Shown: in pieces, positions 1-64,000 of the stretch
Position numbering within the stretch: the first letter of the stretch is position 1
How the letters are laid out: each line of letters begins with the position of its first letter
NCBI GenBank assembly: GCA_965199495.1
Contig: CBDASK010000003.1
Location: forward strand, 3,680,001-3,744,000
Direction of reading: 5' to 3'
Origin: Abditibacterium sp.
Lineage (GTDB): Bacteria > Armatimonadota > Abditibacteriia > Abditibacteriales > Abditibacteriaceae
DNA length: 64,000 nt
Notes under the pieces: model-generated
Seen by the model: the letters and a program-made list of their open reading frames with translations, nothing else
What the model was told of the DNA's origin: nothing
The model's database searches: none
Translations under genes and position numbers: made by a program

Positions 1-1050
1 GTCGTGACGCGGCGCGGCGGTTTGCATCCAATACAGAAAACTCAGCGAAAGTTGCTTGGCGGCTTGCAAATGTTGCGCGGCTTCCTCGTCCGAAACGCCG
101 ACTAAAGTGCCCAGCCAATAATCAATTTGCGGCCAGTTCACGAGGGTAATCGAAGCGAAATCGCCCTCGAAATTGTCGGGGCCGAGAATGCGGCGATAAT
201 TCCACAGCGCTTCCCAATGGTCGCGGCCTTCAATCGGGAACAGCGAGCGTTCGCGCACTTCGAGCGTAATTGGGTGCGTTTGTTTCCAGCCCAAATTATG
301 ATCGGGCCAGAAATTCGCCCGATAATCGCGCCAAAAATCGTAGTCGGCGGGTTTTTCGATGACGTGATTTTCGCCGGGATGATGCGATACGGCGAAACAC
401 ACCGAAATGGATTGCTGATTCATTAGTTGCGCTTCGTCGGGCGCGTGCGGCTCGCCGGTTTGCGCGCGCGATTCGGCGCCCATTACAAATTCGACATCGG
501 CGAGCGGCAGCACGTCGCCCAATTCGGTCGCGTCGAGAAAATAGGGCGCGAGCAAAACCGTTTCTTCGCCATCGCGCGCGCTTTTGACGGTGACCGATGT
601 AACGTTATCGCCCTCGGTTTGCGCGCTGATGGGCGCGTGTTCGAGCAAAATCGTCAGACGGCCCATCGCCAAATAAGGTTGCAGATGCGCGTTCATCACG
701 GCCAGAGCGACGCGTGGTTCGTGGCACAAACGCGAAACCCAACCGCCGCCGGGATTGAGTTGCGCATCGGCGCGCGCCGTGGCTGTGAGCGGGTAATAAT
801 CGCGATAGAACTGGCGCACGTCTTCGCGAAAGCGGCGATAAGACGCGGTGCAACCGAAGTGTTCGATCCACGGGCTTTCGTCGGGCGGCACGGCCTGCGC
901 GGTAAATTGACCGCCGATCCAATCGGTTTCTTCGGCGAGAATCACGGTTACGCCCGCGCGCAGTGCCGCCAACGCAGCAGCCACGCCGCCCACGCCGCCG
1001 CCGATTATCGCGATGTCGGCGCGCAGTTCTTTCGGATTAGTTCGCATCAT
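1..1050 (-). CDS. FAD-dependent oxidoreductase, 3' end runs off the left edge
   Basis: Not in the ORF track. Manual translation from ATG at 1050 gives MMRTNPKELRADIAIIGGGVGGVAAALAA...EETDWIGGQ (Rossmann GxGxxG) and later FLDATELGD; the frame is open to position 1. Confidence 0.85.
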   Translation of the reverse strand, partial: MMRTNPKELRADIAIIGGGVGGVAAALAALRAGVTVILAEETDWIGGQFTAQAVPPDESPWIEHFGCTASYRRFREDVRQFYRDYYPLTATARADAQLNPGGGWVSRLCHEPRVALAVMNAHLQPYLAMGRLTILLEHAPISAQTEGDNVTSVTVKSARDGEETVLLAPYFLDATELGDVLPLADVEFVMGAESRAQTGEPHAPDEAQLMNQQSISVCFAVSHHPGENHVIEKPADYDFWRDYRANFWPDHNLGWKQTHPITLEVRERSLFPIEGRDHWEALWNYRRILGPDNFEGDFASITLVNWPQIDYWLGTLVGVSDEEAAQHLQAAKQLSLSFLYWMQTAAPRHD

Positions 1051-1095
1051 GCGCCCACAGTTTATAGCGGCGGCAAAATGTCTTGTCAGTGCGTA

Positions 1096-1171
1096 AAAAC
1101 AGAACCCGGAGCGGAAGCGACGCGGCCTATAATATTATAAGCCGCGTCGCTTCCGCTCCGGGTTCTGTTTT
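1096..1171. repeat. Long intergenic palindrome, REP/REPIN-like (family A)
   Basis: aaaacagaacccggagcggaagcgacgcggc ... gccgcgtcgcttccgctccgggttctgtttt; related to 17445-17521. Confidence 0.85.
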
Positions 1172-1214
1172 GGTGCGATTTTTTCTGAATAATCAAGACT
1201 CGATATGGGCCGTT

Positions 1215-2234
1215 CTATCGCAATAGCGGCGCGACTTGCGAACCCAACAGTTCGATTGAACGCAGGAACTGCGCTTGCGTGAGCAACGCCGAATCCATCT
1301 GAAACGTGACGCGCGAGACGCCGCCCAACGCTTCGCTGTGGCGCGCGATTTTGTCGGCGACTTCGGCGGGACTGCCGACCAATAACGCCCCGCGCGGCCC
1401 ACGAACATCGTCGAACTGCGCGCGCGTGACCGGAGGCCAACCGCGCTCGCGGCCAATTTGGGTGAAGGTTTTGGCGTAACCCGGAAAAAAGTCGGCGACC
1501 GCTTGCTCGGTCGTCGGCGCGACGTAGCCCAACGAATGTAAGCCGACTTGGAGCGTTTCGGGTGCGTGACCGGCGCGCGCTCCAGCCTCGCGATAAAGAT
1601 CAATGAGCGGACGGAAACGATGCGTGTGTCCGCCGATAATGGCGACCATGAGCGGCAAACCCAAACGTCCGGCGCGCTCGAACGATTCGGGCGTGCCACC
1701 GACGCCGACCCAGATCGGCAACTGTTTTTGTAGCGGGCGCGGATAGATGCCCTCGCCGTTCAAAGCCGGACGAAAACGGCCCGACCACGTTATGTTTTCG
1801 CTTGCGCGAATGCGCAAAAGTAAGTCGAGTTTTTCCTCGAATAATGCGTCATAATCGCGAAAATCGAGGCCAAACAGCGGGAACGATTCGGAGAACGAAC
1901 CGCGCCCGACCACGATTTCGGCGCGCCCGCCCGAAATCAAATCGAGCGTGGCGAAGTTTTGGAACACGCGCACCGGATCGGCGGCGCTCAAAACGGTGAC
2001 GGCGCTGGCCAAGCGGATATTTTTAGTGCGCGCCGCGCCCGCCGCCAAAATCACGGCGGGCGCCGAATCGAGATATTCGCGCCGGTGATGCTCGCCGATG
2101 CTGAAAATATCCAAACCCGCCGCGTCCGCCACTTCGATGCGCTCGATCAAATCGGCGATGGATTGGCTCGCATCGCTATATCCGCCATGTTCGTCGGGCG
2201 AAACCGCCGCGAAACTGTCAATTCCTATTTCCAT
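1215..2234 (-). CDS. LLM-class (luciferase-like) flavin-dependent oxidoreductase
   Basis: MEIGIDSF...IGEHHR...SAADPVRVFQNFATLDLISGGRAEIVVGRGSF; likely start is the ATG at 2234. Confidence 0.93.
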   Translation of the reverse strand: MEIGIDSFAAVSPDEHGGYSDASQSIADLIERIEVADAAGLDIFSIGEHHRREYLDSAPAVILAAGAARTKNIRLASAVTVLSAADPVRVFQNFATLDLISGGRAEIVVGRGSFSESFPLFGLDFRDYDALFEEKLDLLLRIRASENITWSGRFRPALNGEGIYPRPLQKQLPIWVGVGGTPESFERAGRLGLPLMVAIIGGHTHRFRPLIDLYREAGARAGHAPETLQVGLHSLGYVAPTTEQAVADFFPGYAKTFTQIGRERGWPPVTRAQFDDVRGPRGALLVGSPAEVADKIARHSEALGGVSRVTFQMDSALLTQAQFLRSIELLGSQVAPLLR

Positions 2235-2254
2235 GATGATTCCCTGGGACTTCC

Positions 2255-2349
2255 GTAGAGACGCCGATTTATCGCGTCTAAAACGTGTGTGAACTCGCAT
2301 AACCTGGCGGTGCCCTAACATTTTAGACGCGATAAATTGGCGTCCCTAC
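2255..2349. repeat. Inverted pair of GTAG-type REP elements (family B)
   Basis: GTAGagacgccgatttatcgcgtcta ... tagacgcgataaattggcgtccCTAC. Confidence 0.8.
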
Positions 2350-2354
2350 ATGAT

Positions 2355-2957
2355 TTAACTGACCGTTTTCGCCAGTTCACGCGCCTCACGCTTGGACGCG
2401 TCCAAATCATCCTCGCCCGACAGCGTTTTTTCGTCGTAAATATACGAAATATCGGTGATGCCGATCATGCCAAAGATAACTTTGAAATACGGGTCTTGGA
2501 AATTCGCGTGGTGCATCGGCTGACCCGGCTCGTAGCCACCGCCACCGCGCGCGCACAAAATGAACATCTTTTTGCCAGTCGCCAATCCCTGATAATCTTT
2601 GGTGAAGGTGCGACCGACGCGCACGACATTGTCAATGTAGGCTTTGAGCGTCGAAGGAATCGAAAAATTATACATCGGCGCGCCCAGCACAATGATGTCG
2701 GCGGCCAAAAGTTCGTTCACCAACTCGTCGGAAAACGCGATGGCCTGTTTGTTGATGTCGCTACGTTGGTCGGGTGCGGTGTAAGCGGCGGCAATCCACG
2801 CTTCATCAACGTGCGGAACGGGCGCGTGGCCCAAGTCGCGGTAAGCAACCGTCGCGTCGGGATGAGTTTGCTTGAGCTGGTCAACAAAAGCGTGTGTCAG
2901 GGCGCGCGAGTGGCTGCGCTCGCCGCGCGGAGAAGAGTCGATGTGAAGAATGTTCAT
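2355..2957 (-). CDS. azoR: FMN-dependent NADH azoreductase
   Basis: MNILHIDSSPRGERSHSR...APMYNFSIPSTLKAYID...ARGG, the flavodoxin-2 signature. Confidence 0.92.
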   Translation of the reverse strand: MNILHIDSSPRGERSHSRALTHAFVDQLKQTHPDATVAYRDLGHAPVPHVDEAWIAAAYTAPDQRSDINKQAIAFSDELVNELLAADIIVLGAPMYNFSIPSTLKAYIDNVVRVGRTFTKDYQGLATGKKMFILCARGGGGYEPGQPMHHANFQDPYFKVIFGMIGITDISYIYDEKTLSGEDDLDASKREARELAKTVS

Positions 2958-3050
2958 AGTATATTTTTGCAAATGATTTATTTGCTTGGGCAAATAATGC
3001 AACGGGTAGGAGTTGTCGCGCGTTCCTTAAAAGAGAAAGTCTTTTGAAGG

Positions 3051-3602
3051 ATGACTATGAAAACGGAAAATATACAAATCGGTTGCGGTGAAGCAAAGAG
3101 CGGCTGTGCCAACGAAGGTAGCGAGCCTGCGGGCAGCGGGCTGACGCACGCGCGTCACATGGCGTGGGGTGCGTTGTTACGTGGGCACGCGGTTTTGGTC
3201 GAGCGCGTCGGGCGCGAGGTGAGCGCGTCGGGTGGCGTTTCGTTAGACAGTTACGACGTGATGTTGGCGCTCTCGAACGCGCCCGATGGGCGTTTGAAAA
3301 TGGGCGAATTGGCGTGTCATGTGGTTTTGTCGCGCAGTGGTTTGACGCGTTTGATGGATAGAATGGAAGTCGCCGGTTGGGTGGCGCGCGAACTCGCGGC
3401 CAACGACCGGCGCTCGTTTGAGGCGTATTTGACGCTCGCAGGCGAAGCGGCTTTTCGGGCGACGTGGCCGCTTTATGCGCGCGCCCTCGCCAAAGTTCTG
3501 GCGCCGATTTCGGACGCCGAAGCGCAACAATTGGCCGATTTGCTCGACCGCACGCGCAATGAGGCGACCGGCCAGAGCGGCGGTTGCGACGACGGCAATT
3601 AA
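3051..3602 (+). CDS. MarR-family transcriptional regulator, divergent from azoR
   Basis: YDVMLAL...LKMGELA...LSRSGLTRLMDRME..GWV.R....DRR winged-helix pattern. Confidence 0.9.
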   Translation: MTMKTENIQIGCGEAKSGCANEGSEPAGSGLTHARHMAWGALLRGHAVLVERVGREVSASGGVSLDSYDVMLALSNAPDGRLKMGELACHVVLSRSGLTRLMDRMEVAGWVARELAANDRRSFEAYLTLAGEAAFRATWPLYARALAKVLAPISDAEAQQLADLLDRTRNEATGQSGGCDDGN

Positions 3603-3655
3603 CTTAGTGCAAGCCCCAAGAGATATTGTGCAATCCCGGCAGGTCTGAGATTTTG

Positions 3656-3728
3656 CGGGGCTGACGCCCTCTTCCAATCGGTGGTCTTTCGAGGAACGCA
3701 GCCGATTGGAAGAGGGCGTCAGTTCCGC
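3656..3728. repeat. Palindromic element (family C)
   Basis: gcgggctgacgccctcttccaatcgg ... ccgattggaagagggcgtcagttccgc; similar to elements at 11809 and 48171. Confidence 0.75.
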
Positions 3729-3780
3729 AAAACGTGACAGTTGCTTTATCACACAATAACTCCTGAGAGATAACATTACC

Positions 3781-4386
3781 ATGAAAATTCTCGGATTGAC
3801 TGGCGATATCGCCTGTGGCAAATCAACCGTCGCACGGTTATTGGTTGAGCGCGGCGCCGCTCATCTCGACGCCGATTTGCAGGTGCGGCAGCTCTACGAA
3901 AATCCCGATTTTGCCGCGCAGTTGGCGGTGCGTTTCGGCGATATTTTATCTGAAAGCGGCGGCGTTGATCGCGCGAAATTAGCGGCGCTGGTTTTCGATA
4001 ATCCGGCGCGTTTGCGCGAACTGGAAAGTTTGGTTCATCCCGCCGTGGCTGCATTGCGGCAACGGCAAATTGCCGAGTTAAAAGCGCGAGGTTGCGAAGT
4101 AGTCGTCGTCGAAGCGGTCAAATTGTTGGAAAGCGGGCAGGGCGCGGGTTGCGACGAGATTTGGTGCGTTATTGCCGCGCCCGTTGTGCAATTGCGTCGT
4201 TTAATCGAGAATCGCAACTTAACGAACGAACAGGCGCGCGCGCGTTTGGCGAATCAGCCGTCGCGCGCCGATAAGACGCGTTTGGCGGGCGAGGTGCCGT
4301 TGGTTTGGGTAGATAACAGCGATTCGCCCGCCGAATTGGAGCGAGTTGTGACGCAGCAATGGAAGCGATTTCGGCAAACGTTTTAA
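3781..4386 (+). CDS. coaE: Dephospho-CoA kinase
   Basis: ILGLTGDIACGKSTV P-loop; DAD; DRAKLAALVF; LESLVHPAV. Confidence 0.95.
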   Translation: MKILGLTGDIACGKSTVARLLVERGAAHLDADLQVRQLYENPDFAAQLAVRFGDILSESGGVDRAKLAALVFDNPARLRELESLVHPAVAALRQRQIAELKARGCEVVVVEAVKLLESGQGAGCDEIWCVIAAPVVQLRRLIENRNLTNEQARARLANQPSRADKTRLAGEVPLVWVDNSDSPAELERVVTQQWKRFRQTF

Positions 4387-4398
4387 ACTGATTGCCCC

Positions 4399-5442
4399 TT
4401 GCTTAATCCCGCTCCCAACGTGCCTTTATCGGACTCGCACTCTGCCGAGAAAACAGAAAATCATAACGGTTCGCGCGCCGATTTGACGCCCATCGCGGAA
4501 CTGTCGTCGCCGCAGTTGGCGGCGCTCTTGCAAAAGTTGGCCGATAACATCGAAACCGTCATCGTTGGTAAGCGCGAGCTGATCGAATCGTGTTTGATTG
4601 GCCTCATGGCGGGCGGGCACATTTTGCTCGAAGATGTGCCGGGCGTGGGCAAAACGATGTTGGCGCGCAGCGTGGCGCGCACATTGGGCGCCGGATATAA
4701 ACGCATTCAGTTCACGCCCGATTTATTGCCTTCGGACGTGACGGGAACCGTGGTTTTCGATCCCAACGACCGAGAATTCTCGTTTCGCGAAGGCCCGATT
4801 TTCTCGCACGTCGTGCTGGCCGACGAAATCAATCGCGCCAGCCCCAAAACGCAGTCGGCGTTGCTCGAATGTATGGAAGAACATCAGGTGACGGTTGATC
4901 TGAAAACGCGGTCTTTGCCCGATCCGTTTTTCGTGATCGCCACGCAAAATCCCGTCGAAAGCGAGGGCGTTTATCCTTTGCCCGATTCGCAGCTCGACCG
5001 TTTCGCGATGCGATTATCGGTCGGTTATCCGCATCCCGACGCCGAAAAATTGTTGATGAAAGAGCAGCGCATTCAACATCCGATTGAAACGCTGGAGAGC
5101 GTGACCAGCATCGGCGAAGTGCGTGCGGCGCAAGCAGCCACGCGCCGCGTGGCGATTGCCGAAACGATTTACGATTATATCTTGCGCCTGGCCAATGCCA
5201 CGCGCACTCATCCGCGTTTGATGCTGGGACTTTCGCCGCGCGGCGCCCTGACTTTGGCGCGTTGCGCGCAGGGCCACGCGGCTCTGCGCGGGCGCGATTT
5301 CGTTTCGCCCGACGACGTGAAAATCGTGGCGAGCGCCGTGATGGCACACCGTCTCATCGCATTTCCCGAAGCGCGTTATGGGCGCGGCGTCGAAGAGATC
5401 GTCGAAGAATTACTGGCAAGCGTGCCGTTGGAATCAAAGTAG
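4399..5442 (+). CDS. MoxR-family AAA+ ATPase
   Basis: GHILLEDVPGVGKT, RIQFTPDLLPSD, LADEINRASPKTQSALLE, ATQNP, LPDSQLDRF. Confidence 0.95.
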   Translation: MLNPAPNVPLSDSHSAEKTENHNGSRADLTPIAELSSPQLAALLQKLADNIETVIVGKRELIESCLIGLMAGGHILLEDVPGVGKTMLARSVARTLGAGYKRIQFTPDLLPSDVTGTVVFDPNDREFSFREGPIFSHVVLADEINRASPKTQSALLECMEEHQVTVDLKTRSLPDPFFVIATQNPVESEGVYPLPDSQLDRFAMRLSVGYPHPDAEKLLMKEQRIQHPIETLESVTSIGEVRAAQAATRRVAIAETIYDYILRLANATRTHPRLMLGLSPRGALTLARCAQGHAALRGRDFVSPDDVKIVASAVMAHRLIAFPEARYGRGVEEIVEELLASVPLESK

Positions 5443-5446
5443 TTTG

Positions 5447-5656
5447 GGATAGCGGATGTCGGATTTCGGCGCGCGTTGTGTCATTTCGAGTGAGGCACGA
5501 ACCGAGAAATCTTGCGGCCCCGCGCCAGCGGAACTGATGCGTAAACCTGAAACTAAAAGTCGCTATCATCTGCGCTGCCGCGCGGGCGACAGATTTCTCG
5601 GTTCGTGCCTCACTCGAAATGACACAACGCGCGCCGAAATCCGACATCCGCTATCC
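5447..5656. repeat. Palindromic element with perfect 66-bp arms (family D), between convergent genes
   Basis: 5447-5512 is the exact reverse complement of 5591-5656; core gtcatttcgagtgaggcacgaaccgagaaatct. Confidence 0.92.
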
Positions 5657-5662
5657 GACATC

Positions 5663-7321
5663 CTATCGCACCAGACGGATTTGGCCCGGTTTGCCCGGCC
5701 CGTTGCCGGTGTAGGACATATCCCAGACCGAGGTGTCCTGAAGGCCAGCCACATACTCGGCATACCAAGTGCCCGACTCGGCCAGGTTGCGATACGAATC
5801 GGGGATGCGCAGAGTATCGGTGGTGAAGGCGCCGTCCGTTGTCAACGTGCCGGGCCACGATTTGCCGGGGAGTTTGTCGCAGGTATAGGTGATGCTTTTC
5901 GAGTTGATGTCCGTGTCGAACTTGCGGATAATCAGGTCGCTACCGCCCGCTTGCGGCGGAACTTTACCCAGCGTCATTTTGATGGTGCCGCTAATGTTGA
6001 AGTTGATCGGCAAATGTCCCTCCGCCTGAATGCTGGTGCCGTTATTAGGATTGAAATCGGGCGCGGGATTGACTGTCGGAATTTGCCGGGTTCCGTAAAT
6101 GGGGGCGCCATCTGTATAACCAGTCAACTTGCCCTTTTTATTGTAGACGGGTATCTGCTGATAGCCAATAATATATTGCTCAGATGTATAGGTCGTGGTT
6201 TCCTCACGTACAGGGCCAGCGCGCAGGTCAAAGCCGTTTTCGCTCGAACCGCCGGTGCTTGTCACGTTCAGCCGGAAGTTGCCGCCCACGTAATCGCTGC
6301 GGTTAAAGCGAAACGCGTCAATCCATTGCATATCGGTCGTCGAATCGTAGCCCCAGCTATGCGTGCCGATTAAAACATCATCGGATGGCGTGCTGGTGCC
6401 GTGATCCCAGTAGAGCGAATATTTCGTTGTCGTGGCATCGCGCGTGCCGTTTTGGCCGGTGCCTGTTTGCGTGCGGAACTCATCAATGGCACCAGCGGTA
6501 ATGCTCGCGTCCACGATGCCGTTCTTGTTATAGCAATCGGGATCGAAAATTTCGACCGATGTATTTCCTTGAGTCGCGGGCACATTGACGAGAAAATCAT
6601 AACCTTTGGGATTATAGTTGGGGTTGGGAGTTTTGCCATCGTTGAGATACATCGTCGAATAACAGTCTCCGTAGGAATATCTTCCATTGGGGCCGAACAC
6701 CGACAGGTTGACCGGCCCTGGAGCCACGCCGTAGGTGCCCTGACCTTTGATTTCGAGCGGCGCGAGGGTGTCATACAGCGCGGTGGCTGATGCGCTCACG
6801 CCCAACTCTTTGCGGTTGAGCGGCCACATTCCGCTAAACAGCGCGGGTTCGGGACGGCTGAGAGTGACTTTGAACCAGTTGTTGTGCTGTAAGCCCATTT
6901 CGTCAGTGGCCGGATAAGTCACGATGAACTTGGAATTGCCGACGTTGGCCACATAGTTGGAATTGAACCCGCCGGGCAATTTTTTGACATCGGTAAACCC
7001 GCCATTTTCCGGTCGCTCCGCCATTTTTCCGGCGGAAATGTACGCGTCGTAAGAGGTTCCAAAGTTCGCCAGCGTATAGGCGCCCGCCAGCGCCGCCGAA
7101 TCGGCGGCGCGCTGCATCGAGGCTTTGCGTTGGTAGAGCATGCCCACATCAACCACAACGGCAGAAACCATCAAGGCCACCGTCAAACCCAGAGCCGTGT
7201 AGACGAAGGCGACACCACGTCTACGGCGCGCGTGGCGGGGCGAGTGGCGCGTTAGGGGAGTTCCACGCGAAGAAAAATTATTGTCTGACATCTGGAATTT
7301 GGAATCGTTGAAAAAGGGCAT
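5663..7321 (-). CDS. TadG-like Flp pilus protein: N-terminal Tad domain plus large extracellular region
   Basis: RRRRGVAFVYTAL...VDVGMLYQRKASMQRAADSAALAGA is the Tad/TadG N-terminal motif. Confidence 0.8.
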   Translation of the reverse strand: MPFFNDSKFQMSDNNFSSRGTPLTRHSPRHARRRRGVAFVYTALGLTVALMVSAVVVDVGMLYQRKASMQRAADSAALAGAYTLANFGTSYDAYISAGKMAERPENGGFTDVKKLPGGFNSNYVANVGNSKFIVTYPATDEMGLQHNNWFKVTLSRPEPALFSGMWPLNRKELGVSASATALYDTLAPLEIKGQGTYGVAPGPVNLSVFGPNGRYSYGDCYSTMYLNDGKTPNPNYNPKGYDFLVNVPATQGNTSVEIFDPDCYNKNGIVDASITAGAIDEFRTQTGTGQNGTRDATTTKYSLYWDHGTSTPSDDVLIGTHSWGYDSTTDMQWIDAFRFNRSDYVGGNFRLNVTSTGGSSENGFDLRAGPVREETTTYTSEQYIIGYQQIPVYNKKGKLTGYTDGAPIYGTRQIPTVNPAPDFNPNNGTSIQAEGHLPINFNISGTIKMTLGKVPPQAGGSDLIIRKFDTDINSKSITYTCDKLPGKSWPGTLTTDGAFTTDTLRIPDSYRNLAESGTWYAEYVAGLQDTSVWDMSYTGNGPGKPGQIRLVR

Positions 7322-7358
7322 GAGCGTAAAATGAGTGGAAAAATGAAACGAAAATTAA

Positions 7359-7952
7359 CTATTCCAACAAAGTTGTCGAAGCCTCAACCCAGTTGCTTTT
7401 TAGAAAACCGAGTTGGAGAGGAGATAATTTTTTGCCGTCGTCGCTCTTGAAAAACAGCGCGCCCAGAAATGAACGTTGGCGCATCGGGTAGGTGATGGTA
7501 ACCGTCAAAGGCTGTCCACTGACGCGCCCAATGGCGTCCGGGGTAATCACAATGCTACCTCCGATTTCTCCCGGATCGGACGGCGTCTTTTTGTTAATGC
7601 GTCCACCATTGATGTCAGTCCACGGAATGCCATTGGCCGCCGCCTGACTCCGCATAAAGTTGAGCATACTGCGCGGTTGTCCCGCCGTATTGCCCTGATT
7701 CACGTCATCGTCGAAGTTATCATCATGATAATGCACCGCAGCCCAACGCGCGCTTTCTCTGGCGACCTGTTGCAGCGAATGCGAGGTGATGAACACCATC
7801 GCCAGTTGGAAGGCGCCCAGTGTGACCGGCAGCAAAACGAAAGTCATGCACAGCGCCGTCTCGATCATCGTGGTGCCGCGCCGTCGCCCGCCCGCAAAAC
7901 GGCGACGGCGCGGATGGCGTTTATTCTGGAAAAGTGCGGAAAAAGAAAGCAT
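7359..7952 (-). CDS. TadE-like minor pilin
   Basis: RRRGTTMIETAL prepilin site with Glu+5, hydrophobic helix, LQQVARESARWAAV. Confidence 0.85.
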   Translation of the reverse strand: MLSFSALFQNKRHPRRRRFAGGRRRGTTMIETALCMTFVLLPVTLGAFQLAMVFITSHSLQQVARESARWAAVHYHDDNFDDDVNQGNTAGQPRSMLNFMRSQAAANGIPWTDINGGRINKKTPSDPGEIGGSIVITPDAIGRVSGQPLTVTITYPMRQRSFLGALFFKSDDGKKLSPLQLGFLKSNWVEASTTLLE

Positions 7953-7998
7953 GGAGAACTCCCGTAAGAGGAAACAGAAAACGTCGGATGCAACGGCC

Positions 7999-8583
7999 TT
8001 ACTGCATGATGAAAGTCGAGGAAACGGTGTAATCTTTGGACAAAACCGACAGACTCAATGGCGTATCCGGCTTCACCGAATTGTTGATGCGACCGTCCGC
8101 CGCATCGCCGGGCGTCGTTTCTTTCCAAAATCCCAATTGCCCGATAATCGAACGCTTCTTCATCGGGTAGGTGATAGAAACCGTGATCGGTTGGCCGCTG
8201 ATGCGAGAGGGCGAAACCAAAATATTACCTTTGATGTCATTCCACGGAATCTTGTTGGCCTGAGCGACATCTTTCAGGTAATTTTTCAGGCTGGGGTCTT
8301 GGCCATTCCCATCGCCCTGCGTATCCGCACCATCGAAAGTTGCTTCGCCATAATGCAAGGCGGCGAATCGTCCGGCCTCGCGCGAAACTTCCTGCAACGC
8401 GTGCGTCGTCGTCAAAACCAAACCGAACTGCATACCGCCCAACGCGAGTGGCAACAACACGAAAGCCAGACAAAGCGCGGTCTCGACCAAAGTAGAGCCA
8501 CCGCGCCGTCCACGTTGACGCGAGCGCACAAGCAAACCGGAAAATCGATTTGGCGGGGCGAAGGGAAATTGCGAGATTTTCAT
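7999..8583 (-). CDS. TadE-like minor pilin, paralog of the neighbouring gene
   Basis: RRGGSTLVETAL...LQEVSREAGRFAAL; the start at 8583 is my estimate. Confidence 0.85.
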   Translation of the reverse strand: MKISQFPFAPPNRFSGLLVRSRQRGRRGGSTLVETALCLAFVLLPLALGGMQFGLVLTTTHALQEVSREAGRFAALHYGEATFDGADTQGDGNGQDPSLKNYLKDVAQANKIPWNDIKGNILVSPSRISGQPITVSITYPMKKRSIIGQLGFWKETTPGDAADGRINNSVKPDTPLSLSVLSKDYTVSSTFIMQ

Positions 8584-8818
8584 GTTTTTCGTCGAATTGG
8601 TCGTTGGAAAAAACTTGGTTTTCTCCTTGAATATGCGACAAATTGGCCAATACCAAAACAGCTTATGCCACATCAAACGGCGAAGTTGAGATGAACGTGA
8701 GGGGAGCAAATGTGAACAAAAGAACTTCTTTTGAATTACTTCTCATTTGTAAGAGAAGAGTGAATTCACAGAAAAGCTCACTCTGCGGTAGCGCGAGGTT
8801 TATACTTTTCTCTTCCTC

Positions 8819-10549
8819 ATGAATTCTTCAGAGAACAATACGAACACTCCGGCGCATCGCCAATATTCGGCGATTGTCGTTGACGGCGCCGACCGCGCGG
8901 CTTCGCGCGCCATGTATCACGCCTTGGGCTGGACAGCCGCCGATTTTCAAAAGTCGCAAGTCGGCATCGCCTCGACCTGGAACATGGTCACGCCGTGCAA
9001 TATGCACATAGATAAATTGGCGATTCAAGCCGAGCAGGGCGTCAACGAGGCGGGCGGCAAAGCGATGATTTTCAATACCATCGGCATTTCCGACGGTATT
9101 TCGATGGGCACCGAAGGCATGAAGTATTCCCTCGTTTCGCGCGAAATCATCGCCGATTCCATCGAGGCCGTGGCTGGTTGCGAGGGCATGGACGGCCTCG
9201 TCGCTATCGGCGGCTGCGACAAAAATATGCCCGGCTGTTTGATTGCCCTTGCGCGTCTCAATCGTCCGGCGGTTTTCGTTTATGGCGGCTCGATTTTGCC
9301 CGGTTGCTTAACCGGCGCTGGTTGCGATTTGGACGATCCGACGCAACCCAAGCTCGACATCGTTTCGGTGTTCGAGGCCGTAGGTAGCCACGCCGCCGGG
9401 AAGGTCTCGGATGCGCAACTTCAAGAAGTCGAGCGTCACGCGATTCCCGGCCCCGGCAGTTGCGGCGGCATGTATACCGCCAACACGATGGCGAGCGCCA
9501 TCGAAGCGATGGGCATGAGTTTGCCCGGTTCGAGCGGCCAAATCGCGGTTTCGCCCGCCAAAAAGGTGGACTGCGTGGACGCCGGTCACGCCGTGATGAA
9601 TCTGATCCACAACAGCATTCGCCCGCGCGACATCATGACGCGCCAAGCGTTCGAGAACGCGATTACGGTCGTTATCGCGCTGGGCGGCAGCACAAATGCC
9701 GTGTTGCATTTGTTGGGCATGGCGCACGCCGCCGAAGTCGAATTAAATATTGACGATTTTACCGAAATCGGCAAGCGTGTGCCGGTTCTGGCCGATTTGA
9801 AGCCGTCGGGCAAATATTCGATGGCCGAACTTTCGCGCATCGGCGGCATTCAACCGTTGATGAAACGCTTATTGGCCGCCGGACTTTTGCATGGCGATTG
9901 CCTGACGGTGACCGGCAAAACCGTCGCGCAGAATTTGGCCGAAGTCGAAGATTATCCCGAAAAACAGACGATCATCCGCGATATGAGCGACCCGATTAAA
10001 GCCGATTCACACTTGGTGATTTTCTATGGCAACTTGGCGCCGACGGGCGCGGTTGGCAAAATTTCGGGCAAAGAAGGCACGAGTTTTACCGGCAACGCGC
10101 GCGTTTTCGAGGGCGAAGAACACTGTTTAACCGCGATTTTGGACGGGACAGTTGTCGCGGGCGATGTTTTGGTGATTCGCAGCGAAGGCCCCAAAGGCGG
10201 GCCGGGCATGCGCGAAATGTTGTCGCCGACATCGGCGATTATGGGCAAAGGTTTGGGCAAGGAAGTCGCGCTGATTACCGATGGCCGGTTTAGCGGTGGC
10301 TCGCACGGTTTCGTCGTCGGTCACATCACGCCCGAAGCGTTCGAGGGTGGCCCCATTGCACTCGTTCGAGACGGCGACCAAATCACGATTGACGCCAACA
10401 AACGCGAAATCACGTTGGATATTTCCGACGCCGAAATGAACGAACGCCGTTTGGCGTGGCAACCGATGCAGCCACGTTACAAGCGCGGCGTGCTGGCAAA
10501 ATACGCGTCGCAAGTTTCGAGCGCCTCGACGGGCGCGGTCACCGATTAA
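8819..10549 (+). CDS. ilvD: Dihydroxy-acid dehydratase
   Basis: [55 protein letters not shown]. Confidence 0.98.
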
Positions 10550-10608
10550 TTCTGGCAAAAGAAAAGGCGCCCCCAACGCGAACTGCCTCTTCTTGTTTTG
10601 CCTGTCGG

Positions 10609-11277
10609 TCAACTTCCGTCCGATTTCTTGCAAAGATAGAAGCGGACGCCGTAGGGATAGACGCTGGGATAATACTGCTGGCCTTGTAACGACCAAAATC
10701 CAAAGAGATTGAGATTGGCGTGAATTTCTATGGGCCAACCGGTAATATGTTGTCCGACGAGACGCACGAACCAAGGCATCGAACTGGGATTGATAAGACC
10801 TTCGCCCCAAAACAAGGTTTGACCTTGGCAAATGGTGATGAAGTTGAGGTAAGTTCCGAATTGGCGGATGCAAGTTTCGGGCAACGCGCCCGGAGCTTGC
10901 GGCCCGGACGCGTTATAGCCGAACTGTGGCATCGGTGCTGGCACGCAAAATTGATCGTTGGGATTAAACCAGACACCCGTCATATCAACGCCGTTGAAGC
11001 CCTGGGTCTCTTGCACAATCCATGGCTGCTGGGACGTTTGTTCGACTGGCGCGACCGGTGGCGGAGCTGTGGGTTTGCCTTGTTCGGGGGCGGCCAGAGC
11101 TTTTTTTAAGGCTTCGAGAACAGTGCGTAAATCTTCATCCGAGGATGTTTTATCTACCCCGGACGAAAGATTTATGACGTATTGGTTGATGTCGCGCGCC
11201 GCATTGTTTTGATTGCCCGCGACGTTAGATTGTTCGTGGACGCGCTGATCTTCTTGGCCGAAGGTCGGATTGTCCAT
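10609..11277 (-). CDS. Hypothetical protein: N-terminal Q/N-rich motif, Pro-rich linker, beta-rich C-terminal domain
   Basis: ATG at 11277 overlaps the upstream TGA (TGATG); MDNPTFGQEDQRVHEQSNVAGNQNN... Confidence 0.7.
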   Translation of the reverse strand: MDNPTFGQEDQRVHEQSNVAGNQNNAARDINQYVINLSSGVDKTSSDEDLRTVLEALKKALAAPEQGKPTAPPPVAPVEQTSQQPWIVQETQGFNGVDMTGVWFNPNDQFCVPAPMPQFGYNASGPQAPGALPETCIRQFGTYLNFITICQGQTLFWGEGLINPSSMPWFVRLVGQHITGWPIEIHANLNLFGFWSLQGQQYYPSVYPYGVRFYLCKKSDGS

Positions 11278-11663
11278 CAGAGCGGGACACCTTGGACGAG
11301 TCCGTAAGTTTTGACCAACAGCGCGACGATGCCACCGACTTTTTCGATGCCTTCGAGGCAATCTTTGGCGTTGCCCAGATAATCCAGCAGCGAATGTTTG
11401 TCGGGGTCAGGCTCTTTGGCGATTTGCGCGGCTTTGGTGATGTTGTATTTTGCCTCGGTTTCAATGTCTTCGTTGATAGCGCCGTCTTGCCGCGCGTGGG
11501 CGAGTTGCCCTTTGAGGTCTTCCAAATTTTGCAACACCTCTTGCTGGACTTCACCAAAAGTCGCGTCGCCGCTCTTGATGTTTTGATTGCCCCCAATGTT
11601 TTGATTGCCGCCGATATTGTGCTGATTTTGCACTTGCTGACCCTGTTGGTTGAACGTGGACAT
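11277..11663 (-). CDS. Small protein: N-terminal Q/N/G-rich amyloid-like motif plus helical domain
   Basis: AGGAGGA RBS upstream of ATG at 11663; MSTFNQQGQQVQNQHNIGGNQNIGGNQNI followed by amphipathic helices. Confidence 0.8.
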   Translation of the reverse strand: MSTFNQQGQQVQNQHNIGGNQNIGGNQNIKSGDATFGEVQQEVLQNLEDLKGQLAHARQDGAINEDIETEAKYNITKAAQIAKEPDPDKHSLLDYLGNAKDCLEGIEKVGGIVALLVKTYGLVQGVPL

Positions 11664-11775
11664 GAAATCCTCCTGCGCGCCAGTCCGCACAAAAACAATC
11701 CGTCGAGCTAACGCGCTCTCCCACCAGTTTATAACAGTTATCGCAGTAAAAGTCAAATGAGGCATCTTCGTGGGG

Positions 11776-11945
11776 TATAGCGAATCCGAAAAGTATCGTC
11801 CTCTATGACAGCGGGGCTTGCGCCTCCTTCCAATCGGTGATATGTGAGGCTTTCCCCAGGGAAAGTAGGCGCAAGCCCCACTGCGAGTTTGGCCGTTTAA
11901 AAGGGAGATATCTTAATCAAGACAATCGCTTTCGGATTTGCTATA
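11776..11945. repeat. Composite palindromic element: TATAGC...GCTATA outer arms enclosing a family C hairpin
   Basis: tatagcgaatccgaaa / tttcggatttgctata, with inner cagcggggcttgcgcct...aggcgcaagccccactg. Confidence 0.7.
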
Positions 11946-11982
11946 TAGCGTTAAGTGAACCGCGCATGAGCTAATAGGAGCG

Positions 11983-12057
11983 CGTTATTATCGCGGCGTG
12001 TTAGCGAAATACGCCAAACAAGTTTCGAGCGCCTCGACGGGCGCAGTCACCGATTAA
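11983..12057 (+). repeat. Diverged direct copy of the last 25 codons of ilvD
   Basis: 64 of 75 nt identical to 10475-10549 by manual alignment; encodes [24 protein letters not shown]. Confidence 0.92.
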
Positions 12058-12163
12058 GCAATTTGCCAGTTCTTAACGTCTGCATGAGGAAAAGTAAAAC
12101 CAGAAACAAAAAAGCGAACCGGAGAAATCCGGTTCGCTTTTCTATTTTTTACGTTCGCAACGT

Positions 12164-13039
12164 TTACGCGATGATAAACGGTGCGACGCGCTTTTGCACT
12201 TCGGGCACTTCGAGCGCGATTTCCATCGCTGTTGGCGAGGGATTCATGTTATTCATGAACCGAATAACGCTGGTGTGGCGGGTTTCGATGCCATAAATTG
12301 AAGCGGCAAATTTCAGCGCATCCACGCTATCGAGCTTGGGGGCGGCACCTAAATAAGCGCCAACGCCGGTCTCTTCAAACGTTCCGGCCAGCGTCAAAAA
12401 CGCGACTTGCGAAACGTAAACATTCGCGGGAAATTGGAAGTTCGGTTTGGCAACGGGCGTGCCGTTGGCGCGACCAATGACATCCAAAATCGCCGTGACG
12501 TGGGCCGCTTCGTCGTCGGCGATGCCCTGCGTGATTTTGGCGACGGCGGGCGACAAGTAAGCGCGCGTGTTATTGGCTTCGACAATGCTGGCGTAGAAAG
12601 TCGCTTCCAAATATTCCAGTCCCAACGCGAAGTTGAGAATGTCGGCGTCGCTGGCGGAGGCGTGTTTGCCCGCGCCGGGAATCGTCAGGGCCGGATTGTT
12701 CGGGTTGATTTTGGTGCTGGGAACATTAGAATTGCTCTCAACGGCCTGATCGGCTGTGGGGGCGGGCGGCGGCGTATCCATTGCCATTTTGTCGTTCTGG
12801 CCCATGATCATCATGCCGTCCATCATTTTGCCATCATTCATCATTCCATCGTTCATCATGGTACCATCTTTCGCCATCGTGCCGTCTTTCGCCATCGAAC
12901 CATCTTGCGCCTGAGCGCGCGTGGCGGCGGTGGCTGTTGCGGCGAGGCCGACCATGAAAGCGGCATGTTTGAGCCAATCGCGGCGCGAAGTGTCGCGGGC
13001 GGTGGCATTAAGTTGCGTGCTATTGAGTGATTTGTTCAT
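12164..13039 (-). CDS. Ferritin-like domain protein with Tat-like signal and Met-rich repeat
   Basis: SRRDWLK Tat-like motif; DILNFALGLEYLEATFY, DEAAHV, FEETGVGAYLGA, IETRH four-helix E/ExxH pattern. Confidence 0.88.
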   Translation of the reverse strand: MNKSLNSTQLNATARDTSRRDWLKHAAFMVGLAATATAATRAQAQDGSMAKDGTMAKDGTMMNDGMMNDGKMMDGMMIMGQNDKMAMDTPPPAPTADQAVESNSNVPSTKINPNNPALTIPGAGKHASASDADILNFALGLEYLEATFYASIVEANNTRAYLSPAVAKITQGIADDEAAHVTAILDVIGRANGTPVAKPNFQFPANVYVSQVAFLTLAGTFEETGVGAYLGAAPKLDSVDALKFAASIYGIETRHTSVIRFMNNMNPSPTAMEIALEVPEVQKRVAPFIIA

Positions 13040-13755
13040 CGAGGTGCGCCTCCCTTGAAGCCGTATTTGGCCAATTTGTAACCGGTGGTCTGTGCGCCAT
13101 AAGCGCCTTCAAACGGCGCGGTGCTGGGCTTGAGACCAACGACCTGACGCAAAACTGCGGCATGACGGCCTTCAATTCCAGCGATGGCGGCGGCGGTCGA
13201 AAGCAACTTTTTGTTGCGCACGATGCCAACGGCTCCGTGATAGCCGAACAAAACGGTTTCTTTCACATCCAATGCGGTATTCAAAATGTCCTCGCGCGTG
13301 CTGAGGCTGGGATATTTGAACGCGCGCGGACGGCGCGAAGCGAAAGTATTAAGCGTCTCCGATTCGCCCGCGTCTTTATAGCCGAACGCGTCGCGCGCGG
13401 CATTCAAGATTTGATAATGCTCGGCGTCCTGCGAAGCCATCAACGTGATGATGTTGCGTTCTTGTCCGGTTAGCGAAGCGTAACCTTTGCTGCGCGTGAG
13501 GCGAGTGTAGATGTCTTGTTCCAACTCTTCCATTTCAAACGCGAAGTTCAAAACAATGGAATCGAGGTAGAAAAGTTTGCCGATTTTGGCGACCAAGTCG
13601 GCGCGCGCGGGGTTAAAGAGCGCCGAGGCGATAGTCACGCCGCAAGTCGCCGTCGCCATCGTGAGCAGTTGCCGACGCGTTGCCGACATACTTTCGAGCG
13701 GTGCGACGATGCGACGTTCCAGCGAGGGCGCCACTTCTTCATTTGGGTTCGTCAT
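13036..13755 (-). CDS. Ferritin-like domain protein with Tat-like signal
   Basis: TRRQLL; VLNFAFEMEELEQDIY, QDAEH, IAGIEGRHAAVLR; ATGA overlap with the next gene. Confidence 0.82.
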   Translation of the reverse strand: MTNPNEEVAPSLERRIVAPLESMSATRRQLLTMATATCGVTIASALFNPARADLVAKIGKLFYLDSIVLNFAFEMEELEQDIYTRLTRSKGYASLTGQERNIITLMASQDAEHYQILNAARDAFGYKDAGESETLNTFASRRPRAFKYPSLSTREDILNTALDVKETVLFGYHGAVGIVRNKKLLSTAAAIAGIEGRHAAVLRQVVGLKPSTAPFEGAYGAQTTGYKLAKYGFKGGAPR

Positions 13756-13949
13756 AGAATTAAATGTCTCCTTGGGGATTAAGCTGCCTTCAAACGCCCA
13801 GTCCAGTTAAAGAGGGGGCAACAAAGCAATTCTGACGTTATCTTCGCAGCTATAGTAATTAAAAAGCAAGCCGGATGCCAGTCAGCGTATTCGTGTCTTG
13901 CTTTTCGCATTTAATGACCTTCCTTGTTGCTTGGAGTGTCATTATAAAA

Positions 13950-14130
13950 TAAGAGTTACGCAGTTGGGTGCGCTTGTCATGGGTGCGCAGTGAGGAAAGA
14001 GCGAAGTCGAAGAATCCATGACCTAATGGCAGTGACGAAAGCGAAATTAACGTGCAACCGTTGGATTCTTCGACTTCGTTCGTGCCTCACTGCGCACCCA
14101 TGACAAGCGCACCCAGCTGCGTAACTCTTA
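13950..14130. repeat. Long palindromic element related to family D, with TAAGAGTTACGCAG ends
   Basis: Imperfect arms of about 68 bp; shares TTCGTGCCTCACT...ATGAC with 5447-5656. Confidence 0.85.
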
Positions 14131-14209
14131 TAAAAAAACAGTGCAAAAAGAAAAGCAGGAATTACGAAAAACACGCAATTCCTGCTTTGAGATTTTTCCA
14201 ATTGATATT

Positions 14210-16186
14210 TTAAGAACGCGCGGCAACTTTCACATCGCCTGATTGCTGTAAAAATTGGACGAACTTGGCCGGATCGCGCTCTAATCCTTCCAACGGTTGT
14301 CCTTTGACTTCGCCATCGGGCGTGACAACCGCATACATCGGAATGGCGACGGTGCCGAATTTCTGCTGCTGATACGCGTTGAACTTGCGCGATTTTTCGT
14401 CCGAGCCATCGGTAAACAATTTCACGGTGACGAAATCGCTCAGCGCCTGTTTCACGTCGGGATGGGGCAAAACGTTGTTTTCCATCAGGCGGCAATTGGT
14501 GCAGGCGTAACCGGTGAAATCAATCAAAATCGGTTTGCCCTCGCTTTTGGCCTGCGCGCGGGCTTTGTCCAAATCGTTTTCGATCCACGCCGAAGCGATT
14601 TTTTGTTGGGCGCCATAATCGCGCGGCGGCAAATACGCATCCAAATCGTGCAGCGAAACACCGTTGTTCGCCGCCAGCAACCAACCAGCCACGCCGAGCG
14701 TTGCCAAGCCCAAAACGGTGCGGCCCGGCCCCAGTTTTTGGGTGGACGCATCGCCCGGCAAGCGCACCAAACGCAGCAAATATAGCGCGGCAAAGATGGC
14801 GATGGTGAACCAGATCGCCAAAAATATCGGGCGCGTCAACAATCCGAGTTGCAGCGAATAATCGGCGACCTGCAAGAATTTGAGCGCTGCCGCCAACTCC
14901 AAAAATCCCATGAACGCCTTGACCGAAACCAGCCATTGCCCCGAACGCGGCAAGTTGGCGAGATAACTCGGAAACAGCGCCAGCAAGAAAAACGGGAGGG
15001 CGAACGCCGTCGAAAATGCCAGCATTCCAAGCGCCGGATAAAGCGGCCCCGCCGTGGCTGCTGAAACCAACGTGGTGCCCACGAATGGCACGGTGCAGGT
15101 AAACGATGTGAGCGTGAACGCGAAACCCATCAAAAGCGGCGCGACGATGCCGGTTTTTTTGCCTTTGGGCTGCACCCGATTCAAAATGCTCGACGGCACC
15201 ACGATTTCAAAAACGCCGAACAGATTAAAAGCCAACACGATAAATAGCGTGGCGAGGGCGAGGTTGACAAACGGGTTAGCGGCGAACAGCGACAGGCCCG
15301 CCGCGCCAAACAAAACCGAAACCGCTACGCCAATTAAAGTAAAAGTCCCGATGATGCCGCCGCAATAAGCGAGCGGCCCGACGAGACGGCTGCCCTCGGT
15401 CTGCTTGGAAAACAGCGAGACCGTGATCGGAATCATCGGAAAAACGCACGGCGTGAGAATCGCCAACAGTCCGGCGCCAAACGCCAGAGCAATAAACGAG
15501 AAAATGTTGGGCGCCGCCGTTTTGCCCGCCGTCGTCGCGCCGTTTGTCCCAGCCACGCCGTTGCCGCCATTGGGCGAAGCCGAATTTGCGATGGGCGCGA
15601 TGGCTTTTTCGTCTTTCTTGGCACCGGTTTCGGGCGCATTCGCTTCCTGCGTTACGGTTTGCGGCGGCACGCTCGCGTCGGGCTTGACTTTATCGGCCCG
15701 CGCCGCGCCCACCGCGACGGTGAACGCAATCGGCACTTCGACGGTTTTGGGCGGCAGACAAACGCGCGAGTTGCACGCTTGAAAGCGCGCTTTCACCGTC
15801 GCTTTGGCCGCGCCACTGGCGTCGGCTTTGACGACGACTGGCAAACCGAAACTCACACCTTTCTTATAAGATTGCGTTTCCATTTGGAAACCCTCGTCCA
15901 TGTGAACGAACGGTTTCGGTTGCGCGATTGCGCCTTTGATTTCGAGCGCGCCACCGTCGGCGAGCGTGATTTTCGTCGGGTTGGGGCCGCCGGGTGGCGT
16001 CGTGGGCGCGTAAATATACCAGCCGTCTTCGATGGTCGCGCTGACGACGACGTGCCCGCCTTCACCGGCGCGCAAATCTTTGGGCGCCAGTTCGGCTTTC
16101 CATGTGACGGGATTTTGCGCGTGCGCGAGCAGGGGCGCGCCGAAAACGCCGACGAGCAGGGCAAGCAATAAACGAAATTTGGGCAT
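14210..16186 (-). CDS. dsbD: Thiol:disulfide interchange protein DsbD (alpha, transmembrane and thioredoxin domains)
   Basis: QACNSRVCLPP, LTPCVFPMIP, SFTCTVP, and DFTGYACTNCRLME (CxxC). Confidence 0.92.
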   Translation of the reverse strand: MPKFRLLLALLVGVFGAPLLAHAQNPVTWKAELAPKDLRAGEGGHVVVSATIEDGWYIYAPTTPPGGPNPTKITLADGGALEIKGAIAQPKPFVHMDEGFQMETQSYKKGVSFGLPVVVKADASGAAKATVKARFQACNSRVCLPPKTVEVPIAFTVAVGAARADKVKPDASVPPQTVTQEANAPETGAKKDEKAIAPIANSASPNGGNGVAGTNGATTAGKTAAPNIFSFIALAFGAGLLAILTPCVFPMIPITVSLFSKQTEGSRLVGPLAYCGGIIGTFTLIGVAVSVLFGAAGLSLFAANPFVNLALATLFIVLAFNLFGVFEIVVPSSILNRVQPKGKKTGIVAPLLMGFAFTLTSFTCTVPFVGTTLVSAATAGPLYPALGMLAFSTAFALPFFLLALFPSYLANLPRSGQWLVSVKAFMGFLELAAALKFLQVADYSLQLGLLTRPIFLAIWFTIAIFAALYLLRLVRLPGDASTQKLGPGRTVLGLATLGVAGWLLAANNGVSLHDLDAYLPPRDYGAQQKIASAWIENDLDKARAQAKSEGKPILIDFTGYACTNCRLMENNVLPHPDVKQALSDFVTVKLFTDGSDEKSRKFNAYQQQKFGTVAIPMYAVVTPDGEVKGQPLEGLERDPAKFVQFLQQSGDVKVAARS

Positions 16187-16349
16187 TATGAGCAATCAAT
16201 GGTTGGACGCCGGATAAAGTTCCCCGTCGCCGATGTTTTCGGTTGCCTTTATCGTTTGCTGTCATTTTGTGAAGCAAATTCACTGCATCATCTCAAAAAT
16301 AAAGCGGGGCGAACGTGATGTTCGCCCCGCTTTATTTGGACTCAACTAC

Positions 16350-17372
16350 TTAACTGGTGCGACTATGACGGAAGCGGTCGAGCGCGACAGCGGAGATGAT
16401 GATGGCGCCCGTGGCGATTTCCTGCACCCAGTTGGAAAGCCCGACTTTGGTGCAACCGTTGGCGACTGTCGTCATAATCAGAGCGCCGACCAGGGTGCCG
16501 AAAATCGAACCCTGCCCACCATTGAGGCTGGCGCCGCCGATAACCACGGCGGCGATAATATCCAGTTCGGCGCCGTTGGTCGTCGTCGGATCGCCCAGCG
16601 TCAGATAGGAGAATTGCAGCACACCCGCCAACCCGACAAACGCGGTCGCCAGCATATAAATCGCCAGCTTAGTCATGTTGACCGAAACGCCGCACAGGCG
16701 AGCGGTCTGTTCGTTGGAGCCGATGGCGAAGATGTGGCGGCCAAATCGCGTATAACGCAGCATCGCCGCGACGAGCGCGGCCATGATCAGCATCAGCCAC
16801 ACGCCAGGTGGAAAAACCAGCCATTTCAGGTGGCCCGCTGGCGGCACCAGCAAACCGTTGATCCAGGTTTCGGGCGCTTGTACCGGCTGGTCGTCGGCCA
16901 AACCTTTGGCCAATCCGCGCAGAGCGCCCCACATCCCCAGCGTCACGATGAAGGGCGATAAATTCAGTCGCGTAATCAAAAGGCCAATAACCAAACCGCA
17001 CAACGCGCTGGTTAGGATGCCGCCCGCGATGGCGACGAGGGGCGGAGCGCCCTGGGCCAGCAAAAGCGCGATGGCAACTGTTGACAGCGCGATATTGGAA
17101 CCGACGCTTAGGTCAATGCCGCCCGAAACGATGATCATCGTCATGCCCAGCGCCGCGAGCGCTACGACCGAAGTTTGCAGCAGAATAATCTGCGCGTTGC
17201 TCAGCGTTAAAAATGTTTCGGGACGAAGAATGGCGAACAGACCGAAGACGAACGCCAGACCGAGAATCGGCCCCAGCTTATTGAGCAGAACGCGAACATC
17301 GGGCCGCGCGCGCTGTTCGGTTGTGGCACCAGAAACCGCTTCGGCGCCTGGAGTATGAGTGACAGGAGTCAT
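16350..17372 (-). CDS. Monosaccharide ABC transporter permease (RbsC-like)
   Basis: GGIDLSVGS, TRFGRHIFAIGSNEQTARLCG, ELDIIAAVVIGGASL. Confidence 0.95.
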   Translation of the reverse strand: MTPVTHTPGAEAVSGATTEQRARPDVRVLLNKLGPILGLAFVFGLFAILRPETFLTLSNAQIILLQTSVVALAALGMTMIIVSGGIDLSVGSNIALSTVAIALLLAQGAPPLVAIAGGILTSALCGLVIGLLITRLNLSPFIVTLGMWGALRGLAKGLADDQPVQAPETWINGLLVPPAGHLKWLVFPPGVWLMLIMAALVAAMLRYTRFGRHIFAIGSNEQTARLCGVSVNMTKLAIYMLATAFVGLAGVLQFSYLTLGDPTTTNGAELDIIAAVVIGGASLNGGQGSIFGTLVGALIMTTVANGCTKVGLSNWVQEIATGAIIISAVALDRFRHSRTS

Positions 17373-17444
17373 AATGAATATGGGAAGCAAGTCAAGTTTA
17401 ACTTCTCTTTGGATGTGGTTGCGCGACTATTTGACGTGCAACCG

Positions 17445-17521
17445 AACCCGCAGCGCAAGCGACGTGGCTGGGTTTAAGCGCTGACATATTTCAGCCCAGC
17501 CACATCGCTTGCGCTGCGGTT
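17445..17521. repeat. Family A palindrome inside the ABC operon
   Basis: aacccgcagcgcaagcgacgtggctggg ... cccagccacatcgcttgcgctgcggtt. Confidence 0.8.
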
Positions 17522-17567
17522 GCTTAATTAAGCGAGCGAAGTTTGGAGCGCTTTCACCTTTACAAAC

Positions 17568-19043
17568 CTACTCAACCGCGCCCGTCGCCTCGATCATAAT
17601 GGAGTGTTCGGTGACTTGGCTGACGGGCAGGGCTTCGCTCAGGCGCCCGCGATTCATGACCGCGATTTCGTCGCAGGTGCCCAGCAGTTCGGGCAGATAG
17701 CTCGAAACCATCAGAATCGCTTTGCCACTGAGCGCCAGTTCGTCAATCACGCGATAAATCTGCGCTTTGGAGCCAACGTCAATGCCGCGCGTGGGTTCGT
17801 CCAACAGCAACACGTCGGCGCCATGATAAAGCAAGCGCGCGATGGCGACTTTCTGTTGGTTGCCGCCGCTCAGCGCGCCGATTTCTTGCGCCACCGACGC
17901 GCATTTGACGCTCAAATCTTTGGCGAACTTGGTCGCGGTTTGCTGGCGCGCCAACGGGTTGAAAAACATCGGGATTTTGGTCATAGTCAGGTTTTCGGCG
18001 ATGGAAAGTTCGAGCGCCAAACCCTCGATTTTGCGATCTTCACTGACCATGCCCACGCCCTGATCCCAACGCTGCGCCGGGCTGGCGGCGCCCGAATACT
18101 CGCCGACTTTGATTTCGCCCGATTTCACCGCGTCGAGGCCAAAAATCACGCGCATCAATTCGGTGCGCCCGGCGCCAACCAAACCCGCGATGCCGGTGAC
18201 GTGGCCGCGTCGAAGTTTCAAACTGGCGCCTTTGGGTTTCCCATCGGGGCCGCTTAATCCGTTGATTTCCAGCACGACTTCGCCCGCTTTGCGCTCGGAG
18301 CGCGGATATAAGTCAGCCACATCGCGCCCGACCATCAGCGCGATAATATCGCTGGGCTGCGCCTGTGCCGTGACGCCGCCGCCCACGCTTTTGCCATCGC
18401 GCAGCACGGTGAAGCGGTCAGACAACTCCATGACCTCTTCCAGAAAGTGCGAGATGTAAACGATGGCGTGCCCGCTCGCGCGCAGACGATTAACCAGAGC
18501 GAATAATCGGCGGATGTCCGATTGCGTCAGGCTCGATGTTGGTTCGTCGAAGACCAAAACGCGACTGCCCAACGCGACCGCGCGCGCGATTTCGACCAAT
18601 TGGCGCTCGGCCACGCTCAGTTCGGCGACGATGGTTTCGGGGGCGACATGGCTCAATCCGACCTCTTCCAACGCGGCCAATGCGCTTTGGCGCAAAGTTT
18701 TGAGGTCGAGCAACGGCCCGCGCGTCGGCTCCAATCCGAGCAAAATGTTCTCGGCGACGGTCATGTGAGGAGCCAGCGAGAGTTCTTGATAGATCATCGC
18801 GACGCCACTTTTGCGGGCGTCGAGCGGCGAGCGCGGAGCGTAGGGTTTTCCATCGAGCAACATTTCGCCCGAATCGGGCGCGTGCGCCCCACTGAGAACT
18901 TTCATCAGCGTGGATTTGCCCGCGCCGTTTTCGCCAACCAAAGCCAAAACCTCGCCCGCCGCGACTTCCAAATCAACGCCGTCAAGCGCCAGCGTCGCGC
19001 CGAATCGCTTGCGAATATCGCGCATTTGCAGAAGAGATGTCAT
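17568..19043 (-). CDS. Monosaccharide ABC transporter ATP-binding protein (RbsA-like, two ABC domains)
   Basis: GENGAGKST, FDEPT, LSGGNQQKV, LLDEPTRGIDVG. Confidence 0.96.
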   Translation of the reverse strand: MTSLLQMRDIRKRFGATLALDGVDLEVAAGEVLALVGENGAGKSTLMKVLSGAHAPDSGEMLLDGKPYAPRSPLDARKSGVAMIYQELSLAPHMTVAENILLGLEPTRGPLLDLKTLRQSALAALEEVGLSHVAPETIVAELSVAERQLVEIARAVALGSRVLVFDEPTSSLTQSDIRRLFALVNRLRASGHAIVYISHFLEEVMELSDRFTVLRDGKSVGGGVTAQAQPSDIIALMVGRDVADLYPRSERKAGEVVLEINGLSGPDGKPKGASLKLRRGHVTGIAGLVGAGRTELMRVIFGLDAVKSGEIKVGEYSGAASPAQRWDQGVGMVSEDRKIEGLALELSIAENLTMTKIPMFFNPLARQQTATKFAKDLSVKCASVAQEIGALSGGNQQKVAIARLLYHGADVLLLDEPTRGIDVGSKAQIYRVIDELALSGKAILMVSSYLPELLGTCDEIAVMNRGRLSEALPVSQVTEHSIMIEATGAVE

Positions 19044-19143
19044 GTTTGGGAGTGATTTTACTTGCGAAATTGTTAAAGCCGTTGCGATACCGATTTGTCG
19101 TGTCTAACTTAAACACGACAAATCGGTATCCCAGCGGCTGATA

Positions 19144-20133
19144 CTAACCCAGAATCTCTTTGATTTTCGGGGTGTCCATATTGGCTTTGTCAACCAAGGC
19201 AACGCCGGTGTCCATCATCGGCGCGACCTTTTCGCCCTTGGCAGCAGCCACGGCGGCTTTGACGCCTTCGTAGCCCATCTTGGTTGGGTTCTGCACAACT
19301 AACGCCTGAATCTGACCCTTCGTCAAGCCTTCCATCAACTGCGGCGACGCATCGAATCCGACGAACTTTTTCTTGCCATCCAAACCGAGTTGTGTCAGCG
19401 CCAACAGCATACCCGCCGTGCTCGACTCGTTGGGCGTGAAAATGCCGTCGCACTCGCGGATTTTGTCGGCCATGTTGAGCGCCGAATCTTTGCCCTCGCC
19501 CATCGTCGCGCCGCTATAACGGTTGTCCACGATGATCTTGATGCCCGGATATTTCTTGATGGCATCCTCGAAACCGCGCTCGCGTGCCATCGTGGAGGCG
19601 CTGCCTTCCTGATAGCGCATCAACACGACTTTGCCTTTATCGTTCAGTTCCTTGGCCAGACGCTCGCCGCCCAGCATTCCGCCTTTGTAGTTATCGGTCG
19701 AAACCGTCGAAACGAAGTCCTTCGGCGCCTTGGCGTCTTTCAGGCTGGAGTCAATAATAACAACCGGGATATTTTTCGCGGTCGCGGCTTTGACCGGGCG
19801 TTCCAACGCGACATCATCGAGCGGCGCCAGCACGATGCCGCCGATGCCTTCGCTGGTGAACTGGTCAACGATTTTGATCTGGTCGGCGCGGTCGGATTCC
19901 TTGAGCGGGCCTTTGAAGTTGATGTTGACGCCCAACTCTTTGCCCGCTTTATTGGCGCCCGCCTGCACCGACTTCCAGTAGACGTGGGTGGTGCCTTTGG
20001 GAATGACGGCGATGGTCATCTCCCCCGGCTTATCGGCGATGGGAGCCGAAGTTTGAGTGGCCGCTTTGTTACAACCTGCGAGTCCGATGAGGGCTACGCT
20101 CAGGGCGAGTCCGAATTTGAAATGTGTTTTCAT
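19144..20133 (-). CDS. Sugar ABC transporter substrate-binding lipoprotein
   Basis: Lipobox LAGC; IAVIPKGTTHVYW; TDNYKGG; VGFD; VQNPTKMGY. Confidence 0.93.
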   Translation of the reverse strand: MKTHFKFGLALSVALIGLAGCNKAATQTSAPIADKPGEMTIAVIPKGTTHVYWKSVQAGANKAGKELGVNINFKGPLKESDRADQIKIVDQFTSEGIGGIVLAPLDDVALERPVKAATAKNIPVVIIDSSLKDAKAPKDFVSTVSTDNYKGGMLGGERLAKELNDKGKVVLMRYQEGSASTMARERGFEDAIKKYPGIKIIVDNRYSGATMGEGKDSALNMADKIRECDGIFTPNESSTAGMLLALTQLGLDGKKKFVGFDASPQLMEGLTKGQIQALVVQNPTKMGYEGVKAAVAAAKGEKVAPMMDTGVALVDKANMDTPKIKEILG

Positions 20134-20149
20134 GTGTGTTGATGCCGTT

Positions 20150-21850
20150 TTAAACGGAGAAAAATACTCGTTGCAGCGTCCAAAACGCCGCCACCGCCGC
20201 GATGACCAGCGAGGCCGGAACCACGACAAACTTGCGATAACCTTCGCGCCCGCGAAACCATCCGACTGCCAGCAGAGCCATAGCTACCACGCTTAATTGT
20301 CCCAACTCGACGCCGATGTTGAAGCCCGCCAACGCCGTGATAAAGCCCGTGCCCGAAAGTCCCAATTGCTGAAACACTTGGGCGAAACCCAAACCGTGAA
20401 CCAGTCCAAACGCAAAGACCACCAGAATGCGCCACGGTCTGACTTCTTTGGTCATCAGGTTTTCGACGGCGACAAACACAATCGAAAGCGCGATGAGCGG
20501 CTCAACGATATTCGCGGGCAACTTCACCAATCCCGCCGCCGCCAGCGCCAAAGTCAGCGAATGCGCAACCGTAAACGCCGTGATTTGCTTGATTAACGCT
20601 GGCAACTGCGAGCCAAGCAAAAACAAACCCAAAACGAACAGAATGTGATCTATACCGCGCGGTAAGATATGGACATAGCCCATCGCCACAAAACCCGCGA
20701 AAGTAGAAAACCACGAAGGGCGCTCGTTTTGCGCGCGCTCAATCGGAAGCTCGCTGACGCTGTTTGCTGAATCTAAACCTGAAGGAGACCTCTCTATTTT
20801 ATCTGACACGGCGCCCATGCTGCCAGAGTTTATTGCCGCAACCGGTGCGTTGGCCGGCGCCAATTTCTGCGAACCGCGTGCGCTCGCTTGAAGCGCCGAC
20901 ATTTTTTGCGCGGGCGCCAGAACTTTCTTATCTATTACCGGCGGTTTCGCTGGCGTGGGCTTCGCGAGTTTGGTGACAACTCGCGGTTGGGGGCGCGCGC
21001 CGGGAGTCGGCGGTTTCGGTGGCACAACAGCAGCCACGGCGGATTGTTTGGGTCGGCCTTTTGCTGGCGGCGTGGCTGGCGCTTTCGCTGGCGCTTTCGC
21101 TGGCGCTTTCGCTGGCGCTTTTGAGGATTTGGCTGGCGTAAGGGTCGGTTTCGCGGGCGCACTCTGCTTTGGCTTGTTCGGCTTGTTCGACGCGACTTTC
21201 GGTGGCGCTTGCTTTTTGGGTTTGAACAGCGCGGCGGGCGATTCACCGGGCGCTTGCGGTGTCGGTTGCGGCAATCCCGTCAAAAGTGGCAAAGGCGTCG
21301 AGAGCGCGCCGTTTTCCAGCGCCTGAGTGAAAGGTTCTTGCTTTTCGACTTCCTCGCTGAACACGAAGGTGCCCAGCAAGGGCGGAACGCCGAACGAAAC
21401 CGTGCGCGCGCCAGCGGGAAAGTGGCCAGTGAGGCGCGTCACCAGCATCACTGGCAGACGCGGCGGCAAACCGTTGTCGCGCCAATCTTGAACCTGTGCC
21501 AGCGTCGGAAACTGAATCGAATCAAGGGTGCCCGCGCCGTTATCGGCTTTGAGCGCTATCTCGCGCGCGAACTTGGCCTCGGCGATTTTTAGCGCCTTTT
21601 GCAAGTTTTCAGGCGGCCCATCGAGCAGGGCATTCATCGGTGCATCGGAGACCTTGAGCGGCGTTTCTCCCACCAAATAAGCCAACAAATCAAATCGCGC
21701 TTCCATCGTGAATGTGCCATCGGTTTTGATTTTTGCCCGCCCGCCCGCCACGTTCGCCGGATGCGCCTCCGCGCTACCAATTACGCCGAGGCAAAGCGCG
21801 TATAATAAGAGAAATGGCGCAAAGGCGTGACAAATTCGGGGGTGAGACAT
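20150..21850 (-). CDS. HupE/UreJ-family membrane protein with periplasmic N-domain and long Pro/Lys/Ala linker
   Basis: GYVHILPRGIDHILFV, TAFTVAHSLTL, FGLVHGLGFA, GFNIGVELGQ. Confidence 0.88.
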   Translation of the reverse strand: MSHPRICHAFAPFLLLYALCLGVIGSAEAHPANVAGGRAKIKTDGTFTMEARFDLLAYLVGETPLKVSDAPMNALLDGPPENLQKALKIAEAKFAREIALKADNGAGTLDSIQFPTLAQVQDWRDNGLPPRLPVMLVTRLTGHFPAGARTVSFGVPPLLGTFVFSEEVEKQEPFTQALENGALSTPLPLLTGLPQPTPQAPGESPAALFKPKKQAPPKVASNKPNKPKQSAPAKPTLTPAKSSKAPAKAPAKAPAKAPATPPAKGRPKQSAVAAVVPPKPPTPGARPQPRVVTKLAKPTPAKPPVIDKKVLAPAQKMSALQASARGSQKLAPANAPVAAINSGSMGAVSDKIERSPSGLDSANSVSELPIERAQNERPSWFSTFAGFVAMGYVHILPRGIDHILFVLGLFLLGSQLPALIKQITAFTVAHSLTLALAAAGLVKLPANIVEPLIALSIVFVAVENLMTKEVRPWRILVVFAFGLVHGLGFAQVFQQLGLSGTGFITALAGFNIGVELGQLSVVAMALLAVGWFRGREGYRKFVVVPASLVIAAVAAFWTLQRVFFSV

Positions 21851-21900
21851 AGAAGACTTTCGATGTTTTGCGGGAAATGGCGCGCGAAAAAGATAAATTA

Positions 21901-22009
21901 ATGCGATATAAAATCGCAGCAAAGGAAGTTGTCGGCCTTCGCCGACACAGACAAATGACACCTGTCGGCGAAGGCCGACAACTTCCTTTGCTGCGATTTT
22001 ATATCGCAT
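21901..22009. repeat. REPIN-like palindrome related to the repeats flanking the transposase (family E)
   Basis: Perfect 47-bp arms containing gtcggccttcgccgaca and gcgattttatatcgc hairpins. Confidence 0.85.
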
Positions 22010-22016
22010 CGTCAAA

Positions 22017-25000
22017 CTAATCCACGCCCTGCTCGAACAGCGATTTGATTTTCTCGTCGGTGAGCGGGCTGCGCCACACTGTCATATCGGTGACGGCGCC
22101 GGGGAAGATTTTGCTTTTTGACCACGGATCGAGCGGTTTGATGCGCACCACGGCTTCGTCATCGACGAAATCAAGCGGCGCTTTGCCGATGGGCTGGCCG
22201 TTTTTATACAGGCGCACATCGGTGCCATCATAGGTCGCGGTGATCATCTGCCAGACGCCGACATCGAGTTTGACATTGCTATCGAGGTCGCGACCGGAAC
22301 CCCAGAAGTGAATGCCTCTGGCGAACTTGGTCAGGTAACGGCCTTTGCCCTCTTTGTCGGTGATGTCGCCAAAACCGGCGATAACGGTTTCGTCCTCCGG
22401 TTGCGCGTCGGGTTTGCACCAAACGTTGATGCTCCACGGGTCTTTGGCGCCGACCGGCAAACCGGGCAACTTCACTTCGCGTGTTTTTTCTGCTGGATCG
22501 GGCGTGCGTCCCGAATTGAACAGTTGCGCGCCCGGTACTTTCAAAGTCGCGACTTGAATCAGGTTGCCGTTGGTCGAGGCGTCTTTCACGCCTTTCACCG
22601 TCAGCTCGGCGACCTCTTCCAATCTCAATCCGCGATTCGTCGTTAAAGTCACGTTCATGCCGTCGGCGCTCACGACGGCTTTTTGCGCCGTAATTCCGTC
22701 GTTCAACTGGTAATTGGAAGCCATCGCGGCGCTCGCTTTGTCGAGCGGCTCCGAGAAGCCCAACTCGATGACGGGCGCAACCGGATCGCCCAGAGCCTTA
22801 ACGATGCGCGGCCCGGTTTGGTCGTTGATGACAAACTTCGCCGTCGTCACGCCGGTGGCTTTGCCGTCGGGCGTGAACTGCGTGGCTTTGATCGTTGCGC
22901 TTTGATAAATCGGGATTTCGCCCTTATAAACCGGCGAATTTATGGTCGGATCGGAGCCGTCGAGCGTGTAGCGCAAGTTGTTCTGATCCCAGTAAAGCGG
23001 ATGACTGAGCGTCGCCATCACGGTATCGGTCGCGTTGCGATTGGCCGGAAAAACTTCGGGCGACGAGGACTGGAATTTATGGGTTTCCAGCGTGTCGTGA
23101 AGCGGCGCGAGCGGCGTGGCTGGTGTTTCGCCCTTGGCCACCGAGACCGCGAAAATCTTAATGCGTGGATCGTTGGGAAGGGTCAGCGTCGTCGCGCCAG
23201 CGGGAATATCGAAGCTCTTCTGAAAGATATACGAATAATCGTAATGCGTATCGGCTGTCGGCATATGGCGGTGCGAGGCATACCAAGCCACGTCGCCTTC
23301 CTTGACGTAACCGGGTAGCAGACCCACGAACGGGTTGTTCCAATTATAGGTCAGTTCGGGCACCACGCCGCCCCACAAACGCGTATCGTATTGGCCGACG
23401 AAGCCACTCCAATTGTCAATTGTCGCGCTCACTTTGTGGGCACCGACGCCGAATTGTCCACGCACGTCGCCCGCCGAAGCCGCCGCCAAAACGTGAACGC
23501 GCGTGTAACCTTTGGGCAGCGAAATGGTCTGACCGCGCGCCGTCATCAAGTTTTTGGCGCCATCGGTCGTTGGCCCCATTTTATAGTTAATACCGTCTTT
23601 TTGTAGCGTCGCCGGAATTTCCTCGGCGGCGAAAGTCATACCTTTGCCATCGAAATTGCCGTCGCTGCGCTTGGCTCTGGATGAGATGCCATCCAAATCG
23701 TAGGAGAGCGCAACCGGCACGCTCTGAACGGGCGCGACTTTGGTCGGCGCCGCCGCCAACTTGAGCGCGAATGCGCGCAGGCTAAACGCGCCAACCTCGG
23801 TTTCCAACGCGCCATTTTTCACCGTCGCGCTTCCAATGGTGCGTTCCTGTCCGTCCACTTCGCGCGCCGCCACGATGTTCGATCCCATGCGCAAACGCAC
23901 ATTTTTGGCGGGCGCGCCGATCAGCTCGCGGAAACGCACCACGATTTCGTCGGAATCCTCGGCCTTTTTGATGGCGGTGATTTCGACCTGCTTGCTGTTG
24001 GTGCGCGCCAGCGAGAACGATTTGCCCAATTTTCCGTCGTGTTTGGCAACGCCAAACGCGCGTAACGGCTGGTTCAGGCGCTTGGCCTGCCACGGCACAT
24101 CGCCATCGCGCCAATCGCCCGCGTGCGGCGCGATATTATACAAAAACTCGTGCTTGCCAAAGTCCTGATGCGCCTGATCTTGGTAGCCGCCGCGCACGCC
24201 CGGCGTATAAAGCAGCGTCAGGCGAATCAGGTCGTCGGTCGGTTTGTCCGATCCGAATTTGCAATCGTTCAAAATCGCCGCGCCCGACTTGCCATTCGTG
24301 CCAGTCAGATCGAACCATTGATGCTGCGGCACTTCGTATTTCTTCGGGTCGTTGTTGCCGCGCATGATGGCGCCAACCTGCAAATCGTAGGTCGCTTTGG
24401 GGTTGCCGTGAGCCATCGGGAACTCGGCTTTGAGCGCGACCTGTTGCGACTGCCAGTCAATATTATTTTTGACGCCGACACTTTCGCCCGCCGCGCCGCT
24501 CGCGAGGGAAATCGTCTGCACGAACTTGGAGCCACGCGCATTGCGCGTCACTTCGATGGCGACGCGCAAGGGGCCGTTTTCGACCACGCGAATCTGCGCC
24601 GGGCCGTCCACATAAGCAATCGGCGCTTTCTTCGCATCGTCCCAGTCCATGTTCCACGCCGGAAACGCCGACGGATTATGATAAACAAACGCCAATCGCG
24701 CCGGAGCTTTCAACGTTTCGGTGTTGTTTTTCTTATCGAAAACCGACGAAATATCGCCCGCCGCGTTAATCGTCACGCGAAAGCGCGCGTTCTCCAAAGT
24801 GCGATTTTGCTCCGAAACTTTCAACTCGCCCATCTTCATCGCGGGCGCCGTGGCTGATGTGCGCGCGTCGAAGGTTTTGAAACCGTTGGGCGCGACGCTG
24901 GCCAGAAAAATAATCTTCGCCGAGTTGCCCGTGCGCGCGATAATCTGCGTCGGCACGGCGGTTCCATCGGGCGCAAACACCGTCACGCTGTTGGTGCCGG

Positions 25001-26351
25001 GCGCCATTGCAATCGTCGCCTCGACGCAATCCTCGCGTTCGATGGAAAGCGGATTGTAAACCACCAGACTTTGGCCCTGCGCGCGCGTATCCAGCGCCGC
25101 CGAAACCACGCCGACGCTGTCCTGCGCGACATCGCCGAACATTTTCATCGCCAAAATCTCGTCGTTATAGGAGAAATCGTAGGCGCGCGGCAGGCTGGTG
25201 CCGGGCAAAATGTCGTGCATCTGCGAACCCAGCAGAATATCCCACGCCTGATAAAGCGGCTGCGACGGGTAGCTCTTGCCACCCAGCCACGTCGCCGCGA
25301 CGCTGGCGCGTTCGGCGGTATCGGCCAGCAGTTCGCCCTTGCGGTTCCAACGCTTCATGTGCGCTTCCGAAGTGATGCTGCCCGACGAATGCTGCGTCAG
25401 CAGCAGCTCGCCATTGTAGGTCGGCAACTTGGCGATCTGTTCGGGCCTCATGTCGTTGAACAGTTGGTCGGCGCGCGACGAAACGACTTTGAGCGGGCCA
25501 GTTCCGGCGACGCTTTTCTCCAGGTTAATCACCGATTTCTCGCTGGGCGCGCCGCCGCGATCTCCGGTGCCATAATAGTGGTAATCCACCGCCGCTCCCG
25601 ACTGCGCGCCGTTGTTCTGGGCGCGCTTGAGCCAACTCGAATTCTGGCTCAAATCGTCGTCAATACCGCCGCCGTAAGACCCCGGATCGAGTGCCGCAAC
25701 AACGCCCTTGCCGTTTGGCCCAACCCAATTGCCGACTTTAAACGGAATGCCGATGGCCGAACCCCAGGTCAACTTCTGAGTCGAGAAACCCTTGATGCCT
25801 TCATGCTCCAAAATCGTCGGCAACGCGTAGGGAAAACCGAAGCAATCGGGCAGCATGAACTCGTCGCTGGCGATGCCGAACTCCTTGCGAAAAAAGTGAT
25901 TGCCATAAAGCGTCTGGCGCACCAACGCCTCGGCGGAAGGCACGTTGGCGTCGCCTTCATCCACCGAACTGCCGCAGGGAAACCACTGACCTCTGGCGAT
26001 GTAGCCCTTCAATTTTTCGTAGTCCGCCGGATAATACTCGCGCATCATCTCGTAGCGGCGCGAACCGGAAAAGTTGAAGACGTAATCGGGATACTTGTCC
26101 ATCAACTTGAAGTTATCCTGCAAAGTGTTGGGCACATATTCGCGCACGCTCTGCGGATAGGCCCAGCGCCACTGCGTATCGAGATGCGCGTAGCCGACCA
26201 CATAAAGCGTGGGTTTGGTGTTGTCCCGTGGTTTGGGCGTCTTATTAATGGCGACGGGTTGCGCACCCGCAGGAATGGCAAGCGCCAGCATTGGCGCCGC
26301 CGCCAGCAGCATTAGCAGGTTAGGACGAACACAAGAGGAGCGAGAAATCAT
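22017..26351 (-). CDS. GH38 alpha-mannosidase, multidomain, with C-terminal Ig-like and LamG-like modules
   Basis: AHLDTQWRW, MLPDCFGF, QMHDILPG; YTLDGSDPT module; W.MITATYDGT.VRLYKNG (LamG-like). Confidence 0.9.
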   Translation of the reverse strand: MISRSSCVRPNLLMLLAAAPMLALAIPAGAQPVAINKTPKPRDNTKPTLYVVGYAHLDTQWRWAYPQSVREYVPNTLQDNFKLMDKYPDYVFNFSGSRRYEMMREYYPADYEKLKGYIARGQWFPCGSSVDEGDANVPSAEALVRQTLYGNHFFRKEFGIASDEFMLPDCFGFPYALPTILEHEGIKGFSTQKLTWGSAIGIPFKVGNWVGPNGKGVVAALDPGSYGGGIDDDLSQNSSWLKRAQNNGAQSGAAVDYHYYGTGDRGGAPSEKSVINLEKSVAGTGPLKVVSSRADQLFNDMRPEQIAKLPTYNGELLLTQHSSGSITSEAHMKRWNRKGELLADTAERASVAATWLGGKSYPSQPLYQAWDILLGSQMHDILPGTSLPRAYDFSYNDEILAMKMFGDVAQDSVGVVSAALDTRAQGQSLVVYNPLSIEREDCVEATIAMAPGTNSVTVFAPDGTAVPTQIIARTGNSAKIIFLASVAPNGFKTFDARTSATAPAMKMGELKVSEQNRTLENARFRVTINAAGDISSVFDKKNNTETLKAPARLAFVYHNPSAFPAWNMDWDDAKKAPIAYVDGPAQIRVVENGPLRVAIEVTRNARGSKFVQTISLASGAAGESVGVKNNIDWQSQQVALKAEFPMAHGNPKATYDLQVGAIMRGNNDPKKYEVPQHQWFDLTGTNGKSGAAILNDCKFGSDKPTDDLIRLTLLYTPGVRGGYQDQAHQDFGKHEFLYNIAPHAGDWRDGDVPWQAKRLNQPLRAFGVAKHDGKLGKSFSLARTNSKQVEITAIKKAEDSDEIVVRFRELIGAPAKNVRLRMGSNIVAAREVDGQERTIGSATVKNGALETEVGAFSLRAFALKLAAAPTKVAPVQSVPVALSYDLDGISSRAKRSDGNFDGKGMTFAAEEIPATLQKDGINYKMGPTTDGAKNLMTARGQTISLPKGYTRVHVLAAASAGDVRGQFGVGAHKVSATIDNWSGFVGQYDTRLWGGVVPELTYNWNNPFVGLLPGYVKEGDVAWYASHRHMPTADTHYDYSYIFQKSFDIPAGATTLTLPNDPRIKIFAVSVAKGETPATPLAPLHDTLETHKFQSSSPEVFPANRNATDTVMATLSHPLYWDQNNLRYTLDGSDPTINSPVYKGEIPIYQSATIKATQFTPDGKATGVTTAKFVINDQTGPRIVKALGDPVAPVIELGFSEPLDKASAAMASNYQLNDGITAQKAVVSADGMNVTLTTNRGLRLEEVAELTVKGVKDASTNGNLIQVATLKVPGAQLFNSGRTPDPAEKTREVKLPGLPVGAKDPWSINVWCKPDAQPEDETVIAGFGDITDKEGKGRYLTKFARGIHFWGSGRDLDSNVKLDVGVWQMITATYDGTDVRLYKNGQPIGKAPLDFVDDEAVVRIKPLDPWSKSKIFPGAVTDMTVWRSPLTDEKIKSLFEQGVD

Positions 26352-26681
26352 GATGGGAGAAAACTGGGAAATGTCAAGCCGATGTCTGGTAAAAACGGAA
26401 ATTAAAGCGAAAAACCACGTTTTTCCGTTTGACATTATACAACTATTTGCCCCTAAATTCAAGCGCTCTAACTATACTGGAATACTATATAAAGAAAAAT
26501 ATTCGATTGTTAGTTCGTGCCAAGAAATAATGCTATTTTAAATATAAAAAACGTTTATGGAGAATGATTTATATAAATTTGAGGTATTTTTTAACAAAAT
26601 TAAATGACTATTTCATCAAATCATTCGGCGCAACAAAAGCCAGCATGGGTGCGTCCAATGCAGAAAAAGTTTAAGCCTCCG

Positions 26682-27923
26682 ATGAAATTGATTCTTGGCG
26701 CGTTATGCGCTTTAATTTTGTGTTCGCGAGTGAACGCTCACCCCGAAATGGACGGGCGTTTGACTGTGGGTTATCAGGGCTGGTTCGCGCCCACGCGTTT
26801 GGGCGACGGCGCGCGTTGGGTGCATTATGGCGCCGATGGCACGTTCGCGCCGGGCGGCAACATCGCCGTCGAAATGTGGCCCGATGTTTCCGAGTTGCCC
26901 GCCGATGAAAAAGTGCCGACCGATTTTCGCGACGCCGACGGCAGCGTCGCTCCCGTTTTCGATGCACAAAACGCGAATACGGTTAATCGTCATTTCGCGT
27001 GGATGAAAAATTATGGCATCGGCGGCGCGTGGCTGCAACGCTTCGCCGGGCCGACGCGCGACGAACGCGTTCGCGTTTCGATGGACAAAGTTTTGGATAA
27101 CGTGCGCGCCGCCTCGCGCCAGAACGAGGTGCCGTGGGCTTTGATGGTTGATTTGTCAGGCGTCAAAGCCGACGATATTTTTCCGACCGTCGCGGCGGAC
27201 TGGAAACGTTTGGTAGATTCCCATATTCGCGACGATCCGAACTACTTGTTCCACGGGAACAAACCCGCCGTGGCTTTGTGGGGCATCGGTTTTAGTGACG
27301 ACCGGCCCGCGCCCGCCGCGTATATGGAATTAATAAATTGGCTCAAAAACGATCCGGTTTACGGCGGCAATGCTGTTGTTTTGGGCGTGCCGTTCTACTG
27401 GCGCACCGGCACGCGCGACGCCGTAGCCACGCCGGACTTGAAAACCGTCATCGAAGCCGCCGACGTAATTTTTCCGTGGCCGGTTGGCCGCTACAATTCG
27501 CCCGACGCCGCGCGTGAAGTCGCGCAAAACGAGCGCGCGCCCGACATCGCGTGGGCGCGCGAACACGACAAAGCGTATATGCCGGGCATTTTTCCCGGCT
27601 TCAGTTGGCATAACTTGATGAAATCGCGCGGCAAAGACGCCGTAATGGACGAAATTCCGCGTCTGAGCGGCGAGTTTTTGTGGGCGCAAGCCGTCAGCGC
27701 CAAACGCGCGGGTGCGACCATGCTTTATGTCGCGATGTTCGACGAAATTGACGAAGGCACCGCGATTTTCAAAGTCTCCAACGACGCGCCGGTTGGCGAC
27801 ACTCCATTTCTCACGCTCCACGGTTTGCCGTCCGATCATTATTTGTGGTTGACCGGTCAAATCGCCCGTATGCTGCGCGGCGAAATTCCCGCGACCGACG
27901 CGATGCCAATGCGCAAACCATGA
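26682..27923 (+). CDS. Secreted glycoside hydrolase, GH71/GH99-like
   Basis: Signal peptide; GYQGWF, HFAWMKNYGIGG.WLQRF, PGFSW.N, AMFDEIDEGTAIFK. Confidence 0.75.
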   Translation: MKLILGALCALILCSRVNAHPEMDGRLTVGYQGWFAPTRLGDGARWVHYGADGTFAPGGNIAVEMWPDVSELPADEKVPTDFRDADGSVAPVFDAQNANTVNRHFAWMKNYGIGGAWLQRFAGPTRDERVRVSMDKVLDNVRAASRQNEVPWALMVDLSGVKADDIFPTVAADWKRLVDSHIRDDPNYLFHGNKPAVALWGIGFSDDRPAPAAYMELINWLKNDPVYGGNAVVLGVPFYWRTGTRDAVATPDLKTVIEAADVIFPWPVGRYNSPDAAREVAQNERAPDIAWAREHDKAYMPGIFPGFSWHNLMKSRGKDAVMDEIPRLSGEFLWAQAVSAKRAGATMLYVAMFDEIDEGTAIFKVSNDAPVGDTPFLTLHGLPSDHYLWLTGQIARMLRGEIPATDAMPMRKP

Positions 27924-30900
27924 AAATTCTCGCGCTTTTAAGCCTTTTACTTCTGCCGATGAGCGCGCGCGCCGCCACGACTTTTACACGCGATTTCGCC
28001 GCCGTTGAAGGAATTGTCACTGCGCCCGAAATGCCGTTGCGTCAGGAAATCAGCCTTAACGGGCGCTGGCAATTTCAGCCGATTGTTGTTCCGCCAGATT
28101 TCGCCCGCGATACCGGCGCCGCGCCCGCTTTGCCCGCTCCCAATCCGGCGAAATGGGACGCGACGCCGCTCAAAGTGCCTTCGCCGTGGAACGTCAATAC
28201 GTGGGGCAACGGGCGCGACGTGGGTGCAAATACGGCGCGGCCTTACTCCGCCGATTCGGTTTATTATCCGTCGTATCCGCGCGCGTGGGACGGCGCCGAA
28301 ATGGGTTGGCTGCGCCGCAGTTTTCGCGTGCCCGCCGATTGGGGCGCGCGCCGCGTGGTTTTGCATTTCGAGGGCGTCGCCGGTCAAGCGCAAATTTGGG
28401 TGAACGGGCGTAAAGTCGGCGAGCATTTCGATGAGTTTATGCCATTTGAATTCGATGTCACCGATCAAATCAAGCGCGATGGCGATAACGAATTGTTGGT
28501 CGGCGTGCGCAAAAGTTCGCTATTCGACATCGTTTCGCCCGATTATCCAGCGAACCAAAAGCGGACTTATCCCAACGGATCGAACATGGATGATTTGGTC
28601 GGCATCTGGAACGATGTTTCGCTGCTGGGACTGCCCGCGCTGCGCGTCAGCGATGTTTTCGTTCAGCCGCTGGTCAGTCAAAACGAGTTGCGTGCGCAAA
28701 TTACAATTCGCAACGACGGCGCGAGCGAACAAACGGTTTCGGTTGGCGCGACAGTTTCGCCGTGGCGCAATTTGGCCGGGCAAAGCGTTTTGGATGCGCC
28801 CGAACCCAAATGGCGTTTGGACGCGCCCATTCTAACTTTGAGCGCGCAAAGAACCACGATTGCGCCGGGAAAAAACGCGACGATTGTGTTGCGCCAAAAA
28901 TTAACCGACCAACTCAAATTATGGTCTCTCGACGCGCCGAATCTTTATGGCTTGGTTGCAAACGTCACGCGCGGCGCGACGATTGTGGACAAGAAATACA
29001 CGCGCTTTGGTTGGCGCGAGTGGACGATAAACGGGCGCGAATTGCGTTTGAACGGCGCGAAAATTCAGCTTAACGGCGATTTGTTGCATCCGTTTGGGCC
29101 GTTCATCGGTTCGCGGCGCTACGCATGGGCGTGGATGAAAATGGTGAAAGATGTCGGCGGCAACGCGATTCGTCCTCATGCGCAGCCACGTCCGCGCTTT
29201 TACTTGGATTTGGCCGACGAAATGGGCGTCGCGGTTTTGGACGAAGCGGCGGTTTTCGGTTCGAGCATTTCGCTCAACTTCAAGTCTCCGCAAACGTGGG
29301 AGCGTTTGGAAAATCACGTTGACGATTTGGTGAAGCGCGACCGCAATCACGCCAGCGTTTTTGGTTGGAGTCCAGCCAACGAAATGTTCGCGCAATTCCT
29401 GCGCGTTTCGCCCGCCGACAAAGCGCGACAATTGCCCAAACTGCAAGCCCTCGCGCTACGCCCGCGCGCGCTCGACCCGACGCGCCCGTGGATTTCCGCC
29501 GACGGTGACGAAGATTTGGGCGGCGTTTTGCCGACGTGGAATCGTCATTTTGGCATCGGCGTGCCCGATTTGCCCGACGTAGATAAACCCTTGATGGTGG
29601 GCGAGCAGGGCGGCACTTATTACGCTTCACCGCCGCATTTGGAACCGCTCGCGGGCGAAGTCGTTTATCGCGATACTGCCGGGCGCAATCAGGGTTTGGC
29701 CTTCGATTTATATCGGATGCTGACCAGCGCGGCGCACGAAAAACTATCGTATTTTTCGCCCTCGGAATTGGCGTGGTTTGGCCTCGAACCCTTGCCGTTG
29801 GGCACCCAAACCGACGAACGCGTGCCCAATTTGAGCGACGGCGTGTTTTTCGGGCCATACGTCGAAGGCCGCGCCGGAGTGCAGCCCGAACGTTTGCCGC
29901 CTTATTCGATGACGCTCAATCCCGGCTTCGATGCGGCGTTGCCGCTTTACCGATCGCTCCCGATGTTCGAGGCGATGCGCGATGGGTTGCGCGGAAACGC
30001 GAACAGCAAATGGGCCAAATTGCCCGTCGTCGCGCCGCGCGTGCAAAGCGCGCCGAGCAACGCAATCGAGCGCGTCGGTTTTGTCGGCCCGCGCGAGGGA
30101 GCTTTGTTCGCCGCTCTTTTCGCGATGGGCGTTCCGCTCGCGCAAACGCTCGATAATGCCGATTTGCTCATCGTGGATGGCGACAATGCGGGCGACGTGG
30201 CTGCAACGCAAGCCGCCATTGATGCGACGCTTCGGCGCGGGAAAATGGTGTGGATTATGGCGCGCGCAACCGGCGAAACGTTGCAATCGTTGCGTTTGCC
30301 GCCGCACCAAATCACAACGCGCCACGCGACTTCTCTCGTGCGCGGCGACGCAGACAAAGCGATTGACGGTTTCGGTCTGGGCGACCTCTATTTCGCTGAA
30401 GCCAGTGGCGACCGCGAAATTCAAAAAGTCGGTTTGCAAATCGCAACGGGACGCGTTTTGCTGCGCGCTGCCGATGTGGATTGGACTTTATGGAACGATC
30501 ACGGCGAAGTCGAGAAAAATAGCAACGTTTTGATTTACCAACATCTGCGTAAACCGGCGGGCGCGGCATTAATTGATGTGCCGCAAACCAAAGGCAAACT
30601 GTGGATTTCGACGCTCGATCCATCGTCCGATGCTCCGCAGATTCGCGCGTTTTGGCGGCAGTTAATGTCAAATGTCGGCGTGAAACTAAACGAGCCGCCG
30701 AGCGATATTCTGGTCGCTTCGGCGCGCAATGGCGCGGGCGCGACTTGGAGTTACACGTTTGATAAGCCCGCCGCCAATTGGTTTAAACCGAACTTTGATG
30801 ACGCGAACTGGAAAACCGGCGTCGCCGGTTTTGGCGGCGAAGTGCCGGGCGGAAATCCGCACACCGCGTGGAATACCAATAATATCTGGTTGCGCCGCGA

Positions 30901-31192
30901 ATTTGAAATTAAAGCAGTGCCGCGAACTCTCAATCTGGAAATTCATCACGATGAAGATGTCGAAGTTTTTCTCAATGGCACGCGCATTTTCGCCGAAACC
31001 GGACATTTGACGGCGTATAAATCGGTGCCGCTCGATGCAGCCACGTTGCAATTACTACGCGCCGGGCGCAACGTGCTGGCGGTTCATTGTCTGCAAACGG
31101 CGGGCGGCCAATATATAGATGTCGGTCTAACCAGTGCGGCGCCAGCTCCGATTCGCCCGCACGATTTGCTGTTGGACGGGCCGCTGCAATAG
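27920..31192 (+). CDS. GH2-family glycoside hydrolase, secreted and multidomain
   Basis: SLNGRWQF, LHFEGV, GIWNDV, LWSLDAPNLY, RDRNHASVFGWSPANE; ATGA overlap with the upstream gene. Confidence 0.85.
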   Translation: MKILALLSLLLLPMSARAATTFTRDFAAVEGIVTAPEMPLRQEISLNGRWQFQPIVVPPDFARDTGAAPALPAPNPAKWDATPLKVPSPWNVNTWGNGRDVGANTARPYSADSVYYPSYPRAWDGAEMGWLRRSFRVPADWGARRVVLHFEGVAGQAQIWVNGRKVGEHFDEFMPFEFDVTDQIKRDGDNELLVGVRKSSLFDIVSPDYPANQKRTYPNGSNMDDLVGIWNDVSLLGLPALRVSDVFVQPLVSQNELRAQITIRNDGASEQTVSVGATVSPWRNLAGQSVLDAPEPKWRLDAPILTLSAQRTTIAPGKNATIVLRQKLTDQLKLWSLDAPNLYGLVANVTRGATIVDKKYTRFGWREWTINGRELRLNGAKIQLNGDLLHPFGPFIGSRRYAWAWMKMVKDVGGNAIRPHAQPRPRFYLDLADEMGVAVLDEAAVFGSSISLNFKSPQTWERLENHVDDLVKRDRNHASVFGWSPANEMFAQFLRVSPADKARQLPKLQALALRPRALDPTRPWISADGDEDLGGVLPTWNRHFGIGVPDLPDVDKPLMVGEQGGTYYASPPHLEPLAGEVVYRDTAGRNQGLAFDLYRMLTSAAHEKLSYFSPSELAWFGLEPLPLGTQTDERVPNLSDGVFFGPYVEGRAGVQPERLPPYSMTLNPGFDAALPLYRSLPMFEAMRDGLRGNANSKWAKLPVVAPRVQSAPSNAIERVGFVGPREGALFAALFAMGVPLAQTLDNADLLIVDGDNAGDVAATQAAIDATLRRGKMVWIMARATGETLQSLRLPPHQITTRHATSLVRGDADKAIDGFGLGDLYFAEASGDREIQKVGLQIATGRVLLRAADVDWTLWNDHGEVEKNSNVLIYQHLRKPAGAALIDVPQTKGKLWISTLDPSSDAPQIRAFWRQLMSNVGVKLNEPPSDILVASARNGAGATWSYTFDKPAANWFKPNFDDANWKTGVAGFGGEVPGGNPHTAWNTNNIWLRREFEIKAVPRTLNLEIHHDEDVEVFLNGTRIFAETGHLTAYKSVPLDAATLQLLRAGRNVLAVHCLQTAGGQYIDVGLTSAAPAPIRPHDLLLDGPLQ

Positions 31193-31199
31193 TTGTCTG

Positions 31200-31250
31200 C
31201 CAAAAAGCAAAAGAGCCTGACCAGAATTTGGTCAGGCTCTTTTGCTTTGT
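31200..31250. terminator. Bidirectional intrinsic terminator between convergent genes
   Basis: aaagcaaaagagcctgacc-agaattt-ggtcaggctcttttgcttt. Confidence 0.8.
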
Positions 31251-31254
31251 CGAA

Positions 31255-34200
31255 TTACGAATCGCTCTCCGGCGCATCATTTTTGGGTTTGCGCGCGGGC
31301 GACGATTTTTTCGCGTTACGCTTGGCTTTCGCTCGTTTGGGCGCCGGTTTTTTGGCTGGAGTCGTTGCGTCTGTTGTGTCACCTGCGCGCACGCGCGGCG
31401 CTTTGGTGACAATCGTCGGTGATTCGCCCGCTCTGGCGATTTCTTCCATCGGTCTCGCGTCCGCTTCTTCTTCGGTTTCCAATCTCAACTCTTCCAATGT
31501 CTCGATTCTCGGTTCCGAATTGACAATCGGACGAAGTGGCTCGAAGTTGGTGACCTGTTCCGGCGTCGCGCTCGAATTTTCGACTTCGGTTGGCGGCAAT
31601 TCGGGCTGGGCCGCGACAATCGGCGCTTCCTCGACATCGCTTGCGTCGAACTCGGCGCCTTCGTCGGCGGCGCGTTGCAATTTCTGCAACGCTTCGAGTT
31701 CCGTGCCCGCCGTCATCGAAATTGTTTCGCCGCCAACAGCGTCGGGCGCTTCGACGGTTTCGATTCTATCGGCGGGCGGCACATCGGGCGCAAGTTCGAT
31801 GGATTCCGCGTCATCGGTGGGCGGTGTGGCTGCTCCCATCGTCACTGTCACCGTGTGTGTTTTCCCATCGTCTTTGAGCGGAATGATTTTGTCTTTCATC
31901 AATTTTCCATCAATTTCAACCGTCGCGACGCCGTTTTGCGCGCCGCTCGGATTAACGACTTCGATCTGGTAAAGCCCGCTTCCATGCTTGTAAGTCAGCT
32001 TGAAACCTTTCCAATCCGAAGGAATCGCCGGATTGAGATGCAATTTATCGCCGCGTTTGTCGAAGCCCAAAACGCCCTCGACCCACACGCGATACATCCA
32101 GCCGCACGAGCCGGTATACCACGACCAGCCACCGCGCCCGACCTGGCCCTCCAAATCGTAAACGTCCGCCGTCACGACGTATGGCTCGACCTTGTAAGTC
32201 TGCACCGCTTGCGGCGTGCGCGCGTGCTGAACCGGGTTCATCAGGTTTAGCGTCTCGACCGCTTTGTCGCCGCGCCCCGCGAGCGCATAAGCGTAAGCGA
32301 CCCAGCACGCGGCGTGCGTATATTGCCCGCCGTTTTCGCGCACGCCGGGCAGATAGCCTTTGATATATCCGGGGTCTTTCTCGGTATGGTCAAATGCGGG
32401 CGTGAACAATTTAACGATTTTCTTTTCTTTGTCAATCAAATGCTGCTCGACCGCATCCATCGCCATACGCGAACGCGCGGCGTCGCCGCCGCCCGCGATC
32501 ACGCTCCAACTTTGCGGCAACGAATCGATTTTGGCCTCGTCGCTGAGATGCGAACCCAACGGCGTGCCGTCGTCGAAATATCCGCGACGATAGTAAGCGC
32601 CGTCCCACGCGTTCTTCTCGATGCTTTCGACGTAAGTTTGCGCGCGTTTGCGATAATCGCTCGCGAGCTTTTTCTCGCCGCGTGCATCGCAAATTTCGGC
32701 GAAGCTGTTCAAAACGTCCACACAAAACCACCCTAACCACACGCTTTCGCCTTTGCCCTCGATGCCGACGCGATTCAAACCGTCGTTCCAATCGCCGCCG
32801 CCAATCAACGGCAAACCATTCGGCCCACTCGTGCAGCCTTTCTCGATGGCACGGCGGCAATGCTCGAAAACGCTCGCTTTTTCTTCGGAAATTTGCGGCT
32901 CGAAATACTTTTCGTGTTCGCCTTCGGCCAAAACGTCGGCGTGTAAAAACGGCACGACTTCGTCCAAAATCGCCGTGTCGCCCGTCACTTTGACGTATTG
33001 CGCCGTGCCATAAGGCAGGAACAACAAATCATCGGTAATCAGCGTGCGCACGCCCGCATCGCCGGGCGGATGCCACCAATGTTGCACGTCGCCTTCCTCG
33101 AATTGATGCGCGGCGCAGCGCAGAATTTGGTCGCGCGCGGCTTTGGGATATAGCGTGGTTAAGGCCAGCGAATCCTGCATTTGGTCGCGGTAGCCCCACG
33201 CGCCGCCGCTCTGATAAAACGCCGAGCGCGCCCAGATGCGGCAACTCAAAATTTGGTAGGGCAACCAACGGTTGATGAGGAAACTGACCGATTTGTCCGG
33301 CACCTCGACCTGTAAAGTGCTTTCCATGTCGTCCCACCAAGTGCGCGTGGCTGCCAAAGCGCGGTCGGCGCTGCCTTTGGCGCGGAAATCGTTGACGAGC
33401 GAGCGCACCTGTTCCACGCTGTCGGCTTCGCCCAACATAAACGTGACTTCGATGCTTTCGTTCGGCGCCAGTTCAACGGGCACTTGCAACGCGGCGCACG
33501 CATCTAATCCGGCGCCGACGCTGTTTTGTAGCCTCTTGCGGCGCAGCGAAAACGGGTTGATTGGCGAGCCGTTGCGTCCCAGAAATACCATGCGATCCGC
33601 CGTGAACGACTGCGGTTGGGGCGTCGCGCTGGCAAATGCCAGGCGATGCGGAAAGTTCGGATTATAAGCGTTGCGCGCCATTAACGCCGAACTCTGTGTG
33701 TCCCAACTGGTCACGATTTGCATGCGCGTCTCTTCGGCGTGCGTGCCCAGAATCCACTGCGCATACGAAGTCGCGCTCAACTTGCGCACGCGTCCGCTGC
33801 GGTTGGTCAGCTTCAACGTTTGCAAGCGAATCGGGCGTTTGGCGTCGTCCATCGGCACGAACGCGGTTAGCGTTTGCTCGATGCCGTGCGAAGAATGCTC
33901 GAACACCGAGTAGCCCTGACCGTGGCGTGCGCGATAGGCTTCGTTTTCGCGGATCGGCAGCGAAGTCGGCGTCCAAAACTCGCCGGTTTCTTCGTCGCGA
34001 ATGTAAATCGCTTCGTCGGCGGTATCCGAAACCGCGTCGTTGTTCCAAGGTGTAATGCGGTTCGCCTGCGAGTTGCCATACCACGCGAAACCCTGGCCCG
34101 CCTCGGATACTAAGGCGCCGAAATCTTCGTGCGCGAACACGTTAATCCACGGCGCCGGAGTCACATCATTCGGCCCCAGATAAATCGCGTATTCCTCGCC

Positions 34201-37200
34201 GTTTTGCGTGAATCCGCCCAATCCATTGAAGTAGGGCAACTCCATAAACGGCAGCGACAACGCGGTTTCGGTTCGCGTTTTCTCGGTCGGCACGAAGCGC
34301 GGCGGCGCATCCATGTCGTCGTTGACCAAGCCCAACTGCTGCGAAATGCCGCCGCGCGCCGCCACCAAAACCACGCGCGCCACGCTCAGCAAAAGCGTCA
34401 TATCTTCCGGCGGAATCGTATCTGCTGAGCGCAAAAACACGCCGCCCGGCTTTTCGGTGCCGGTATAAGGCGTCGAACCTTCGATGAGTCGGCGCAGCGT
34501 TTCGGTCAAGTCCTGCGCGTAGCCACCGGCCTGTTCGTTGACGATAACCAAATCCACTTTCATGCCGCGCACGCGCCAAAACGTGTGCGCGCGCAACGCC
34601 TGACGCACCACGATTAAATCGCGCGCGTTGTCAATGGCGACCAGCAAAATCGGCAAATCGCCCGAAATGCCATAGGCCCACAACCCGCTTTGCCCCTTGT
34701 CGTTGGCGCGAATGCGCGAGGCGGGCGCGCGTAGAGCCGCGTTGGGATACAATAAATAGCCGCCCAACTGCTGAAACGACTGCGCCTCGTCGGCCTTGAT
34801 TTGCAGATGATGCAGTTCCAATTGCGAATGCGTCCAAGCTAAATCGAACGCCCGCTCGCAGGCGCCAAAGTCGCCGTAACGCTCGATTAAACGATTGGCG
34901 TTCTCCTGCGAATCGGCGGCGCCCGTGACCCAGCAAATCTGAACGCGCTCGCCCGGCTTGAGCGTCGCCTCGCGGCGTAGCGAAAAGCACGGATCCAAAA
35001 CCGCGCCCGTCGTGCCCGACAATTGTCCGTCCAAAGCGACCGGATTGCGCGCGCTGCGCGTCCGTCCCAGGAACTGCAAGCGGTCGGTTTCCCACTGCGC
35101 CGCGCCCAACGGCTTCGACGTGGCTGTTAAGTGGACTGCCCAAACCGGCGTATCTTTGGGCTGACGCAAACGGCGCCACGCCAAAAGCGCCGCACGGTCT
35201 TCGATGACGCCGGTTTGAATGAACAACTTGTTGAACGCTGGATGCGCGCGGTCGGTGGCGTGCGGCGCGAGCGACAATTCGGCAAACGATGTCGCTTCGA
35301 CGCGCCGTTCGCGGCTCGAATGGTTGACGAGCGTTAAGCGGCGCACTTCGACGTTATCTTCGGGCGAAACGCAGATTTCCAGGCGCGATTCGATGTCGCT
35401 ATCGTAGCGGTCGAACTCGACTTTTTCCGGCTTGAAACTGACGCCCATGTTGCGCGCTTTACGTTTGAGAGGTTGGTGCGTCGCGCTCCACGTCAGGTTG
35501 GAATCGAGGTCGCGCAGATACAAGAATTGGCCCCAATTGTCGCGCGTTGGGTCGGCGCGCCAACGCGTGATCTCAAATTCGCCCCAACGCGAAAATCCCG
35601 CGCCCGCCGCCGTCATCATCACGTTGTAGCGCTCGCTGCCCAGCAAATGCGCGCGCACGGCGGGCGTATCGGGCGCCGTCGGGCGCTCGACGGCATCGCC
35701 GCCCAAATTCTCGACGTGCGTCGGGCGCACGTTGTTGGCCGATGGGTTTTCCAAAACCGGTGGCGCTTCGGGAATCTTCTCGAACAAAAGCGGCTCGGCG
35801 GCCTCGACGTAAACATCGGAGTGAAAGCGCCGCTGGACGGCGCCATCGCACAGCACGTTTTGCATCGCGAGCAGCGCCATGCCCTGATGGTGAACCATAA
35901 AGCAGCGCACGATGGCGCCGCGCTGATCTTTGGAGGCCGCGCGTCCTCCAACGCGCGCCAGTTCGCCGACATCGGCGGCGACGACCGAATCTTCGTCCAA
36001 ACGCTGGCGCGTAAAATCTATGGATTCGTAGAACCCATAATCGCCGCGCGCGCCGATTTTTTCCAATTCGCGCAGGTTCTTCAGCGACGCCTCGCGATTC
36101 ACCATCAGCGCCATCATCGTGGCGTAGGGCGCGATCACCAAATCCTCGTCCAAGCCGCGCTTGAGGCCCAGACCCGGCACGCCGAACGCTTTATATTGGT
36201 AGGTATTATTGGAGTCAATCGCCGAATACGCCGCTTCCGAAATGCCCCACGGAACCCTGCGCCGCGCGCCGTAGGCGATCTGAGCAGCCACGGCGACGTT
36301 CTCGGCGCGTTCCAACAGCGAATTATCGAACGCTTTCTGGAACAGCATCGGCATTAGATACTCGAACATCGTGCCGCTCCAACTCATCAATGCCGGGCCA
36401 ACCGGCGTTTGTCCAAATCTGCGCCCCAACGCCAGCCAATGCTCGGCGGGCACGTCGCCGCGCGCGACCGCGCAAAACGAGGCCAAACGGCATTCGGAGG
36501 CCAGCAAATCGTAGAACGAGGTGTCCAACTGTTGCGATTCGACGTTAAATCCGATCGAGAACAATTTGCGCTGTTGGTCGAACAAAAAGCCCATCTTCAT
36601 TTCGCCCGCGATGCCGCGCGAACGGTCAATTACGTCGTCGCATTTGCCCAGCATTTCGCCCGCCAACCAGCGCGCGTTGTCCCATTCGTCGGCGATTTTC
36701 TGCGCCCATTCGCGCACCGGTTCGGGGGTTTGTGGCAAATGACGGCGCTCCAACAATTCGTTTAAACGCCCGGCTTCGCCACGCGCCAATTCGGTCAGCG
36801 ACGGCGAAAGCTCGAAGATTTCGCGCCGCAAATCGGGCGCGTCGGCGCCCAGTGATAATAGAAATTCGTCGGCGGGTTGCGCCAATATTTCGAGCCATTT
36901 GCCATAGCGCGAAACGCTTTGCATCCATAGTTCCAATTGCGTTTCGAGTTGCGCCGCCCAATACGAAACCGGCGTGATAGTAAAGCGTGGGTCGGTCGTG
37001 CCCGCATCCAGATTGGAGCGCGAACGCTGGCTGGCGCGGCGCGGCAATTCGCGCATCGAAAGCGAGCGGCTGAGCGCGACAATCGGCGCTTCCAAGCGGC
37101 GCAACGTCTCGAAAATATCGCGCTGCGAACCGTGCGGCGCCCCGGCCAACTGGCGAATTTCGCTCAGTTCCGCCTCAAACGTCGCGCGCTCATCGCCCAG

Positions 37201-40200
37201 CGCGTTTTCCAGCAAATTCAAAACATCGAGCAAGCCGCTCAACGATTTGCCGGTAAACATCGGCGCGCGATACAATTCTTTCATCGAGCGTGCCATCGTC
37301 CACAAACTGCCCAGCAAGTTGCCCGAATCTACGGTCGAAATGTAGCGCGGCAACAACGGTTTTGCGTCGAGGGAGCCATACCAGTTGTAGAAATGGCCCT
37401 GAAACTTCTCCATTTCGTCGAAAGTCTGCAACGTCTGGTGCGCGCGTTCGGCGACTTCATCCAACGTCAGCCAACCGAAATCGCGCGCTGCGACACACGC
37501 CAAAAGCCACAATCCCATGTTGGTCGGCGAAGTCCGTTGCGCAATTTCAACATTCAAGGCTTCCTGGTAGTTATCGGGCGGCAACCAATTGGTCTGCGGC
37601 CCGACGAAATCGTCGAAATAGCGCCACGTTTGCCGCGCGATGGCGCGCACATACGTTTCATCTTCGCGCCCAATTGCGTCGGTCTGGCGTTCTTCGCGCC
37701 CGCCCGCCAGCCACCAAATCGCCAAAGGCGCGACCGCCCACGCCAACAGATACGGCGACGCCGCGATAATCGCCGTGGCTCCGCGTTGCATCACGGCCAA
37801 AGCGATGGCGCCTGACAGCGCCGAGCCGCTCGCCATGCGCAACATAAACGCGACTTCTCCGGCGCTGCCGCCTCGGTAAGTCGAGGCGGCGGTCTGCCAT
37901 TCGAGCATCAATTTGCGCGACACCGATTTGCGAAACAGCGAGCGTCCGATGGCATCCAATGACATTCCGGCGCGATGCAAAAGCAGCGAAGTCTCGATGG
38001 CCGCGCGAATCAAACCGCGCCCGATTTCGTGGCGCCCGCGCAAAATCCGGTCGGGCCGCGTCGTCAAACGCGTGAAAACGTTAATCGCCGTCGGCCACAA
38101 AACCAGACCGGCCACGCCCGCCGAAGCAGCCACGGCGGCGGGGCCACCCGCCAGCCAGCCGCCAATTAAGAGCGCCACGCTGGCCGGAGCCAAGAGCGAA
38201 CGGCGCAGATTATCGGCGACCTTCCAACGGTTGAACCGCGAAAGCGGATTCTTCTCGCGCCCACGCGGCGTCGGAACCGAGCCAAATGCCCAGTCCGCGA
38301 TCTGCCAATCGCCGCGCATCCATCGGTGATCGCGCTTGAGCGACGCCTGATATTGCGGCGGAAAATCGTCCAACAGAACAATGTCCGAAGCCAAACCAAC
38401 GCGAACGTGCGCGCCTTCGATCAAATCGTGACTTAAAAGCGTCGCGTCGGGAAAACGGTTGCCTAAAACGCGCTCGAAAACTTCCAGATCGTAGATGCCT
38501 TTGCCGTGATACGAACCCTCGCCAAACGCGTCCTGATAAACATCCGAAACCACGTTGGTGTAGGGATCGAGGCCCGACGCCGTCGAGAACAAACGCGAGT
38601 AACGCGTCGCCATCGCGCTTGGTAACATCGTGTCCACGCGTGGCTGAATTAAGGTATAGCCGCGCTCGACCAAGCCATCTTTGCCGATATGCGGACGGTT
38701 AAGCGGATGGGCAATCGCCTCGATCATGCGGCGCGCGGCGCCGTAGGGCATCTGCGTGTCGGCGTCGAGCGTGATGACGAATTTGATGCCGTCCAACTCG
38801 CCCGGCTCGCCTTCGACGACGTGCATCTGTTCGGGCGATGGGTTGCGCGCCCCCAGCAAGTAGCGGTTGAACTCTTCCAATTTGCCGCGTTTGCGCTCCC
38901 AGCCCATCCAGCGTTCTTCGGTTTCGCTCCAACGGCGCTCGCGGATAAACAGGAAAAATTGCGGCCCATATTGCGCGTTGAGATTGGCAATCGCCGCGCG
39001 CGCCGCTTCCAAACGCTCGGCGTCGTCGGCGGTCTGGCGCGACTGGGCGTCGGTGTAATCGGCCAAAAGCGCGTAACGCAAATTCGGGTCGGTGTTGGAC
39101 AGATAATGAATTTCCAATTGCCGCGCGTTCTCGACGCCATCTTCGGCGCTGCCCAAAAGCATCGGAATCGCGATGATGGTTTTCCAGCGATTGGGAATTC
39201 CGTCTTTGAATTCCATCTTGGGCAGTGCCCGTGGCTGCATCAAACGCGTGACCGCGTAGTTGACGACTTGCGTCGCGACTTCGGACGAGGGCAAAAACGA
39301 CAAAACTCGGAGCGGCCACGGCAACGCGCCGCCGACGGCGCGCGCGAAGCGTTCGATGGCCCACATCGCCGCGCCCGTCCCCAAAGTGACGCCCGCGAAA
39401 TACCACGCGCCGGGCCGGTAGCGCAACCAGCGCCGCCATTTTCCGGCGACGGTGTTGCGAAATCCAATCGAAAGTTCAAATGGCACGCGTCCGTCATCTA
39501 TTAAGTAGTAGCCGACGTGGCTGACTGGCTGGTAAATCAAAGTTTCGTGTTCGCGCTCGCCGTGCGAAGGCGCCGCGCGTTGCATCCGCTCGCGCCCGGC
39601 GAGGGCCGCCGTTTGCACCACGCGCTGCGAAATCGTGATTTCGCCCAATTCAGAGTGGCGCGCCAACTTCTCGATTTTTTTGCGATAACGGTCGCGCGTG
39701 GCAAAATCCATCGAGCGATAAACGCCCGCTGGGTCTTGCGACAGAATTTGGTCAACCAGACTCAACTGCTCAAAACACTCGCGCCAATCCAGATTGGCCA
39801 GAAAGCGCATCGTCGTGATCGCGTTGCCAATCGAAACCGCGTCAACCGCCTGACGCCGTTGCTCGCGCGATGTCAATTCGCCCAGCGGCGCCGACATTTT
39901 ACGCTCCAACCAACTGCGCACCGGCCCCAGCGCGGCCTCTTCGTCGAATAAATGCGAAACCAAGCGGTCGGCGAAATGCGGCGCGATTTTCTTTTGTTCG
40001 CGGGAAAGTTCCGCCAGAAGCGGCAGAATTTGATCGGGTTCGCGAAACGCCGCCGCGAGCAATCGGTTGGCCCAGAAATCCGAACGCTCGCGTTCGCGCT
40101 GGCGCTTGTCGGCCTGCGCGGTTAATCGGCGCAAATTTTCGATAATCGCCAGCCGCAGCATCAGCGGCAACGCCCACAGTTCGCCGGTTGTCAAGTTCGA

Positions 40201-41142
40201 GCCGCCCGCCTGATAATGATGAATAAACGAGACTAAAACCTCGCGGTCGAAGCGCCCATCGGTGGCGGCGACGAGTTCCGACGCCAGCAGATAAACGCGC
40301 GGCACTTGCGTATAACGACCGCTCGCGGCGGCGGGCAGTTCTCGCAAAAACTTGGGCGTCAGGTTGCGCTCGACATCCTTGATTTGCCCTTGCACGACAT
40401 AATTGTTATCCAGTAACCATTCCGCCGACAGCGAAACCGCTTGATCCAAACGCGCTGCTTCGGTCAAACCAGCGGCCACGCGCGCGATGATCACGCGATT
40501 TTCGCGCAGACGACTGAGCAAAAAAGTGCCATCGCTTTTGTGTGTTTTGCCATGACGCGCGCCCAGTTCGAGCGCCAAATCGCGCAATTGGTCGGCGTTT
40601 AAAACGTCGCGGCGTAGCGGCGCCTTGGTCAAGTCGAACGGGTCGGGCGCATTGCGTTCGAGGAAAACGGCGGGGCCGCCTTCGCCCTCGCGCAAAATGG
40701 CGAGCGCGTCTTTGAGATAATTGGATGGCGCGCGCACGATAACCAAAGTTTCGCCACCCATCACCGAATTGCGATAGCGATGCAACGTCGCATCGGGCAA
40801 GCGCGCTGCGCCGTGGCCGCTCAACACGTAACCGATGCCGCCGCCAACAATCGCGCCCGCGATGGGAAACGCCGGAGCAATCGAACGCGGCGCCTCGACC
40901 AAACGCCCGACCGCCACCGCGATGCCCGCGCCCATCGCAGCGCCCGCGCCCGCGCCTGTAATACGTGGCGCGCGGGGGCGCACCACGCGCGGCTGCGAAA
41001 CGCTATTTTTGTCGGTTTCGCGCTCGCCCGCCGCTCGCGTAATCAGCGCGATTTGCGTGTAACCTTGGCGCTGCAGATTGCCGTAAGCGGCCTGAGCCGC
41101 CGAGGCGTCGCCAAAAAATGCCAGAATAGAACCGTGTGTCAT
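31255..41142 (-). CDS. ndvB: Cyclic beta-1,2-glucan synthase (GT84 plus GH94 domains; Cgs/NdvB/ChvB)
   Basis: EWLLDN, WMGWERKRGKL, LLSHDLIEG, LPPDNYQE, RTSPTNMGL, SWSGTMFEYLMP, YQSGGAWGYRDQ, GDWNDG, RENGGQYTH. Confidence 0.93.
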   Translation of the reverse strand: MTHGSILAFFGDASAAQAAYGNLQRQGYTQIALITRAAGERETDKNSVSQPRVVRPRAPRITGAGAGAAMGAGIAVAVGRLVEAPRSIAPAFPIAGAIVGGGIGYVLSGHGAARLPDATLHRYRNSVMGGETLVIVRAPSNYLKDALAILREGEGGPAVFLERNAPDPFDLTKAPLRRDVLNADQLRDLALELGARHGKTHKSDGTFLLSRLRENRVIIARVAAGLTEAARLDQAVSLSAEWLLDNNYVVQGQIKDVERNLTPKFLRELPAAASGRYTQVPRVYLLASELVAATDGRFDREVLVSFIHHYQAGGSNLTTGELWALPLMLRLAIIENLRRLTAQADKRQRERERSDFWANRLLAAAFREPDQILPLLAELSREQKKIAPHFADRLVSHLFDEEAALGPVRSWLERKMSAPLGELTSREQRRQAVDAVSIGNAITTMRFLANLDWRECFEQLSLVDQILSQDPAGVYRSMDFATRDRYRKKIEKLARHSELGEITISQRVVQTAALAGRERMQRAAPSHGEREHETLIYQPVSHVGYYLIDDGRVPFELSIGFRNTVAGKWRRWLRYRPGAWYFAGVTLGTGAAMWAIERFARAVGGALPWPLRVLSFLPSSEVATQVVNYAVTRLMQPRALPKMEFKDGIPNRWKTIIAIPMLLGSAEDGVENARQLEIHYLSNTDPNLRYALLADYTDAQSRQTADDAERLEAARAAIANLNAQYGPQFFLFIRERRWSETEERWMGWERKRGKLEEFNRYLLGARNPSPEQMHVVEGEPGELDGIKFVITLDADTQMPYGAARRMIEAIAHPLNRPHIGKDGLVERGYTLIQPRVDTMLPSAMATRYSRLFSTASGLDPYTNVVSDVYQDAFGEGSYHGKGIYDLEVFERVLGNRFPDATLLSHDLIEGAHVRVGLASDIVLLDDFPPQYQASLKRDHRWMRGDWQIADWAFGSVPTPRGREKNPLSRFNRWKVADNLRRSLLAPASVALLIGGWLAGGPAAVAASAGVAGLVLWPTAINVFTRLTTRPDRILRGRHEIGRGLIRAAIETSLLLHRAGMSLDAIGRSLFRKSVSRKLMLEWQTAASTYRGGSAGEVAFMLRMASGSALSGAIALAVMQRGATAIIAASPYLLAWAVAPLAIWWLAGGREERQTDAIGREDETYVRAIARQTWRYFDDFVGPQTNWLPPDNYQEALNVEIAQRTSPTNMGLWLLACVAARDFGWLTLDEVAERAHQTLQTFDEMEKFQGHFYNWYGSLDAKPLLPRYISTVDSGNLLGSLWTMARSMKELYRAPMFTGKSLSGLLDVLNLLENALGDERATFEAELSEIRQLAGAPHGSQRDIFETLRRLEAPIVALSRSLSMRELPRRASQRSRSNLDAGTTDPRFTITPVSYWAAQLETQLELWMQSVSRYGKWLEILAQPADEFLLSLGADAPDLRREIFELSPSLTELARGEAGRLNELLERRHLPQTPEPVREWAQKIADEWDNARWLAGEMLGKCDDVIDRSRGIAGEMKMGFLFDQQRKLFSIGFNVESQQLDTSFYDLLASECRLASFCAVARGDVPAEHWLALGRRFGQTPVGPALMSWSGTMFEYLMPMLFQKAFDNSLLERAENVAVAAQIAYGARRRVPWGISEAAYSAIDSNNTYQYKAFGVPGLGLKRGLDEDLVIAPYATMMALMVNREASLKNLRELEKIGARGDYGFYESIDFTRQRLDEDSVVAADVGELARVGGRAASKDQRGAIVRCFMVHHQGMALLAMQNVLCDGAVQRRFHSDVYVEAAEPLLFEKIPEAPPVLENPSANNVRPTHVENLGGDAVERPTAPDTPAVRAHLLGSERYNVMMTAAGAGFSRWGEFEITRWRADPTRDNWGQFLYLRDLDSNLTWSATHQPLKRKARNMGVSFKPEKVEFDRYDSDIESRLEICVSPEDNVEVRRLTLVNHSSRERRVEATSFAELSLAPHATDRAHPAFNKLFIQTGVIEDRAALLAWRRLRQPKDTPVWAVHLTATSKPLGAAQWETDRLQFLGRTRSARNPVALDGQLSGTTGAVLDPCFSLRREATLKPGERVQICWVTGAADSQENANRLIERYGDFGACERAFDLAWTHSQLELHHLQIKADEAQSFQQLGGYLLYPNAALRAPASRIRANDKGQSGLWAYGISGDLPILLVAIDNARDLIVVRQALRAHTFWRVRGMKVDLVIVNEQAGGYAQDLTETLRRLIEGSTPYTGTEKPGGVFLRSADTIPPEDMTLLLSVARVVLVAARGGISQQLGLVNDDMDAPPRFVPTEKTRTETALSLPFMELPYFNGLGGFTQNGEEYAIYLGPNDVTPAPWINVFAHEDFGALVSEAGQGFAWYGNSQANRITPWNNDAVSDTADEAIYIRDEETGEFWTPTSLPIRENEAYRARHGQGYSVFEHSSHGIEQTLTAFVPMDDAKRPIRLQTLKLTNRSGRVRKLSATSYAQWILGTHAEETRMQIVTSWDTQSSALMARNAYNPNFPHRLAFASATPQPQSFTADRMVFLGRNGSPINPFSLRRKRLQNSVGAGLDACAALQVPVELAPNESIEVTFMLGEADSVEQVRSLVNDFRAKGSADRALAATRTWWDDMESTLQVEVPDKSVSFLINRWLPYQILSCRIWARSAFYQSGGAWGYRDQMQDSLALTTLYPKAARDQILRCAAHQFEEGDVQHWWHPPGDAGVRTLITDDLLFLPYGTAQYVKVTGDTAILDEVVPFLHADVLAEGEHEKYFEPQISEEKASVFEHCRRAIEKGCTSGPNGLPLIGGGDWNDGLNRVGIEGKGESVWLGWFCVDVLNSFAEICDARGEKKLASDYRKRAQTYVESIEKNAWDGAYYRRGYFDDGTPLGSHLSDEAKIDSLPQSWSVIAGGGDAARSRMAMDAVEQHLIDKEKKIVKLFTPAFDHTEKDPGYIKGYLPGVRENGGQYTHAACWVAYAYALAGRGDKAVETLNLMNPVQHARTPQAVQTYKVEPYVVTADVYDLEGQVGRGGWSWYTGSCGWMYRVWVEGVLGFDKRGDKLHLNPAIPSDWKGFKLTYKHGSGLYQIEVVNPSGAQNGVATVEIDGKLMKDKIIPLKDDGKTHTVTVTMGAATPPTDDAESIELAPDVPPADRIETVEAPDAVGGETISMTAGTELEALQKLQRAADEGAEFDASDVEEAPIVAAQPELPPTEVENSSATPEQVTNFEPLRPIVNSEPRIETLEELRLETEEEADARPMEEIARAGESPTIVTKAPRVRAGDTTDATTPAKKPAPKRAKAKRNAKKSSPARKPKNDAPESDS

Positions 41143-41254
41143 AAAATCGAAAAAGTCGGCGCGTGCCAATTCTTTGGGTTCTTAGTATGAAAGGTAAGGC
41201 GCCGAAATGTGCGCGTTACAAATGAAAATCGTGCGCCTGAAGCGCTACGCGTTG

Positions 41255-41400
41255 AGGCGAATAAATTCGCAGCCACAATTAGGTGTCGGCCTGCGCCGAC
41301 ACGTCGCAACATGAACGAAGCAAAACGGCTCTTCGTTTAGTGTGTTCTCTTCGTGTCGGCGCAGGCCGACACCTAATTATGGCTGCGAATTTATTCGCCT
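41255..41400. repeat. REPIN-like palindrome left of the transposase (family E)
   Basis: aggcgaataaattcgcagccacaattaggtgtcggcctgcgccgacacg and its near-perfect reverse complement. Confidence 0.9.
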
Positions 41401-41448
41401 TTCTGCGCGATGCTATAATTCAACTCGTCCCCATTTCAAATTCAACTT

Positions 41449-41901
41449 ATGCCCAACACCAACAGGCGTCTCGTTCGCGGCGACAAAATTGAGATTTACG
41501 TTCACTTCATCTGGACGACTTTCGACCGGCAAGAATGGATCGCGCCTCATCTGGAGGCCGAACTCTTTCCGCTTATCAACGCGATGGGCCAGCGTCATGG
41601 TTGCAAAACGTTGGCGATTAACGGTGTCGAAGATCATCTGCATTGGCTGGTCAAGTATTCTTCCACCACGCTGACCTGCGATGTGGCCAAAGATTCCAAA
41701 GGCGCTTCTTCCAAATGGATGGGCGAGCAATTCGAATCGTTCAAGTGGCGCCCGACTTATGCGGCCTTTTCGGTCTCGCGCTGGAATGTGCGCAAAATCA
41801 TGAATTATATCGCGCGCCAGAAAGAACATCACGCTAATGGCACGACCGATAAACGGCTGGAAAGCGAGGACGAGTGGCTGGAAATCGCGGATGGGGAGTA
41901 G
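41449..41901 (+). mobile_element. tnpA: IS200/IS605-family HUH (Y1) transposase, REP-associated (RAYT-like)
   Basis: YVHFIWTT..R, DHLH (HUH motif), KGASSKW, NYIARQKEHH (catalytic Tyr); no tnpB; palindromes on both sides. Confidence 0.88.
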
Positions 41902-42007
41902 GCGAATAAATTCGCAGCCACAGTTAAGTGTCCACCTTCGTGGACACGGAAAATGGGTGTGTCGGCGAAGGCCGACACTTAACTGTGGCTGCGAATTTAT
42001 TCGCCTA
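41899..42007. repeat. REPIN-like palindrome right of the transposase (family E)
   Basis: taggcgaataaattcgcagccacagttaagtgtc ... gacacttaactgtggctgcgaatttattcgccta. Confidence 0.9.
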
Positions 42008-42017
42008 AACTAACCCC

Positions 42018-42662
42018 GTGAATTTATCGCTCTTTGCCGATGATGCAGCCACGCCGCCTGTATCGCCGCTAAATCTGCCCAAACATCTGCTCGACATCAA
42101 TACGATTTATCACGAGCCGAACGTTTTCGAGTTCGCGCGCGGCAGAGAAATCCGCGCGTGTTTTCCCGACTCCAATCTCATCGAAGTGCCTTCGCACTGG
42201 CAAATTCCCGAACTTCATGGCGACGCCGCAAACGATGCCGATTGGCTCGGCATCAAGCGCGAAACTTTGGTTCTGGGCGTGCGCAAGGCGATGAAAATGG
42301 AAGCCAACACGCGTTCGAGCGATTGGATCGCGCCCGCCGTGGCTAACGGTTGCGCCAGCGCGTGCGCGTATTGCGTGGCGGCGGGTACGCTTATTTCGAC
42401 GCCACAAGGCCAAGTTCCCGTCGAGCAAATCGAGGATGAAGCCGAAGTAATCGCTTTCGATAGTTCTTCGGGACAACTCGCAACAGCTCGCGTTTGCGGG
42501 TTGGCTTCGCGGGAAGTAAGCGAAGTTCTCGAAATTGATCTTGGCGACCGAGTGCTTCGTGTAACGGCAGAGCATCCGCTTTGGACGCGTAGAGGCTGGG
42601 TAAAAGCCGGAGATCTAACTCCAGACGATGAAGTTCTGTGTGATGAAAGCAGCACAGAGTAA
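42018..42662 (+). CDS. Spore photoproduct lyase family (radical SAM) N-extein (118 aa) fused to split intein N-fragment (96 aa, from 42372)
   Basis: IEVPSHWQIPELHG, LVLGVRK, DWIAP..ANGCASACAY, then intein block A CVAAGTLI, block B VTAEHPLW, GWVKAGDL, stop. Confidence 0.9.
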   Translation: MNLSLFADDAATPPVSPLNLPKHLLDINTIYHEPNVFEFARGREIRACFPDSNLIEVPSHWQIPELHGDAANDADWLGIKRETLVLGVRKAMKMEANTRSSDWIAPAVANGCASACAYCVAAGTLISTPQGQVPVEQIEDEAEVIAFDSSSGQLATARVCGLASREVSEVLEIDLGDRVLRVTAEHPLWTRRGWVKAGDLTPDDEVLCDESSTE

Positions 42663-43224
42663 TGCCGTTTTCGACATCGCACTTGTCATCGGGGAAGAGC
42701 GCGACAGGCAAAACGTGATGCGCTTGCAACTGCGTTTCGCTTCCGCAAATGCGGCAACAGCCGTCTCTCTCCAAAACGGCTCGCGCCCATTCTTTGCCAC
42801 TGCGCCGTTGTCGAAAGCCGCTTTGACTGCGTCCGTTGACATAATTGGGATTGCCCGCGCCACAATGCCGCTTCGCTATAATCGCCGCTTGAGCGCGCCG
42901 TCCCGCTCCGGCGCGCGAACACTGCGGGCAATAGCCGTAGCGGTTTTCATTGGTTTTGAACGGGGCGTCACACACGCGGCACCCCTGCCACTTGATAGTT
43001 GAGCGAGCAATGGTTCGGTCAATGGCAAACAAAACGCCTTCCCATCGGCGAACAGTGCGCGCATCGCGGCCCAGATAAAGCGCGGCCTGCCCGTAAGAAG
43101 CCACAACTTTGAACGGCATTGCTTCCATATTTGCTAAGTGTTGGCGGCACGTCGCGCAGCAAAACGCTTGAGGCGTCCGCTTGCCACACCAACCGCACGC
43201 CAGCGTGCCATTTGTCTGTCTCAT
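42391..43224 (-). CDS. HNH homing-endonuclease-like protein with Zn-finger motifs, antisense between the intein halves
   Basis: CxxC pairs; GAGNPNYVNG; WARAVLERD..CRICG...AHHV...ENGITLCCFHH (HNH core). Confidence 0.82.
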   Translation of the reverse strand: MRQTNGTLACGWCGKRTPQAFCCATCRQHLANMEAMPFKVVASYGQAALYLGRDARTVRRWEGVLFAIDRTIARSTIKWQGCRVCDAPFKTNENRYGYCPQCSRAGAGRRAQAAIIAKRHCGAGNPNYVNGRSQSGFRQRRSGKEWARAVLERDGCCRICGSETQLQAHHVLPVALFPDDKCDVENGITLCCFHHTELHRLELDLRLLPSLYASKADALPLHEALGRQDQFRELRLLPAKPTRKRELLRVVPKNYRKRLLRLHPRFARRELGLVASK

Positions 43225-44104
43225 GTTGAAATTCCGAAAAATTCAATCCATCCGCCGCGTGAGCGAACCACAAACCGTTTACAACTTTCATGTCCCCGGC
43301 CCGCAGTCGTATCTGGCCAATGGAATTGTAACCCATAACTGTTATGTCGCTCGTCGCAAAGGCCATGCTAACCCGATTACGACGTTCGTCAACATCGAAC
43401 AAATGACGAAATATCTGGCGCGTCACGCGATGCGTCAGGGCGAAAAAAGGGCAGCCACGCCCGCCGACGACAAATTATGGGTTTACGAAATTGGCTGCAA
43501 CTCCGACACTTCGATTGATGCGGCGATTTCGGATAACGTGCGCGATTTTGTCGAACTGTTTAGGACGTTGCCCAACGCCAAAGGCACTTTCGCCACCAAG
43601 TGGGTCAACCGCGCGATGTTCGATTACGACCCGCAACGCAAAACGCGCGTAAGGTTTTCCCTCATGCCCCAGCGCATGGCGAAGTTAGTTGACGTTCGCA
43701 CTTCGCCAATTAGCGAGCGCATCGCGGCGATGAACGATTTTTACGAAGCGGGCTACGAAGTCAATGTCAACTTTTCGCCGGTCGTCATCGAAGACGGTTG
43801 GTTGGAGGCTTACGACGAACTGTGGGACGAAATGAACGACGTTTTGCGGCCCGAAGTGAAAGCCGATTTGGTGGCCGAAGTGATTTTCCTGACGCATCAC
43901 GCCGGTTTGCACGAAGTCAATTTGCAGTGGCATCCGCGCGCCGAAGCCGTCTTGTGGCAACCCGCAATGCAGGAGCGCAAAATCTCGCAGGGCGGCGGTA
44001 TCAACGTGCGTTACAAAGTGAGTTTGAAGCAGCCTTTGGTCGCGCAGTTCGTGGCGCGAATGCGCGCTAAGTTGCCGGAGTGTCGCGTGCGTTACGCGTT
44101 TTGA
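43223..44104 (+). CDS. Split intein C-fragment (39 aa) fused to spore photoproduct lyase family C-extein
   Basis: MLKFRKIQSIRR...VYNFHV...YLANGIVTHN|CYVARRKGHANPIT; WVYEIGCNSD, FATKWVN, RVRFSLMP, EVIFLTH, RVRYAF. Confidence 0.9.
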   Translation: MLKFRKIQSIRRVSEPQTVYNFHVPGPQSYLANGIVTHNCYVARRKGHANPITTFVNIEQMTKYLARHAMRQGEKRAATPADDKLWVYEIGCNSDTSIDAAISDNVRDFVELFRTLPNAKGTFATKWVNRAMFDYDPQRKTRVRFSLMPQRMAKLVDVRTSPISERIAAMNDFYEAGYEVNVNFSPVVIEDGWLEAYDELWDEMNDVLRPEVKADLVAEVIFLTHHAGLHEVNLQWHPRAEAVLWQPAMQERKISQGGGINVRYKVSLKQPLVAQFVARMRAKLPECRVRYAF

Positions 44105-45015
44105 GCGGGTTTATTCGCCATGACTTCGACTGCGCGCGGCACGATTTCAAATGTCATCGGCGCCGTGCCGATTAACTCGCCATCCACCAAAATTGGCCAA
44201 TTGCGGTCACACCACAGTTCCACTTTGCGAGCGCGACGCATAACCACGCGCGGATGATGAACGTGCGCGCCCCGAAACACGCCGGGGAAAGCGCGCGCAA
44301 ATTCCATTTTGCTTGCGTCTTGAATCACGCAAATATCGAATAATCCGTCATCTAACTGCGCGTCGGGCGCGACTTGCATTCCGCCGCCATACGATTTCGC
44401 GTTCGCCACGGCACATAAAAGCGCGCACGTATCGAGCAGTTCGCCATCCAATCTCAGGCGCAGGCGCGCGGGACGCAGACGTTGCAGTTCGAGTGTCGCC
44501 GCCGCCAGATATGCAGCCACGCCGCTGATGTGTTTCCAAACCGGATGCGTGCGCCCGGCGTTGATGCGGCGCGCGACGAGGGAATCGAAGCCGCAACCGG
44601 CGATGTTGAGGAACAATCGCGATTGCTCGCCGTGTTGACCGTAAGTCGCGCGCCCGATGTCAATGGTTCGGCTGTGCCCGCCAAATAAAATCTGAATCGC
44701 GCTGTCTAAGTCGTTGCCAATTCCCAGCGTGCGAGCGAAGTCGTTGCCGGTGCCCAACGGCAAAACGCCCAATTTGGTCTTTGTTCCATGAACCGCGTTC
44801 AAGACCTCGCCCATCGTTCCGTCGCCGCCCGCCGCCGCCACGATGTCGGCGCCGTGGCTGATAGCGACGCGCGCCAACGCGCGCACCTCGGACGGCGATT
44901 TAGTTTCGATGATTTCAAACGCCAAATCGCCCGCGTATCGCGCGATTTGTTCGTGCAATGCGGCGCGCGACACGCGACCACGTCCGGCGGCGGGATTGAA
45001 AATAATGGCGAGCAT
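44092..45015 (-). CDS. Diacylglycerol-kinase-family lipid kinase (YegS/DagK-like)
   Basis: NPAAG, GGDGT, PLGTGNDFAR, YGGG, DGE. Confidence 0.93.
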   Translation of the reverse strand: MLAIIFNPAAGRGRVSRAALHEQIARYAGDLAFEIIETKSPSEVRALARVAISHGADIVAAAGGDGTMGEVLNAVHGTKTKLGVLPLGTGNDFARTLGIGNDLDSAIQILFGGHSRTIDIGRATYGQHGEQSRLFLNIAGCGFDSLVARRINAGRTHPVWKHISGVAAYLAAATLELQRLRPARLRLRLDGELLDTCALLCAVANAKSYGGGMQVAPDAQLDDGLFDICVIQDASKMEFARAFPGVFRGAHVHHPRVVMRRARKVELWCDRNWPILVDGELIGTAPMTFEIVPRAVEVMANKPAQNA

Positions 45016-45083
45016 GGGAAATAATAAACAATAAAAGTCAGCTCATCCGCGCGAATGAGCTGACTTTTACTTTTTGTCCTTGT

Positions 45084-45677
45084 TTAAACCGTCTGCATCG
45101 GCGCGAGTTTCATCGAGCCGCCGTTGACGCCACTGATGCGATATTCCATCGTCGTTTTGCCTTTGTTGTCGGTGACTTTCTCTTTGATCATCGAGTAAAG
45201 CGCGGCGATTTGCACATCGTCATCGCCAGTAATCACCATCTGAATTTGCAATCGCGGCCCGTCAATGCGCGCGTCGCCCCACTTGACATCTTTGTAATGG
45301 GCGAACTGCGGATACGTTCCTTTAATCATCGCCTCAAACTGCTCGGTCGAGCCAATGACCTGTTTCAGCCCGCTCGCCTGATACTTTTCGGCGGCTTTGT
45401 AGTCGTCGGCTTTGAACGCTTCGAGTTGCGCCACGATAACTTTCTGCGCCGCCTGCTTTTCGGCTGCGGGCGCGACTTTCCAGTTGGCGGGCGTCTCGTC
45501 TTGTTCCTGCGCTTGAGCGATTTTCATTTCGGGCGCGATGGGCATGGCGGGCGTTAGGTTCTGAGACCAGAACCACGCGCCCGCGCCAAAGATAACTCCG
45601 GCGATGAGGATTTCGGGCAAAAAGTTCTTTTTACCTTTGCGTTGTGGATTTTGTGGCGTGGGAAATTCAGTGGGCAT
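45084..45677 (-). CDS. Membrane-anchored DUF4864-like protein
   Basis: TM helix; VIVAQLEAFKADDYKAA...FEAMIKGTYP recalls DUF4864. Confidence 0.6.
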   Translation of the reverse strand: MPTEFPTPQNPQRKGKKNFLPEILIAGVIFGAGAWFWSQNLTPAMPIAPEMKIAQAQEQDETPANWKVAPAAEKQAAQKVIVAQLEAFKADDYKAAEKYQASGLKQVIGSTEQFEAMIKGTYPQFAHYKDVKWGDARIDGPRLQIQMVITGDDDVQIAALYSMIKEKVTDNKGKTTMEYRISGVNGGSMKLAPMQTV

Positions 45678-45728
45678 AATAATCAAATTCTTATCACAAT
45701 TGGTGCCGCGTGGCCAGCGAAACACACT

Positions 45729-46721
45729 TCAAAACAACGACAGTTGGCGCGCCGAACTTTCGATTTTAGCTTCTGCCAACGGCGCCGCGTCCAAGCCCAA
45801 ATCGCGCAATTCGGCGGCGAACTCCGACGCGTATCCGTGCGTCGTCCAGACCTGCGAGGCGCCAGTTTGCCGCACGTATTCGTGCAAATCGGCATGGTCG
45901 GCATGATCCGATAAGGCAAACGCGGCGTCTGTGCCAAAGCGCGAGGGATGAGAATTCTGCGCCCAACCCGAAATATAGGCCGTGCGCACGCGTTGTCGCC
46001 GCGTGAAATCGTCCCACCAACGCCCGCGCTGGCACTGCGACGCGCATAGCAAGACGCCCTCGACATCTTCAAATTGTTCGTGGCGCTTATATTCGGGAAA
46101 TCGCACGCCGTGTCGCGCATAGACATCCGAAATTTGCGCGTGTTTCAGGTGCAATGTCACCGACAAATCGGCGTCGCACAATCCGGCCAAAATCTCCTGT
46201 CCTTTGCCCAGCGAATAGCAAAATAAAACCGGCGTTTCGCCATTATTCAAAGTTTGGCGACACCAATCCGCAATCTGGCCGACGACGTGGCTGCTCGAAT
46301 CGAACCGGTAGCGCGGCAAACCAAACGTCGTTTCCATCACCACAATATCGGCGCGCGGCACCTCGATTGGTTCGCTCGAAAAACCCGGTTTGAGCTTGAA
46401 ATCGCCCGAATACAGCAACCGCACGCCGTCGGCTTCGACCAACATTTGCGACGAACCCAGAACGTGACCGGCGGGCAAGAGCGAAACCTGTGCGCGGCCC
46501 CAATTGAACGGCTCACCCCATTGCAAATGGTGAAACTGCGATTTGGTCGCGCCGCGCACGCGCATCATGGCGGCGGTGGCGGGCGAACAAAACACGCGCC
46601 CGTGCCGCTTCATGTGGTCGGCGTGCGCGTGCGAAACAAACGCGGCCTCTTGCGCGCGGTGCGGGTCGAGCCACAACTTGTGCTGCGGCAGGTAAACCCC
46701 GTTTTTATCCAAGACAATCAT
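45729..46721 (-). CDS. MBL-fold/beta-CASP exonuclease of the ligase-associated DNA-repair type
   Basis: SHAHADH, PAGHVLGS, YSGDFK, ETTFGLP.Y, YSLGKGQ, LSDHAD, THG. Confidence 0.88.
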   Translation of the reverse strand: MIVLDKNGVYLPQHKLWLDPHRAQEAAFVSHAHADHMKRHGRVFCSPATAAMMRVRGATKSQFHHLQWGEPFNWGRAQVSLLPAGHVLGSSQMLVEADGVRLLYSGDFKLKPGFSSEPIEVPRADIVVMETTFGLPRYRFDSSSHVVGQIADWCRQTLNNGETPVLFCYSLGKGQEILAGLCDADLSVTLHLKHAQISDVYARHGVRFPEYKRHEQFEDVEGVLLCASQCQRGRWWDDFTRRQRVRTAYISGWAQNSHPSRFGTDAAFALSDHADHADLHEYVRQTGASQVWTTHGYASEFAAELRDLGLDAAPLAEAKIESSARQLSLF

Positions 46722-46814
46722 TGTTTCATCCAGACGAATGAAACGAAAGTGAGTGCCGGTTTATGATGGAGAGCGACTTCATCACGGCGCGCATTTTGTA
46801 GAATTAAACGTTCT

Positions 46815-48173
46815 ATGCGCTCCAAATCCAAACGCCGCGAAACCGATTCCAAATTGCTCGGCGCTCCCGTCACCACAGTTCCCATTGATCAATGCCACAC
46901 CATGCACGACGCGTTTATGGCGCTCCCGCGCGCCTGTGGCGCCTCGACCCAGAGCGCGGCTTATCAAATTTTGTATCGTGCCATCGTCGAAGAAGTGCCG
47001 CTCGTTCTGACGGTTTCGGGCATCGGCAGCTTGTCCAATCAGACGCGATTTTGGATTAATTCGATGATTCGCGCCGGATATATCGCGGCGATTTCGACGA
47101 CCGATGCCCTCGTTTATCATGACGGCCACGATGTCTTCGGCAAGAAGAAAAAGGACGGCACGCGCGCGCGGCCCGTGGTTTCGATTGACCCCAATGGCGA
47201 CGATGGCATTTACCGCGACAACCGCGTGATTCGCGTTTTCGATGTCGGTTTTCCCGAAGAAATTCTGGAAGACCAAGATCGCGTTTCGCGTTGGATGTTC
47301 GCGCAACCCGAATTTCAGCACCCAATGACGACGACCGAGCGCAATTATCGCATTGGCAAGTTGTATCACATGCTCGAAGAAGCGCGCGGCGTCGAACACG
47401 GCATGATGGCGACGGCCTATGAATACGGTGTGCCGGTTTTCGTCGGCGCGCCCGGCGACGGTTCGAACAGTTTGGGAATGTTGCCGCTGAAATTAAACGC
47501 CGAAATGGGCGGGCCGGAATTCAAATTTAATTACGATCCGTTGCAAGACGTGATGGAAAGTTGCGCCTATCACTTCTGGGGCTTGTTCACTAATCCAATT
47601 GGCGACTTGGGCATTTTGATTATGGGCGGCGGCGTGCCCAAGAACTTCGCTCTCCAACCCGAACCGAGTTTGCTGCAAAACTTTATGTTGGACAGCGGCA
47701 AATACGAAGTGCGCGGCTACAAATACGATTTGCAGATTACATCCGCGCCCGTCACCGACGGCAGTTTGAGTTCGTGTCCGCCCGCCGAAGCGGTTTCGTG
47801 GGGCAAAGTGGATCGCGATACGTTTCGCGAAACCACAACCAGCGTTTACGGCGATTACACGCAATTATTCTGGCCTTTGGCCTACGCGTTGTTCGAGCGT
47901 CGGCGCGGATTTATGGCGCAATACGAGGCGTTGTCGGATAAGAAACAAGCGAAAATGTTAGAAGAAAACGCCGAAGCGCGCGGCTTGATTCGGCCCGACG
48001 GCGCGCCGCGATTGTTCAATCAACGCAAACAGTTGATGAAAGATTTCGTCAAAGTCGCGGGCAGCAAGAAAAATCTGAAACGGATTCGCGGTTGGTTCGA
48101 GGAAAAGCCGCAACTGCTCGAAACGTTGGACAAATTGCGCGCGGCAGGCGCGTTAGATGTCGGCGAGTTATAG
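46815..48173 (+). CDS. Deoxyhypusine synthase-like protein (possible homospermidine synthase)
   Basis: GGGVPKNF, DGSLSSCPPAEAVSWGKV with the catalytic Lys, VYGDYT. Confidence 0.8.
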   Translation: MRSKSKRRETDSKLLGAPVTTVPIDQCHTMHDAFMALPRACGASTQSAAYQILYRAIVEEVPLVLTVSGIGSLSNQTRFWINSMIRAGYIAAISTTDALVYHDGHDVFGKKKKDGTRARPVVSIDPNGDDGIYRDNRVIRVFDVGFPEEILEDQDRVSRWMFAQPEFQHPMTTTERNYRIGKLYHMLEEARGVEHGMMATAYEYGVPVFVGAPGDGSNSLGMLPLKLNAEMGGPEFKFNYDPLQDVMESCAYHFWGLFTNPIGDLGILIMGGGVPKNFALQPEPSLLQNFMLDSGKYEVRGYKYDLQITSAPVTDGSLSSCPPAEAVSWGKVDRDTFRETTTSVYGDYTQLFWPLAYALFERRRGFMAQYEALSDKKQAKMLEENAEARGLIRPDGAPRLFNQRKQLMKDFVKVAGSKKNLKRIRGWFEEKPQLLETLDKLRAAGALDVGEL

Positions 48174-48267
48174 AAACAAAAACAGCGGGGCTTGCGCCTC
48201 CTTCCAATCAAGTTTCTGCAATGCCAAAGATTGGAAGGAGGCGCAAGCCCCGCTGTTTTTGTTTCTA
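48171..48267. repeat. Family C palindrome between convergent genes, probably also a terminator
   Basis: tagaaacaaaaacagcggggcttgcgcctccttccaatc ... gattggaaggaggcgcaagccccgctgtttttgtttcta. Confidence 0.88.
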
Positions 48268-49647
48268 AACCACCGCCAATTCCATCAACACCCGCGACGG
48301 CGTGGCTGCTTGAATCGAACGCGTAGCCACGCCGGTGAAACCCCACAGAAATCCTTCGCGTGTTTCGACTTCGACCAGACTGCCGGGCGCGTATTGAGCA
48401 GGCGTGCCGGGAAAAATCACCAACTTGCTGCCGCGCGTGCGACCCGCCATTTTGGTGTCGTCTTTGTTGGAAAGCCCCTCGACCAAAACTTCGACGCGCC
48501 GACCGACTTGCGCCGTATTTTTATCGCGCGAAATAATCTGTTGCAAACCGATCAAGCGGTTCAAACGTTCTTTTTTGACTTCGGCGGGCACGTCGTCGGG
48601 CCAATCGAACGCGGTCGTCGAATGGCGCGGCGAGTAGGCGAACAGAAAGCCTTGATCGAACTGAATTTCGCGGAAGAAATCCAAAGTATTCTCGAACTCT
48701 TGGTCGGTCTCGCCACAGAAACCGGCGATGGCGTCGGTTGTCACCGTCACTTCGGGGATTTTCTCGCGGATGCTTTCGATAATGCCGCGATATTTATCGG
48801 TGGTATACGTGCGTTTCATGCGCCGCAAAACTGCGTCGTCGCCGCTTTGCAATGGCAAATGCAAATGCTCGCACACGCTCGGTAAGGCCGCGATGGTGTC
48901 CACCAAACGCGCGTTGAAATACATCGGATGCGGCGAGGTAAACCGAACGCGCAAATTCGGATTGATCTCGTTAATCGCTTCCAACAGCCACGCGAAATCA
49001 ATGCGCTGGCCGTCGTCGAGTTTGCCCAAATCGTGACCGTAAGCGTTGACGGTTTGGCCGAGCAGAGTAATCTCGCGATAACCCAAATCGCTCAAAGCGC
49101 GCACTTCGTCCAAAACTTCCGATGGGCGCCGCGAAACTTCGCCGCCGCGCGCCGACGGCACCGCGCAATAGGTGCAGTTGAAGTTGCAGCCGAAAATGAT
49201 GTTGACGAACGCCGAAATTGAGTTGGAACGGCGCACCGGCGTGACCGGCGTCGGGTCAACGTCCAAATCCAAACCGTCGGGGCGCGCGCCATTTTGGGCG
49301 CCGCGCACCAAAACTGGCAAATGATGCAAATTGCGCGGGCCGAGCAGAATATCGACTTCGGGCACGCGGCGCCGAATGTTTTGCGCCTCGCGCTGCGCCA
49401 TGCAACCAGCCACGCCGAGGATCAAGTCGGGTTTATCGGCTTTAAGTTGGCGAATAATGCCCAAATCCGAATACAATTTGTGTTCGGGCCGCTCGCGCAC
49501 CGCGCAGGTATTAATGAGAATGACATCGGCGCCCTCGGCGGTGTCGTGCGGCGCATAACCCAGATCGTCCAACATTCCGGCCATGCGCTCGGAATCGTGG
49601 ACGTTCATCTGGCAGCCGTAGGTTTGAATAAAGTAACGCGGTTTCAT
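48265..49647 (-). CDS. miaB: tRNA-2-methylthio-N6-isopentenyladenosine synthase
   Basis: TYGCQMNVHDSE, NTCAVRE, GCNFNCTYC, RFTSPHP, HLPLQSG, C-terminal TRAM domain. Confidence 0.95.
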   Translation of the reverse strand: MKPRYFIQTYGCQMNVHDSERMAGMLDDLGYAPHDTAEGADVILINTCAVRERPEHKLYSDLGIIRQLKADKPDLILGVAGCMAQREAQNIRRRVPEVDILLGPRNLHHLPVLVRGAQNGARPDGLDLDVDPTPVTPVRRSNSISAFVNIIFGCNFNCTYCAVPSARGGEVSRRPSEVLDEVRALSDLGYREITLLGQTVNAYGHDLGKLDDGQRIDFAWLLEAINEINPNLRVRFTSPHPMYFNARLVDTIAALPSVCEHLHLPLQSGDDAVLRRMKRTYTTDKYRGIIESIREKIPEVTVTTDAIAGFCGETDQEFENTLDFFREIQFDQGFLFAYSPRHSTTAFDWPDDVPAEVKKERLNRLIGLQQIISRDKNTAQVGRRVEVLVEGLSNKDDTKMAGRTRGSKLVIFPGTPAQYAPGSLVEVETREGFLWGFTGVATRSIQAATPSRVLMELAVV

Positions 49648-49771
49648 TGGTTTTTGATGCGACTTAGTTTAAGCGGTTGGCGCGAAGAGCCGTTAGAATT
49701 GCGACTCACAAACAAAAAGCGGTTCGCACTTTATCAGTGCGAACCGCTTTTAATTTCACGCGCAATTGAAA

Positions 49772-51475
49772 CTAATCGAGCGTGATGATAACGAAATTCG
49801 CGACGCCATCGCGTTCGACGCGGAGCGCGACCTGTTTGCTGTCACCAGTTTGCGTGCCCAGAATTCGCTTGATTTCCGCCGTCATTTCGGCGACGGTTTT
49901 CACTGGCTTCTGACCGACTTTGGTGACCACGTCGCCAGCCTGTAAACCGGCGTCGGCGGCAGGCGAGTCGTCAGCGACTTCGCTGATCGCGATGCCCGTC
50001 GTCGGCTTGATTTTCAAGGCGCGCGCCACGGCGGGGTTCAAATCGCGGGCTTTCAGTCCGGGAATCGGTAGGGCCGTGCCACCCTGAAGCACGCTGTTGT
50101 CGCCCGCGCCGTTATCGGGCGCCGCGTCCTCGGACGGAGCCGATTTCGCATCGGGCAACTCTTCGAGCGTCGCCTTGAGTTGAACCGGCTTGCCATCGCG
50201 CAAAACGGTCAAAGTCACTTGACTGCCAACCGGCGAGTTGCCGACGGCTTTTTGCAGTTCGCCCGATTCGGTCACTTTCTGGCCGTTGAACTCGATGATG
50301 ACATCGCCCGCTTTCAGGCCCGCTTTGGCGCCCGGCGTGTTCGGGTCGGTGATGGCCGCGACCAAAACGCCCTCGGTGTTGGGCGCCAATCCAAACGCCG
50401 CGCTCACGTCTTTGGCGTTTTGAATCGAAACGCCCAGATAACCGCGACGGACTTTGCCGTTTTTGGCCAGTTGCTCGGAAACAAAACGCGCCGTATTAAT
50501 CGGAATCGCGAAGCCAATGCCCTGATTGCCGCCGCTCTCCGAGTAAATCGCGTTGTTGATGCCGATGACGCGCCCGTAAATGTCGAGCAAAGGCCCGCCG
50601 GAGTTGCCGGGGTTGATCGAAGCGTCGGTCTGCAAATAATCGGTGCGCGTGTCTTCGCCGCCCAATCGCAGTTGGTTGCCATTGCGGTTGATCGCCGAAA
50701 TTACGCCAACTGTTAATGTGTGATCGAGGCCGAACGGGTTGCCCACGGCAATGGCCCACTCGCCCGAACGAACTTTATCGGAATCGCCCAGTTTCACCGT
50801 CGGCAAATTGGTGGCGTCAATTTTGACAACCGCGATGTCGGTGCGCTCGTCGCGTCCCACGACGCGCGCTTTAGGAAATTTGCGGCCATCGGACAAAGTG
50901 ACGGTCACGGTATCGGCGCCCTTAACGACGTGCGCATTGGTAAGAATCAGGCCATTGGAATCGTAGATCATGCCCGAACCCAAGCCACCGCCGCGACGCG
51001 ACTGCACCTGTTTAAAAGCGACTTCGGCTTTTTCGCGTAGCACGCGGCCCTGCCACGAATTTTCCTGAAAGCTCTGGTCTTGACCAAAGCCGAACTGCTT
51101 CTGGAACTGTTTGAAGAAATCGCGGAACTGCTGATCGGAGCCACCGCCGCCGTTGCCGCCGGGAGCGCCGCCACCAAAAGGCGAGGGGGCACCGGGCGCT
51201 TTGGAGGTATTGGAAACGCGCGCGCCCAAAGTTTCGATGGTGACGACGGCGGGTTCGACCGATTTGGCGACATCAACGAACGCGTTTTGCGTGGCGGCGG
51301 CGTCGCGCGTGGCCGGTGTTTCGACCGGTTTTTCGGTGACGGGAGCGGGAGCGGGAACAGTGCCCTGCGCATCAACAGTTTTGATGTCGCGCACGGCGTA
51401 GCCGGTTCCGACGGCGGCTAAAATGGCGCCCGCCTGCAAAATGCGGAGGGTGCGAGGAGATTTGAATGCTGACAT
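49772..51475 (-). CDS. HtrA/DegP-family serine protease with two PDZ domains
   Basis: GLGSG, LTNAHVV, DIAV, QTDASINPGNSGGPL. Confidence 0.95.
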   Translation of the reverse strand: MSAFKSPRTLRILQAGAILAAVGTGYAVRDIKTVDAQGTVPAPAPVTEKPVETPATRDAAATQNAFVDVAKSVEPAVVTIETLGARVSNTSKAPGAPSPFGGGAPGGNGGGGSDQQFRDFFKQFQKQFGFGQDQSFQENSWQGRVLREKAEVAFKQVQSRRGGGLGSGMIYDSNGLILTNAHVVKGADTVTVTLSDGRKFPKARVVGRDERTDIAVVKIDATNLPTVKLGDSDKVRSGEWAIAVGNPFGLDHTLTVGVISAINRNGNQLRLGGEDTRTDYLQTDASINPGNSGGPLLDIYGRVIGINNAIYSESGGNQGIGFAIPINTARFVSEQLAKNGKVRRGYLGVSIQNAKDVSAAFGLAPNTEGVLVAAITDPNTPGAKAGLKAGDVIIEFNGQKVTESGELQKAVGNSPVGSQVTLTVLRDGKPVQLKATLEELPDAKSAPSEDAAPDNGAGDNSVLQGGTALPIPGLKARDLNPAVARALKIKPTTGIAISEVADDSPAADAGLQAGDVVTKVGQKPVKTVAEMTAEIKRILGTQTGDSKQVALRVERDGVANFVIITLD

Positions 51476-51982
51476 AGGATTTTTCTCGTGATTTGGGAGC
51501 GTTACTGCGCTCTGAAACGCGCAAATTAACAGCCATCGAAGACCGCTATTGCAGCGTTGCCCTTATCTAAGAATTACGTTTTAGGACGTCTCCCCCTTGA
51601 GAGAGGTTTCTCACTGCGCGTGAACAAACCTCGCGAGGCGGTCAAGAAATGTTTCACTTTCGCGCGCGAAATAAGCGTTAATTTCCGGTAAAACACGCGC
51701 GATATTGCGAAAATTTAAGAGTTGTCAAAGTTCCGATCAATCGCAGTCCAACCAATGTCACTATCGCAAAAAGCGCGTTTTGAGGTCAGTGGGCGAAACC
51801 CTTGCTAAATCAAATTTGGGGTTCGCCTTCCAGTAATAATGCCGCAATGCCCGCGTTTCTTTGCCCACCGGGCGCTGTGGCTGCACGAATGGAGAACCTT
51901 TTGGCAAAACTGCGCGTCTTATACTGCGCGGTTTTATCCTCGCGATGAAATTCGAGCTGAAAGTTTGAGTCTGGAAAATACC

Positions 51983-52408
51983 ATGTTACAATCCATTTTG
52001 AAACTGTTGGGCGGACATTTACTGCAACGCGCGGTCGCGCAGGGTGGCTTGCAAAAGGCTTTCGACTGGCGCCTCGGACTTCACCTCATGCGCGATGGCC
52101 GCGTCCCGGCCAAACACAAGTTGCAGGCGGTTTTTCTCGGCGTTTTGGCGTTAATCGCCCTCGAAGTTTTGGAACTGCCGATTCAAGCCGCGATGTGGGC
52201 ATTCTTACCGCTCATCGGTTTTGCCGCCGACGCCGCCATTGACGGCATCGAATTTTTGGCCGTGCCATTCCTCGTCGCTACCATCTCGCTGCCGTTTCTG
52301 GCCCCGCGCGCCATCGTTGATGGCATTCGCAACGCGCGCAGCGGTAACTATCCTAACACCGACGAATATGGTCGCGTTTATGACGCCGCTTCGTCGAAAG
52401 TCCGCTAA
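51983..52408 (+). CDS. Small membrane protein, weak YkvA/DUF1232 resemblance
   Basis: LMRDGRVPAKHK followed by hydrophobic helices; terminator hairpin at about 52424-52455. Confidence 0.55.
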   Translation: MLQSILKLLGGHLLQRAVAQGGLQKAFDWRLGLHLMRDGRVPAKHKLQAVFLGVLALIALEVLELPIQAAMWAFLPLIGFAADAAIDGIEFLAVPFLVATISLPFLAPRAIVDGIRNARSGNYPNTDEYGRVYDAASSKVR

Positions 52409-52598
52409 ACCCAAATTGAATCGAAAATCCCGCAACGTGAGTTGCGGGATTTTTTGTTTTTATCGCGCCAAAATCCACGGAAATTTCGCTAAAAAAACGC
52501 GCCAAAAACGCAACTTTGCCGCGCCCGATACGTCCTTAATTTAATTCATTGAATACAATGAAAATCCACTGTCGAAAGAGAAAACGACAAAATTAAGG

Positions 52599-53582
52599 AT
52601 GGCAAAAATGAACAAAAAATTAATGCTTCACAGTGGCAGGGCGGCGCTCGAATCGCTGCGAGTTGGTGGACGTGAGTTCGGGGTTGCGCCGCGTTATGGC
52701 ATCGCGCCGGGCGATTGGGTGGGCGCGGTTTGGACGCCCTTGGACTCGATGGGCGCACGTTGGTATTCGGGATTTCGTTGGGGCATCGCGCCCGATTTCT
52801 GGGACGAATCGCACGCCAGTCATCGTTTGCACAGCGCGCGCGCCGAAACGCTGGCGCGCAAAACCGCGTGGCGCGAGAGCTTCAAATTTCGCCGCGCCAT
52901 CGTGCCGGTTGATGGCTTTTGGATGTGGCGCGATGTTGACGGCGAGCGGCGTCCATTTCTGATTCACGACAAAGCGGGCGCACCAATGTATGTAGCGGCA
53001 TTGTGGAATCCCGCTGAGAATCGCGGCGCGGGCGAGTTGGCGATTGTCACGGTTGAGTCGAATCGTTTGGTCGAGCCGCTGGGCGCGCGTATGCCCGCGA
53101 TTTTGCGCGGCGACGAAGTCAACGTCTGGCTCGAACCCGGCATCGTGAGCGAGCGGCCCTTGCAGCGCATTTTGAAAACCTTGCCCGCGCGCGACCTGCG
53201 CGTGCGCGCCACCGACGCCGCAGCTACGGGCACCGAATCGCTACGCGAAGCTGCTGATGCGCGCACGGTGATGACCGATGTTTACGGCGCAGAGTTCGCG
53301 CCCGACAAACCGCGTTTTGCGCACAAACGTCGTCATGTTTTGCGCCAGAGCGAGGTGGGCGGCCACGTCTTTTTCAAGACGCGCTCGTTCACGCGCGACG
53401 ACGCGACGGTGTGGCATCCGGTCGTTGACGTTGAAGAAGGTTACGTTCATTGCGACTGCCCCGATTTCCGCTATCGCCACGCGATGCACGACCCCGACGT
53501 TTCGACGCCGCAATGGTGGTGCAAGCACTTGGCGCGCGCCGTGGCCAACTGCCAACGGCACGGCGAATTGGTCGCGGGGTAA
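52599..53582 (+). CDS. Degenerate SRAP (YedK/HMCES) domain fused to a SWIM zinc finger
   Basis: RYGIAP, FRWG, ARAET, RRAIVPVDGFW.W, RMPAIL; C-terminal CDC-x21-CKH (CDCPDFRYR...WCKH). Confidence 0.78.
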   Translation: MAKMNKKLMLHSGRAALESLRVGGREFGVAPRYGIAPGDWVGAVWTPLDSMGARWYSGFRWGIAPDFWDESHASHRLHSARAETLARKTAWRESFKFRRAIVPVDGFWMWRDVDGERRPFLIHDKAGAPMYVAALWNPAENRGAGELAIVTVESNRLVEPLGARMPAILRGDEVNVWLEPGIVSERPLQRILKTLPARDLRVRATDAAATGTESLREAADARTVMTDVYGAEFAPDKPRFAHKRRHVLRQSEVGGHVFFKTRSFTRDDATVWHPVVDVEEGYVHCDCPDFRYRHAMHDPDVSTPQWWCKHLARAVANCQRHGELVAG

Positions 53583-53661
53583 AAATGGAAACAAAAAGGT
53601 CTCGAATTGTAACGGCAATTCGAGTCCTTTTTGTTTGCGCAACTGCGGTAAAATTTACGGT

Positions 53662-55449
53662 GTGAAACGTTCTAATCGAGGGCGCAAGTTCTTTTGGTTC
53701 CTCGCACTCTGCGCGGGCATTTGGTTCTTCCGGGGCAAGTTTCGCTCGCACGATCCGCGCTTTCAGAGCATCGCCTCCACGCTCCACGGCGCCCTGCAAA
53801 AGTTCGCGCCGGACACAACGCCGCCAACGGCAGCCACGCCGTCGGGCACGGGCAAAAAATCAGTTGTGCCCGTCTTGCAACCCGCGCCCGATGACGAGGC
53901 ACCGCCCCAACAATCCGCCGCCGTGCCGCCGCCCGCCGACGAAAGCGCGCCCGACCCCAACGCCGAACTGACGCCCTCGAATTTGCCGCTCAAACTGCCC
54001 GGCGCCCCGCGCATCACGACGCGGCGCGATGCGCGAATAAATGAACTCGAAACCAAAAACGCTCGGTTCCCGACTTTCGCGGTCTACGAGCAGTTGGCCA
54101 AACATCATCTCGAACTGGGCAACAGCGCCGAAGCCGCTCGCATTTATCGCGCGGAAGCCGCGCTTTATCGCCGCAAGGGTTTGAGCGATGCCGCGCAAAT
54201 TCTGGAAAACCGCGCTTCGCAAAACGAGACCGTCGCCCGCGTTTTCGTCCAACGCAACGACGCGCTCGCCAATTTTACCGGCGCGCCGCTCGAACCGAAA
54301 ACCGGCGCTTATATCGGCGCGTTCATTGACCGCGACGACGCGTTGCAGGTCATTTTGCCGGGCGATAATTTTCAGGCTCACCGCTTTCCCAGCGAATTCG
54401 AGAGCCGAGTGGGACGCCGTTTGGGCAGCCTTTTTACCTACGTGAAGTGGGGCAATTTTCCACGAAAGTGGTTGCAGATGTGCAAAGAGCAGGGCGTCAT
54501 TCCGCAAATCGCGTGGGAGCCAGACGACTTAAATGACGTGCAGGACGACGCCTATCTGCGCAGTTGCGCGCAGTTCTTGGACGATTTGGATTGGCCGGTC
54601 TGGGTGCGTTTCGCGGGCGAAATGAACGGCGATTGGACGCCGTATCACGGCAATCCGGCGCTCTATAAAGAGAAATTCGCGCTCGTCCATCGCGTTTTGC
54701 ATAGCGGCCCGGCGCGCGTGGCTACTGTTTGGTGCGTCAACTCGATTCCCACGGAGAACATCGAATCGTATTATCCCGGCGACGCCAATTGCGATTGGGT
54801 CGGCGTCAATTTGTATTCGGCGCCGTTCGCCGACAACGACCGCACGCGCGAAGCGTTTCGCCAGTCGCCGCTCGCGCTTCTCGATCCGATTTACCGAAAA
54901 TACAGCGCGCGCAAACCCATCGCGATTTGCGAATATGCCGCCAGCCATCAGGCCAAATTGGATATGCAAATGCGCCCCGACTTCGCCATCGAAAAGATGA
55001 GTTTGCTTTACGGCGCCTTGCCCCTGCTTTATCCGCGCGTAAAAATGATTTCGTGGTTCGACGCCAACAATTTGGTTCACGCCGAACCGGGTCGCCAGTT
55101 GAATAATTATCGTTTGACCGAACTGCCCCTCGTTCAAAATACGTTCCGCGATTTGACGGCCAGCCCGTATTACTTGAAAAAATTTCCGCCAGCCCAAAAA
55201 GACGCGCCGCAGTTGCGCGAGTTGAAAGCGAACGAACCATTAAAGTCGGGCGAACGCGTCTGGCTATGGGTGACGAGCGCTGATGCGCGCCCATTGGTTT
55301 ATGTGCAAGCGAGCGGAAAAGTGATTTATGGCGGCAGACAATACGGCAAACACGTTCTCGATTTGCCCCAGAACGCGGGCCAAACCGTCATTTTGGTTTA
55401 CGATGGGAGCGGACGCTGCGTTTTGCGCCGTGAAATTTCGTCAAAGTAA
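53662..55449 (+). CDS. Membrane-anchored GH26-like glycoside hydrolase
   Basis: N-terminal TM, Pro-rich linker, IAWEP, VRFAGEMNGDW, YYPGD..CDWVGV.LY, KPIAICEY; GTG start is my estimate. Confidence 0.8.
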   Translation: MKRSNRGRKFFWFLALCAGIWFFRGKFRSHDPRFQSIASTLHGALQKFAPDTTPPTAATPSGTGKKSVVPVLQPAPDDEAPPQQSAAVPPPADESAPDPNAELTPSNLPLKLPGAPRITTRRDARINELETKNARFPTFAVYEQLAKHHLELGNSAEAARIYRAEAALYRRKGLSDAAQILENRASQNETVARVFVQRNDALANFTGAPLEPKTGAYIGAFIDRDDALQVILPGDNFQAHRFPSEFESRVGRRLGSLFTYVKWGNFPRKWLQMCKEQGVIPQIAWEPDDLNDVQDDAYLRSCAQFLDDLDWPVWVRFAGEMNGDWTPYHGNPALYKEKFALVHRVLHSGPARVATVWCVNSIPTENIESYYPGDANCDWVGVNLYSAPFADNDRTREAFRQSPLALLDPIYRKYSARKPIAICEYAASHQAKLDMQMRPDFAIEKMSLLYGALPLLYPRVKMISWFDANNLVHAEPGRQLNNYRLTELPLVQNTFRDLTASPYYLKKFPPAQKDAPQLRELKANEPLKSGERVWLWVTSADARPLVYVQASGKVIYGGRQYGKHVLDLPQNAGQTVILVYDGSGRCVLRREISSK

Positions 55450-55455
55450 GCGCGA

Positions 55456-55674
55456 CAGATGAGTATGAGTGAAAGATAAATCAGGAGTGAAGTTCTGTTG
55501 AGTCGGCAAACGAGTTTCATCTCGTGCCGCGCGGCGAATTGGGCAAACGACGGCAAAAGCAGAATTTCCAAGACTTTGGACACGATTTTGGTATCAACCG
55601 AAATCGTAGTAATGCGCCGATAAATGTCGATGAAGCCTTTGATAATCCACTCGCCGTCATCAGTAGCCACGGCG
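55456..55674 (-). pseudogene. Relic 5' fragment of an EcoRV-like restriction endonuclease gene
   Basis: VATDDGEWIIKGFIDIYRR...HEMKL, near-identical to 59134 onward; then a frameshift, degenerate QNFTPDLSFTH, and truncation. Confidence 0.88.
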
Positions 55675-55698
55675 TAGGCTAATGTTTAATTTCTTGTG

Positions 55699-56127
55699 CT
55701 AATCATTTGGCGGATGCAAGCCGAATCTCGCCAGCACTCGCCGCAAATTGCGCACTCCGAGACGATTTAATTTGAGCGTCGTTACGGTTACGCGACCTAT
55801 AGGAGTCAAAGGGACAACCGTCAATAGATCTTCGCTCCAGTCAAAATGGTCTGCCCAAAGTTGCGTTCGCGGATGAAATAGCAACGCCATCGCTTGAGTA
55901 ACCTCATCGAAGCCTTCAGTTCGGATACCTTTGCTCATGTTGCAACCCGAACAAGAGTAAGCAAGATTCTCCTCGCTTGTCGGGCCACCTTTGGAGAAAG
56001 GAAAGATATGCTCAAAACAAAAAGTTTCTGTCGCGTGGTCGGCGGGACAATAACAGTATTCGCAGCGATAGTTGGCTCTGGCGCGAACCAGTCTTTGCAG
56101 AGCGACGGCAATATATTCGCTGGACAT
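55699..56127 (-). CDS. HNH endonuclease
   Basis: RANYRCEYC, EHIFP..KGG, ENLAYSCSGCN..K, LFHPR.Q.W..HF.W. Confidence 0.9.
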   Translation of the reverse strand: MSSEYIAVALQRLVRARANYRCEYCYCPADHATETFCFEHIFPFSKGGPTSEENLAYSCSGCNMSKGIRTEGFDEVTQAMALLFHPRTQLWADHFDWSEDLLTVVPLTPIGRVTVTTLKLNRLGVRNLRRVLARFGLHPPND

Positions 56128-56507
56128 CAATCTTTTATCAGGCGTGGTTCGGGTGTCGCTCCCATGATTTGGTGCCACAGAGTCTCAAACGGAACAGCGC
56201 GCAACTGCGCCAATTCCAGCACCGCTTCGACGCGTTCTGCATTGAGTTCCTCGCGCGCTTCGATAATCGCCGATAGTTCGGCCCGTTCATCTTCCGACAA
56301 TTTGCCAGCTTCCCACAATGGCGTCAATTGCTGATGGCGCTCAACGCCCGGCATCGGCTGATTGATAATCTTAAACAACGCGGTTTCGCGTGCGCTCAGT
56401 GTGCGCTTTGTGCGGCGCAAGCGTTCCAGTCGAATCGAATCTTCGAGCGATTCGAGTTCGGTCGTCGGATAAGATTTAATCTCTTCGAGAATTTGCGCGG
56501 TAGACAT
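56127..56507 (-). CDS. Small helical protein translationally coupled to the HNH gene (possible antitoxin-like partner)
   Basis: TGATG overlap with the HNH gene; helical, acidic 126-aa protein. Confidence 0.65.
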   Translation of the reverse strand: MSTAQILEEIKSYPTTELESLEDSIRLERLRRTKRTLSARETALFKIINQPMPGVERHQQLTPLWEAGKLSEDERAELSAIIEAREELNAERVEAVLELAQLRAVPFETLWHQIMGATPEPRLIKD

Positions 56508-56571
56508 GAGTGGAAGTTTGACAGATTAACGGCAAACACGATTTTCGACAACGAAGTTATACTTCCCATCT

Positions 56572-56784
56572 ATGACACGCCCAAACCATCGCTTCATTTA
56601 CGCGATGCCTTCACGCAGTGAAGGCATCGCGCGTCTGATAGATTTCGGCGGAGTTTTGGACGCTTATTCGCCGCCGCGCCGCCAGGCCAAGGGCGCCGTG
56701 GCTATAGCTCAGGCGTGGCAAGTTGTGGGCGGCACGTTGCGTCAGACAACCGAAAGCGAAGCGCCTTCTCGCCATGAATCCTGA
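56572..56784 (+). CDS. Small hypothetical protein
   Basis: 70-aa ATG ORF (FIYAMPS..EGIARLIDFGG.L..Y...AWQVVG) filling an otherwise empty gap. Confidence 0.45.
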   Translation: MTRPNHRFIYAMPSRSEGIARLIDFGGVLDAYSPPRRQAKGAVAIAQAWQVVGGTLRQTTESEAPSRHES

Positions 56785-56897
56785 TTCGACGCCGGAACCG
56801 ACTTCCGAAACGCCACCAGAAATCATCCGGCGCGATGAGATTCCTCGGCCCGATTCCAATTGGTGTTAAACAGGGTTGAAACTGTTAAAATAGAAGG

Positions 56898-57125
56898 ATG
56901 CCAATCACCATCGAAATCCCGACCGCAGAAGCAGCTTACGCGGCTTTACAACAATTGCCAGATGAGGAACTGACGCGTTTGCAGCAGATGTTCGTCAAAC
57001 CAAAAATTGACTACGGAGAAAATTACGAGAGCGATTGGAGCGAAGAAGATTTAGAAGACGCCGCGCGCGCGACCGCTTTATTAATAGAGAAACGGTTTGG
57101 CCCCGAAGAGGGCAATTATGATTAA
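56898..57125 (+). CDS. Putative antitoxin
   Basis: 75-aa acidic ORF overlapping the toxin start; GAAGG RBS-like sequence. Confidence 0.65.
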   Translation: MPITIEIPTAEAAYAALQQLPDEELTRLQQMFVKPKIDYGENYESDWSEEDLEDAARATALLIEKRFGPEEGNYD

Positions 57126-57444
57126 ACCGGGCGATGTCGTTACCGCTATATTACCGGGCGCTCGCCAGACCAAGCGGCGTCCAGCAATTGTCGTTTCGAC
57201 GCGTAATTATCATCTCGCGCGTCCCGATGTTTTGCTGGCGATTATCACCAGCCGCGTCGAAGATGCCACAACCGAGTTCGATTGCGTATTGTTCGATTGG
57301 GAAGACGCCGGTTTGCAGTTGCCTTCGGCGATGCGGTCGTATTTGTTCACCGTCGAGATCGCCGAAGTGACAAAGCTCGGCACGCTTTCCGAAGCCGATT
57401 GGTCGGAAGTTCAGAAACAATTGCGGTTGGCTTTGGAAATTTGA
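57118..57444 (+). CDS. PemK/MazF-family toxin
   Basis: MIKPGDVV...KRRPAIVVS...LAIITS...GL..PS. Confidence 0.88.
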   Translation: MIKPGDVVTAILPGARQTKRRPAIVVSTRNYHLARPDVLLAIITSRVEDATTEFDCVLFDWEDAGLQLPSAMRSYLFTVEIAEVTKLGTLSEADWSEVQKQLRLALEI

Positions 57445-57446
57445 AA

Positions 57447-58337
57447 TCAAGCGAACAGCGACAACGTTTCGCTCGAAGTCAAATCCTCCGCTTCCATTTG
57501 CGGATCGAAATTAGTAAAGACTGCCTCAATCATCGGGTGGCGCAAATCTTCGCTGGCGCCGACGTGATAATAATGCTCGATTTTGTGGCAATGATAGCCC
57601 AATGATTCCCAATAAAACGCGGTCTCGTTCTCTCGAAATTCGTTGCTGTGCCACGTCGAAAGCGCCCAGCGACACGGCGCTTTTTTGAGCCATTGCGTCA
57701 AATCATCTTCGTCTTCCATTGACCACGAGTTGAAATAATCGGCGTGCCGCCCAAAGTAAGGCGGATCGACATAAACAAAATCGTCTTCGTTTACTATCGC
57801 CAAAGTCGCCAGATAATCGCCCGTCCCGAAATGCCAATCGTTCATGCGCAGCACGTCTTCGACGGCGTTGACTTGATTGACGATTTTGGTGATATAAGCC
57901 GGAGCGAACCGTTCGGGCTTGTGGCAAAATGGCACGTTGAAGCCGCCCTTTTTGTTGAAGCGCATCACGCCATTAAAGCAGGATCGATTGAGAAAGAGAA
58001 AGCTGAGCGAATCGCCGCTTTCGTTGAATCGTGCTCGAACTGCGTTGTAAAAATCTTGGCCGCCCGCCTGGAGCAATGGATGTTGCTCCTCCAAAAACAC
58101 TCGCACTTTATCAGAAGTGATTTCGCCTTCTCGAATCGCTTCATAGAAGCGCATGATGTGCGGATTGGCGTCGCTCAAAACCGCGCGTTTGGGCCGCAAA
58201 TTGAGCGGCACAACTCCTGACCCACAAAACGGTTCTATCCAGCGCCCTTCGATGTCGGCGGGCACAATCTTTTTCAACGTCGGCACCAGCTTGGTTTTGA
58301 TGCCCTGACATTTAATCGGCGGGACAAGCGTCGCCAT
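57447..58337 (-). CDS. N6-adenine DNA methyltransferase, Dam/M.EcoRV family
   Basis: PPIKCQGIKTKL, IEPFCGSG, LNRSCFNG.MRFN..G.FNVPF, YVDPPY. Confidence 0.93.
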   Translation of the reverse strand: MATLVPPIKCQGIKTKLVPTLKKIVPADIEGRWIEPFCGSGVVPLNLRPKRAVLSDANPHIMRFYEAIREGEITSDKVRVFLEEQHPLLQAGGQDFYNAVRARFNESGDSLSFLFLNRSCFNGVMRFNKKGGFNVPFCHKPERFAPAYITKIVNQVNAVEDVLRMNDWHFGTGDYLATLAIVNEDDFVYVDPPYFGRHADYFNSWSMEDEDDLTQWLKKAPCRWALSTWHSNEFRENETAFYWESLGYHCHKIEHYYHVGASEDLRHPMIEAVFTNFDPQMEAEDLTSSETLSLFA

Positions 58338-59194
58338 TATTCCACCTCCTCGGCGAGCGGCGCCTCGTCTTCGGCTAATTGGGCGATTTCCTGCGCGTGC
58401 GCTTGCAATACATCAATGCCGCGACTTTTGTATTCGAGGTAATCTTTCAAGTTCGCATAAGGCCGCGCGATTCCGGCTTCGCGCGCCATATCCGCCGTCA
58501 AGTAGAACTTCCAATAATCGTCGTAAACCTCCTCGCCCAAACTGGCGAACGGCCCATTGCCGTTGATCAAATCATCAATTTTATTGACCGAACCGATATT
58601 CTTGGTGTTGCCGCTACCTGGACGCGTCGTGGCGATGCGGAATTTGGGTTGCGCGAAGAAAGTAAAGTCGCGCACAACCGACTGAATCTGCGGCAGTTCA
58701 TCCAAATCGAATTGCCGCAGTTCGCCCTCGAAGTTCTCGCACTTGGAATAAATCACGCCCAACACGAAATGTCCGTCGTAATCGCCGTAAGGATAAAGCG
58801 TGTTCTTGTTGCTCTCGCGCTGCCGAAAATAGCCGGTGAATGCGCCCAAAGTCATGCCGTTAATCGTCGTCGCATTGGCGCGATAAGAGCTTTTGATGTC
58901 AACCGCGAATTTGCGCCCCGTCGGCAGATGAGTAAAAGACAAATCGGGATAGAAGTTCTGCCGAGGCGGCGATTCGAGCTTCATATCGTGCCGCGCGGCG
59001 AATTGTGCAAACGACGGCAAAAGCAAAATCTCCAAAACTTTGGAAACGATTTTGGTATCAACCGAAATCGTAGTAATGCGCCGATAAACGTCGATGAACC
59101 CTTTGATAATCCACTCGCCGTCATCAGTAGCCACGGCGCCCGACAGCGTGGTTGCTTCGGCTTGAAGTAAGGTGAGGAATTCTTCGTCCGTTAT
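58337..59194 (-). CDS. EcoRV-like type II restriction endonuclease; start uncertain (ATA at 59194 or GTG at 59134)
   Basis: DTKIVSK, QNFYPD, AVDIKS (PD..DxK), TLGAFT, PGSGNTKNIGS, all resembling EcoRV as I recall its sequence. Confidence 0.9.
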   Translation of the reverse strand: MTDEEFLTLLQAEATTLSGAVATDDGEWIIKGFIDVYRRITTISVDTKIVSKVLEILLLPSFAQFAARHDMKLESPPRQNFYPDLSFTHLPTGRKFAVDIKSSYRANATTINGMTLGAFTGYFRQRESNKNTLYPYGDYDGHFVLGVIYSKCENFEGELRQFDLDELPQIQSVVRDFTFFAQPKFRIATTRPGSGNTKNIGSVNKIDDLINGNGPFASLGEEVYDDYWKFYLTADMAREAGIARPYANLKDYLEYKSRGIDVLQAHAQEIAQLAEDEAPLAEEVE

Positions 59195-60669
59195 CCCAAG
59201 CCTTTGTCGCTCAACTTCTCGATAGTGAAATTGTAACCCTTACTTCCGGGCGCGGGCATCGAGTTCATTGTGTTCGCCATATCCTGCAACTTGTCGTCGA
59301 ATTCAGAGCAGAGCAAAATTGCTTCTTCTGGAAATTCTTTTTTATCCATGACAAGGCCATCCCAATACATTTTTAATTGGTAAAGATGTTCGGGTGAACC
59401 TTTGCCAATCTTGATCTCGTAGATGATAATTTGCCCGTCTTTCTTCTTTCGATAAACGTCGATTTTAGTTCCAGAAGGCCAAACGCTAACTTCTTTTGTG
59501 ACCGTCTCGTCTTTGTTTGTGGCTTTTAACATTTTGATCCACTGATCTCGGAGTTCGGCCTCGGAGGCGCTTCTTGGTTCTCTGGGAGGTCGAAATTTAT
59601 TCAATTCCTCGAATATCTTTTCCCAATTGGAATCATCCAAATTGAAGTCAGTTTTGTTGTTGACCGTTGTGAGCAACCCGCGCGGAACTGCTGGAATTAT
59701 AAGCTCTCCAACAAAGTCGTTGTATCCATTGTGCCGCGAAACTTGGGAACCGCTCTTATCCTTCCATATGGTTTCAAATTGCCGAGTAGCGATAGTGCGA
59801 TTTCCCAAGCGAATATCTACACCCTGTGTCGGAATATTGCCTTGATAGTAGAACTTCGCTTTAGATCCACTTACCAGTTCATCTCTTTTCACCGGATCAA
59901 TGGAACCAAATTGGTATTCAAGCGGGTATTCGACGCCATCTAAGACAACAGCAAAATATTTTTTGTCGCTTTTAGCAAATGGAATTTCGATGGTCGGCAC
60001 ATTCTTTTTGGTTTTGCCAACATGAACCGTGATGACGCCTTTGTTGTCTCCGGTTTTTGGATCGACCTGAAGAAAACCGCGATATAGAACTCCCAAATGT
60101 TCTATGAGCCAACTCCGCAGTGCATCCAAATCGGTTGCTTTGGCGCCTCTCCCTTGCAAGGTTTGAATAAAAGAGAGCTTGACGGGAACTCGAATGACAG
60201 TTGAAAAATCAGACGGCAGTAGGTCAAATTCTGGCGCATCGGCATCATCTACGATTTCCATTTTGGGGCGAAACGGCCCTTTCACAGAGCAGTATTTGCC
60301 TTCGCCCGGAACGTGTGTCCACATTTGCCATGCTCCATTGCCGCCAGACAAAGTTGCCAGAGCATTCTTCAATCCAAAACCATGCTCATTGAGTCTATTC
60401 TCCACTGTCGCAGATTCGCCCAGTTGCAAAGCCTTTTGAAGAATCTCAGATGTCATGCCGCGCCCATTGTCGGCAATGATGAGATCAACTAAGCCATCAG
60501 AATTTTTATTTGAGAAAATGATGTCGATTTTGAACTTCTCGCCATCTTTTACAGACGCGATAGAGTTATCAACCAACTCACTAATGCACTGGTGAAACAA
60601 AATGTTCTGTTTTGCAAGACCGCGAAAAGTGCCTTCGTTTGTAATCAGATCAACTGTGATGAGTGCCAT
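59191..60669 (-). CDS. GHKL (HATPase/MORC-like) ATPase fused to a C-terminal PD-(D/E)xK-like nuclease
   Basis: ELVDNS, DNGRGM, EHGFGLK; C-terminal KIDV...YEIK...YQLKMY; visibly lower GC than the flanks. Confidence 0.78.
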   Translation of the reverse strand: MALITVDLITNEGTFRGLAKQNILFHQCISELVDNSIASVKDGEKFKIDIIFSNKNSDGLVDLIIADNGRGMTSEILQKALQLGESATVENRLNEHGFGLKNALATLSGGNGAWQMWTHVPGEGKYCSVKGPFRPKMEIVDDADAPEFDLLPSDFSTVIRVPVKLSFIQTLQGRGAKATDLDALRSWLIEHLGVLYRGFLQVDPKTGDNKGVITVHVGKTKKNVPTIEIPFAKSDKKYFAVVLDGVEYPLEYQFGSIDPVKRDELVSGSKAKFYYQGNIPTQGVDIRLGNRTIATRQFETIWKDKSGSQVSRHNGYNDFVGELIIPAVPRGLLTTVNNKTDFNLDDSNWEKIFEELNKFRPPREPRSASEAELRDQWIKMLKATNKDETVTKEVSVWPSGTKIDVYRKKKDGQIIIYEIKIGKGSPEHLYQLKMYWDGLVMDKKEFPEEAILLCSEFDDKLQDMANTMNSMPAPGSKGYNFTIEKLSDKGLG

Positions 60670-60694
60670 GTTTTGAAAGCTTAATACCTGATCT

Positions 60695-60730
60695 GAAAAG
60701 CGGCGAAGCCAAAAGACTTCGCCGCTTTTC
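60695..60730 (-). terminator. Intrinsic terminator after ppdK
   Basis: gaaaagcggcgaag-ccaaaaga-cttcgccgcttttc. Confidence 0.75.
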
Positions 60731-60757
60731 AATTACCGTCTATTTTACTACAACTTC

Positions 60758-63421
60758 TTACTGCGACAACGCCGCTTGCGCCGCCGCCAAGCGTGCCACC
60801 GGCACGCGTTTGGGACTGCACGAAACGTAGGTTAAACCCAACGTGTTGCAGAACTTCACGCTATCGGGGTCGCCGCCCTGTTCGCCGCAGATGCCCAACT
60901 TGATGTTCGGGTTCACCTTGCGCGCGTCGTCCACGCAAATCTGCATCAGGCGACCGACGCCGGTTGTGTCAATCGAAACCGTCGGGTCTTCTTTGTAGAT
61001 TTCCTGCGCGATGTAGGGCATCAGGAACGGGCCAGCGTCGTCGCGGCTCATGCCAAACGTCATCTGCGTCAGGTCGTTGGTGCCGAAGCTGAAGAACTCG
61101 GCTTCGTCAGCGATTTCGCCCGCCGTCAGACAGGCGCGCGGAATCTCGATCATGGTGCCGAACTTATACGGCACTTGCTGGCCTTCTTTGTCCGCCGTCT
61201 CTTTAGCAACGCGCTCCAACTGGGTCTTGATGACCTTCAGTTCGTTGACGTGGCCGATCAGGGGAATCATGATTTCGGGCTGAACATCGATGCCCTCGGC
61301 CTTGACCTGCGCCGCCGCGCCGACGATGGCCGCGACCTGCATCTCGACGATGCCGGGGAACACGATGCTCAAACGCACGCCGCGCAGACCCAACATCGGG
61401 TTTTGCTCGTGCAGTTCGCGCACTTTGTCGAGCAGCGTGGACTTCTCTTCGTCCACCAAACCTTTGGAATCCAAAACCGCCATTTCGCGCTCCAGCTCGA
61501 TCTGATTGGGCAAGAACTCGTGCAACGGCGGGTCGATCAAACGCACGGTGACGGGTTTGCCGTCCATCGCGCGGAAGATGCCGACGAAGTCCTCGCGCTG
61601 AATCGGCAACAGCTCGTCCAACGCTTTCTGGCGATCTTCGTCGTCCGCCGCCAAAACCATGCGGCGCACGATCGGCAGACGATCCTCTTCCAAAAACATG
61701 TGCTCGGTGCGGCACAAACCGATGCCTTCGGCGCCCAGTCCAATAGCTTCCTCCGCCTGTTCGGGCGTGTCGGCGTTGGCGCGCACGCCCATCGTGCGGA
61801 ACTCGTCCACCCAGCCCATCAAGGTGCCAAAATCGCCGCTCTGTCCCGCCGGTTCGACTTCGAGTTGGCCCTGATAAACGATGCCCTCGGTGCCGTCAAT
61901 GGTGATCCAGTCGCCCTCTTTGATGACCGTCCCATCGGGCGTCGAGAACTCGGTCGCGTGATGACCGCTCAACTTCATATCCGAGCAACCGCAGATCGTC
62001 GGAATGCCGAACTGACGCGCGACCAGGGCGGCGTGGCTGGTGCGTCCGCCGCGACTGGTCAAAACGCCCTGCGCCGCCAGCATGCCCTTCAGATCGTCGG
62101 GCGTAGTTTCCTGCGTGCACATGATGACCGGCTTTTCCTGCCCGCCCTTGCCCAGCTCCGCCGCTTTCTCCGACGAGAAAACCGCGATGCCGACCGCTCC
62201 GCCCGGCCCCGCGTTCAAGCCTTTGGCGATGACTTTACCTGAAGCGGTATTCTTCAAACGCGGGTGCAGCGCCTGTTCCAGACCACCGGCGGGCACGCGC
62301 ATGACGGCCTCTTCTTTGGAAATGAAACCGTCATTCACCATTTCGACGGCGATGCGAATCGCGGCGGTGCCGGTGCGCTTGCCGCTGCGACATTGCAGGA
62401 TGAACAGCTTGTTCTTCTCGATGGTGAACTCGATGTCCTGCATATCCTTATAGTGATCTTCCAGGCGCAAAGCGTTGGCGATCAGCTCGTCGTAAATCGC
62501 CTTGTTATCGCGTTCGAGTTCGGCGATTTCTTTGGGCGTGCGCACACCAGCCACGACGTCTTCGCCCTGCGCGTTGGCCAGGTATTCGCCGTAAATCACG
62601 TTCTCGCCGGTCGCCGCGTTGCGCGTGAACATCACGCCGCTTCCGGAATCTTCGCCCATGTTGCCAAAGACCATCGCCTGCACGTTGACGGCAGTGCCAA
62701 TCGAGTGCGAAATCTTCTCTTTGTTGCGATAAATGATGGCGCGCGGGTTGTTCCACGAACGGAAAACGGCGGTAATCGAAGTCTCCAACTGCTCATACGG
62801 ATCGGACGGAAACTCGCGCCCGGTCTGTTCTTTAAAGAACTCTTTGTATTTGACGCACAATGCTTTCCACTCGTCGCCGGTCACGTCGGTGTCCTCTTCT
62901 TTGCCGAGCGATTGTTTGTGTTCGGTCAGCATCTGCTCGAAACCTTCTTTGCTCAGACCGGGATAATCGGCTTTGAGCGTGATGTCCGAAAACATCATGA
63001 TAAAGCGGCGATACGAATCGTAGGCGAAACGCGTGTTGCCGCCCGCCGTGGCTGCTAAGCCTTCGACCGATTCGTCGTTGAGGCCTAAGTTCAAAACCGT
63101 GTCCATCATGCCGGGCAGGGAAAACTTGGCGCCCGAACGAACCGAAAAGAGCAGGGGATTGGACGGATCGCCGAACTTGCGGCCCATTTGGTTTTCGACA
63201 TCGGCGACGGCTTGTTTCACGTCGTCCATCAAACCGGCGGGGATTTGTTTGTTGTTGGCGTAATACTGCGTGCAGACTTCGGTTGTGACGGTGAAGCCGG
63301 GAGGCACGGGCAGACCGATATTGGTCATTTCGGCGAGGTTGGCGCCTTTGCCGCCGAGCAGGTCGCGCAGAGATTTGTCGCCTTCGCGGAAGAGCCAGAC
63401 GCTTTTATGTTGATTTTCCAT
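60758..63421 (-). CDS. ppdK: Pyruvate, phosphate dikinase
   Basis: LGGKGANLAEM, SVRSGA, GEDVVAG.RTP, GGRTSHAA (phospho-His), GIGLCRTEHMF, SFGTNDLTQ. Confidence 0.98.
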   Translation of the reverse strand: MENQHKSVWLFREGDKSLRDLLGGKGANLAEMTNIGLPVPPGFTVTTEVCTQYYANNKQIPAGLMDDVKQAVADVENQMGRKFGDPSNPLLFSVRSGAKFSLPGMMDTVLNLGLNDESVEGLAATAGGNTRFAYDSYRRFIMMFSDITLKADYPGLSKEGFEQMLTEHKQSLGKEEDTDVTGDEWKALCVKYKEFFKEQTGREFPSDPYEQLETSITAVFRSWNNPRAIIYRNKEKISHSIGTAVNVQAMVFGNMGEDSGSGVMFTRNAATGENVIYGEYLANAQGEDVVAGVRTPKEIAELERDNKAIYDELIANALRLEDHYKDMQDIEFTIEKNKLFILQCRSGKRTGTAAIRIAVEMVNDGFISKEEAVMRVPAGGLEQALHPRLKNTASGKVIAKGLNAGPGGAVGIAVFSSEKAAELGKGGQEKPVIMCTQETTPDDLKGMLAAQGVLTSRGGRTSHAALVARQFGIPTICGCSDMKLSGHHATEFSTPDGTVIKEGDWITIDGTEGIVYQGQLEVEPAGQSGDFGTLMGWVDEFRTMGVRANADTPEQAEEAIGLGAEGIGLCRTEHMFLEEDRLPIVRRMVLAADDEDRQKALDELLPIQREDFVGIFRAMDGKPVTVRLIDPPLHEFLPNQIELEREMAVLDSKGLVDEEKSTLLDKVRELHEQNPMLGLRGVRLSIVFPGIVEMQVAAIVGAAAQVKAEGIDVQPEIMIPLIGHVNELKVIKTQLERVAKETADKEGQQVPYKFGTMIEIPRACLTAGEIADEAEFFSFGTNDLTQMTFGMSRDDAGPFLMPYIAQEIYKEDPTVSIDTTGVGRLMQICVDDARKVNPNIKLGICGEQGGDPDSVKFCNTLGLTYVSCSPKRVPVARLAAAQAALSQ

Positions 63422-63852
63422 GTTATGTTGAGGATTTCCTGTTGGTGGGGATTCCATATAAAGGATAGCAAACGCGCGTTTAGGCGGGCAATAAATGAGT
63501 GCGCATCGGCGCGAGAAGTCAAATATTAAGGCGTGTTGAGCGAACAACGATGTATTTTTACGCTTGTTGCTGAAGTTCTTTGGGTGAAGGATCAACCAAT
63601 TCTCCAGATTTTTGTGGGGTAAAACAGAGTTTATGAATTCATAAAAATAAAATTTCAAATTCATAAAAATTCTCTTGATTTCTGCTGAAGAAATCATATA
63701 AGATGAATTTGCCTGTTGCCGCCGAGCCTTTGCGTGCGATTGTTGTGGTGCAATCATCGGCATCAAGAGTGGCGCTGGCTTATGTATCGCCGCAGTTTTG
63801 ATCCGCTCTGTCGTTGCGTTGCGCGCGGGCGAAAACAGGAGAACTCATTTAC

Positions 63853-64000
63853 ATGAAACAACTTTCTTTGCGAGTGATGATGTGCGCGCTGATGGTCGCG
63901 CTGTGGACTTCGGGCGCGCGCGCCGATGGCTTGGTCAAGTCGGTGAATTTTGCTTTGACGCCCAATCCTATGAGTAGTTCGTGTGCGACCGCTTACGGTT
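63853..64000 (+). CDS. Start of a secreted protein, truncated by the window edge
   Basis: MKQLSLRVMMCALMVALWTSGARA-DG signal peptide; frame open to the end of the window. Confidence 0.55.
   Translation, partial: MKQLSLRVMMCALMVALWTSGARADGLVKSVNFALTPNPMSSSCATAYG

Follow-up and report, generated by a model that had tools for sequence, protein, structure and literature searches.

We analyzed a window of 64,000 nucleotides from Abditibacterium sp. (GenBank assembly GCA_965199495.1, contig CBDASK010000003.1, positions 3,680,001 to 3,744,000 of the forward strand), in which two small genes, here called A and B, lie on the reverse strand (Table 1). They overlap by TGATG, as the first-pass annotation had reported, base 11277 being common to the TGA of A and the ATG of B. 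In each case the codon score is the best of the six frames (0.497 for A and 0.223 for B; genome mean, 0.43, with a standard deviation of 0.17). B is a called protein in the public collection, where B itself is the sole match; A is absent there as a called protein, and a word-indexed protein search with A returned no match.

Table 1. Features of the A/B locus (window positions) and bodies of partner proteins at selected loci of other genomes
Feature	Position or locus	Strand	Remarks
Gene B, 222 aa + stop	10609..11277	-	ATG at 11277, stop at 10611-10609
N-terminal part of B, residues 4-63	11089..11268	-	homologous to the family motif and first helix
20-residue shared motif of B, residues 5-24	11206-11265	-	
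Pro-rich linker of B, residues 64-85	11023..11088	-	read from sequence
C-terminal domain of B, residues 86-222	10612..11022	-	W/F/Y/C-rich; candidate sensor domain
Gene A, 128 aa + stop	11277..11663	-	ATG at 11663, stop at 11279-11277; motif N-terminal, then predicted four-helix bundle
Shine-Dalgarno AGGAGG	11669..11674	-	6 nt 5' of the gene A ATG
Motif region of A, residues 3-39	11547..11657	-	TFNQQGQQVQNQH core, two NIGGNQ units, then NIKSGDATFGEV
Four-helix bundle of A (predicted)	11289..11558	-	helices at residues 36-59, 65-82, 89-103 and 107-125
Helix 4 of A, residues 107-125	11289..11345	-	most hydrophobic, least charged, Gly/Ala/Ser-rich
Strain-specific segment, 1,553 bp	10551..12103	.	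carries a REP-like element, the A/B pair and the sequence upstream of the pair
Strong hairpin terminator, 20 pairs	12104..12147	.	3' of the upstream ferritin-like gene
Terminator-like hairpin	10567..10579	-	lies between gene B and ilvD, which converge
Partner body NB-ARC+TPR	L052		
Partner body HEAT	L042		
Partner body bDLD1-motif-EAD7	L029		
Partner body CHAT-motif-HEAT	L060		

The neighbors in the window are housekeeping genes (ilvD, a ferritin-like gene, and DsbD), and the setting is not a defense island. The segment that carries the pair is absent from a co-occurring relative: a low-depth contig of the X1 run, from a relative that is ~10% divergent, joins position 10550 to position 12104 with 13 other letters between them. 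Apart from a short repeat, the segment had no DNA match in any of 12 same-genus genomes. Searching 60 related genomes with B gave eight weak matches (E ≥ 0.002), six of which are interrupted by stop codons. Of 300 other genomes sampled within the same phylum, one was seen to contain the family of A described below. Because the upstream terminator ends the ferritin-like gene, A and B likely have a transcription start of their own within positions 11664 to 12103; a promoter scan found no sigma-70-type promoter for them, and an Rfam scan of positions 10400 to 12300 gave no match at gathering score.

The repetition of NIGGNQ in gene A, seen at first pass, is borne out: the hexapeptide occurs twice in tandem, and the two 18-nt units differ at three sites, all of them synonymous (Tandem Repeats Finder did not report this duplication of two copies only). 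In the AF2 model of A, which was built from 59 sequences (mean pLDDT, 83.7; pTM, 0.69), blocks across the bundle reach a pLDDT of 95 to 98, and the motif region, at 46 to 59 and without secondary structure, is predicted to be disordered. Helix 4 stands apart in the family, with a mean KD value of 0.80 versus -0.05 to -0.41 in helices 1 to 3, a charged fraction of 0.14 versus ~0.3 elsewhere, and a G/A/S fraction of 0.40. It is only moderately hydrophobic, its best 15-residue window averaging 1.66 in the family and 1.83 in A, and we treat it as a candidate membrane-inserting segment. Comparisons of the bundle with known structures returned generic folds: Foldseek gave no match at E ≤ 1e-3 (best E, 0.25; generic four-helix bundles only), the top VIA-align Z score of 13.2 fell on unrelated four-helix bundles and is at chance level for helical bundles, and a PDB sequence profile search gave nothing below an E value of 0.01. 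The predicted four-helix fold carries no information on pore formation. Neither A nor B has a match above the cut-offs in Pfam, NCBIfam, PADLOC, or PHROGs.

According to the first-pass annotation, the two proteins are unrelated outside a short N-terminal motif. For B, this stands in its C-terminal part, where residues 80 to 222 have B itself as the sole match in the word-indexed search, and gives way in its N-terminal part: hhalign aligned family positions 3 to 46, comprising the motif and first helix, with B residues 4 to 63 (probability, 84.8%; E = 6.5e-6). The match of B to the family motif profile is modest (E = 0.0016 to 0.0023), and with the family profiles B gave a motif match (E = 0.0023) without a helix-domain match. 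A search of the ESM Atlas with B yielded no usable match, and the AF2 model of B, from a single sequence, was unusable (pLDDT, 35.7). A sensor role for B is a guess, since its C-terminal domain has no detected relative. B contains no NTPase, and for the window the first-pass description of an NLR-less pair with both motifs N-terminal is accurate.

The motif match itself is firm. Residues 3 to 22 of A and 5 to 24 of B are identical at 11 of 20 positions without gaps, the figure given at first pass. When residues 1 to 40 of B were shuffled with composition kept, 1 of 20,000 shuffles reached 11 identities and none of 20,000 reached the BLOSUM62 sum of 63; when the 20-residue motif alone was shuffled, none of 20,000 reached either value. 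In the 4.8-Mb genome translated in six frames, the pattern N[IVL][GA]GNQ turns up three times, always in A and B. Of 69,695 genome open reading frames, the family motif profile picked out A (E = 2.6e-9) and B (E = 1.6e-3) alone, with the next at 0.65. The resemblance between A and B is therefore nonrandom, and it is unique in the genome.

Gene A is a divergent member of a family that is widespread. A HMMER (phmmer) search with A against 1.84 billion representatives, at a threshold of E ≤ 1e-3, recovered 231 relatives, 34 of them at E ≤ 1e-10 (best E, 6.4e-16), so that the family comprises at least 231 sequence clusters. All share one plan, in which the motif is N-terminal and leads into a four-helix bundle predicted with confidence, and many matches span residues 1 to 124. 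We define the family by significant matches to both an FDQRGQ-type N-terminal motif and the four-helix bundle (~116 aa); in a 40-sequence alignment the consensus is MxxFDQRGQxVxxQYNAxGDINFG, then the helical domain. Gene A matches the helix-domain profile at E = 4.6e-31 and the motif profile at E = 7e-10, and its NIKSGDATFGEV corresponds to the INFGxV end of the family motif. Members occur in Cyanobacteria, Chloroflexota, Acidobacteriota, Desulfobacterota, Proteobacteria, Actinomycetota, and one Asgard archaeon. Viral contigs gave one weak partial match among 67 pattern matches, and plasmids gave one match, in Herpetosiphon.

We found no description of this two-gene family in the literature searched. 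The four-helix bundle had no match in Pfam, the PDB, or the literature; a full-text search for AbiTii with amyloid found no paper; and a full-text search for family motif strings found a single relevant paper (PMC8086366). The family was likewise not found in the amyloid-signaling literature from 2022 on, and the supplementary tables of Dyrka 2020 and Ibarlosa 2024 may hold related sequences.

The first-pass annotation had proposed a profile search for co-occurring gene pairs and had made conservation of the motif in homologs and their neighbors decisive. The motif is kept in the 231 relatives of A. Related loci were sought with a closer 10-sequence alignment; of 43 loci fetched, 30 with a stand-alone family gene could be assessed, and in 25 of these the next gene starts with the motif (19 at a profile E value of <0.01 and 6 more by eye). 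Their layout, a downstream gene with the motif and without the bundle, is that of A and B. Two further loci (L048 and L049) have a motif-bearing NACHT+FGE-sulfatase protein 3 to 4.5 kb upstream, and three lack any motif-bearing partner. Most partners have the Q/N-rich core in common with the family and not helix 1, and their bodies vary, from a ~170-aa TPR protein to one of ~520 aa with a C-terminal SH3_3 domain, others without a known domain, and those in Table 1.

Motif and bundle also occur in longer proteins. Among 67 of these that were scanned, Pfam cut-offs were exceeded by AbiTii in 27, by Peptidase_C14 and EAD1 in 3 each, and by CHAT, TIR_2, HetE-N, TPR, DUF2513, and a zinc ribbon in 1 each, the extra domains always lying N-terminal to the motif. 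At the eight fused loci no adjacent gene carries the motif, which is what a union of sensor and effector in one protein would predict. The motif type can also change in concert: in the pair Haur_5292/Haur_5291 on plasmid pHAU02 of Herpetosiphon aurantiacus, the bundle is kept and the FDQRGQ-type motif is replaced in both genes by motifs that are identical to each other at 10 of 17 positions (E = 4e-4).

Fungi, mammals, and a small number of bacterial systems are known to use amyloid signaling from a sensor to a cell-death effector. BASS motifs were defined by a motif common to the products of adjacent genes, with NLR partners (Dyrka 2020, 10.1101/2020.01.06.895854). In the parts of that study available to us, BASS/Bell-NLR pairs likewise have a ~25-residue motif in both of two proteins whose genes are adjacent, run in the same direction, and often overlap; one is a small helical protein and the other is often an NB-ARC/NACHT protein with an N-terminal motif. 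Like the A family, these pairs are found mainly in filamentous Cyanobacteria and Chloroflexota. The motif region of the family (Q, 14.2%; N, 12.8%; G, 10.7%; V, 7.6%; K and L, 1.5% each; P, 0.7%) agrees in composition and length with BASS motifs as given there (~25 aa, enriched in Q/N/G/V/I, and depleted in K/P/L). The NB-ARC/NACHT partners at other loci are the very genomic signature by which BASS motifs were defined, which supports the first-pass view of A and B as a pair of amyloid-signaling type.

The pair nevertheless differs from these systems. A has no Pfam match and no N-terminal hydrophobic helix and so is not a Bell protein, and its motif is N-terminal, whereas that of the BASS effectors described in the accessible text is C-terminal on a Bell or other effector domain. 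The receptor described there is an NLR-type NTPase, which gene B is not, but the partners at L052, L048, and L049 are. A 2025 review of the field places motifs at the N termini of NLRs and the C termini of effectors, and in the published pairs that we compared, the effector motif is always C-terminal. The Dyrka 2020 screen, as far as its available description goes, could not have detected the A/B layout because it was limited to Bell C termini versus NLR N termini.

The closest published motif is that of AEB69175.1 from Methanothrix soehngenii, an NB-ARC-type protein (PMC8086366, available to us in part). A peptide of its residues 5 to 29 formed Congo red-positive aggregates with FTIR maxima below 1635 cm-1, indicating cross-beta structure. 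Judged by eye, this peptide, whose core reads F-D-Q-R-G-Q-x-V-x-x-Q-x-N-x-A-G-D, agrees with the family consensus at almost all of its fixed positions. In that paper the motif is classed as "other BASS," missed by the BASS1-10 profiles and said to resemble BASS3, and the core is present as only three distinct sequences in the data sets of that study (Dyrka 2021). The partner of AEB69175.1, unlike A, is an archaeal Bell-domain protein with a C-terminal motif, and the accessible text does not mention a four-helix effector family or non-NLR partners.

An NLR-less pair as such is already published: Bab/Agp of Escherichia coli ECOR25, which causes abortive infection with membrane damage (Ibarlosa 2024, 10.1101/2024.11.07.622273). 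From the parts of that report at hand, it is likewise a two-gene module of a ~110-aa helical effector and a non-NLR partner with a common amyloid motif. Agp, however, has 1,094 aa (TPR-GreA/B-C-PIN) and gene B has 222 aa with an orphan domain; Bab has an N-terminal hydrophobic helix (MEPIS type) and a C-terminal motif, whereas in A the motif comes first and the hydrophobic helix last. The Bab residues named in the available text (I87-G88-S89-V90 and D99-N100; the Bab/Agp motif is BASS11) have no evident counterpart in the 40-sequence alignment. HET-s/NWD2 of Podospora is parallel in logic, the N-terminal motif of the sensor templating the effector motif and freeing the membrane-inserting helix of the bundle, and the effector can carry repeated motif units, as A does with its two NIGGNQ units. 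HET-s is fungal and, unlike A, has a HeLo fold, with the transmembrane helix at the N terminus and the prion domain at the C terminus. The A/B pair thus combines a new family of candidate effectors with an effector motif at the N terminus, unlike the published pairs.

We consider it somewhat probable that A and B form a coupled, BASS-type amyloid-signaling-like module. The orphan C-terminal domain of B would sense a trigger, B would nucleate the assembly of A through the common motif in an amyloid-like manner, and the four-helix bundle of A would in turn kill or arrest the cell, probably by an action of hydrophobic helix 4 on the membrane. We infer each of these elements, namely motif-mediated binding of A to B, amyloid assembly, A as executioner, B as sensor, and a membrane target, and suggest that the module may serve defense or another form of regulated cell death.

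A non-amyloid adaptor pair, in which the motif (with helix 1 in B) would be a homotypic docking element forming an EAD/Death-like heterodimer or small oligomer, would still let the sensor recruit the effector, and we regard it as unlikely. The homology of B to the family extends through helix 1, and a coiled-coil type of contact would also fit, yet in most partners only the Q/N-rich core is present. The motif takes the position of an adaptor domain, following TIR, caspase, and CHAT and neighboring EAD1, EAD7, and bDLD1, and the family shares this neighborhood vocabulary, including STAND NTPases, with the EAD/Death-like adaptors (PMC8195603, available in part). The idea is also the same, a common module on separate proteins coupling sensor and effector; those adaptors, however, are folded domains of 60 to 100 residues, whereas the A-family motif is a Q/N-rich stretch of 20 to 35 residues that is predicted to be disordered, and a word search of the accessible text of that paper found no description of the A-family module. 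The motif core is generic, and partners often retain only its first half (~14 residues). Among 26 FDQRGQ-type pairs, mean identities over 24 positions were 8.35 within and 8.41 between pairs; there is thus no pair-specific covariation, and specific templating is not indicated among them. The absence of beta structure from the motif in the AF2 model also suits an adaptor. Against this stand the agreement with BASS motifs in composition and length, the cross-beta aggregation of the same-motif peptide in vitro, and the varying repeat number of the N-x-G-G-[DN]-x unit (in A, P0005, P0015, P0021, and P0026), which is typical of beta-arch stacks and not of a fixed interface.

That A is instead a toxin, active by default and capped at its motif by B as an inhibitor, so that A would be set free when B is lost or titrated away, strikes us as decidedly unlikely. 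Two small, translationally coupled genes, the second overlapping the stop of the first, would suit such a pair, as would the toxin-antitoxin-type neighbors at other family loci (PIN, AbiEii, DUF433, and DUF2442), and the first-pass annotation allowed B an inhibitory role. But the partners include NB-ARC/NACHT NTPases with TPR or FGE-sulfatase sensor domains, which are activators in studied systems; proteins in which sensor, motif, and bundle are fused suit activation in cis better than inhibition; and at two loci (L055 and L059) a split or frameshifted A-type gene lies beside an intact partner.

We find it very improbable that the motif is a shared tag, read by a common protease, degradation, or export system that merely co-processes A and B. 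Its place at the extreme N terminus of both proteins and the caspase-like and CHAT domains among the fusion partners would be in keeping with a tag, as would a Met three residues before the motif Phe in 33 of 59 fused proteins, where the background Met frequency is 1.7%. However, six of nine fused loci have an in-frame ATG there, and at five of the six it follows a Shine-Dalgarno-like sequence; this points to an internal start or to the relic of a fusion, and not to cleavage. No conserved third gene lies beside the pairs, the insert in the window carries A and B only, and the motif-bearing NLR-type proteins are cytoplasmic sensors. Finally, chance low-complexity resemblance, or one or both of A and B not being genes, which the orphan-like outcome of the word-indexed search and the missing call for A might have suggested, is refuted by the shuffle statistics and genome-wide uniqueness, the 231 relatives and the pairing conserved in other phyla, the codon scores, strong Shine-Dalgarno sequence, and start-stop coupling, and the synonymous differences between the NIGGNQ units.

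Beyond the module proposed for this window, the family may represent a widespread class of prokaryotic death effectors, a proposal that we place a little short of probable. In it, a four-helix bundle would be driven by an N-terminal prion-like motif, the reverse of the arrangement in HeLo, Bell, and Bab; sensors that can replace one another (TPR, SH3-ended, HEAT, NB-ARC, NACHT, and orphan) would act on it by cross-beta templating; the motif type could be swapped in both genes; and an internal start in fused genes would yield both sensor-linked and free effector. The screens compared here presuppose a C-terminal effector motif and a Bell-like effector, a blind spot that this family brings to light, and the partners of the family are predicted sensors that reach far beyond NLRs. 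If the proposal is true, the catalog of prokaryotic regulated-cell-death executioners would be enlarged, and the position of the motif would not be fixed, which would constrain models of effector release by templating. The pair would then also offer a two-gene system of 350 residues, small enough for full mutational and structural dissection.

The minus-strand genes A (128 aa) and B (222 aa) begin with a common Q/N/G-rich motif: an ungapped alignment of residues 3-22 of A with 5-24 of B has 11 identities in 20. When the first 40 residues of B were shuffled with composition preserved, 11 identities were reached in 1 of 20,000 trials and the BLOSUM62 sum of 63 in none (0/20,000), and shuffles of the 20 motif residues alone reached neither value (0/20,000 for each). 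The 4.8-Mb genome, translated in all six frames, contains the pattern N[IVL][GA]GNQ at three places, each within A or B; in the same genome a motif profile matches only A (E 2.6e-9) and B (E 1.6e-3), and a profile of A's helical bundle matches A alone. The match noticed in the first-pass annotation is therefore real, and chance resemblance, to which we give almost no weight, is excluded. The two NIGGNQ units of A represent an 18-nt duplication whose three differences are all synonymous. The rest of the two proteins had been called unrelated, which holds for the C-terminal domain of B, beyond a Pro-rich linker, but not for its N-terminal part: in a profile comparison, positions 3-46 of the family formed by A's relatives (motif plus first helix) align with B residues 4-63 (probability 84.8%, E 6.5e-6). 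Because this alignment spans both motif and first helix, B appears to derive from an A-type gene, of which it copies the N-terminal third.

Codon usage scores best of the six frames for both genes (A, 0.497; B, 0.223; genome mean, 0.43; sd, 0.17), and AGGAGG lies 6 nt 5' of the ATG of A. With hairpins on both sides, A and B probably form their own transcription unit; a promoter scan found no sigma-70-type promoter for them, and no Rfam family reached threshold within 10400-12300. A is missing as a called protein from a collection of 5.8 billion proteins in which B is present, and the source record may lack an annotation for it, its strong ribosome-binding site notwithstanding. The upstream Ferritin_2 genes are tandem, with twin-arginine-like leaders, and one carries a repeat rich in Met, Asp, and Gly (MAKDGT / MMNDG); these genes and ilvD are on different contigs in the two nearest genomes of the genus, which places a synteny breakpoint here.

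Coordinates of the A/B locus (window positions) and of features in A and in other loci (L numbers, loci with family genes in other genomes)
Feature	Position	Strand	Remark
A	ATG 11663, stop TGA 11279-11277	minus	128 codons
B	ATG at 11277, end 10609	minus	222 codons; base 11277 shared by the TGA of A and the ATG of B
Strong hairpin terminator	12104-12147		closes ferritin-like gene upstream of A/B
Smaller hairpin	10567-10579		between B and convergent ilvD
REP-like palindromic element	11809-11883		upstream of A
Two Ferritin_2 genes	12164-13755		
Predicted helices of A	residues 36-59, 65-82, 89-103, 107-125		AlphaFold2
Third gene after TPR-type pair	L022 6908-7684; L027 6919-7656; L037 from 3625; L058 from 6898		
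Four consecutive motif genes	L044 5393-7897		172, 116, 174, 328 aa
Haur_5292/Haur_5291	L067 3836-4872		Herpetosiphon aurantiacus plasmid pHAU02
In-frame ATG plus Shine-Dalgarno-like sequence at fused motif	L029, L043, L045, L046, L047		

The pair has an accessory location. In each of the 12 same-genus genomes the match covers ilvD as far as its stop, and none of the 12 matches 10550-12103, a short dispersed repeat excepted; in two, different genes follow ilvD. In a co-occurring relative (~10% divergent; low-depth contig of X1, the sequencing run containing the window's DNA), ilvD leads straight to the terminator of the ferritin-like gene, with 10550 joined to 12104 across 13 other letters and 10551-12103 absent. 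This junction therefore delimits a segment of 1,553 bp, inserted or deleted, that holds only the repeat, A, and B. The REP-like element has 21-nt arms, 90% complementary and 33 nt apart, and a 14-nt core present in 43 copies in the genome (3 in the window); contig depth over it is about tenfold higher in X1, and same-genus genomes contain copies.

Neither A nor B matched the domain libraries searched (Pfam, NCBIfam, PADLOC, PHROGs), and a word-indexed protein search returned no relative of either. A is not an orphan, because an exhaustive HMMER search yielded 231 representatives at E<=1e-3 (34 at E<=1e-10); a language-model atlas likewise returned hypothetical proteins of 116-117 aa from Chloroflexota and Cyanobacteriota. 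Among the 150 matches listed of the 231, about half are stand-alone (106-135 aa), with the match beginning at residue 1, and the remaining listed matches carry the whole module, motif and bundle, at the C terminus of a longer protein. The family consensus, MxxFDQRGQxVxxQYNAxGDINFGxV (the FDQRGQ type), precedes a helical domain in which a KPxPDK loop is conserved and the last helix is rich in Gly and Ala. AlphaFold2 (59 sequences) predicts for A a disordered motif (pLDDT 46-59) and, confidently, an up-down four-helix bundle (mean pLDDT 83.7, pTM 0.69), for which the PDB, searched by both sequence and fold, yielded generic bundles only. Averaged over the family, helix 4 is the hydrophobic one (mean Kyte-Doolittle 0.80 versus -0.05 to -0.41 in the others), with a charged fraction of 0.14 versus ~0.3 and a G/A/S fraction of 0.40. 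Few genomes carry the family. Hits came from 1 of 300 other genomes in the window's phylum (a fused form), 3 of 300 sampled Chloroflexota, and 0 of 300 sampled Cyanobacteriota; the first pass of this search scores just 15 candidates in each genome, and members could have been overlooked. At L055, L056, and L059, frameshifts or stops break the family gene into two or three ORFs; at L055 and L059 an intact motif-bearing partner lies beside it.

Pattern scanning, with each species represented by one genome, gave 43 loci (22 cyanobacterial, 10 Chloroflexota, 3 Desulfobacterota, 2 Acidobacteriota, 2 Gammaproteobacteria, 2 Actinomycetota, 1 Promethearchaeota, and 1 unassigned), all ORFs of which were scanned with separate motif and bundle profiles. 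Pairing was counted over 30 loci with a stand-alone family gene and sufficient downstream DNA; L039 (101 nt downstream only) and L061 (a special case) lie outside the count. At 19 of the 30, the next gene (overlapping, or up to ~90 nt downstream) has the motif at its start (E<0.01) and no bundle. At six more (L034, L037, L041, L042, L057, and L058) its motif is below threshold and recognizable by eye, two (L048 and L049) have a motif-bearing NACHT+FGE-sulfatase protein 3-4.5 kb upstream, and at three (L028, L032, and L056) neither profile nor eye found a partner. Partner bodies vary, from TPR proteins of ~170 aa to ~520-aa proteins with a terminal SH3_3, NB-ARC+TPR, HEAT, and several without a known family; after the four motif genes of L044 come a VWA-like and a PLD-like gene. 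Behind cyanobacterial pairs of the TPR-partner type (L022, L027, L037, and L058) comes a third gene, which encodes ~250 aa, has no Pfam family, and is predicted to contain a membrane segment; this suggests a three-gene version. The gene neighborhoods of other loci are mixed: housekeeping genes occur alongside PIN, Uma2, AbiEii, HNH, nSTAND1, and PLD-like genes.

Scanned against Pfam at curated cutoffs, 67 longer family proteins carry as N-terminal domains AbiTii (27), Peptidase_C14 (3), EAD1 (3), and, once each, CHAT, TIR_2, HetE-N, TPR, DUF2513, and a zinc ribbon; the N-terminal part of the rest has no Pfam family. At the eight fused loci, no adjacent gene carries the motif. A Met stands three residues ahead of the motif Phe in 33 of 59 fused proteins (background Met frequency, 1.7%), and six of nine fused loci have an in-frame ATG at the motif start, five of the six with a Shine-Dalgarno-like sequence upstream. 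This ATG is possibly a relic of recent fusion or an internal start that yields a free effector isoform. On the Herpetosiphon plasmid, Haur_5292 keeps the bundle behind a different N-terminal motif; since the same variant is matched (10/17 identical, E 4e-4) in Haur_5291, which starts 5 nt further downstream, the motif type is switched in both genes together. Against this stands the FDQRGQ type, within which we found no pair-specific similarity (8.35/24 identities within pairs versus 8.41/24 between; 26 pairs).

Bacterial amyloid signaling (BASS) motifs are defined by the same genomic signature as that of A and B, in a screen that covered only C termini with the effector domain Bell against N termini of NLRs, the NTPase receptors (bioRxiv 10.1101/2020.01.06.895854). 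The prevailing statement, as given in a 2025 review, places motifs at NLR N termini and effector C termini, whereas that of A is N-terminal. By eye, residues 5-29 of the Methanothrix soehngenii NLR AEB69175.1 agree with the family consensus at almost all of its fixed positions; the authors who studied it describe this motif as NLR-side, BASS3-like, and missed by BASS1-10 profiles, and the peptide synthesized from it was positive for Congo red staining, with FTIR spectra characteristic of cross-beta aggregates (PMC8086366). The data sets of that article hold only three distinct sequences with this core. Bab/Agp is an NLR-less pair for which its preprint reports abortive infection by experiment; its effector has the opposite polarity to A, hydrophobic helix first and motif last (bioRxiv 10.1101/2024.11.07.622273).

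The motif match, family, conserved pairing, immune-type partners and fusions, and accessory location are established here. The finding is real, and the first-pass reading of an amyloid-signaling pair stands as a candidate. A BASS-type sensor/effector module is the best-supported mechanism, and we consider it reasonably probable. The orphan C-terminal domain of B would read a cue, upon which B would assemble through its own motif and recruit or template that of A; once clustered, the bundles of A would open, and their last helix, rich in Gly and Ala, would enter the membrane. A-B binding, amyloid formation, this signaling polarity, a membrane target, and a role in defense are the inferred parts of this reading. 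The main rival keeps the same sensor/effector logic with a defined adaptor contact in place of templated amyloid, and we judge it unlikely; B as an inhibitor of A is less likely than that, and the motif as a tag for a third party is more doubtful still. Literature searches returned no published description of the four-helix family or its AbiTii fusions, and preprint supplements could hold more. The motif type and the signaling logic are already known; new, so far as these searches show, are the effector family, the N-terminal placement of its motif, the breadth of its non-NLR partners, and the fused forms.

Follow-up and report, generated by a model that had tools for sequence, protein, structure and literature searches.

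A gene for a spore-photoproduct-lyase-family radical SAM enzyme (TIGR03886) is interrupted in the window (the whole 64,000-nt stretch of an Abditibacterium sp. contig that was analysed) by a 968-bp mobile cassette, which occupies 42372..43339 of the plus strand. The enzyme is matched in two pieces, an N-extein of 118 amino acids (42018..42371; start uncertain, ending in GCASACAY; profile positions 1-94, E 1.2e-36) and a C-extein of 254 amino acids that begins with Cys (43340..44104; profile positions 83-346, E 1.8e-119), which combined cover the full length of the 346-position profile. It is the sole copy at E < 1e-30 in this genome. The break, GCASACAY|CYV, falls just ahead of the third Cys of the CxxxCxYC radical-SAM motif, with the cassette inserted directly before the codon of this residue; judged from the motif, the first Cys of the C-extein would serve both as the splicing nucleophile and as the third iron-sulfur ligand. 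In a same-genus genome (G004), the region is syntenic, both flanks are ~85% identical, and exactly 42372-43339 is absent (as placed by blastn), leaving TAT|TGC as the junction of the empty allele. Against this empty allele, dN/dS is 0.17 for the N-extein and 0.11 for the C-extein, which indicates that both are under purifying selection. Contigs of sequencing run X1 cover 42102-43997 with zero differences from the window; as X1 is possibly the source sample, this base-for-base agreement argues only against assembly error. Furthermore, both X1 and a second run, X2, contain loose ends that pass straight through CAY-CYV, and empty alleles of other organisms are therefore present in the same samples.

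The plus strand encodes an extein-IntN fusion of 214 amino acids and an IntC-extein fusion of 293 amino acids. The two intein halves lie, as had been predicted, at 42372-42662 and 43223-43339 with no plus-strand frame linking them, owing to the TAA at 42660-42662 and further stops. The N half (96 amino acids plus TAA; net charge -12) carries Cys1 and T65-x-x-H68 and is matched by Pfam PT-HINT (36.7 bits, cut-off 27.7); with TIGR01445 it scores 19 bits, below the cut-off of 24.5. Residues C1, T65 and H68 are invariant in 7/7 aligned N halves. The C half (39 amino acids; net charge +4) contains VYNFHV and THN, is matched by TIGR01443 (32.8 bits, cut-off 15.6) and Pfam Intein_splicing (E 3.4e-7), and has its terminal HN ahead of Cys. 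All the marks of a class 1 intein are present (Cys1, the TxxH of block B, block F, the C-terminal His-Asn and the +1 Cys). A weak match to NCBIfam NF038136 is also seen. Among 69 proteins that combine the N-extein with this intein half, 63 end after the N half and six are contiguous mini-inteins of 132-136 amino acids, while 0/69 carry an in-frame nuclease in this word-indexed search, by which a rare form could be missed. In annotation pipelines, the N half is given the label ‘Hint domain’ or ‘hypothetical’, and the nuclease receives no name. In the window, a 124-aa plus-strand ORF in a different frame (42628-43002) terminates within the spacer.

The minus strand encodes an HNH endonuclease of 277 amino acids (42391..43224; ATG at 43224-43222), in which the CxxC pairs, the GNPNY motif and the HNH core described in the original prediction are all present. 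Its N-terminal part (residues 1-139; 42808..43224) comprises the CxxC pairs, two short helices and GNPNY and probably represents DNA-binding modules, with weak structure matches (Z < 3). The catalytic core (residues 140-199; 42628..42807) contains C157, C160, H169, H170, N186, C191, H194, H195 and H199, and is followed by a helical tail (residues 200-277; 42391..42627), which is predicted at pLDDT 80-95 in the full model and appears, from the selection tests given below, to be overprinted on the intein. Conservation is strict at C82, C85, C99, C102 and N125-P126-N127 (invariant in 18/18 members) and at H169, H170, N186, H195 and H199 (invariant in 37/37 distant members). Profile searches agree with the assignment, although Pfam HNH_2 is marginal, just over its cut-off (21.8 bits vs. 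21); PHROG 144 ‘HNH endonuclease’ matches 18/18 family members. The structural model has a mean pLDDT of 86.8 and its top-ranked matches are HNH nucleases, the best of them at a Z of only 6.3 (rmsd 5.1, 83 aligned), and no Foldseek match was obtained at E < 0.001. Twelve database proteins match the endonuclease at 51-93% identity over 72-97% of its length. The gene is damaged in three of 13 host-gene loci, by a deletion and a stop in L032, a frameshift in L038 and an insertion in L042. The tail modelled alone is predicted at pLDDT 53.6, and is thus better called an extension dependent on the core than a domain of its own. For the tail, there was no match of at least 0.8 in the atlas (best feature score 0.79), no sequence match to a solved structure at E < 0.03 and no family match outside this HNH family.

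The predicted antisense overlap with IntN measures 272 nt including both stops (42391..42662), and in this dual-coding stretch codon position 1 faces position 1, while position 2 faces position 3 of the other frame. It spans N-half codons 7-96 (90/96 codons) and the last ~90 codons of the HNH gene. HNH residues 188-199 already lie on the last codons of the intein, HHTELH being the opposite strand of DEVLCDE, and the intein stop sits within the NGIT codons of the HNH frame. Across the loci where it was measured, the overlap is 263-272 nt long, and in 11/11 loci the antisense frame stays open until 19-28 nt from the start of the intein. Upon random synonymous recoding of each N half, the share of trials in which this frame remains open is 0.4-14%, depending on the locus (2.6% for the window), which, like the database matches of the endonuclease, speaks against an open frame due to chance.

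Since position 2 of each protein is the wobble position of the other, selection on the tail can be read from the conservation of wobble sites in the intein. Identity at four-fold wobble sites (11 loci, one per near-copy group, with L062 omitted for indels) is 61% in the overlap (1134/1857), 27% in the C half (164/604) and 35% in the C-extein (418/1201); in the non-overlapping part of the HNH gene it is 27% (256/957, 8 loci). The low values in the control parts of the cassette imply that its recent spread is not the cause of conservation in the overlap. Furthermore, changes that are silent in the intein alter the tail conservatively (BLOSUM -0.79 vs. -1.23 expected; 80 distinct changes; p 0.0005 in a permutation matched for transitions and transversions). 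Significance is overstated here, since neither the pairwise counts nor the permutation allows for the shared ancestry of the loci. The overlap also resists drift to host GC while the rest of the cassette has drifted: four-fold GC of the overlap, HNH gene and extein is 0.43, 0.71 and 0.78 in the window and 0.47, 0.87 and 0.94 in L035. Sequence comparison thus indicates purifying selection on all three frames, and on the overlap in both of its readings. This selected dual coding of 272 nt, under-weighted in the original prediction, is the conserved notable feature of the locus, and not the shared start codon discussed at the end. A conserved RNA structure was considered as a source of the wobble conservation and rejected (3/48 pairs compensatory; covariation term +0.86). 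In the contiguous mini-intein of G003, wobble identity to L004 stays at 0.73-0.93 over codons 16-60 though the HNH gene is gone, for which recent loss, recombination or some further constraint may account.

The arrangement recurs well beyond this genome. Of 15 loci fetched with an HNH alignment, 13 agree with the window in host gene, site, strand and phase; these, together with the window, G012 and a 171-kb phage (L062), and with near-copies merged (L031/35/42/45; L041/44), make up 12 distinct loci, and the HNH gene lies on the minus strand in 12/12. The loci carry labels of this genus, Rubrobacter, cyanobacteria (P0042 = L037, P0056 = L039) and one phage. Among the distant and short HNH-plus-tail proteins, only P0111 (L041) and P0117 (L062) were placed on DNA, and both overlap the intein. 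A protein whose intein half is identical to that of the G012 copy bears the source label ‘Abditibacteriota bacterium’, in keeping with the taxon. Genome searches yielded matches in 4/301 in this phylum, 2/401 around G301 (the second of which, L061, spans the HNH core only) and 2/104 around G302. Viral scans with A1, P0013, P0099, P0103, P0128, P0122 and A8 returned nothing or HNH-core-only matches, the phage collection gave one core-only match and the plasmids none.

Nine of 13 genomes of the genus carry the host gene, and the alternative alleles proposed for a search of related genomes were largely recovered: six are empty, one (G003) has a contiguous mini-intein and two (G000, G012) have the split intein with the antisense HNH gene, the in-frame HNH form being the one not found among the 69 proteins. 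The proposal of a composite mobile cassette is likewise upheld by these empty alleles (6/9) and by indirect signs of spread. Occupied and empty alleles interleave on the extein tree (five changes, at least three forced), and the clustering of occupied vs. empty alleles is no different from that of shuffles (115/500). The window groups with L034 by intein (98/93) and by HNH (97/87) and with the empty G004 by extein (100/100), while in L039 the four-fold GC of the cassette is 0.23-0.47 vs. 0.89 for the extein. Both patchy occupancy of one site and an element history unlike that of the host gene (trees compared by grouping) are seen, and this indirect evidence suggests that the cassette is mobile.

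Several relatives have lost one of the two readings and serve as natural controls. The mini-inteins of G003 and G264 are contiguous and their antisense strand still spells a broken tail with stops, nearly intact in G264, where all of the upstream HNH gene is gone; the decay of the tail in both suggests that the split reverts by deletion of the nuclease. On the IntN tree (91 columns), seven contiguous rows need six changes, at least four of them forced by starred branches, and from this scatter re-fusion appears to have happened several times. Apart from these, L033 (Ktedonobacterales label) and L043 have kept the core and the tail outside the host gene, the tail at 52-54% on the amino acid level. 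Their divergence by codon position (0.62/0.68/0.40) is single-frame-like, and the intein frame contains five and eight stops. In the HNH tree they fall among overlap-bearing bacterial copies, with unstarred support (90/90). Both are truncated on the upstream side, close to the end of a contig, and may thus be inactive by now. Six HNH-plus-tail proteins of 140-175 amino acids may be further escapees.

The observation itself (the cassette, the split intein, the antisense HNH gene and their overlap) is confirmed. It most likely represents a split intein that is mobile and whose own homing nuclease is encoded by the opposite strand. The acidic N half and the basic C half would associate, trans-splice and restore the iron-sulfur motif, while the HNH endonuclease would be made from a minus-strand transcript starting within the C half or the C-extein. 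Close to the junction, it would cut or nick gene copies that lack the cassette, and the cassette would then be copied in during repair. As for the origin of the split, the reverse-orientation invasion put forward in the original prediction fits. A free-standing, phage-type HNH gene would have recombined backwards into a mini-intein at the bases that spell the last helix of the HNH (HHTELH) on one strand and DEVLCD of the intein on the other; this backward joint would have supplied the intein stop and removed the HNH stop, so that the HNH frame ran on through the antisense strand of the intein, and the read-through would have become a selected helical extension packing against that core. If the non-overlapping part of the HNH gene were later deleted, the intein would re-fuse into a contiguous mini-intein. 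Relatives that lack the tail but share GxxNPNY and the HNH core stop shortly past the last His (four examined of the 150 listed), as would be expected of a free-standing phage-type ancestor, and the HHTELH/DEVLCDE joint is a plausible entry point of the backward HNH gene. Furthermore, the intein half shares homology with Hint domains in general and the tail matches only its own family, so the tail would be the new frame. It is a serious though tentative possibility that the tail arose de novo antisense to the intein fold, was then needed by the nuclease for structure or DNA recognition, and later moved out of the overlap (L033, L043 and probably the six short HNH-plus-tail proteins). If true, the family records invasion, overprinting, dual selection and escape, along with a repeated passage from split to contiguous intein, the reverse of the usual direction.

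Selection on the tail could be questioned by supposing that only the HNH core is real and that the tail is passive read-through, in a frame that need only be free of stops or on DNA that is otherwise constrained, with its residues irrelevant. The low pLDDT of the isolated tail and the want of any family or atlas match would agree with this, as would the part of the G003 overlap that is wobble-conserved without the HNH gene. A passive tail should, however, gain an early stop, whereas all 11 loci stay open; the bias towards conservative changes, the lag in composition and the retention of the tail in L033 and L043 after decay of the intein frame also speak against it, as does the lack of RNA covariation against the version based on constrained DNA. 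Passive read-through is thus unlikely. Invasion by a separate gene, on the other hand, competes with the other origin offered in the original prediction, i.e. inversion of an in-frame nuclease. The usual position of an intein nuclease is between the N- and C-terminal splicing blocks, and the HNH gene is found at this insertion point. An ordinary intein with an in-frame HNH, of the kind described in bioRxiv 10.1101/2025.01.02.630785, might accordingly have had its nuclease segment inverted in place. This origin is disfavoured and very improbable, since none of the 69 proteins has an in-frame nuclease, the six contiguous forms are all mini-inteins and the nearest tail-less relatives are separate proteins of 212-251 amino acids with their own starts.

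Loss of homing in favour of a regulatory role, by which the antisense gene or its transcript would have been domesticated to control the repair enzyme, is quite improbable as well. The starts are head-to-head in all loci, with a CATG shared in three, and the cassette in the window is near host composition and may therefore be a long-term resident; against domestication, the catalytic residues are invariant, the HNH gene is repeatedly lost or broken, most relatives do without the cassette, the start spacing is free to vary and there are the signs of horizontal movement. The failure of either host-gene half to reach the TIGR03886 cut-off alone (empty orthologues pass it) might suggest an assembly artefact or a decayed pseudogene, which is already refuted by a layout common to twelve distinct loci and by the extein dN/dS of 0.11-0.17; the identical X1 contigs also speak against it. 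A mobile split intein with an antisense homing nuclease remains the preferred reading.

This layout differs from the published ones that were found, the closest being fractured genes and antisense-nuclease inteins. The fractured genes of Dassa et al. (2009; PMC2677866) keep their three coding regions on a single strand; their nucleases are of the GIY-YIG or Vsr-like type, the N half is followed by a non-coding gap of 27-51 bases, and overlaps, of 6-69 bp, involve the C half. The present locus resembles them in that the host gene is divided into two ORFs which have kept their order and place and each carry one intein half, the halves flank a separate endonuclease gene (here also overlapping the N half) and are oppositely charged, and the host is one of DNA metabolism. 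Unlike in the fractured genes described there, the nuclease is of the HNH type and antisense, a 263-272-nt overlap with the N half replaces the gap, and the cassette resides on bacterial chromosomes as well as in phage. Gosselin et al. (bioRxiv 10.1101/2025.01.02.630785, which cites Gorbalenya 1998 and Gogarten 2002) describe inteins whose LAGLIDADG or VSR-like nuclease is anti-sense; these share with the present locus the opposite-strand nuclease, the proposed invasion by a free-standing nuclease and phylogenetic signs of spread. The inteins described in that preprint have a contiguous frame through the nuclease region, and the nuclease typically lies outside the splicing domain, whereas here the intein is split and an HNH-type nuclease extends across 90/96 N-half codons. 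With regard to the host, 48 inteins in SplB / COG1533 radical SAM proteins have been reported from Actinobacteria (PMC4760082), likewise in a photolyase/spore-photoproduct-lyase-type radical SAM gene; the part of that account dealing with this host mentions neither a split form nor an antisense nuclease. In Aeromonas phage Aeh1 (nrdA-a / mobE / nrdA-b, via PMC2677866), an HNH gene also splits its host gene, but mobE is described there as co-transcribed with the host halves, with no intein and no long dual coding. No published description of the present layout was found in the open-access literature, although the supplementary tables of Gosselin et al. could hold overlaps.

The family supplies ~60 natural examples of a compact split intein (96+39 residues) and shows split inteins re-fusing, and splicing at the iron-sulfur Cys of a repair-type enzyme would place an absolute gate on its activity. 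In bacteria, it is rare for a long antisense overlap to show signs of selection on both of its strands. Here the polarity would be datable (intein frame old, tail new), natural controls have lost either reading (the tail in the mini-inteins, the intein in L033 and L043), and the copies across phyla and phage make the family a tractable test of new protein sequence by overprinting.

The original prediction placed emphasis on one CATG (43222..43225) acting as the start codon on both strands, the HNH ATG (43224-43222) and the IntC ATG (43223-43225) having two bases in common. This CATG is real in the window but does not stand as a defining trait, as it is shared in only three of the 10 distinct loci with both starts placed (L001, L004 and L034, a starred group in the HNH tree), two loci not being placeable. 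It persists although L001 has one extra codon per side; elsewhere, the starts are 3-55 nt apart in six loci and overlap by 6-36 nt in phage L062. The shared CATG is a compaction in one lineage, i.e. a local quirk. Similarly, the predicted lack of a Shine-Dalgarno sequence at either start is true but weak, as a crude first-ATG count over 1869 long ORFs of the genome gives only 11% with such a sequence, vs. 4% in the control. No conserved promoter of the HNH gene was detected; two minus-strand sigma-70-like sites are present vs. 1.1 expected, and the site upstream of the HNH start (43392-43365) is at chance level. Inspection by eye of L001, L004 and L034 revealed no TANNNT at the right distance on either strand for leaderless starts at the CATG. 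Transcription of the HNH gene by read-through from a convergent neighbour was rejected as a general explanation: the next gene is convergent in this window, but in L035, L037 and L062 it shares the strand of the host gene. At its first codons, the C half is rich in A+T, with 10/13 rows at a GC of 0.38 or lower (0.29 in the window), and such a start could aid initiation on both strands.

The block that lies upstream of the spore-photoproduct-lyase-family host gene (window 41222-42015) looks like a REP/RAYT module. It harbours a Y1 transposase gene (41449-41901) matching IS200-like/REP-associated profiles and flanked on both sides by long palindromic repeats, while the 32-nt palindrome arm has 17 matches in the genome at three or fewer mismatches (both strands counted). 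In G004, the same-genus genome with an empty intein site, approximately 200 nt are found in place of this block. The minus strand at 31255-41169 carries a called ORF of 3304 aa, presumably resembling cyclic beta-1,2-glucan synthase. At its 3′ end, the host gene is overlapped over 13 nt (44092-44104) by a convergent lipid-kinase gene. Many genomes of the family contain a distant paralogue (L027, G000:C3:1704367-1705191) that is 24% identical to the host gene.

The antisense HNH gene is interrupted in three loci, namely the host-gene locus L042 (at 323-1510) as well as L033 and L043, core-and-tail copies outside the host gene in which the interruption lies upstream of the match; the interrupting DNA is assumed to be insertion-sequence-like. 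In G003, the same-genus genome with a contiguous mini-intein (which may be a mosaic), the N-extein is shorter by about 60 codons, and the gap, either a deletion or an assembly collapse, falls between two EPN/EAN-like tripeptides. Record 12 of sequencing run X2, a near-identical contig of low depth, has 126 foreign letters joined at 42612, inside the overlap of the HNH gene and the intein N half, representing either an insertion or a chimera.

Contiguous inteins at three further loci (L064, L065 and L066), in genes which we take to be phage terminase-like, each contain an internal same-strand, out-of-frame ORF bearing HNH-like motifs. Two intein C-terminal motifs occur in an 1886-aa ORF of G000, one of the two split-intein genomes of the genus (G000:C3:1532249-1537909); the ORF is possibly a ribonucleotide reductase.

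Follow-up and report, generated by a model that had tools for sequence, protein, structure and literature searches.

Fractured genes, as described by Dassa et al. in 2009, combine a split intein with a free-standing endonuclease gene that lies between the halves (PMC2677866). Inteins have also been found in radical SAM proteins of the spore photoproduct lyase (SPL) class: a 2015 survey counted 48 of them in SplB/COG1533 proteins of Actinobacteria (PMC4760082), so that an earlier sequence-only reading of the DNA studied here, which took such a host to be undescribed, went too far. That reading concerned one locus in the window, by which we mean the whole 64,000-nt stretch of an Abditibacterium sp. 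contig that was analysed. Its central proposal, a naturally split intein in a chromosomal radical SAM gene of the SPL family, is borne out by invariant motifs and by purifying selection on the C-terminal intein half, and the intein is of class 1. Between the halves it had seen a gap of 560 nt, and this length stands; what it missed is a minus-strand HNH endonuclease gene that occupies the gap and overlaps the N-terminal intein half.

Results

Layout of the locus

The locus consists of the following parts.

42018..42371, plus strand: N-extein (118 aa, GTG start) of a radical SAM protein of the SPL family
42372..42662, plus strand: IntN, 96 aa, acidic, with C1, block B T65-x-x-H68 and a TAA stop at 42660-42662
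43224..42391, minus strand: HNH endonuclease ORF, 277 aa, filling the 560-nt gap, profile match HNH_2
42391..42662, minus strand: dual-coding overlap of HNH and IntN, 272 nt, holding the end of the HNH motif and a tail of ~78 aa antisense to IntN
43222..43225, both strands: CATG common to the two head-to-head start codons, HNH on minus and IntC on plus
43223..43339, plus strand: IntC, 39 aa, basic, block F YNFH, block G THN, TIGR01443 above cut-off
43340..44104, plus strand: C-extein, 254 aa, with the +1 Cys (third Fe-S ligand) and Tyr+2
43365..43392, minus strand: weak sigma-70-like site, a candidate HNH promoter ~140 nt upstream of the HNH start

Recounting left the figures of the earlier reading unchanged, namely C1 at 42372, an IntN of 96 aa with its stop at 42660-42662, a 39-aa IntC that ends in THN before the Cys in a second ORF of another frame, and exteins of 118 + 254 = 372 aa. 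The same holds for the charges (19 D/E vs 7 K/R in IntN, 5 K/R vs 1 E in IntC), whose complementarity is kept in relatives. One continuous plus-strand ORF is excluded by 8-16 stops per frame across 42372-43339, and run X1 contigs cover 42102-44344 at 0 differences, a match that is not independent of the assembly if X1 is, as is possible, the source sample. An inversion artefact or a frameshifted contiguous intein was also considered and rejected, as no plus frame is open and the same geometry recurs in 11 loci.

The HNH ORF runs from N-terminal Cys clusters, which are putative Zn fingers, through the core H169-H170...N186...H195...H199 to a helical C-terminal tail, and a PHROG profile for HNH matches this minus-strand ORF with E 1e-11. 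The two coding sequences are interlocked: the HNH codons for Ile188-Thr189, read on the opposite strand, give the IntN stop, the His195 codon (42642-42640) lies opposite IntN residues 90-91, and the His199 codon (42630-42628) lies opposite residues 86-87. The head-to-head starts sharing CATG are also found in L022 and L049. Local scans of the window for expression signals gave 2 promoter sites vs 1.1 +/- 0.9 expected, which is not above chance, and terminator counts not above chance at the locus; an Rfam search returned nothing at gathering score, and no clear ribosome-binding site was found before IntC.

The host protein

Both halves match SPL models (PF20903, TIGR03886) as well as intein/Hint models, and the joined exteins align over 372/372 positions, at 89% identity, to the uninterrupted ortholog L020 of the genus-mate G004, as the earlier reading had expected. 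L020 and the N-extein begin with the same residues. The assignment of the host to the SplB family in that reading can be kept in part. The empty ortholog (544.3) and the contiguous protein P0028 (523.7) lie above the TIGR03886 cut-off of 437.55, the window's two halves scoring separately at 126.6 and 399.1, and the host thus belongs to the SPL-like family; with 122.7 bits for the empty ortholog against a cut-off of 400 for TIGR04070, it is distant from SplB proper. Nevertheless, when L020 is aligned to SplB (PDB 4FHC), equivalents of C91/C95/C98, Y97, Y99 and C141 are present, that is, the CxxxCxxC motif, both flanking tyrosines and the fourth cysteine, with residues as given in the available text of PMC3742179. 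In the window, Cys112, Cys116 and Tyr118 of the CxxxCxxC region lie within the N-extein, and the C-extein Cys at 43496-43498 matches the position of the fourth, essential Cys in SPL. The same genome carries an uninterrupted second SPL-like gene, which could cover the function of the split one.

The split intein

C1, T65, H68, H38 and N39 are invariant in all 10 aligned loci, and so is the +1 Cys. The intein halves score above cut-off with PT-HINT and TIGR01443, and below it with TIGR01445 (19 vs 24.5). The PDB matches of IntN are 2LWY, a bacterial intein-like (BIL) domain and the best of them, and NrdJ-1 and RecA inteins. The insertion is precise, since the intein-free joint 42371>43340 stands in run X3. 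Two separate ORFs with their own stop and start are conserved in 11 loci, and IntN is exactly 96 aa long in 62 of the 68 N-half proteins, whose named sources are Cyanobacteria, Rubrobacter and Abditibacteriota. The predicted IntN-IntC complex scored 0.70 vs 0.00 for the best control (a mark of this type is reached by 116/157 solved pairs and 2/215 mismatched pairs), with at least 98% of contacts agreeing between runs and a partner pLDDT of at least 81; this pass probably reflects likeness of the model to solved Hint structures. The halves are best read, from their sequences, as a would-be functional trans-splicing pair.

Conservation and selection on the antisense strand

The H-H...N...H...H residues are invariant in 26/26 aligned HNHs, and the pattern H-H...N-x8-H-x3-H occurs in 42/45 proteins, one of the 42 being an unrelated match and the 3 misses being fragments; the roles that we assign to these motif residues are those that we presume for them. 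The best fold match, the GVE2 HNH, is middling (Z 6.5, rmsd 4.5, 84 aligned), and a Foldseek search gave no match at E <= 0.001.

The antisense frame of IntN (codons 12-81) contains 0 stops in 11/11 split loci vs 1.6-3.7 expected from synonymous recoding, a count biased toward open frames in that 8 of the 11 loci were fetched via the HNH; G012 and G303, for which the HNH was not the query, were found by SPL or intein queries. Synonymous sites differ by 0.30 in IntN, compared with 0.63 in IntC and 0.59-0.63 in the exteins, and IntN has the lower value in 45/45 locus pairs, which are not independent of each other. Because synonymous change in IntN is thus halved relative to IntC, both strands are under selection. 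Sense codon position 3 coincides with antisense position 2 in the overlap, so the HNH frame is not the one that would be conserved automatically. Outside the overlap, purifying selection is seen in the HNH-only part (pN 0.18-0.36 vs pS 0.65-0.99, 7 pairs) and in IntC (pN 0.09-0.28 vs pS 0.46-1.01, 7 pairs), and also on the C-extein.

Distribution and states among relatives

The split layout with a minus-strand HNH was found in 11 distinct loci (HNH on the minus strand in 11/11), comprising the window, G012, 8 distinct loci among the 12 that metagenome searches returned, and G303, a complete 171-kb phage. Four states occur among relatives, namely the empty gene, the split intein with HNH, a re-fused mini-intein, and a free HNH whose tail persists as the intein frame decays. 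Both frames are retained in split loci (65% HNH, 71% IntN). In contrast, the free HNH loci (n=3) keep the HNH frame at 54-60% with 0 stops and have lost IntN (23-30%, 1-7 stops), whereas the contiguous inteins (n=6) keep IntN at 51-60% and have lost the HNH frame (22-46%, 3-7 stops). In one contiguous intein, L063, the antisense tail is still open and HNH-like, and in L021 this stretch contains 1 stop. L194 carries a free, intact HNH that is divergent and directly upstream of an SPL gene with a contiguous intein, and this HNH retains a decayed shadow of IntN (E 5.8e-8). The opposite order, with the tail ancestral and the intein derived from it, was rejected, as IntN is a Hint homolog and L194 retains that shadow.

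Re-fusion is supported by a shared joint: 42650-GGC-43226, present in runs X3 and X7, is the junction found in P0028. This protein retains CDES, an end of the split type, and groups as sister to the intein of the window (support 96/91 and 94/91). A single clade of contiguous inteins was rejected (p-AU 3.3e-5) for a group that was set by state, yet tested after the first tree had been seen. These intein trees cover the loci other than L057, L059 and L060 (no IntC on contig), L058, L194, L195 and L196; their deep branches are poorly separated. The host tree of 37 rows, built without near-duplicates, partial loci, and L053 and L056, whose C-exteins are cut, requires at least 8 changes of intein presence. 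In L055 the intein is 65% and the extein 40% identical; across the full set the two identities are close to each other, a pattern compatible with long co-descent no less than with homing. No co-conversion signal around the insertion site was seen in 13 allele pairs.

Of the 11 close relatives whose insertion site can be read, 9 have an empty SPL gene, and among 301 genomes of the phylum a full-length HNH match occurs only in G000 and G012; the distribution is patchy, with a phage among the carriers. The tail is also present in 31 distant proteins. When viral contigs were scanned with the HNH alignment or P0040, no relative turned up; the phage locus was recovered solely by intein queries, and among the 121 viral loci that these gave, only L070 and L150, on one contig, have this HNH with its tail. 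In GenBank phages, 11 records match the HNH core only, over 17-19% of the query.

Discussion

We suggest that the locus is probably a two-strand composite homing element in an SPL-family radical SAM gene, its splicing and homing being what we infer from sequence. Sequence comparison shows a mini-intein divided by an HNH gene that is placed in reverse at the usual endonuclease insertion point. This gene reads on through the antisense of IntN into a helical tail of ~78 aa, its motif supplies the IntN stop codon, and its 5' end meets the IntC start. Very likely, the halves are translated separately and the two intein fragments pair and splice in trans, linking Tyr118 to Cys+1 and restoring CxxxCxxC in a 372-aa enzyme. 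The HNH is almost certainly translated, and on balance we think it an active nuclease cutting element-free SPL alleles, by which intein and HNH would spread as one unit. Loss of the HNH-only part would have given re-fused contiguous mini-inteins several times, and the HNH may leave as a free gene that keeps its intein-derived tail.

Other readings of these data have to be weighed. The HNH could be a hyperparasite that targets the junction of a contiguous mini-intein, the contiguous form being ancestral and invaded several times, as in step II of the published gene-breaking model in the available text of that paper (PMC2677866). The five Chloroflexota contiguous inteins, which form their own clade with 5-7 antisense stops, may indeed never have held an HNH, and the change counts on the tree cannot tell gain from loss. 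However, contiguous junctions vary in length and sequence, which leaves no shared target, and the open HNH-like tail of L063, the lone stop in L021 and the split-type end of P0028, sister to the window's intein, are hard to reconcile with this order of events, as are 68 split N-halves vs long contiguous SPL forms in 3/8 hits; we consider it unlikely. That the HNH has instead been domesticated as a partner or antisense regulator of the repair gene and is no longer homing seems rather improbable: it could explain the divergent free HNH of L194, and the geometry implies that any plus-strand RNA spanning the gap would complement the HNH message in full, but the empty gene in most close relatives and the patchy spread of the nuclease, phage included, do not suit such a role.

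It would also be conceivable that the halves associate without ligating, either by BIL-like cleavage or by non-covalent assembly as in phage Aeh1 nrdA, given that the N-precursor already has CxxxCxxC with intein C1 as the third cysteine. BIL domains are prone to cleavage rather than splicing, the best PDB match of IntN is one of them, and outside the set the closest relatives are Hint domains that stand in tandem in non-enzyme proteins. Nonetheless, the catalytic positions of both halves and the +1 Cys are invariant, empty alleles carry exactly the joined sequence, and a folded Hint domain inserted between two ligands of one cluster would hardly be tolerated, making this reading very improbable in our view. 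Finally, the earlier reading had named a decaying pseudogene as one outcome that would overturn it. Decay or an assembly artefact, with the antisense ORF a mere shadow of intein conservation, could be argued from the paralog that might cover the function and from one relative, L049, with a frameshift near the C-extein end, but it is scarcely credible in view of the purifying selection on IntC, C-extein and HNH-only part, the stops that contiguous inteins gather in the antisense frame, and the X1 contigs that match without difference.

If the composite-element reading holds, the antisense strand of an intein may, tentatively, have given rise to a new folded module that was permanently incorporated into an active homing nuclease and was kept after the nuclease left the intein. 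The element, interlocked on two strands, would then cycle between being empty, split, re-fused and uncoupled in phages and in several phyla. It is similarly possible, short of probable, that neither partner is easily lost alone, because the metal-binding helix of the nuclease and the stop codon of the intein share the same DNA. Expression of the nuclease and maturation of the repair enzyme may be coupled to stress through opposite-strand transcription and possibly through a redox or Fe-S trap at Cys116-C1. Cys116-Ala-Tyr-Cys1 forms a CxxC at the junction of N-extein and intein.

The locus would be a clean natural example of antisense overprinting giving rise to a protein module, and nature provides both controls, namely alleles in which only the intein frame survives and alleles in which only the nuclease frame does, making the origin of new domains directly testable. 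In addition, natural IntN variants exist by the dozen, each paired with an IntC of 38-39 aa; they are candidate ligation tools, for which matched fused versions of the same inteins can serve for comparison. The locus also shows that bacterial chromosomes contain fractured genes, which annotation masks: the source names of the N-halves are 'Hint domain' or 'hypothetical', and most HNH records are nameless.

Comparison with known systems

In the literature searched, consisting of main texts and few subscription papers, neither an antisense HNH overlapping a split intein nor a split SPL intein is described. The MoaA intein of Pyrococcus abyssi, a redox trap, shares an N-extein cysteine before C1 and an oxygen-sensitive Fe-S host enzyme, whereas the available text of the review describes it neither as split nor with an antisense nuclease (PMC10663303). 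The ShiLan HNH, hidden in a phage methylase, is likewise a homing-type HNH in an alternative frame; according to the available text, it involves no intein or splicing domain and leaves the host frame open (PMC11855218), while here the host is broken and would rely on trans-splicing. The inteins of SplB/COG1533 proteins of Actinobacteria and of the Rv2578c radical SAM family (NF038136) also interrupt an SPL-class radical SAM protein, but one of another subfamily than TIGR03886, and the available survey text does not describe them as split (PMC4760082). A weak match (E 0.003) suggests a similar site at CxxxCxxC.

The closest relatives in layout are the loci of Dassa et al., which share a host enzyme broken at one locus, complementary charge of IntN and IntC, a phage connection, and an intervening nuclease gene that supplies the upstream stop and adjoins the downstream start (PMC2677866, available text). 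In those loci, as described there, the three ORFs share a strand, the nuclease is of the GIY-YIG or Vsr-like type and overlaps the downstream gene by 6-69 bp, and the source is thought to be viral. The locus studied here shares the endonuclease gene between the halves and differs in strand and in nuclease type, with an HNH on the opposite strand, a 272-nt overlap with IntN that includes two motif histidines, and carriers among bacterial chromosomes; the sequence-only reading had placed such split genes mainly among phage and metagenomic replication genes. Two events seen here are absent from the model section of that paper (PMC2677866), namely re-fusion when the HNH-only part is lost and the escape of the HNH as a free gene. 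These results indicate that the fractured-gene model extends to an inverted, overlapping nuclease and that splitting is reversible. Contiguous SplB-class inteins are already in print, and the antisense HNH within a split intein is a variant of Dassa-type fractured genes.

A fractured gene with an antisense HNH

The locus is real and richer than first reported: a fractured gene whose HNH is overprinted on the antisense strand. The sequence-only reading had described an SPL-family gene in two pieces joined by a split intein. Its coordinates, fragment sizes and charge counts were all reproduced on recount and the split itself stands, but it had overlooked a minus-strand HNH ORF in the gap between the intein halves (IntN and IntC).

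Features of the split locus (window positions)
Exteins, plus strand: SPL-family protein halves, 118+254 aa
C1 (first intein residue) at 42372, stop 42660-42662, plus strand: IntN, 96 aa, 19 D/E vs 7 K/R
Gap between halves, 560 nt: holds the 5' two thirds of the HNH ORF
From 43223, plus strand: IntC, 39 aa, 5 K/R vs 1 E
43224..42391, minus strand: HNH ORF, 277 aa (Pfam HNH_2; PHROG 144, E 1e-11)

Both halves matched SPL-family as well as intein models, and contigs of sequencing run X1, which may be the source sample, tile 42102-44344 with 0 differing letters. The contig carrying the window is 4.7 Mb long and belongs to a genome that is 95% complete. Family models uphold the SPL-family host (closest ortholog 89% identical), but it belongs to TIGR03886 and falls below the threshold of TIGR04070, which is SplB proper. 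Sequence comparison shows a precise insertion into the SPL gene, the aligned intein fragments retain the class-1 splicing residues, and the fourth cysteine and two tyrosines needed by SplB have counterparts in the host alignment. A second, uninterrupted SPL-like gene in the same genome (C3:1704367-1705266) is closer to SplB (TIGR04070, 313 bits, cut-off 400).

Translation of the C-half is best supported by the selection acting on IntC, a segment that the HNH hardly overlaps: pN is well under pS in 7 pairs for IntC, the C-extein and the part of the HNH gene outside IntN. No clear RBS was found ahead of IntC in the window. The IntN-IntC docking model scored 0.70 vs 0.00 for the best control, with at least 98% contact agreement and partner pLDDT of at least 81, a mark attained by 116/157 solved pairs and 2/215 mismatched pairs; this score is probably owed to likeness with solved Hint domains.

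Overprinting and selection on both strands

The final 272 nt of the HNH gene overlie IntN, and the ATGs of HNH and IntC have one CATG in common. The predicted HNH fold (mean pLDDT 85.7, pTM 0.53) has short helices at residues 201-270 (pLDDT 88-96), and its best match, GVE2 HNH, has a middling score (Z 6.5, rmsd 4.5, 84 aligned). Because IntN is a Hint homolog, the ~78-aa C-terminal helical tail of the HNH must derive from the antisense strand of IntN. IntN residues 91 and 87 face the two terminal histidines of the HNH motif in 10/11 split loci (92 and 88 in the phage), and in 9/11 the IntN stop, read on the other strand, falls on the [IV]-T codons of the HNH; this accounts for the IntN length of exactly 96 aa in 62/68 N-half proteins. 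The H-x3-H helix more likely came with the HNH, overwriting the last ~10 IntN codons.

In the overlap, the third position of a sense codon coincides with the second of an antisense codon, so conservation of the antisense frame is not automatic. This frame lacks stops across IntN codons 12-81 in 11/11 split loci, where synonymous recoding expects 1.6-3.7 (P of zero 0.004-0.13 per locus); 8 of the 11 were retrieved through the HNH, G012 (a related genome) and the phage otherwise. The same stretch holds 5-7 stops in five Chloroflexota contiguous inteins. Across 10 split loci, the synonymous difference fraction is 0.30 for IntN vs 0.63 for IntC and 0.59-0.63 for the exteins, with IntN lower in 45/45 (non-independent) pairs; the contrast is weaker in contiguous inteins (0.44 vs 0.53). 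Judged by these sequence patterns, the IntN and HNH strands are both selected.

Four states of the locus

The empty state is seen in L020 and other orthologs, and its joint (42371>43340) is also present in run X3. In the split state the antisense HNH lies between the halves. The 10 contiguous mini-inteins in the intein tree have junctions that all differ, and a single clade for contiguous forms is rejected (p-AU 3.3e-5); in one (L063) the antisense tail is still open. The joint 42650-GGC-43226, on one contig each in runs X3 and X7, comes from relatives, since these contigs matched at 80% likeness; it is the junction of the contiguous-intein protein P0028, sister to the window's intein. The fourth state is a free HNH. 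In L194 it is intact, tail included, and divergent from an adjacent SPL gene whose intein is contiguous, and its opposite strand bears a decayed IntN shadow (E 5.8e-8). Two further free HNH copies (L195 and L058) match only in the C-terminal part; L058 lacks the N-terminal part and adjoins an ORF that we take to be transposase-like. As expected, identity to split loci swaps between frames: 54-60% (HNH frame) vs 23-30% (IntN frame) for free HNHs, and 22-46% vs 51-60% for contiguous inteins.

Distribution

Among 41 related genomes, 11 besides the window's own have a readable insertion site in close orthologs: 9 empty, 1 split with an antisense HNH 60% identical to the window's (G012) and 1, G003, whose mini-intein is contiguous. 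A metagenome scan using the HNH gave 12 loci, 11 with SPL-N plus IntN opposite the tail and 1 free HNH; 8 of the 11 are distinct, with IntC plus C-extein on the contig in 8/8. Intein queries retrieved the same split layout in a complete 171-kb phage. A protein-level search gave N-halves named from Leptolyngbya, Nodosilinea, Oculatellaceae, Rubrobacter and Abditibacteriota, for most of which the HNH is presumed. The element is sparse across genomes: a full HNH match occurs in 2/301 genomes of the phylum (the window's own and G012), and any tail match in 5/151 genomes of another order. The host tree, built quickly from 37 rows and containing two long branches, implies at least 8 changes of intein presence.

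The tail profile gave 32 representatives at 50% clustering (1 an unrelated core-only match), in full-length and ~140-175-aa forms. The short HNHs (P0016, P0045, P0046, P0051, P0053, P0055; 140-175 aa) carry the intein-derived tail without the N-terminal Cys-rich region, and are possibly a free-living descendant family; the P0045 cluster has 45 members. In the protein record P0144, this IntN stands behind another N-extein, which lacks an SPL Pfam match and has a CxxxCxxC-like motif of its own that C1 completes; a second radical SAM family may therefore have acquired the element. Beyond its own group, the intein is closest to P0031-P0033, in which two or three tandem Hint domains are joined to a Tim44-like domain; P0031 and P0032 served as outgroup.

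Neighbourhood

Ahead of the SPL gene, in the region 41449-42007, lie an IS200/Y1 tyrosine transposase gene and then an inverted repeat of 49 nt (41899-41947 / 41959-42007). The repeat ends 10 nt before the SPL start and has 63 blastn matches across the genome, counting self-matches and both strands; presumably gene and repeat form a REP/RAYT-type system. A ligase-associated DNA damage response exonuclease-like gene (45729-46721, minus strand; TIGR04122 249 bits, cut-off 325) lies 1.6 kb from the SPL gene. Elsewhere (C3 about 1533000-1538500) lies a 1635-aa open frame that we take to be a class II ribonucleotide reductase carrying two large in-frame inteins. In locus L055, which looks phage-like (its neighbours include dCMP deaminase and other PHROG matches), the fractured gene adjoins a PHROG 8420 endonuclease (1968-2870) that we assume resembles UvsE; in L051 it adjoins what is presumably a photolyase-like ORF (228-1820). 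Both neighbours look like UV-repair genes.

Proposed mechanism

To the anatomy, dual selection, splicing residues, precise insertion and patchy hosts, all seen by comparison, we would add several steps. Trans-splicing would restore the third Fe-S ligand and join the two tyrosines and fourth cysteine required by SplB; the HNH would cut element-free alleles, so that the whole unit moves; and deletion of the HNH-only part would re-fuse the intein. More speculatively, plus-strand transcription across the gap would yield RNA antisense to the entire HNH message, and Cys116-x-x-C1 might form a redox trap, by analogy with that described for the MoaA intein in the portion of PMC10663303 available. Against the mechanism count the relative L049, which has a frameshift close to the C-terminal end of the SPL C-half, the intact SPL-like paralog in the genome, the similar divergence of intein and extein in most pairs, the missing RBS ahead of IntC and the negative search for a co-conversion signal around the insertion site. 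On balance, we consider the full mechanism probable.

Comparison with known systems

The host had been thought undescribed. However, the available part of PMC4760082 reports inteins in SplB/COG1533 proteins of Actinobacteria, and the host class is therefore not new. A phage methylase with a hidden out-of-frame HNH, lacking an intein, appears in the accessible part of PMC11855218. No description of an antisense HNH overlapping a split intein was found in the literature searched, which comprised main texts, few of them subscription papers. As far as the accessible portion of PMC2677866 goes, the locus works like the fractured genes presented there; those, however, are same-strand and use a GIY-YIG/Vsr nuclease, whereas here the nuclease is an HNH encoded on the opposite strand.
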